This document shows positions 1-20,000 of a stretch of DNA of 20,000 nucleotides, piece by piece. Source of the stretch: an uncultured virus (IMG/VR IMGVR_UViG_2927661242_000003) (Duplodnaviria; Heunggongvirae; Uroviricota; Caudoviricetes); the IMG/VR virus record IMGVR_UViG_2927661242_000003; one strand, 5' to 3'. Numbering within the stretch: the stretch's first letter is position 1; the number at the start of each line of letters is the position of its first letter. Position numbers and translations under genes: made by a program. Below the pieces are notes generated by a model. The model did not search any database and was not told the origin of the DNA. It saw nothing but the letters and a program-made list of their open reading frames with translations.

Positions 1-1548
1 GCCAACGATGAACACCCGCAGCCCGTACTTGGCGGCCTTGGTGTTGTCCTGGGTGGTGTCTGCGGACTGCGCCGGCTTGGTGAAGATCTCCCGGTCCCGG
101 CTGTCGATGGACGCGCCCTTGATCGCCATGATGTTGAAGCGCTGCCGGTCCCGCACGTAGGTGTACACCGCATCACTGGTGTTGCCGTCCGAGCTGTCGA
201 GGCTCACCGCCGACACCGCGATCTGGGCGCCGCCATCCACCGGAATCGGTGTAGCAATGATCTTGTCTAGTTCGGACCAAACTGAGTCATGCGGGTCTAT
301 CGGGTTGCCCGGAAGCTCACCCCAGTACAACCGCCACGACTCCTCCCCCCTGCCCCAGCCCACGATCACCAGGGCCAGGCGGTCGCCCTGGACGTCCACA
401 CCCACCGTCACCAGTAGCACGCCCCTGGGCGCGGTCAGTTCGGCGTAGGGCTCGGCGCGCTTCTCCAGGTCGTCGGTCTTGGGCGCGTTGCCCTTGTACT
501 CGTAGCTTTCACCCATCGAGCTGTTGGTGAAGGCGATCATAGGGCCAATGTTGCCGTTCGAGGCGGCATGCTCGGCCTGCAGCTTCTTCTCCATCAGGAC
601 TTCGAAGCGTGAGCCGTGGAAAGTGGCATACAGCTCGTTGATAATGTAACCCGCGATCCCGCGAAACTCGGTAGTCGCTTCCCAGCGGCCGTGCTTGAGG
701 TTCGCGTTCTTCTGGTGGTCATCCCAGATGGCGCTGCAATGCGGGCAGACATAGAACGCCGTTTCGGGGCGGCGCTTGCCATAGACCTCATGGAAATAGT
801 GCGGATCTTCATCGCAGTGCAGATGTTCGAAGCTCAGGGCGTGGGCCTGCCCGCATTCGTGACACGGCACCAGGCCGATACGCTTGTCCGACAGCTCCAG
901 CTCAGCATCGATTGCCGACAGCCCCTTGATGGTCGGGGTGCCGCCGATGATGATCTTGGAGCGGCGGAAGGTCTTCAAACGCTCCTTGGCCAACTTGATG
1001 CTGTCCCCCTGCCCCCTCAAGTTGAGGTTGCAATCGTCGGGCTCCTCCACCGCCACCCGAGGCACCGGCGTCGACTTCACGCTGGCCGGGCTGTTGGACC
1101 CGACCATTTTCAGGAAACCACCGGGAAAGCGCTTGAAGTCCTGGCGCTGCTGCAGCTTGCGGCTGCGCAGGTCGACCTTCTTTCGCAGCCGTGGGGTTGC
1201 CTCGATCATTGGTTCCAGCTTCTCGGCCACATACTGCTTGGCGGCTTCGGCCTTGGGAAATAGGATCAGGATCGGCGAAGGGTCTAGGTCGATCCACTTG
1301 CCGATGGCATTACCCATCACCCCCGAGGTCCAGGCAACCTGGGCCGACTTGCGACCGACGATCTCGACCACGTTCGGATCGTCCAGCGCTTCAAGCGGGC
1401 CGCCTGGCCAGATCAGGTGGGGCGTCTTGTCAAAGCGGTACTTACCCGGGGTTGCGGACTCCTCCGGAGCCAGCCAACGGAACCGGTCGGCCCACTCGAT
1501 AACGCTCATGCGTGGCGGCGGGGCCCACTTGCGACAGGCCCGGCGCAT
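1..1548 (-). CDS. Terminase large subunit, lambda GpA family (3' end runs off the window)
   Basis: Absent from the ORF track, translated by hand from ATG 1548: MRRACRKWAPPPRMSVIEWADRFRWL...GKYRFDKTP...RKSAQVAWT...GSNSPASVKSTP...VEEPD...GGTPT...VPCHECG...VCPHC...VGVDVQGDRL...IKG...GLRVFIVG. The stretches translated are in one frame down to base 1. In-frame upstream starts overlapping the small subunit gene are possible. Confidence 0.93.
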   Translation of the reverse strand, partial: MRRACRKWAPPPRMSVIEWADRFRWLAPEESATPGKYRFDKTPHLIWPGGPLEALDDPNVVEIVGRKSAQVAWTSGVMGNAIGKWIDLDPSPILILFPKAEAAKQYVAEKLEPMIEATPRLRKKVDLRSRKLQQRQDFKRFPGGFLKMVGSNSPASVKSTPVPRVAVEEPDDCNLNLRGQGDSIKLAKERLKTFRRSKIIIGGTPTIKGLSAIDAELELSDKRIGLVPCHECGQAHALSFEHLHCDEDPHYFHEVYGKRRPETAFYVCPHCSAIWDDHQKNANLKHGRWEATTEFRGIAGYIINELYATFHGSRFEVLMEKKLQAEHAASNGNIGPMIAFTNSSMGESYEYKGNAPKTDDLEKRAEPYAELTAPRGVLLVTVGVDVQGDRLALVIVGWGRGEESWRLYWGELPGNPIDPHDSVWSELDKIIATPIPVDGGAQIAVSAVSLDSSDGNTSDAVYTYVRDRQRFNIMAIKGASIDSRDREIFTKPAQSADTTQDNTKAAKYGLRVFIVG

Positions 1549-1552
1549 GCCC

Positions 1553-2074
1553 TTAATCGCCGTTTTCTTCAGCGCCTTCCGCGTCGTCTGGCTGGTCAAG
1601 ATCCCCATCGAGATCGCCATCGTCCTCATAGGCGGACAACCTCCTCAGTATCAGTTCGATGGGCTCACGAACCAGTTGATCGTCCACCTCGACGCCGTAG
1701 CGAGCGGACAAGGTGGCCGCCAGTTCATCAGGAAAGGTGTTGAGCAGTTCGATCTTGGCAGCGGTGATTACCGCTTCGAAGCGCTGGACGATCTCGGCTT
1801 CAATCACGACCTCGCCCAGGTCCTTGGCCAGCGCCAGCTCCTCGCGGTCGCCGCGTATCCTGTCGAGCCGGTCACGGGTGGATTCCTTCTTGCCATTCAA
1901 GGCCGCTTGGCGCATCAGCCACTCGATCACCGCCTGGGTGTCGTACTGGTTCTCGTTGCCGCGCCCTACCCCGAACTCGATAACCGGCATACCTTCGTTC
2001 TGCCACCGACTCAGGGTGCGTTCATCACGACCGACGATCTCGGCGAGTTCCAGTTTGCTGACTGTCTTGCCCAT
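1553..2074 (-). CDS. Terminase small subunit, Nu1-like
   Basis: 173 aa with an N-terminal winged HTH (VSKLELAEIVGRDERTLSRWQNEGMP...GRGNENQYDT), a coiled coil and an acidic tail. Lies directly upstream of the GpA-like gene. Confidence 0.92.
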   Translation of the reverse strand: MGKTVSKLELAEIVGRDERTLSRWQNEGMPVIEFGVGRGNENQYDTQAVIEWLMRQAALNGKKESTRDRLDRIRGDREELALAKDLGEVVIEAEIVQRFEAVITAAKIELLNTFPDELAATLSARYGVEVDDQLVREPIELILRRLSAYEDDGDLDGDLDQPDDAEGAEENGD

Positions 2075-2133
2075 TGCTAAGTCCTTGAAAAGACGGACAT
2101 CCCTGCACCAATCTCAGCTGCAGGGAAACCGCG

Positions 2134-2175
2134 AGTTCGCTAACCCGTGTAGGGGCCGGCCCCGGGGGAGGACCC
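2134..2175 (-). other. Predicted cos packaging site (cosQ 2169-2175, cosN 12-mer 2134-2145)
   Basis: The minus strand reads GGGTCCT-N23-GGTTAGCGAACT-CGCGG. Lambda reads GGGTCCT-N23-GGGCGGCGACCT-CGCGG. The site is 60 bp upstream of the small terminase start. Confidence 0.8.
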
Positions 2176-2223
2176 AAAAATCTGGAAATCCGGCCCAGCC
2201 CGCCAGGGCCTCGCCCCTACCAT

Positions 2224-2565
2224 TCAGGCCGTCCCGCCGCTGGGTGGCTGCTCCGAGACGCCGATCCGCTTCGCCGCCCACCGCTCGTACAGGCCAATTG
2301 CAACATCCGCCCCGGCCATCGCCGTCAGGCAGCCGAAGGCGCCCGCCGTCCAAATCGACACACCGGCGCCGATCAGAAGCATCATTGCTGCCATACCGCA
2401 GACGATGCAGGCACCGGACCGCAGCGCGAGACGACGCACCAGGGCCCAACCTCGCGCCCCTTCCTTGTCTGCTCGCCACATCTCCCCGGAAACCCCGCCC
2501 ACCAGGGAAAGAACGATCACCAACCAGATCGGCATCTCTGCCAGCGCTTGTTGCTCATTAGTCAT
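2224..2565 (-). CDS. Phage holin (Pseudomonas tailocin/prophage type)
   Basis: 113 aa with three hydrophobic segments. MTNEQQALAEMPIWLVIVL...GGVSGEMWRADK...AMAGADVAIGLYERWAAKR is recognised as the Pseudomonas holin family. GAGG RBS upstream; first gene of the late operon. Confidence 0.88.
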   Translation of the reverse strand: MTNEQQALAEMPIWLVIVLSLVGGVSGEMWRADKEGARGWALVRRLALRSGACIVCGMAAMMLLIGAGVSIWTAGAFGCLTAMAGADVAIGLYERWAAKRIGVSEQPPSGGTA

Positions 2566-2600
2566 GTTGTGCCTCGAATGATTGAGCGCGGCAGACGCCG

Positions 2601-2636
2601 AAAAAAGAAAACCCCGCCAGGGAAGGCAGGGTTTTC
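2601..2636 (-). terminator. Intrinsic terminator in the late leader (tR'-like)
   Basis: Minus strand GAAAACCCTGCC-TTCCCT-GGCGGGGTTTTC-TTTTTT: a 12-bp stem with one G-U pair followed by a U tract, 35 nt before the holin ATG. Confidence 0.8.
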
Positions 2637-2764
2637 AGTGTCCTGGCTTGCGCCAAGGCGGGGTGCACAGCACGTGCTCGGTGAGCGCCAAGGCGCAAAT
2701 TGCATATCGTGGGGACTTTTTACCCCTCTCCGGAAAAACCGAAAAGGGGTCATTTTCGGTTGTT

Positions 2765-2804
2765 CAACTCCACGCAACTTTGACGCAACTTTGGCTCACC
2801 TTTG
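2765..2804. repeat. Tandem ~11-bp repeats upstream of the late leader (candidate regulator binding sites)
   Basis: ACGCAACTTTG at 2772-2782 and 2783-2793, with degenerate flanking copies (CAACTCC, CACCTTTG). Confidence 0.5.
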
Positions 2805-2827
2805 AGGTAAACCACCCCGACGAACGG

Positions 2828-3310
2828 TCAGCAGGCTTGCCGGCGTTTCACCGTCGAAACCCGGGTCAGATCCGTTTCAGCATGCCCACTGCGGCGAGTG
2901 ATACCGCGTGTCGTAGCGCTGCGCACGGTGAGAATGAGCTGCACCTGCTGATGCAGCCGATGAACCCAGTTTCGGTAGGTCCGATCAGCATCCTCAGATA
3001 GCCCCAGCAGCGCCAACTGAGCGCGAACAGTCAGGGGCCTTTCCGGCAGGTAACGGTTGTACGCCAGCTTGGCCAACTGGGCGCCCTTCTCTGATTGGCG
3101 CTCAAGTTGTGCAAGCGCCGCTGCAACTTCGCAGGCAATGTGATCCATACCGGCACCACCACCAGGCAAGCGAGGCCCCGGCGTGCCACGGGGAGCGCTG
3201 CCACCCCACTCCATGATCGTCGCCATTGGGCTGCCCAGCCCGCCGCCTTCACCAAGCCGGCAGCACTGGTGGCCCCAATGCTTCATCAGTTCTTCGATTT
3301 CCTCAATCAT
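2828..3310 (-). CDS. Putative late-gene regulator (Q-position; PA0613-like)
   Basis: 160 aa from ATG 3310 (MIEEIEELMKHWG...) with a C-terminal HTH-like segment (LLGLSEDADRTYRNWVHRLHQQV). Last early gene before a terminator-containing late leader. Function is inferred from position. Confidence 0.65.
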   Translation of the reverse strand: MIEEIEELMKHWGHQCCRLGEGGGLGSPMATIMEWGGSAPRGTPGPRLPGGGAGMDHIACEVAAALAQLERQSEKGAQLAKLAYNRYLPERPLTVRAQLALLGLSEDADRTYRNWVHRLHQQVQLILTVRSATTRGITRRSGHAETDLTRVSTVKRRQAC

Positions 3311-3642
3311 CGCGCCATCCCCCTGGAAATCGAACCCGACACAAAAAACGCCATACCCAACACAAACCCAACACAAATAAATCCCTTTAAAATCAATATC
3401 TTTATCAACTTTGAGTTAGGTGTGTTGGGTGTGTTGGGTTTATCGGTCCTCGCATGAGAAGGAATTCCAGCGCCACGTTCACCAACAAAGAACGTCACGC
3501 ATGCGCGCATGCGAAGCAAAACCCAACACACCCAACACACAGCCCGCAAACCCGCGAAATTGAAGGGCAAAACCTGTGTTGGGTTTGCAATATCGACCCG
3601 ACACACAACCAACACACCCGACACACATTCAGACGCAGTCAT
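3307..3642 (-). CDS. Possible 111-aa ORF spanning the iteron array
   Basis: Open frame with ATGA overlaps at both ends (3639-3642 with the primase stop, 3307-3310 with the regulator start) and AAGGGG upstream. The protein sequence is dictated by the repeats. Confidence 0.35.
   Translation of the reverse strand: MTASECVSGVLVVCRVDIANPTQVLPFNFAGLRAVCWVCWVLLRMRACVTFFVGERGAGIPSHARTDKPNTPNTPNSKLIKILILKGFICVGFVLGMAFFVSGSISRGMAR
3334..3625. repeat. Iteron array, probable phage replication origin
   Basis: ACCCRACACA starts at 3334, 3355, 3366, 3521, 3530, 3596, 3607 (1 mismatch) and 3616. Inverted copies (TGTGTTGGGT) start at 3421, 3430 and 3575. AT-rich tract at 3376-3418 and a perfect palindrome CGCATGCGCGCATGCG at 3498-3513. 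Lies immediately downstream of the primase-helicase. Confidence 0.85.
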
Positions 3643-6335
3643 GTTGCTGGCCCCTTTACATGGTCCCAGTTGTCCACGTTCCAGCCCGCCAACCGCGCCT
3701 TGGCCCGCCAGTTCTCCACCTGCTTGCCCAGCTCGGCCGCTTTCATTGATGGGGGTGGGGAAGCATTCGGATCGACAGGAAAGAAGAACGCACCAAACCG
3801 CCGGTTGTTGCCATCGGTCCAGGGGATTGCCCGCGTCTTATCCACCTCGGAACTGATGAACAGCGAGAACTTGGTCTGGCTCATCACATGTTCCTTGTTG
3901 CGCTGACACCACTCAAGGAACAGCGAATAGAGGTCTGTGGACAGGCACGGCCCCCAAAGGCCGTGCCCCAGCTCGCTGTACTTCCATAGGTGCAGGAAGG
4001 TTTGCCAGCCGGCCCGACTCAAGGCCACCAGGCGCTCCCGGGCCTCAGTTGACGGTGGTCGCGTGCGTTGGTTGAAGTCGCCCAAGTCAATCGACAGAAG
4101 CCAGCCATACAGCGCGGCAACGCCGCCCTGCTCAAGCTCGCGCCCGATTGCCTTCTGCCGCTCCACCGGCAGGGTTTCCATGGGCCACATGACCAGCATC
4201 CGGCGGTCGCTCTCGCTGATCGGCCAGGGCAAGATCTCGTTGCTCAGGAACACCGCGTTCATGTGGTTGGCTTCTTCCCAGCCGTTGATGAACTTGGATT
4301 CCATCCGGACGGTCTTGCCGGTGATCAGGTGCTTGATCTTGCCCACCTGGTTGTACCGCTGATCACGGCTCACCACCTCTTCAAACACCGCCCACAGCTT
4401 GCGGCTCTGCCAAGCGTTGAAGTTGCTTTCCAGCTGGGTCTGCCCCACGGTCGCTGCGTACTGTCCGTAAAGCATGCCCAGGGCATCGGCGAACAGCAGG
4501 CTTTTGCCCGACCCTTCCATGATCGAATGCATCAACACGGCGGTGTCCATCTTGGCGCCCAGGTGCTGTAGCGGGTACGCCAACCAGCGTGTCAGCCACT
4601 GGGCCGCCGCTTCGTCGTGGTTGCACAGAAACGAGATCAGCCAACGCAAGTTGGCACAGGCGGCATCATCCCTGACGGGCTCCAGCGGCAGGCCATCAAA
4701 GGTGTTGATGTACACCGCCGGGTCCTTGGTCATGGTCGGGTCGAACACGATGTGCTCAACGTCCACCGTGCGCCGCTCGCTGCTGTTCAGCCACAGTGGA
4801 TAGGTATCGCCAAGGGCCATCTTTACCGCGCCCTCGGCTATGCGCCGTTTTTTCTCCCGGTCCCAGACATCCTTGGTCCCGTCGATGTACACATAGCGGT
4901 CAGTCGGCGACATGCCGAAGGCATCACCCTTCTTACCGGCCATGCGCCGCGCCTGCTCGATGTCGCTGACATGATCGGCGGAGATAAGCCGCTTCGCGGT
5001 GTTGTCCAGCCACTCCTTGGCGATAGGCTTGCTCACTCGCGCTTCAAATGCCGACTTCTTCATCGCCCGCGCTTGGTCGCAGTCCCACACATGCGTGGTG
5101 CCCTCGATCAGAGCAAACCGCCGCAGCACTTGATCGACCGTCAACGCCTCCCCCGCGCCCCCCATAGGAGCCGGAGCGGCCTCGCTGGCTGCGATGTCGC
5201 CACCCTGGCTCGGCCCGCTCATGTCATCAGAAGGGGGCGGGGGAAGGTCCCGGGGATCTGGGCGTGACGAATGCTGCATGCCGAGCATGCGCGCCGCCTC
5301 TTTCACCGCCCGAGACTGGTCGCCGTTGTGTTCCAGCAGGCAATAGACCTCAAACGCATCATTCTGGTGACCGTTGGCAAGCGGATCAGCGCCGTGGTGC
5401 GAGTACACTTTATGATCCTTGACCGTGATGCCCGGCATGCCGGTACTGCTTTGTGCGTACAGCCACTTGCTGCCGCGCTTGATGTAGCCGTGGGCCCGCA
5501 GCAGCTCCTCGACGTCGTGACAGCGGTTGAATTCATCAATCACCGAGGGCTTGTCGCCTTTGGGCGCCGGGCGCTTGAGCGCTTTGCCCGGGTCCTTCTT
5601 AGGCTTCGGCGCCCACGGGCAGGCCGCCTCGGCATCCCGCTTGAAGATGTCCCAGTTGTTCCAGATCGAAAGCAGCTCACCCGGCAGCACCGGCAGCCCT
5701 TCGGCCGCATTGGGCGCTTTCCGCCAGAAATAAGGCTTACCCGTGCCGGGATGAATCGACGGGGGCAACACGTCCTGCACCAGGCCGGCGCGCAGCTCCA
5801 GCACCGTGAAGCGCTGATACAGTTGCGCCTCGGCCTTCGCGGCGGCCTCCCCGGCCAAATCTCCGGATGCCTTGGCCGCCCTGGCCTGGGCCGTCAATCG
5901 CTTGTAGATCGACCCGTCCGGGTCATTTTCATTCGGCCACGAAAGCGAATGTCGGGTCAGCCCAACGCCATCCGGTACCTGGAACATCACCCGGAAGCGC
6001 GCCGGGTTACCGACCACAGTCGGAAACACCAGCGCCATTGCATCCAGGTCGATGCCTAACAGGTCGTAAAGTACGTGGCGGGTCCATTGCACATCATCGA
6101 CATCGAGCGAGCAGGCCCGACTTGGGCCCAGGACTACGCCGAGATTGTGCGCAGGATTCTTCTGCCAGAACGCATCGGCTTTGGCAGCGTCTGTGAAGTA
6201 GCCGCCGGGCTTGTTCCACCCCAGGCCCTTGGGGCCTTTCTCTCCGGGCTCGATGGGTACCAGGGACAGACCGAAGTCTTCGATGTAGCGCCGCGCCCAC
6301 TCGGCGGTGGGCGCTCCATTGGCCTGATCAATCAT
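3639..6335 (-). CDS. Bifunctional primase/polymerase (Prim-Pol) fused to an SF3/DUF5906-type helicase
   Basis: N-terminal LVPIEPGEKGP...NLGVVLG...SLDVDD...ELRAG..QDVLPPSIHP (AEP Prim-Pol motifs). C-terminal EGSGKS, VFEEV and FLSN helicase motifs. Start placed at the ATGA overlap with the upstream gene; 898 aa. Confidence 0.9.
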   Translation of the reverse strand: MIDQANGAPTAEWARRYIEDFGLSLVPIEPGEKGPKGLGWNKPGGYFTDAAKADAFWQKNPAHNLGVVLGPSRACSLDVDDVQWTRHVLYDLLGIDLDAMALVFPTVVGNPARFRVMFQVPDGVGLTRHSLSWPNENDPDGSIYKRLTAQARAAKASGDLAGEAAAKAEAQLYQRFTVLELRAGLVQDVLPPSIHPGTGKPYFWRKAPNAAEGLPVLPGELLSIWNNWDIFKRDAEAACPWAPKPKKDPGKALKRPAPKGDKPSVIDEFNRCHDVEELLRAHGYIKRGSKWLYAQSSTGMPGITVKDHKVYSHHGADPLANGHQNDAFEVYCLLEHNGDQSRAVKEAARMLGMQHSSRPDPRDLPPPPSDDMSGPSQGGDIAASEAAPAPMGGAGEALTVDQVLRRFALIEGTTHVWDCDQARAMKKSAFEARVSKPIAKEWLDNTAKRLISADHVSDIEQARRMAGKKGDAFGMSPTDRYVYIDGTKDVWDREKKRRIAEGAVKMALGDTYPLWLNSSERRTVDVEHIVFDPTMTKDPAVYINTFDGLPLEPVRDDAACANLRWLISFLCNHDEAAAQWLTRWLAYPLQHLGAKMDTAVLMHSIMEGSGKSLLFADALGMLYGQYAATVGQTQLESNFNAWQSRKLWAVFEEVVSRDQRYNQVGKIKHLITGKTVRMESKFINGWEEANHMNAVFLSNEILPWPISESDRRMLVMWPMETLPVERQKAIGRELEQGGVAALYGWLLSIDLGDFNQRTRPPSTEARERLVALSRAGWQTFLHLWKYSELGHGLWGPCLSTDLYSLFLEWCQRNKEHVMSQTKFSLFISSEVDKTRAIPWTDGNNRRFGAFFFPVDPNASPPPSMKAAELGKQVENWRAKARLAGWNVDNWDHVKGPAT

Positions 6336-6538
6336 CCGTTCCGCTCCCGCCACCCCTGACAAAGAATGCAGGTTTCGCACCCTTCAATCGCCTGCTGGCG
6401 GAGCAGCGGAATCGGTTCGCCGCAGTCCTCGCAGAACTGGGCACTGACCCGGTTCGACGGAAACACTCGATTGCGGTGGATGGCAACGTCCAACAGATAC
6501 TGTGCCTGATCATTTGCCCGGTCGATGTCATCAGCCAT
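6332..6538 (-). CDS. TraR/DksA C4-type zinc finger protein (PtrB-like)
   Basis: MADDIDRA...CEDCGEPIPLLRQQAIEGCETCILCQ carries the DxxDxA and C4 zinc finger signature. Confidence 0.92.
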   Translation of the reverse strand: MADDIDRANDQAQYLLDVAIHRNRVFPSNRVSAQFCEDCGEPIPLLRQQAIEGCETCILCQGWRERNG

Positions 6539-7019
6539 GGTCGTGCCCTTCCATAGCTGCGCGGGCACCTGCCATGATCCCGAGTACAGCTCGGATCACA
6601 TCGACGCCATGTTTATCCAGGGTCGCCACTTCGTGCGGCTCCCAGATGCTGTCAGCTGCCCCGGCGTGCATGCTCGAAACGAACTCACCGGTTTCCGCGA
6701 GCAACTTGCCGACGGCCTTAAGCGCATCACCTGTAGCAGGCACCGGAACTGGCTTGTACCAAACCACCCCTGCCGGACGCATCAGCGCATCGAGCAAAAG
6801 CGGGTACTGAGTGAGCCTGATGACCTCTTCAAGGTCATCAGGGGTCAGCCAGCGGCGTTCCTCATTGAATTTCAGCTTCTTCTGCAGCTCGTCGTACTCC
6901 ATGACCATGTCATGGGCCAGCGAGGTGATTCCGCCGTGATAGTCGCGCCCGGCACGATAAAGTGCCTCACGCAGAGAAAGGACCGGACCCGCGTCCGGCA
7001 ACAGATCTGTGCGACTCAT
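6531..7019 (-). CDS. Phage regulatory CII-family protein
   Basis: 162 aa from ATG 7019 with an HTH-like GGITSLAHDMVMEYDELQKKL...LTPDDLEEV segment and a C-terminal EFV...AADSIWEPHE typical of 186/CP76-type CII. Lies downstream of cro. Confidence 0.75.
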   Translation of the reverse strand: MSRTDLLPDAGPVLSLREALYRAGRDYHGGITSLAHDMVMEYDELQKKLKFNEERRWLTPDDLEEVIRLTQYPLLLDALMRPAGVVWYKPVPVPATGDALKAVGKLLAETGEFVSSMHAGAADSIWEPHEVATLDKHGVDVIRAVLGIMAGARAAMEGHDHG

Positions 7020-7020
7020 A

Positions 7021-7073
7021 ACCGTAAATGCCCCTGTTACGGTGTAGCCAGACGTTAGGGCGCGCCCTATCAT
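7021..7073 (+). promoter_or_regulatory. Candidate establishment (pE/pRE-like) promoter with upstream inverted repeat
   Basis: ACCGTAA-N9-TTACGGT (7021-7043) lies next to TAGCCA(7045-50)-N17-TATCAT(7068-73). It points toward cI, antisense to cro, with a predicted start near 7080. Confidence 0.5.
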
Positions 7074-7084
7074 CCAACCCACGA

Positions 7085-7336
7085 CCGGTGTGCTGTGCGA
7101 ATCGTGCTGTGCAGCACGGCTCATCGTTCCAGTCGATCCGGGGAATTCTTGTGGTGAGAGGCCCCGGACCGACGCCTATGCGGCGACTTGCATGTACCTC
7201 GTGTAAGTCGCTGCAGCCGGCCTGGTGTTTCTTTGGTGAGAGGTTCCAGGCCGGTGTTTCAAGTGGCGGCATGTATGTGCTGGTGCTGCCACCGCTGGAC
7301 CGGGGGATTCTTGTGGTGAGAGGCCCCGGACCAGCA
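7085..7336. ncRNA. Structured multi-hairpin array (putative regulatory RNA; functional strand unresolved)
   Basis: Hairpins at about 7085-7119, 7132-7173, 7179-7215, 7217-7254, 7263-7292 and 7294-7335. TGGTGAGAGG occurs at 7152, 7234 and 7314 (period 80-82 nt). A 26-bp exact repeat spans 7145-7170 and 7307-7332. Confidence 0.6.
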
Positions 7337-7340
7337 CCCT

Positions 7341-7571
7341 TTATGCCGCAGCCCTTGAGCCGCGCAAGTACGCCCAATCAATATCCGGGCGAAGCTCCTC
7401 ACAGGTGACTGCGCCCTGTGTCTCTCGCTCTATGTTCACAGCAAGACCACCATTTGCTCGCCGATTGCGATAGGCGACCTGCTTAAGCTGACCCGCCGTG
7501 GTCTGGCAACGACTGGCCAAGCTATCCAACTCTGCTTTCTCGAGACCTTTTATGTATGAATGCAAGCTCAT
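7341..7571 (-). CDS. cro: Cro/YdaS-like transcriptional regulator
   Basis: 76 aa with an HTH and ...IERETQGAVTCEELRPDIDWAYLR (YdaS/Cro signature). GGAGG RBS; divergent from the S24 repressor. Confidence 0.9.
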   Translation of the reverse strand: MSLHSYIKGLEKAELDSLASRCQTTAGQLKQVAYRNRRANGGLAVNIERETQGAVTCEELRPDIDWAYLRGSRAAA

Positions 7572-7591
7572 AGGCACCTCCGTTTCGCAAA

Positions 7592-7632
7592 AGACTAGCA
7601 GCCGCTAACGGCATTAACAATAGCTGCGCGCA
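7592..7632 (-). promoter_or_regulatory. pR-like promoter and operators
   Basis: Minus strand TTGTTA-N17-TAGTCT. Operator TAGC-N4-GCTA at 7596-7607 and a half-degenerate copy at 7621-7632. Same architecture as 8383-8423. Confidence 0.75.
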
Positions 7633-7633
7633 A

Positions 7634-7667
7634 TTTACAAAACGCTAAACGAAATTAAGATGCTTGG
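7634..7667 (+). promoter_or_regulatory. pRM-like promoter predicted to give a leaderless cI mRNA
   Basis: TTTACA(7634-39)-N16-TAAGAT(7656-61), with the ATG 6 nt downstream and no Shine-Dalgarno. Confidence 0.55.
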
Positions 7668-8318
7668 ATGAATATCAGCCAGCTACGAATTGACGCTCTG
7701 CGAAAGCTTATTGGCGACCTGAAAACCAAAGAGTTTGCAGACCGCTATAACCTCGACGCGTCCTACATCTCCCAGCTTTTGAATGGTCATCGCCCATTGG
7801 GTGATAAAGCAGCCAAAAATCTTGAAGAAAAGATTGGCCTGCCTGGTGGAACACTCTTGATGCCCGCGCACTCAGCCCAGGACGGCATGGCGCTTGGCAT
7901 TGAGCCAGGTCCTAATTTAACGACACGTTTCCGGCGGGCGCCCATTCAAGGACAAGCCCAAGTGAAACCGGACGGATCGTGGGATGAGCTGACACCAACG
8001 GGTGGCTGGATCGATGTACCTACTTCGGACCCAAGTGTTTACTCAGTGCGCATCAAGGGCGATGCGCTGGCACCAGCCATCAGAAATGGTTGGATTGTGT
8101 GGTGCGAGCCCCGCCACGTCTTAGTACCTGGCGAATACGTGCTGGTATCAAAGACTAGCGGCGAGCAAATGATTAAGGAGTTGCTGTATTCGAATGACGA
8201 AGAAGTCAGCCTAATGTCAGTTAACGACACCTATGGGAGGGTCACCATCCCACGAACGGAGATCGAAAAAATCCACTATGTCGGAGGCATCATGCCACCG
8301 AGCCAGATTCAAGCCTGA
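7668..8318 (+). CDS. cI: CI-like repressor, HTH plus S24 peptidase
   Basis: N-terminal HTH (KEFADRYNLDASYISQLLNG...LGDKAAKNLE) and C-terminal S24-like domain (YSVRIKGDALAP...MIKEL). GDAL stands in place of the canonical GDSM. Confidence 0.9.
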   Translation: MNISQLRIDALRKLIGDLKTKEFADRYNLDASYISQLLNGHRPLGDKAAKNLEEKIGLPGGTLLMPAHSAQDGMALGIEPGPNLTTRFRRAPIQGQAQVKPDGSWDELTPTGGWIDVPTSDPSVYSVRIKGDALAPAIRNGWIVWCEPRHVLVPGEYVLVSKTSGEQMIKELLYSNDEEVSLMSVNDTYGRVTIPRTEIEKIHYVGGIMPPSQIQA

Positions 8319-8337
8319 TCAAAGATCAGCAAACAAG

Positions 8338-8363
8338 AAACCGCTCTCAGAGCGGTTTTTTTT
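8338..8363 (+). terminator. Intrinsic terminator after cI
   Basis: AAACCGCTC-TCA-GAGCGGTTT followed by a T run. Confidence 0.85.
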
Positions 8364-8382
8364 GCATTACGTAAAAATAATA

Positions 8383-8423
8383 TAGCCACAGCTATTGTTA
8401 ATTCTGTTAGCCGTTGCTAACTT
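8383..8423 (+). promoter_or_regulatory. pL-like promoter with two operators
   Basis: TAGC-N4-GCTA at 8383-8394 and 8408-8419; TTGTTA(8395-8400)-N17-TAACTT(8418-23). Confidence 0.78.
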
Positions 8424-8456
8424 TGCCTCGTACACCTCTCACCAAGAGTACGAGAT

Positions 8457-8642
8457 ATGCAAACCACTACACAGCACAGACTCGCCCGCTGCCCGGTGTA
8501 CCTCCACCCAGCAGCCTGCACCAGCCCCGAAGCCATCGACAAGATCCAGCGCCAGACCGGCCTGCTGGTGATCGCCACAACCCGCCGCACTGCCGCCGCC
8601 AAACCGGTAGACCTCGGCCCGTTCGGGGGTGACGCAGCATGA
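8457..8642 (+). CDS. Small hypothetical phage protein (first early gene)
   Basis: 61 aa; ATGA overlap with the next gene; start preceded by a motif hairpin. Confidence 0.7.
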   Translation: MQTTTQHRLARCPVYLHPAACTSPEAIDKIQRQTGLLVIATTRRTAAAKPVDLGPFGGDAA

Positions 8643-9214
8643 AACCATTGCTGATCGGCCTTGCCGGCCCGGCTCGCTCGGGTAAATCCACTACCGCTGA
8701 CCACCTGGTGCGCAACCACCTGCTGGAGCACTACGCCTTCGCCAACCCGCTGCGCTCCGGGCTCATGGAGATCTTCAACCTCGACCCGGACGACTTCGAA
8801 GGCGAGCGCAAAGAGCAGCCCCTGGACTGGCTTGGCCGGTCCCCGCGTGAACTGATGCAGTCGATGGGCACCGAGTGGGCCCGCCAGCTGGTGCACCCGG
8901 ACGTCTGGGTAAAGATCGCTGAGCAGAACCTCAACTACCTACAAAACTCGCTGTCGAGCGTGGTCGGCTTCGTCGTCAGCGACGTCCGCTTCGAGAACGA
9001 AGCCGAATTCATCCGCCAGCGAGGCGGCACGATCCTCCACATAAGCCGCCCCGATGCTCCTGCAGTGAACCCACACGCCAGCGAGGCAGGCATCCACGTC
9101 AAGCAGCCAGACCTGATCGTTCGCAATACCAGCGATCGAGAGCATTTGCGGTGCCTGATCGACGACTGCGTGCGGGTCATCCGGCGCCGCAACCTGGACA
9201 AGACCGCAGCCTGA
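8639..9214 (+). CDS. Deoxynucleoside monophosphate kinase (phage dNMP kinase family)
   Basis: LIGLAGPARSGKST P-loop, AFANPL, SPRELMQSMGTEWAR, VVSDVRFENEA and HASE motifs. Confidence 0.9.
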   Translation: MKPLLIGLAGPARSGKSTTADHLVRNHLLEHYAFANPLRSGLMEIFNLDPDDFEGERKEQPLDWLGRSPRELMQSMGTEWARQLVHPDVWVKIAEQNLNYLQNSLSSVVGFVVSDVRFENEAEFIRQRGGTILHISRPDAPAVNPHASEAGIHVKQPDLIVRNTSDREHLRCLIDDCVRVIRRRNLDKTAA

Positions 9215-9224
9215 GGACACGGCC

Positions 9225-9500
9225 ATGAACCGCACCCTTGACGAAACAGCGGCGCTGCTGGGGCTCAAACCCCGCGCCTTCCGCGCAAAGCTCCGGGAAC
9301 TGCGTGTGCTGGCAAAGGACGGGACCCTGGCCAGCCACCACCGCGACCAGGGCCACCTGTACTCCGACCCGCGCTCTGTGCAGATCGGCAAGTCCGGGCA
9401 GTACAAGCACTACGCCGTGGTGATGGTCACCGAAAGCGGCGTGCAGTACTTGGCCAAGAAACTGGGCATCACCATCGCGAACAAGGAAGCCGCAGCATGA
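9225..9500 (+). CDS. Phage antirepressor KilAC-like domain protein
   Basis: 91 aa, TLDETAALLGLKPRAFRAKLRE...VMVTESGVQYLAKKL; GAGGA RBS. Confidence 0.7.
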   Translation: MNRTLDETAALLGLKPRAFRAKLRELRVLAKDGTLASHHRDQGHLYSDPRSVQIGKSGQYKHYAVVMVTESGVQYLAKKLGITIANKEAAA

Positions 9501-9880
9501 AGACCAACTACTTCAACGCCTACACCCAAGCCCTCGGCGCCCTGGCCCTGATCCCGATCTACCTGACCAGCCCCGGCACTGTGAGCAAGGCCACCCTGAT
9601 TGGCACCGCCAACGAGGCCACGCTGGCCCTGGCGAGCATGCCCGCCTGTGCGGTCGAGTTGGCGGAGGTTTATCGGTGCGTCAGCAGCGTGATCCAACCC
9701 GGCCAGATTGCCTACGTCACCCCGACCAATGTCCCCGAGACGCCCTTCGGGGCCGTCGTGGCGGATGAGCGCGGCCTGATCTGCGCCGCCGCCCGAGGCG
9801 CCAGCAAAGAGGGGCTGGCGGAACTGATCCGCCTCAAGCTGCAGCCCGCCGAAGTGGGGGCCGGGGAGGCAAGCACATGA
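9497..9880 (+). CDS. Hypothetical phage protein
   Basis: 127 aa with ATGA overlaps at both ends. Confidence 0.75.
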   Translation: MKTNYFNAYTQALGALALIPIYLTSPGTVSKATLIGTANEATLALASMPACAVELAEVYRCVSSVIQPGQIAYVTPTNVPETPFGAVVADERGLICAAARGASKEGLAELIRLKLQPAEVGAGEAST

Positions 9881-10119
9881 GCGACACCCTCGACCAACTG
9901 AGGCGCCAGTTCGCCACGCCCTGCCCCACCCTGGCAGCGGTGCGGGAGCAGTATTTCGCGCACATCCGCACTGACCGGCATCTGCTCAGCGAAATCAAAA
10001 AGGGCCGGGTGAAGCTGATCGTGACGCGCCTTCACGGGTCTGCACGCGCCAAACCCGTGGTTTATCTGCACAACCTGGCCGCCTACCTCGACGCCCAAGC
10101 GGAGAAAGCGGCGGCCTGA
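9877..10119 (+). CDS. Pyocin activator PrtN-family protein
   Basis: 80 aa; LAAVREQYFAHI...IKKGRVKLIVTRL...VYLHNLAAYLDAQ matches the PrtN family pattern. Confidence 0.8.
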   Translation: MSDTLDQLRRQFATPCPTLAAVREQYFAHIRTDRHLLSEIKKGRVKLIVTRLHGSARAKPVVYLHNLAAYLDAQAEKAAA

Positions 10120-10169
10120 CAACGGTGGCCCCTGCCGTCCAGGGGCGAACATCCAGTGAGACACAGCAC

Positions 10170-10520
10170 ATGAAACCAACCGACACCGCCGAATTCATCG
10201 GCGAACTCAACGCCGGAGTCTTCGCCAGCCAGATCGGCCACGCGCTTTCAGAAGTCGCAGCAGGCGTGGTCGACCACGGCAAGGTCGGCACCGTGACCAT
10301 CACCTTCACCTTGAGCCAGATCGCATCCAGCCATCAGGTAACCGTCAACCACAAGCTGGCCTACAAGGTGCCAACCAAGCGCGGCAGCCGCAGCGAGGAC
10401 ACCACCCTCGACACGCCGATGCATGTCAACGAAGGCGGGCGCCTGACCCTGTTCGCCGAGGCCCCAGGCCCTGGGCAGTTGTTCGACCGGAACGACGCAC
10501 CGATTCACGCCAAGTCCTAA
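10170..10520 (+). CDS. YfdP-like phage protein
   Basis: MKPTDTAEFIGELNAGVF...KLAYKVPTKRGSRSEDTTLDTPMHVNEGGRLTLF; sits directly upstream of DUF2303, as is usual for this pair. Confidence 0.75.
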   Translation: MKPTDTAEFIGELNAGVFASQIGHALSEVAAGVVDHGKVGTVTITFTLSQIASSHQVTVNHKLAYKVPTKRGSRSEDTTLDTPMHVNEGGRLTLFAEAPGPGQLFDRNDAPIHAKS

Positions 10521-10561
10521 ACCACCCTGCTCCAAACCTCTCACCACAAGGAACAGATCCA

Positions 10562-11374
10562 ATGGAAGCCAAAGCAATTCAACTGCTCCAAGACACCGCC
10601 ATCCTGGCCCACGCCAAGCGCCTGGACACGCACACCCCAACCCTGGTGCTGCCGTCCGACCAGAAGATACACAGCATCGAAAAGTTCCAGCCTCTGCGCA
10701 GCCGCTTCCGCGGTGAGCTGGTCACCCACTCGCTGCACGACTTCGGCAACTACGTGCAACACCACAGCTCCGAAGCTGCAGCCGCCGGTTTCGTTGACGC
10801 CGAACAGATGCGCTGCACCGTGTACTTCAATCTGGGTGACATTACAGCCCCCGGTCACGGCGACTTCACCGCAACGCTGAACCTGCGCAAGACCGCCGGG
10901 TTTCAGGCCCTGGAACGCGCCGCCAGCACGACGTTCCAGCAGAAAGACCTGAGCGACTGGATCGAAGACTGGGCCCCTAACCTGGCCTCCCTAGCCGCCG
11001 ACGACTCCCCCATCGACTTGCGCAAAGCAGCGAGCGCCATTCGCTCGATCAGCATCGAGCAGGCCCGCAAGAGTGAGCACGTCGTGGGCGACCTGAGCGC
11101 ATCGCGCTCCGCCATGGACCAGATCGAGGCCAAGTCGTCCGAAGGGCTGCCCGCCGAATTCCGCTTCACCGTCGAGCCCTACGAAGGGCTCACTGCGAGA
11201 ACCATCCGCTTGCGTGTGGCGGTACTGACCGGCGGCGACAAGCCACTGCTCAAGCTGCGCTGGATCGGCGAGGAACAACTGCGCGAAGACCTGGCCCAGG
11301 AATTTAAGGAAGTCGTCCAGGCCGATGTGGGCACCGCCGCAACGCTGACCATCGGCAGCTTCAAGCTGGCGTAA
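10562..11374 (+). CDS. DUF2303 / YfdQ family protein
   Basis: 270 aa, RSRFRG...FNLG...PGHGD...QKDLSDWIEDW...SRSAMDQIEAKS...PYEGL...IGSF. Confidence 0.88.
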   Translation: MEAKAIQLLQDTAILAHAKRLDTHTPTLVLPSDQKIHSIEKFQPLRSRFRGELVTHSLHDFGNYVQHHSSEAAAAGFVDAEQMRCTVYFNLGDITAPGHGDFTATLNLRKTAGFQALERAASTTFQQKDLSDWIEDWAPNLASLAADDSPIDLRKAASAIRSISIEQARKSEHVVGDLSASRSAMDQIEAKSSEGLPAEFRFTVEPYEGLTARTIRLRVAVLTGGDKPLLKLRWIGEEQLREDLAQEFKEVVQADVGTAATLTIGSFKLA

Positions 11375-11451
11375 CCACCTGCAACACCCCGCCGCCGTCC
11401 TCTCACCACGATACATATCCGGCGGCGGGGCTCTAACGAGGATCACAGCAC

Positions 11452-12069
11452 ATGCAAACTCAACACCTGATCATCATCGCCATAGGCCAACTGCTTGGAC
11501 TGGCCGTACTGGCCTACTTCATCCGCCGCGCGTTCCTACGCGCCTTGGCACGCGCCACAGCAGACGACCGCGACCGGATCTATGCACTGAACAACGATCT
11601 GGCCCGAACTGTCGAGGCCCGCGAGGAACTGAAAAAGCAACTCGCCGACCACAACACCCGCCAGCGCCAGCTCAAGGCGCAGCCCTTCACCCTGGAAGAC
11701 CACCAGACCCTAATCAGCATCGCCCAGGCCCTCGGCCTTGCTGCCTCGACCTACAAGGCAATCCCAGGGACCGCCCCCGTCCAGGCCAAAGCAGACGCCC
11801 TGGCCGCACAAGCCCGCACCCTGGCCTATCGAGTCTTCCACACCGTCACCGCGGCTACCGCGCACAACGGCGAATCGCTAGACACCCAGCTCATTGAATG
11901 GCTCAACGCCCACGGTGACCTCTGGGGCAGCCTTGAGAACAGCACCATCACCTTCCCGCATGAGGCAGACACCGAGGGCTATCCGCATGTACGCGAAGCA
12001 CTGAGGGAAGCCTATGAGCTGCACCAGCAGCGCGAAGCCCGCGAGCTGGGCCAGGAGGACGCGGCATGA
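11452..12069 (+). CDS. Hypothetical protein with N-terminal membrane anchor and coiled coil
   Basis: 205 aa; residues ~6-24 are hydrophobic and followed by a heptad-rich region; GAGGA RBS; ATGA overlap with the MTase gene. Confidence 0.75.
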   Translation: MQTQHLIIIAIGQLLGLAVLAYFIRRAFLRALARATADDRDRIYALNNDLARTVEAREELKKQLADHNTRQRQLKAQPFTLEDHQTLISIAQALGLAASTYKAIPGTAPVQAKADALAAQARTLAYRVFHTVTAATAHNGESLDTQLIEWLNAHGDLWGSLENSTITFPHEADTEGYPHVREALREAYELHQQREARELGQEDAA

Positions 12070-14030
12070 CCTCCCTGAAAGCGCCTCCTTTCAACTTCAA
12101 GACCCAATATTCCCTCGGGCTCAACGCTCAAGACGATGAGATCGTCGTTGATTTCTTCTGCGGTGGTGGGGGTGCCGGAACCGGCCTGGAGATGGGCCTG
12201 GGCCGCGCTGTGAACGTCGCGAAGAACCACAGCCCTGCAGCGATCAGCATGCACACCGTGAATCACCCAGGCGCCGTGCACTACACCACCGACGTGTTCG
12301 ACGGTGATCCGGACACCGAATGCGGCGGCAAGGCCGTAGGCTGGTTCCACATGTCGCCGGACTGCACACACCACAGTCAGGCCGCTGGTGGCCAGCCACG
12401 CAAGCGCGAGATCCGAAACCTTTCGTGGATCGGTTTGAAATGGGCCGGCAAGAAGAAACCCCGGGTAATCAGCCTAGAGAACGTGAGGCAGATCCTGCAG
12501 TGGGGCCCTCTCGTTGCCAAGCGTGACAAAGCCACTGGGCGGGTAGTGAAACTCGGTGGCAGTGTGGCTGCCCCTGGTGAGGTTGTGCCGGTCCACCACC
12601 AATTCCTGGTGCCAGATCCAGCCCGGCGCGGGCAAACCTGGGCCGTGTTCGTCGCCGAGCTGCAACGCCTTGGCTATGCCGTCGAGTGGCGCGTGATCAA
12701 GGCGTGCGACTTCGGTGCGCCGACAAGTCGGGAACGCCTGTTCATGATCGCCCGCTGCGACGGCCAGCCCATCGTGTGGCCAGAGCCAACCCATGCCAAG
12801 AACCCAGCAAAAAGCCAGAAGAAGTGGCGCACTGCTGCCGAGTGCATTGACTGGACGATCCCAAGCAAAAGCATCTTCGACCGGCCCAAGCCTCTGGCAC
12901 CAGCCACCCTGCGGCGAATCGCCAAGGGCATGAAGAAATTCGTCCTCGATGCCGCTGACCCGTTCATCGTGCCGATTGCGAACTGGTCCGGCGATAGCGT
13001 GCAATCAGCCCATGAGCCGCTACGGACCGTGACGTCCTGGCCCCGCGGCGGATCATTCGCCATCGCCAGCCCGATCATCGCGCCAGCAACGCACCAGGGC
13101 AGCGATCGCATCAACGACCCGTCCGCCCCGCTGCCGACTGTGACCTGCGCGAATCGCGGCGAGCTGACGTTGATCAGTCCGGTGATGGTCACTGCTGCGC
13201 ATGGCGAAGGGAAGCCTGGCGGTGTTCAACGCTGGGGCAACGGCAGCAAGTTTGCCGGTGCCCCGCTGGGGACGGTGACAGCCAGCGGCGGGCATTCAGT
13301 TGCAGCCGCTCACCTGGTGAAGTTCCGGTTCTCGGACGACGGCAAAGCGCTGGATGAACCGCTGCCGACCATCACCAGCGGCGGCAACTACCAGCGCCCG
13401 GCCGGCGCCGCACACGCCATGGGTATCTCAACGGTGTTCATGGCCCAGATGAATGGCGGCTTCAACACCACGGACGCCAAGAGCATCGAGGACCCGATGA
13501 CCACGGTGACAAACACCGGCAGTCAGCAACAGCTGGTGACGGCAAACCTGCTGCACCTGCGCGGCAACTGTGACGCGAAGGATTGCGCCGAACCGCTACA
13601 CACTGTCAGCGCAGCCGGCACCCATCACGGCCTGGTCGAGTACACCCTATCGCCTGAGCACGAAGAGGGCGCCCTGCGGGTCGCCGCATTCCTGATCAGC
13701 TACTACGGCGCCGAGAACGTGAGCGCTGCAAACGAGCCGGCCCCAACGATTACCACCAGGGACCGCCTTGGCCTGGTAACCGTCACCATCAAGGGCACCC
13801 CCTATGTGATAGTCGATATCTGCCTGCGGATGCTGCAGCCCTCCGAGCTGTACAAGGCCCAGGGCTTCCCCGCCGACTACATCATCAGCCACGGCGCCGA
13901 CGGCAAACTGTTCACCAAGACCCAACAGGTGCACATGTGCGGCAACAGCGTCAGCCCACCGCCGATGGCTGCCCTCGCACGCGCAAATGACCCTTGGCGC
14001 CAAACCGAGCAGCTCAAGGAGGCCGCATGA
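12066..14030 (+). CDS. DNA (cytosine-5) methyltransferase, phage orphan type
   Basis: Motif I DFFCGGGG, IV SPDC, VI LENV, VIII TSRERLF, IX RML...ELYKAQGFP and X GNSV; 654 aa. Confidence 0.93.
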   Translation: MTSLKAPPFNFKTQYSLGLNAQDDEIVVDFFCGGGGAGTGLEMGLGRAVNVAKNHSPAAISMHTVNHPGAVHYTTDVFDGDPDTECGGKAVGWFHMSPDCTHHSQAAGGQPRKREIRNLSWIGLKWAGKKKPRVISLENVRQILQWGPLVAKRDKATGRVVKLGGSVAAPGEVVPVHHQFLVPDPARRGQTWAVFVAELQRLGYAVEWRVIKACDFGAPTSRERLFMIARCDGQPIVWPEPTHAKNPAKSQKKWRTAAECIDWTIPSKSIFDRPKPLAPATLRRIAKGMKKFVLDAADPFIVPIANWSGDSVQSAHEPLRTVTSWPRGGSFAIASPIIAPATHQGSDRINDPSAPLPTVTCANRGELTLISPVMVTAAHGEGKPGGVQRWGNGSKFAGAPLGTVTASGGHSVAAAHLVKFRFSDDGKALDEPLPTITSGGNYQRPAGAAHAMGISTVFMAQMNGGFNTTDAKSIEDPMTTVTNTGSQQQLVTANLLHLRGNCDAKDCAEPLHTVSAAGTHHGLVEYTLSPEHEEGALRVAAFLISYYGAENVSAANEPAPTITTRDRLGLVTVTIKGTPYVIVDICLRMLQPSELYKAQGFPADYIISHGADGKLFTKTQQVHMCGNSVSPPPMAALARANDPWRQTEQLKEAA

Positions 14031-14476
14031 GCCAGAAACCTCTATGTGACCACACCGAACTGAAGGAACTGATTGTCCGCGCGTTTACTGATCGCCGGTT
14101 CTGCGCTGACGAGCATCACCGGGCCCTGGCCCAGGGCGCGAAGGCCCTGATCGCGGAGAATGAGAGACTTAAAGGACTTCGCCCAGAACCGCCGCCGCGC
14201 CCGCCAGAGGGCGAAGGGCTGCCACGTTATGGCCTCCGCTGGAACGGTCCGCAGCAGCCCTTGGCCACTCCCATGGACGACGGCTACTGGACGCCCTGGC
14301 ACCTGGCCAACGAGCTGCGCCAGGACGCCGAGCGATATCAGTGGCTACGCTCCCGCGACCTCGAAACCATCAGCCATGGCGGTGTCTTCGCCGGCATAAC
14401 CCCACAGAACATAGTCCTAAACGAGGAAACCCTCGACGAGGCCGTAGATGCGGCCCGGACCCAGGAGGCGCTATGA
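14027..14476 (+). CDS. Hypothetical phage early protein (Ead/Ea22-like mosaic)
   Basis: 149 aa from the ATGA overlap; ALIAENERL and LRQDAERYQWLR modules are common in lambdoid early genes. Confidence 0.7.
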   Translation: MSQKPLCDHTELKELIVRAFTDRRFCADEHHRALAQGAKALIAENERLKGLRPEPPPRPPEGEGLPRYGLRWNGPQQPLATPMDDGYWTPWHLANELRQDAERYQWLRSRDLETISHGGVFAGITPQNIVLNEETLDEAVDAARTQEAL

Positions 14477-14670
14477 GCCTGCCACGCTGGGTGATGATCT
14501 GCCGAGCTGCCGAACTCACCGGGTACAGCGAAGACGCCATACGCCACAAGGTAAAGAACGGCACCTGGGCCCAAGGCCGAATTTGGCGCAAGACACCTGA
14601 CGGCCGTATCGCAATCAACATGACGGAGTATGACAAGTGGGCCGAGAGCGCACCCCAAGAAGCGGCCTAG
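14473..14670 (+). CDS. xis: Excisionase
   Basis: 65 aa, MSLPRWVMICRAAELTGYSEDAIRHKVKNGTWAQGRIWRKTPDGRIAIN; overlaps the int start. Confidence 0.88.
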   Translation: MSLPRWVMICRAAELTGYSEDAIRHKVKNGTWAQGRIWRKTPDGRIAINMTEYDKWAESAPQEAA

Positions 14671-15884
14671 TGGCAGAACTGGCAAAGCACAAGGGCATTG
14701 AGATACACGGCGGCAATTTGCGCGTCGTGTTCATGTGGCGGCGGATACGCTGCCGTGAGTCCTTGGGCTTGCCCATCACCAAGGCCAACATCAAACACGC
14801 CGCCCTTCTAAGGGCGGCAATTATTCATGAGATCAAAACCGGCCACTTTGATTACGGCCGGCACTTTCCAAACTCGAAGCACGCCACCCACTACAGCAAC
14901 GCCAGAGACGAACGCCTCAGTGCACTCCTTGAGCGATATAAGCCGCTCAAGGCTGTTGATATCACTCCGGAAACCGAAGAGAAGTACGGTTATGCACTTG
15001 ATATATGCACTCACCTGGTGGGCAAGGATCGCCTTGCCGGCACATTGCTGCCTGAAGATATCCAACTGCTCAGGACCCTACTGATCGCAGAGCGGGCACC
15101 ATCGACCGCTAACCATTACCTCGCCACCTTCGCCGGCTTCCTGGGTTGGTGCGAAAGTAATGGATACTGCCGAGAGGGGCTGGCGGCCGCGTGCATTCGC
15201 TTTGCCATGCAAGATCGAGAGCCCGACCCACTGACACAAACCGAGTTCGGCTTGCTCATAACGAAGGGCTGCCTTCATCGTCAGGACTCAGCCGCCGTAA
15301 CTCTGGCTGTGTATACCGGCCTACGCCCCGGCGAGCTATGCGGCCTGGCTGTAGAAGACATAGATCTAGATCAGGGCCAAATAAGGATAACCAGGGCCAT
15401 CACCGCACGAGGTACATTCAAACTGCCCAAGACCGGGAAGCCCCGTACAGTGATGCTGATGCCTCCGGCAATCGAGGCATGCAAGGTGTTAATGGACTTG
15501 GTCAGGGGTGACAAACCGGAGAAGATCAACATCTACCACAACCGGCACGAAAGCCGCACCGTAGACGCAACACCGTTGCTTTCTCCAGCCACCCAGGCGC
15601 GCAAGAAAGTGATCAACAAGTGGTTCGTTCCAACAGCCTGGAATACCAAGTGGGCGGCCATACAGCATCGAGCGCAAATCAGGCCTCGCCGTCCCTACCA
15701 AACCCGACACACTTACGCATGCTGGTGCCTGACTGCACGTGGGAACCTGGCGTTCATCGCAAAACAGATGGGCCACAAAGACTTCACCATGCTGGTCGAG
15801 GTCTATGCCAAGTGGATGGATGATGAATCTCCAAACGAACTTTCAAGAATTTGGAAAGCCTTATTAGCCAGCCGCACTACATAA
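14637..15884 (+). CDS. int: Tyrosine integrase with N-terminal arm-binding (DUF3596-like) domain
   Basis: GIEIHGGNLRVVF...RCRESL; YTGLRPGELCGL; PKT; RPYQTRHTYA; IAKQMGH...VYAKW. GTG start at 14637 or 14670. Confidence 0.95.
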   Translation: MGRERTPRSGLVAELAKHKGIEIHGGNLRVVFMWRRIRCRESLGLPITKANIKHAALLRAAIIHEIKTGHFDYGRHFPNSKHATHYSNARDERLSALLERYKPLKAVDITPETEEKYGYALDICTHLVGKDRLAGTLLPEDIQLLRTLLIAERAPSTANHYLATFAGFLGWCESNGYCREGLAAACIRFAMQDREPDPLTQTEFGLLITKGCLHRQDSAAVTLAVYTGLRPGELCGLAVEDIDLDQGQIRITRAITARGTFKLPKTGKPRTVMLMPPAIEACKVLMDLVRGDKPEKINIYHNRHESRTVDATPLLSPATQARKKVINKWFVPTAWNTKWAAIQHRAQIRPRRPYQTRHTYACWCLTARGNLAFIAKQMGHKDFTMLVEVYAKWMDDESPNELSRIWKALLASRTT

Positions 15885-15892
15885 CATAAAAC

Positions 15893-17230
15893 TTACTCTT
15901 TATCATACTTCTCATGCCTGAGAGCGTTCAGTGCGCTCTGAAACTCCCTCATATCTTCATTCAACTTTTTTATCTGGCCAGTCACTGAATGAAGCTGCTC
16001 ATTTAGTGACGGAGCCTTATCTTCAAAATCAAGCGAGCTTGCACTTCTATTCAAATCAGACAAAGCAGACAGATATATTTCCTGCTCCTTTCTAAGAGAA
16101 GCCCTTTTATTTCGAAGACATCTGATTTGCTCTTTAAAGTAAAGCTCTTCAAGCTCTAAATCACGCTCTGAAAAAAACCTTTCCAAGTCTTTACTTTCAA
16201 GCTGATGACCATTCTCTATGCGCCCATCAGAGCCAACATGATAGTGATGATTAAGGAAAACTGTTCGACCATCCTTTAAAATCTCATCATCCCAAAAGCC
16301 AGCCCGATGAAAGGCATTTTCCAATTCAACAAACTTCTGAAATTTATCATCACTAAAATCAGCTACAGTAACATCTCTAATTTCCTCAACCGCATCTGGC
16401 GACGCCTCTTGCTGTAAGAAATTATTTGCGTACTCAAGGAAGCGATCTGGCTGATACATGTGAAATTGCTGCGAGGTTTTAAACATAAACTCTTCAATCA
16501 ATTCAGGCAGAGGACCAATTGTCTTTCCTGAATGCCTTAGCCACCAATCCTCCTTAACATCTCCGGTGACAAAAATAACTCCACGCCCCACTAATTTTGA
16601 GTAATCCATAAGCTGCATCCAGCCTATATAATCACCATAAGGTACGCACCGCTCCTTTAACCGTTCACCAATTGGTTTACTGTCATCTTTAAAACCTGGT
16701 GGAATTTTATTCTTATACCTTTCAGCCCCATCCGTTATCATCCCTTCCAAGCTTGCATCATCATAAGACGGCCCCACCCGCCCATCGAACAAATCACCAA
16801 GAATCTCCTTAATTTCATCCTCATTAATTCTTCGAGCATGAGCCGCCTGACTTTCCTTCAACTCAGAAACAAGTTTATTGAAAGAATCAATAAAGTCACT
16901 GAGCGTCTCACCAGCGACAAACGGATGTTGCTTCTGGTTCTCGAAACCCGCCCTAAGCTTCTCCAAACTCTTTATAGCATCATCGTAATGCTTAGCTTGA
17001 GCACTTATTACAGAAAGTCTATTTGAGAAATACTCGCCGGCAACTTGATACGAAATCCAAACTCTTTCCCTCATCAATTCAAGTACATTTAAAAACGCAG
17101 AACGAGTTGAATCAGAGTATCGATACAAATCCAACAAAACATTTGCATCCAAAGCAATTATCGCCTCATCCCAAAGACTCTTTATGCTTTTAGAATTGCT
17201 AGAGAACTGACCAGGGAACGCGCTTTTCAT
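15893..17230 (-). CDS. PIN-like domain protein (PIN_8/DUF4935 type) with C-terminal coiled coil; cargo gene
   Basis: IALDANVLLDLYRYS...VWISYQVAGEY...KIPPGFKD...YGDYIGW...VIFVTGDVKEDWW. AT-rich (38-45% GC in sampled lines) and convergent with int. Confidence 0.85.
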   Translation of the reverse strand: MKSAFPGQFSSNSKSIKSLWDEAIIALDANVLLDLYRYSDSTRSAFLNVLELMRERVWISYQVAGEYFSNRLSVISAQAKHYDDAIKSLEKLRAGFENQKQHPFVAGETLSDFIDSFNKLVSELKESQAAHARRINEDEIKEILGDLFDGRVGPSYDDASLEGMITDGAERYKNKIPPGFKDDSKPIGERLKERCVPYGDYIGWMQLMDYSKLVGRGVIFVTGDVKEDWWLRHSGKTIGPLPELIEEFMFKTSQQFHMYQPDRFLEYANNFLQQEASPDAVEEIRDVTVADFSDDKFQKFVELENAFHRAGFWDDEILKDGRTVFLNHHYHVGSDGRIENGHQLESKDLERFFSERDLELEELYFKEQIRCLRNKRASLRKEQEIYLSALSDLNRSASSLDFEDKAPSLNEQLHSVTGQIKKLNEDMREFQSALNALRHEKYDKE

Positions 17231-17371
17231 GAAGATCCTTCGACAAGAGACAACGGCAGTTTCTTGAGTATCGCATTCGAACTCACCTCAAGGAACCCTC
17301 CCCTAGAGATCATGATAGTCTTCAACACAAGCCGACGGCCGTGACTGGCACTCTCCTATCATGCTTAGACG

Positions 17372-17423
17372 CTGCCCCATTTCTGCCCCAGCACAACGAA
17401 TATTTAGAAATAACTCATTGATG
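17372..17423. other. Candidate att arm region (arm-type repeats plus IHF-like site)
   Basis: CTGCCCCA direct repeats at 17372 and 17383. TAACTCATTGATG (17411-17423) is the reverse complement of cATCAAtgagTTA, one mismatch from the IHF consensus WATCAANNNNTTR. Confidence 0.5.
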
Positions 17424-20000
17424 AATAAAGCAATTTCTGATCTGTCCTCCCACACGCCGATGATGCAGCAGTACTGGCGCCTCAAGAACCAGCACCCTGA
17501 TCAGTTGATGTTCTACCGCATGGGCGACTTCTACGAGATCTTCTATGAAGACGCGAAGAAGGCCGCCAAGCTGCTGGACATCACCCTGACGGCGCGCGGG
17601 CAGTCGGCCGGCCAGGCGATTCCCATGTGCGGTATTCCTTACCACGCCGCCGAGGGCTACCTGGCCAAGCTGGTAAAGCTCGGCGAGTCGGTGGTGATCT
17701 GCGAACAGGTGGGGGACCCGGCAACCAGCAAGGGCCCGGTGGAGCGCCAGGTGGTGCGTATCATCACGCCAGGCACCGTGAGTGACGAGGCTCTGCTGGA
17801 TGAGCGCCGCGACAACCTGATCGCCGCCGTGCTGGGCGACGAGCGCCTGTTCGGCCTGGCGGTGCTGGACATCACCAGCGGCAACTTCAGCGTCCTGGAA
17901 ATCAAGGGCTGGGAGAACCTGCTGGCCGAGTTGGAACGCATCAATCCAGTGGAGCTGCTGATCCCCGATGACTGGCCACAAGGCTTGCCGGCGGAAAAAC
18001 GCCGCGGTGTGCGACGCCGTGCCCCCTGGGATTTCGAGCGGGACTCGGCGCACAAGAGCCTCTGCCAGCAGTTCTCTACCCAGGACCTCAAGGGCTTTGG
18101 CTGCGAAACCCTGACCCTGGCCATCGGCGCCGCCGGTTGCCTGCTCAGCTATGCCAAGGAAACCCAGCGTACCGCCCTGCCCCACCTGCGCAGCCTGCGT
18201 CATGAGCGCCTGGATGACACCGTGGTGTTGGACGGTGCCAGCCGTCGCAACCTGGAACTGGACACCAACCTGGCGGGCGGGCGCGACAACACCCTGCAAT
18301 CGGTGGTCGACCGCTGCCAGACCGCCATGGGCAGCCGTTTGCTGACCCGCTGGCTGAACCGCCCGCTGCGCGACCTCAAGGTGCTGGAAGCGCGCCAGTC
18401 CTCTATTACTTGCCTGCTGGACGGCTACCGTTTCGAACGGCTGCAACCGCAGTTGAAGGAAATCGGCGATATCGAGCGGATTCTGGCGCGAATCGGCCTG
18501 CGCAATGCTCGTCCGCGGGACTTGGCCCGTCTACGTGATGCCCTGGCTGCACTGCCCGAGCTGCAAGAAGCCATGACCGAGCTGGAGGCCACTCACCTCA
18601 ATCAGCTGGCTGCCACCACCAGCACCTACCCGGAGCTGGCCGCTCTGCTGGCCAAGGCCATCATCGACAACCCGCCGGCGGTGATCCGTGACGGCGGTGT
18701 ACTCAAGACCGGCTACGACGCCGAGCTCGACGAGCTGCAGTCGCTGAGCGAGAACGCCGGACAGTTCCTGATTGACCTGGAAGCCCGCGAGAAAGCCCGT
18801 ACCGGCCTGGCCAACCTCAAGGTCGGCTACAACCGTATCCATGGCTATTTCATCGAGCTGCCAAGCAAGCAGGCCGAACAGGCCCCGGCGGACTACATTC
18901 GCCGCCAGACATTGAAAGGCGCCGAGCGCTTCATCACTCCGGAACTCAAGGAGTTCGAAGACAAGGCGCTATCGGCCAAGAGCCGTGCCCTGGCCCGGGA
19001 GAAGATGCTCTACGACGCGCTGCTGGAAACCCTGATCAGCCATTTGCCGCCGTTGCAGGATACCGCTGGTGCCCTGGCTGAGCTGGACGTGTTGAGCAAC
19101 CTGGCCGAGCGCGCCTTGAACCTGGACCTCAACTGCCCACGTTTTGTCAGCGAACCTTGCATGCGCATCACCCAGGGTCGTCACCCAGTGGTGGAGCAAG
19201 TGTTGACCACGCCTTTCGTGGCCAACGACCTGAGCCTGGACGACAACACGCGGATGCTGGTGATCACCGGTCCGAACATGGGCGGTAAATCCACCTATAT
19301 GCGCCAGACGGCCCTGATCGTGCTGCTGGCCCATATCGGCAGCTTCGTCCCGGCGGCTAGCTGCGAGCTGTCCCTGGTGGACCGGATCTTCACCCGTATC
19401 GGCTCCAGCGACGACCTGGCCGGCGGCCGTTCGACCTTCATGGTGGAAATGAGCGAAACCGCGAACATCCTGCACAACGCAACGGAACGCAGCCTGGTGC
19501 TGATGGACGAAGTGGGACGCGGTACCAGCACCTTTGACGGACTTTCCCTGGCCTGGGCTGCGGCAGAACGTCTCGCCCACCTGCGCGCCTATACCCTGTT
19601 CGCCACCCACTATTTCGAACTGACGGTACTGCCGGAAAGCGAGCCGCTGGTGGCCAACGTGCACCTCAATGCCACCGAGCACAATGAGCGCATTGTGTTC
19701 CTGCACCATGTCCTTCCAGGCCCAGCCAGCCAGAGCTATGGGCTGGCGGTAGCCCAGCTGGCCGGGGTTCCCAGCGCAGTCATCACCCGCGCCCGGGAGC
19801 ACTTGAGCCGCCTGGAAACCACCAGTTTGCCCCATGAAGTGGCGCCTCAAGCGCCGGGCAAACCCTCGGTTCCGCAACAAAGCGACATGTTCGCCAGCCT
19901 GCCGCACCCGGTGCTCGACGACCTGGCCAAGCTGGATCTGGATGACATGACGCCACGCCGAGCGCTGGAAATGCTCTATACATTGAAGACACGCATCTAA
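17421..20000 (+). CDS. mutS: DNA mismatch repair protein MutS
   Basis: [49 protein letters not shown] and FATHYFELT motifs. 859 aa from ATG 17421 to TAA at 20000. Confidence 0.99.

Follow-up and report, generated by a model that had tools for sequence, protein, structure and literature searches.

The spacer between the cro-like and cII-like genes of this phage is filled by six hairpins (7086-7335) and is probably the gene for a discrete, structured + strand small RNA, which would have its own promoter and silence early-left genes by seed pairing. An abundant RNA is produced from the array, and the motifs displayed by the hairpins change among related phages together with matching sites at early-left gene starts; the proposed small RNA is so far undescribed. 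The RNA would extend from ~7080/7081 to ~7340-7344, a length of ~260 nt, antisense to the pR transcript, with a sigma-70-type promoter of its own driving it and the last hairpin serving as its terminator. It would be modular, with a 5′ module that shows seed 2 (GUGCUGUG) and one to three hairpins (three here) that show seed 1 (GGUGAGAGG) at their tips. These seeds would pair with accessible CCUCUCACCA and CACAGCAC(AUG) sequences located at or beside ribosome-binding sites, affecting the starts at 8457, 10170, 10562 and 11452, and pairing would either block translation or expose the mRNA to decay. In cis, full complementarity to the pR transcript between cro and cII could furthermore trigger cleavage of that transcript.

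The hairpin array and its genomic setting

The window, meaning the entire 20,000-nt stretch of DNA that was analysed, is the early region of a temperate phage of the Pseudomonas type. Its - strand carries a Prim-Pol/DUF5906 replication gene encoding a primase-helicase (3639-6380), a cII-like activator gene of the CP76 family (6531-7019) and a cro-like gene (7341-7577), with the array beginning within ~6 nt of the cro stop codon. A cI-like repressor gene with HTH and S24 peptidase domains (7668-8318, +) is followed by a two-way terminator (8338-8365), after which the + strand early-left operon begins and extends to the integrase gene (14637-15884). Several features of this region were noted along the way. 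The 13-mer AGCTATTGTTAAT at 8390-8402 is found again, reverse-complemented, at 7613-7625, adjoining TTAGC-N4-GCTAA-like palindromes (also 8407-8420), and these copies are likely to be shared operators of the right and left promoters; in the relatives, the hairpin of the left leader comes after such a palindrome and a TAATTT-like -10. A promoter-like TTTACA-16-TAAGAT (7634-7676 region) ends at 7661, 7 nt before the cI ATG (7668), and the cI RNA contig in RNA-seq run X19 begins at 7676, so the repressor mRNA may be leaderless, as for lambda pRM. The left operon also encodes a PrtN-like pyocin-activator homologue (9877-10119) and a 654-aa cytosine-5 DNA methylase (12066-14030). Its first gene (8457-8642) specifies a conserved protein, 56-68 aa long in L004-L083, with the pattern MQTTQH...C..LHP...GP(F/W)GGDAA (phrog_13491), and the stop codon of this ORF overlaps the start of a dNMP-kinase gene.

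Repeat searches and folds together resolved the array into its six hairpins. The 5′ module (7081-7131, +), defined by motif search and fold, contains two copies of seed 2, GTGCTGTG, at 7090-7097 and 7104-7111, the second of which lies in a 15-nt loop in the predicted fold of 7081-7131. It is followed by a hairpin with seed 1, TGGTGAGAGG (7132-7173, seed at 7152-7161), by a hairpin that lacks seed 1, has the loop GCATGTACCTCGTG and has arms that are 86% complementary (7179-7215), and by a hairpin with the seed 1 variant TTTGGTGAGAGGT, whose core is at 7234-7243 (7217-7254). The fifth hairpin (7263-7292) has the loop GTATGTGCTGG, a variant of seed 2, and the last (7294-7344), the proposed terminator, carries seed 1 at 7314-7323 and is followed by ACCC and then TTTAT (7340-7344). 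Inverted repeats were found at 7132-7173, 7179-7215 and 7217-7254, while the hairpins at 7263-7292 and 7294-7335 came from the folds. The three seed 1 copies form a 33-nt repeat, each copy at the tip of an inverted repeat, and their spacings of 82 and 80 nt confirm the period of about 81 nt that a preliminary description of this DNA had given for the hairpins at 7152, 7234 and 7314.

Folding favoured the + strand of the array (-161.6 kcal/mol, z -6.4) over the - strand (-134.7 kcal/mol, z -3.7). When the arms were paired by hand, two G-T pairs on the + strand were found in the 7179-7215 stem and one in the 7263-7292 stem, and one position of the 7132-7173 stem favoured the - strand; this agrees with the strand asymmetry that had been described earlier for the same three stems. 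Translation of the array itself was considered and rejected. An ORF at 7028-7408(+) is also open in 71 of 89 relatives, but its ATG at 7028 precedes the predicted RNA start, the strand is A-poor, and array lengths within a single architecture differ by non-multiples of 3. On the - strand, the cII frame can be extended in this window to an ATG at 7124, for an ORF of 197 aa; in relatives with two hairpins, the same conserved GAACGATGA(A/G)CC opens an ORF of only 8 codons, possibly a small upstream ORF in the array region of the pR transcript.

To place the array among its relatives, loci were gathered with the CII protein, giving 80 from IMG/VR and 53 from species genomes. The species-genome loci were nearly all from Pseudomonas, with Azotobacter, Aquipseudomonas, Metapseudomonas and one MAG labelled Enterobacterales also present; some loci were missed by the hairpin and anchor scripts, and these anchor failures bear on the promoter, alignment and 112-locus counts. 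The spacers of the relatives held one to three hairpins (four once) with very different stems and the same loop motif, and a small hairpin with the same motif in sense orientation almost always precedes the first gene of their left operon. In an alignment of 22 one-hairpin relatives, 97.3% of cells were paired and both sides had changed in 7 of 17 pairs, a level that none of 500 shuffles attained, and slid controls gave at most 50% paired. Read as + strand RNA, this one-hairpin family contains 16 G-U cells versus 2 A-C cells, including a C-G / U-G / U-A series. Similarly, among 52 thinned relatives the fold energy was lower on the strand of the array RNA in 51 and the z-score in 38 (mean -5.2 vs -3.8; 15 shuffles each).

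The hairpins could instead work on the sense strand. Both motifs occur in the sense orientation of their own operon: of 112 distinct loci, 93 have CTCTCACC sense-oriented in the spacer, none has it reversed there, and one has it reversed in the left region. The same sense motifs placed in two diverging operons are necessarily complementary to each other, so complementarity alone decides nothing about strand. The main rival to a + strand small RNA is a set of sense-strand cis elements, hairpins in the pR and pL transcripts that would bind a phage protein or RNA polymerase (in nut- or put-like antitermination, or for a translational repressor), the one-strand complementarity being a mere by-product of the diverging operons. 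We regard this as rather unlikely as the explanation of the array, though it is compatible with a small RNA and the two need not be mutually exclusive. The orientation counts fit it equally well, and it is also favoured by the up to three G-U pairs found in sense orientation in the cII-proximal hairpin of the two-hairpin family. Across all families (797 pairs, 79 distinct hairpins), wobble positions gave no strand signal, with 37 A-C favouring the + strand and 30 G-U favouring sense. Against these elements stand a conserved promoter and T-rich tails on the opposite strand and an abundant discrete RNA from a place where cro has no contig. Taken together, five lines (promoter, T-rich tail, fold energy, G-U pairs of the one-hairpin family and the RNA contig) favour a + strand RNA.

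Predicted promoter, 3′ end and RNA-seq contigs

A promoter scan of 6900-8600 returned three promoter-like sites, among them a candidate sigma-70-like promoter on the + strand at 7045-7073, TAGCCA-17-TATCAT, with its -35 at 7045-7050 and its -10 at 7068-7073, from which the RNA start is predicted at ~7080-7081. This corresponds to the candidate with a start near 7080 in the preliminary description, and it is now joined by conservation: of 97 distinct relatives, 93 carry the pattern T[AG]G[CT]C[AG]-N17-TAnnnT in the corresponding position and 92 have the 17-nt spacer, the sequence of which varies. Read on the opposite strand, the array is preceded by the 3′ end of cro, which is not conserved among the relatives. 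Two neighbouring sequence features were also seen. The promoter spacer holds a small GC-rich palindrome, AGGGCGCGCCCT (7054-7067), the arms of which co-vary in relatives; L007, for instance, has AGGTACGACCT. Immediately 5′ of the cII ATG lies a conserved inverted repeat, ACCGTAA-N9-TTACGGT (7021-7043), with a purine-rich ribosome site in its loop, and nearly all relatives keep the stem while the loop varies; this repeat abuts the -35 of the proposed RNA promoter, so that it may serve as an RNA hairpin, as a protein site or as both at once.

The 3′ end of the proposed RNA was examined by counting T residues after the 3′-most + strand hairpin. At least 4 T per 6-nt window were present in 61 of 106 distinct relatives (mean 3.7), the other 45 having 3 or fewer, compared with a mean of 2.1 after internal hairpins and a mean of 1.25 for tails in the sense direction, none of which (0 of 108) had 4 or more. 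In this window, the hairpin at 7294-7344 fails the terminator rule of the scan.

RNA-seq contigs bear on both ends. In run X19, a 243-nt contig covers 7097-7339 at a depth of 7095.5, and the cI contig (7676-8313) has a depth of 13.4, contig depth being a poor measure of expression. The contig begins 16 nt past the predicted RNA start and stops immediately short of TTTAT (7340-7344), which is where termination behind the last hairpin would put its end. X19 has no contig over 7349-7653 (cro) or 6800-7043 (the 5′ part of cII), and such holes are weak evidence; the uncovered flanks nevertheless argue against carry-over of DNA. An array contig in a run that lacks cro and cII contigs suggests an abundant, discrete array RNA that is made apparently without pR activity. 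The contigs do not give the strand, and the raw-read run X24 yielded no mapped reads; from the promoter, tails and folds we infer the + strand. Because the RNA is apparently abundant where cro and cII have no contig, a role in the lysogen is probable, where it would add to the CI repressor a second layer of early-gene silencing, one based on RNA.

The same data bear on the initial idea that the array forms the leader of an establishment transcript which CII activates, as for lambda pRE or 186 pE, and which runs through cro into cI. Indeed, the promoter is located a short way upstream of where cII begins and is directed towards cro and cI, the conserved inverted repeat at 7021-7043 adjoins its -35, and in X13 and X14 a single contig (~6768-8431) links the array to cI, although the figures of these two runs are identical and may represent one data set filed twice. 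However, the X19 contig stops at 7339, before cro, with no depth on either flank, the promoter has usable -35 and -10 hexamers, and T-rich tails follow the last hairpin. We therefore consider a CII-induced leader quite unlikely. The other part of the earlier proposal, a plus-strand array RNA with loops complementary to early-left starts, has in turn been strengthened by the promoter, the T-rich tail, the contig at 7097-7339 and the co-variation described below; silencing in trans would be the presumed effect of this RNA.

Matches at early-left gene starts and their co-variation

Both seeds of the proposed RNA have exact complements in the early-left operon. TGGTGAGAGG is found on the + strand at 7152, 7234 and 7314 and on the - strand at 8435, 10537 and 11399, where the + strand accordingly reads CCTCTCACCA; allowing up to 1 mismatch, the window contains 7 matches versus 1.48 expected, and 7 were reached in none of 200 shuffles. 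Similarly, GTGCTGTG has + strand copies at 7090 and 7104, with complementary copies at 8470, 10162, 11444 and 2666, giving 6 matches in the window versus 1.25 expected, a number likewise reached in none of 200 shuffles. The exact complements to seed 1 are 10-14 nt long (8434-8445, 10537-10550 and 11399-11409), and the best fits differ by hairpin. The middle hairpin (7217-7254) is complementary over 12 nt to 8434-8445, and the outer two, at 7148-7161 and 7310-7323, are complementary over 14 of 14 nt to 10537-10550, the match to which the preliminary description had drawn attention among the early-left starts. Prediction of duplexes between the whole RNA and the start regions produced unrealistically long duplexes, and background windows scored equally (mean -61.5).

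Four candidate targets on the + strand follow from these matches. The first (8427-8478) consists of a leader hairpin (8427-8454, z -3.16) with CCTCTCACCA at 8435-8444, the ATG at 8457 and, inside the 61-aa ORF 8457-8642, CACAGCAC at 8470-8477. In the second (10162-10172), CACAGCAC lies directly 5′ of the ATG at 10170 (gene 10170-10520, phrog_204). The third (10535-10564) holds AACCTCTCACCACAAGG, which overlaps the AAGGAA ribosome site of the ATG at 10562 (DUF2303 gene), with complementarity exact over 14 nt. In the fourth (11387-11454), a hairpin (11387-11430, z -3.66) displays CCTCTCACCAC in a 22-nt loop and is followed in order by GAGG, CACAGCAC (11444-11451) and the ATG at 11452. Among the relatives, the left operons contain 104 copies of CACAGCAC on the sense strand versus 3 on the other strand; an ATG comes directly after 27 of the sense copies, and 71 lie within 24 nt after an ATG. 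One further match was seen outside these motifs: CACGAGGTACAT in the integrase gene (15406-15417) is an exact 12-nt complement of the non-motif hairpin loop at 7192-7203, and with ~0.3 chance matches of this type estimated it may mean nothing.

The bipartite order of a hairpin and then CACAGCAC is the same in the spacer and in the left operon, as sense-strand sites would also have it. Such hairpin-plus-linear-motif units on opposite strands, adjoining a replication gene cluster, might alternatively be read as a DNA-level element, in which the adjacent primase-helicase (Prim-Pol/DUF5906, 3639-6380) would use the hairpins as origin or priming signals, much as the RSF1010 ssi sites and the P4 iterons are used. 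We find this reading highly improbable, as it sits poorly with an abundant RNA from the array, with G-U intermediates in the stems and with further copies that coincide with ribosome sites and start codons far into the left operon.

The check on the proposed pairing that had been suggested at the outset, co-variation of loops and targets across phages, was positive, in that both seeds change together with their targets. For example, CTCTCACC is present in the gap of 93 of 112 loci and then in the left operon of 80, and when the gap lacks it (19 loci) it is found in the left operon of 3. CTCTGACC occurs in the gap of 9 loci, of which 6 have it in the left region, as compared to 1 of the 103 loci with no CTCTGACC in the gap. 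Rarer variants likewise appear in both places of the same phage, namely CTCTTACC (L070) and CCCTCACC (L080, L102, L112), and L079 has the unrelated motif CCTTCCAC(AG) in spacer and left operon alike. Most phages have C at position 5 of the loop motif; L062, L063, L071, L075, L081 and L083 have G and L070 has U, and in each G or U phage this class agrees between the spacer hairpins and the left-operon leader. YUNR is a motif known from antisense systems, and by analogy the target loops may hold a YUNR-like CU[N]A whose N is the variable position. Seed 2 behaves in the same way: L120, L124 and L126 carry CACAACAC in the gap and GGAG-CACAACAC-ATG at the left-operon gene, and L115 and L123 have CACAGCAC at the same left-operon start and, in the gap, CACAGCAC beside a second copy that reads CACAACAC.

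An unbiased search for the longest words common to both regions again returned variants of the loop motif; by hand count, 34 of the 53 genome loci had such a variant 5-16 nt upstream of an ATG. In a permutation test, the longest R-L common run was 11.53 versus 9.75 (0 of 2000 permutations), an effect that is small within the main class (11.96 vs 11.50) and is confounded by relatedness. Since related phages are not independent samples, all of these co-variation counts overstate the number of events. Differences between R and L showed no bias towards changes that are wobble-compatible for an sRNA and its target (124 vs 116).

Co-variation in several classes also weighs against other uses of the RNA. 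The array could act as a multi-hairpin decoy for a protein, in the style of CsrB or RsmZ, or in cis only on pR, the matches at left starts being functionless, and its repeated identical loops and very high apparent abundance would suit such a role. We judge it very unlikely, because neither role predicts that seeds and left-operon sites change together, and the array loops read UUCUUGUGGUGAGAGG or UUUCUUUGGUGAGAGG, with the GGA of a CsrB- or RsmZ-like decoy absent. As for sense-strand protein sites, two unrelated motifs that both co-vary are less simply explained by a single protein. The 61-aa protein encoded at the first pL position (MQTTQH...GPFGGDAA, phrog_13491) matches no Pfam family, and its sequence hardly differs between L070 (U class) and L071 (G class), so that it probably does not set the loop class.

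Relation to known phage RNAs and to lysogeny control

No Rfam covariance model matched 7040-7360 at E values up to 10, and none matched within the array in a scan of 6500-8500; the preliminary description had likewise recognised no named RNA family in the motif. As proposed, the array RNA would work like the c4 RNA of P1 and the CI RNA of P4 and is not a member of the C4 family (RF01695). P1/P7 c4, P4 CI and N15 CA are small stable phage RNAs in which short loops pair beside the ribosome-binding sites of early or antirepressor genes; their loop and target differences define specificity classes, and they are present in the lysogen beside a protein repressor. Like them, the array has loops complementary to sequences beside ribosome-binding sites, with CACAGCAC directly before the ATGs at 10170 and 11452. 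C4 RNA, however, is cut out of the same transcript that carries its targets, whereas the array RNA is predicted to have its own promoter, is encoded opposite to pR and would find its trans targets on the divergent operon. The array RNA also differs from C4 in having 1-3 repeated seed hairpins and a second seed, with at least four targets.

Passages of a 2025 review (PMC12197685) mention c4 RNA, treat the function of lambda OOP RNA, list P22 sar in a table and give PAK_P4as15 as their only Pseudomonas phage RNA. The array RNA resembles OOP as a short RNA with its own promoter and terminator that runs against the pR operon beside cII and could promote cleavage of the pR transcript. OOP reaches over the cII 3′ end and is not known to have trans targets in pL; the array RNA would lie upstream of the cII start (~7080-7344 versus 7019) with no coding overlap, and its seeds match left-operon starts. 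The antisense RNA sar of phage P22 prevents an early regulator from being translated; it is cis-encoded opposite a single target, unlike the short seeds of the array, which match several unlinked targets. A literature search at the title and abstract level found no description of the array RNA, and a text search for the motif strings returned only unrelated primer matches.

The closest parallel for sense-strand sites is provided by the lambda nut and HK022 put elements. Lambda has nutR in its cro-cII interval and nutL where the pL transcript begins, and hairpins of the same orientation occupy the mirroring positions in both early transcripts here. The boxA sequence of a lambda-type nut site is CGCTCTTA, for which the window contains 7 matches with up to 1 mismatch versus 11.3 expected, none of them near the hairpins. 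Unlike nut and put, this system shows no boxA beside its hairpins, and no N-like protein was recognised; it has copies deep in the operon at ribosome sites, a separate abundant RNA and a conserved promoter on the opposite strand at the array.

To our knowledge, accounts of lysis-lysogeny control in Pseudomonas temperate phages are almost wholly protein-based, and an abundant multi-seed RNA would bring an RNA layer to this switch. The element occurs in prophages of 53 species genomes, mostly Pseudomonas, and both plant-associated and clinical lineages are represented. At least five loop classes were found, together with two classes of the second seed. It is possible, and we propose it tentatively, that seeds and targets form interchangeable RNA immunity classes, in which a resident RNA silences the early-left operon of its own phage and of incoming phages of the same class, whatever their CI specificity. 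If so, multi-hairpin arrays would widen the range of genes and phages covered, and there would be a programmable, RNA-based system of exclusion and lysogeny control throughout Pseudomonas temperate phages. The array RNA could also account for patterns of cross-immunity that CI specificity leaves unexplained. The natural seed and target classes amount to ready-made compensatory mutations, so the pairing model of the small RNA is directly testable, and the seed classes could serve as orthogonal RNA-target pairs. A further architecture is seen in two IMG/VR loci, L081 and L083, where at least four CTCTGACC hairpins are distributed along a longer stretch, upstream of a region that is organised differently.
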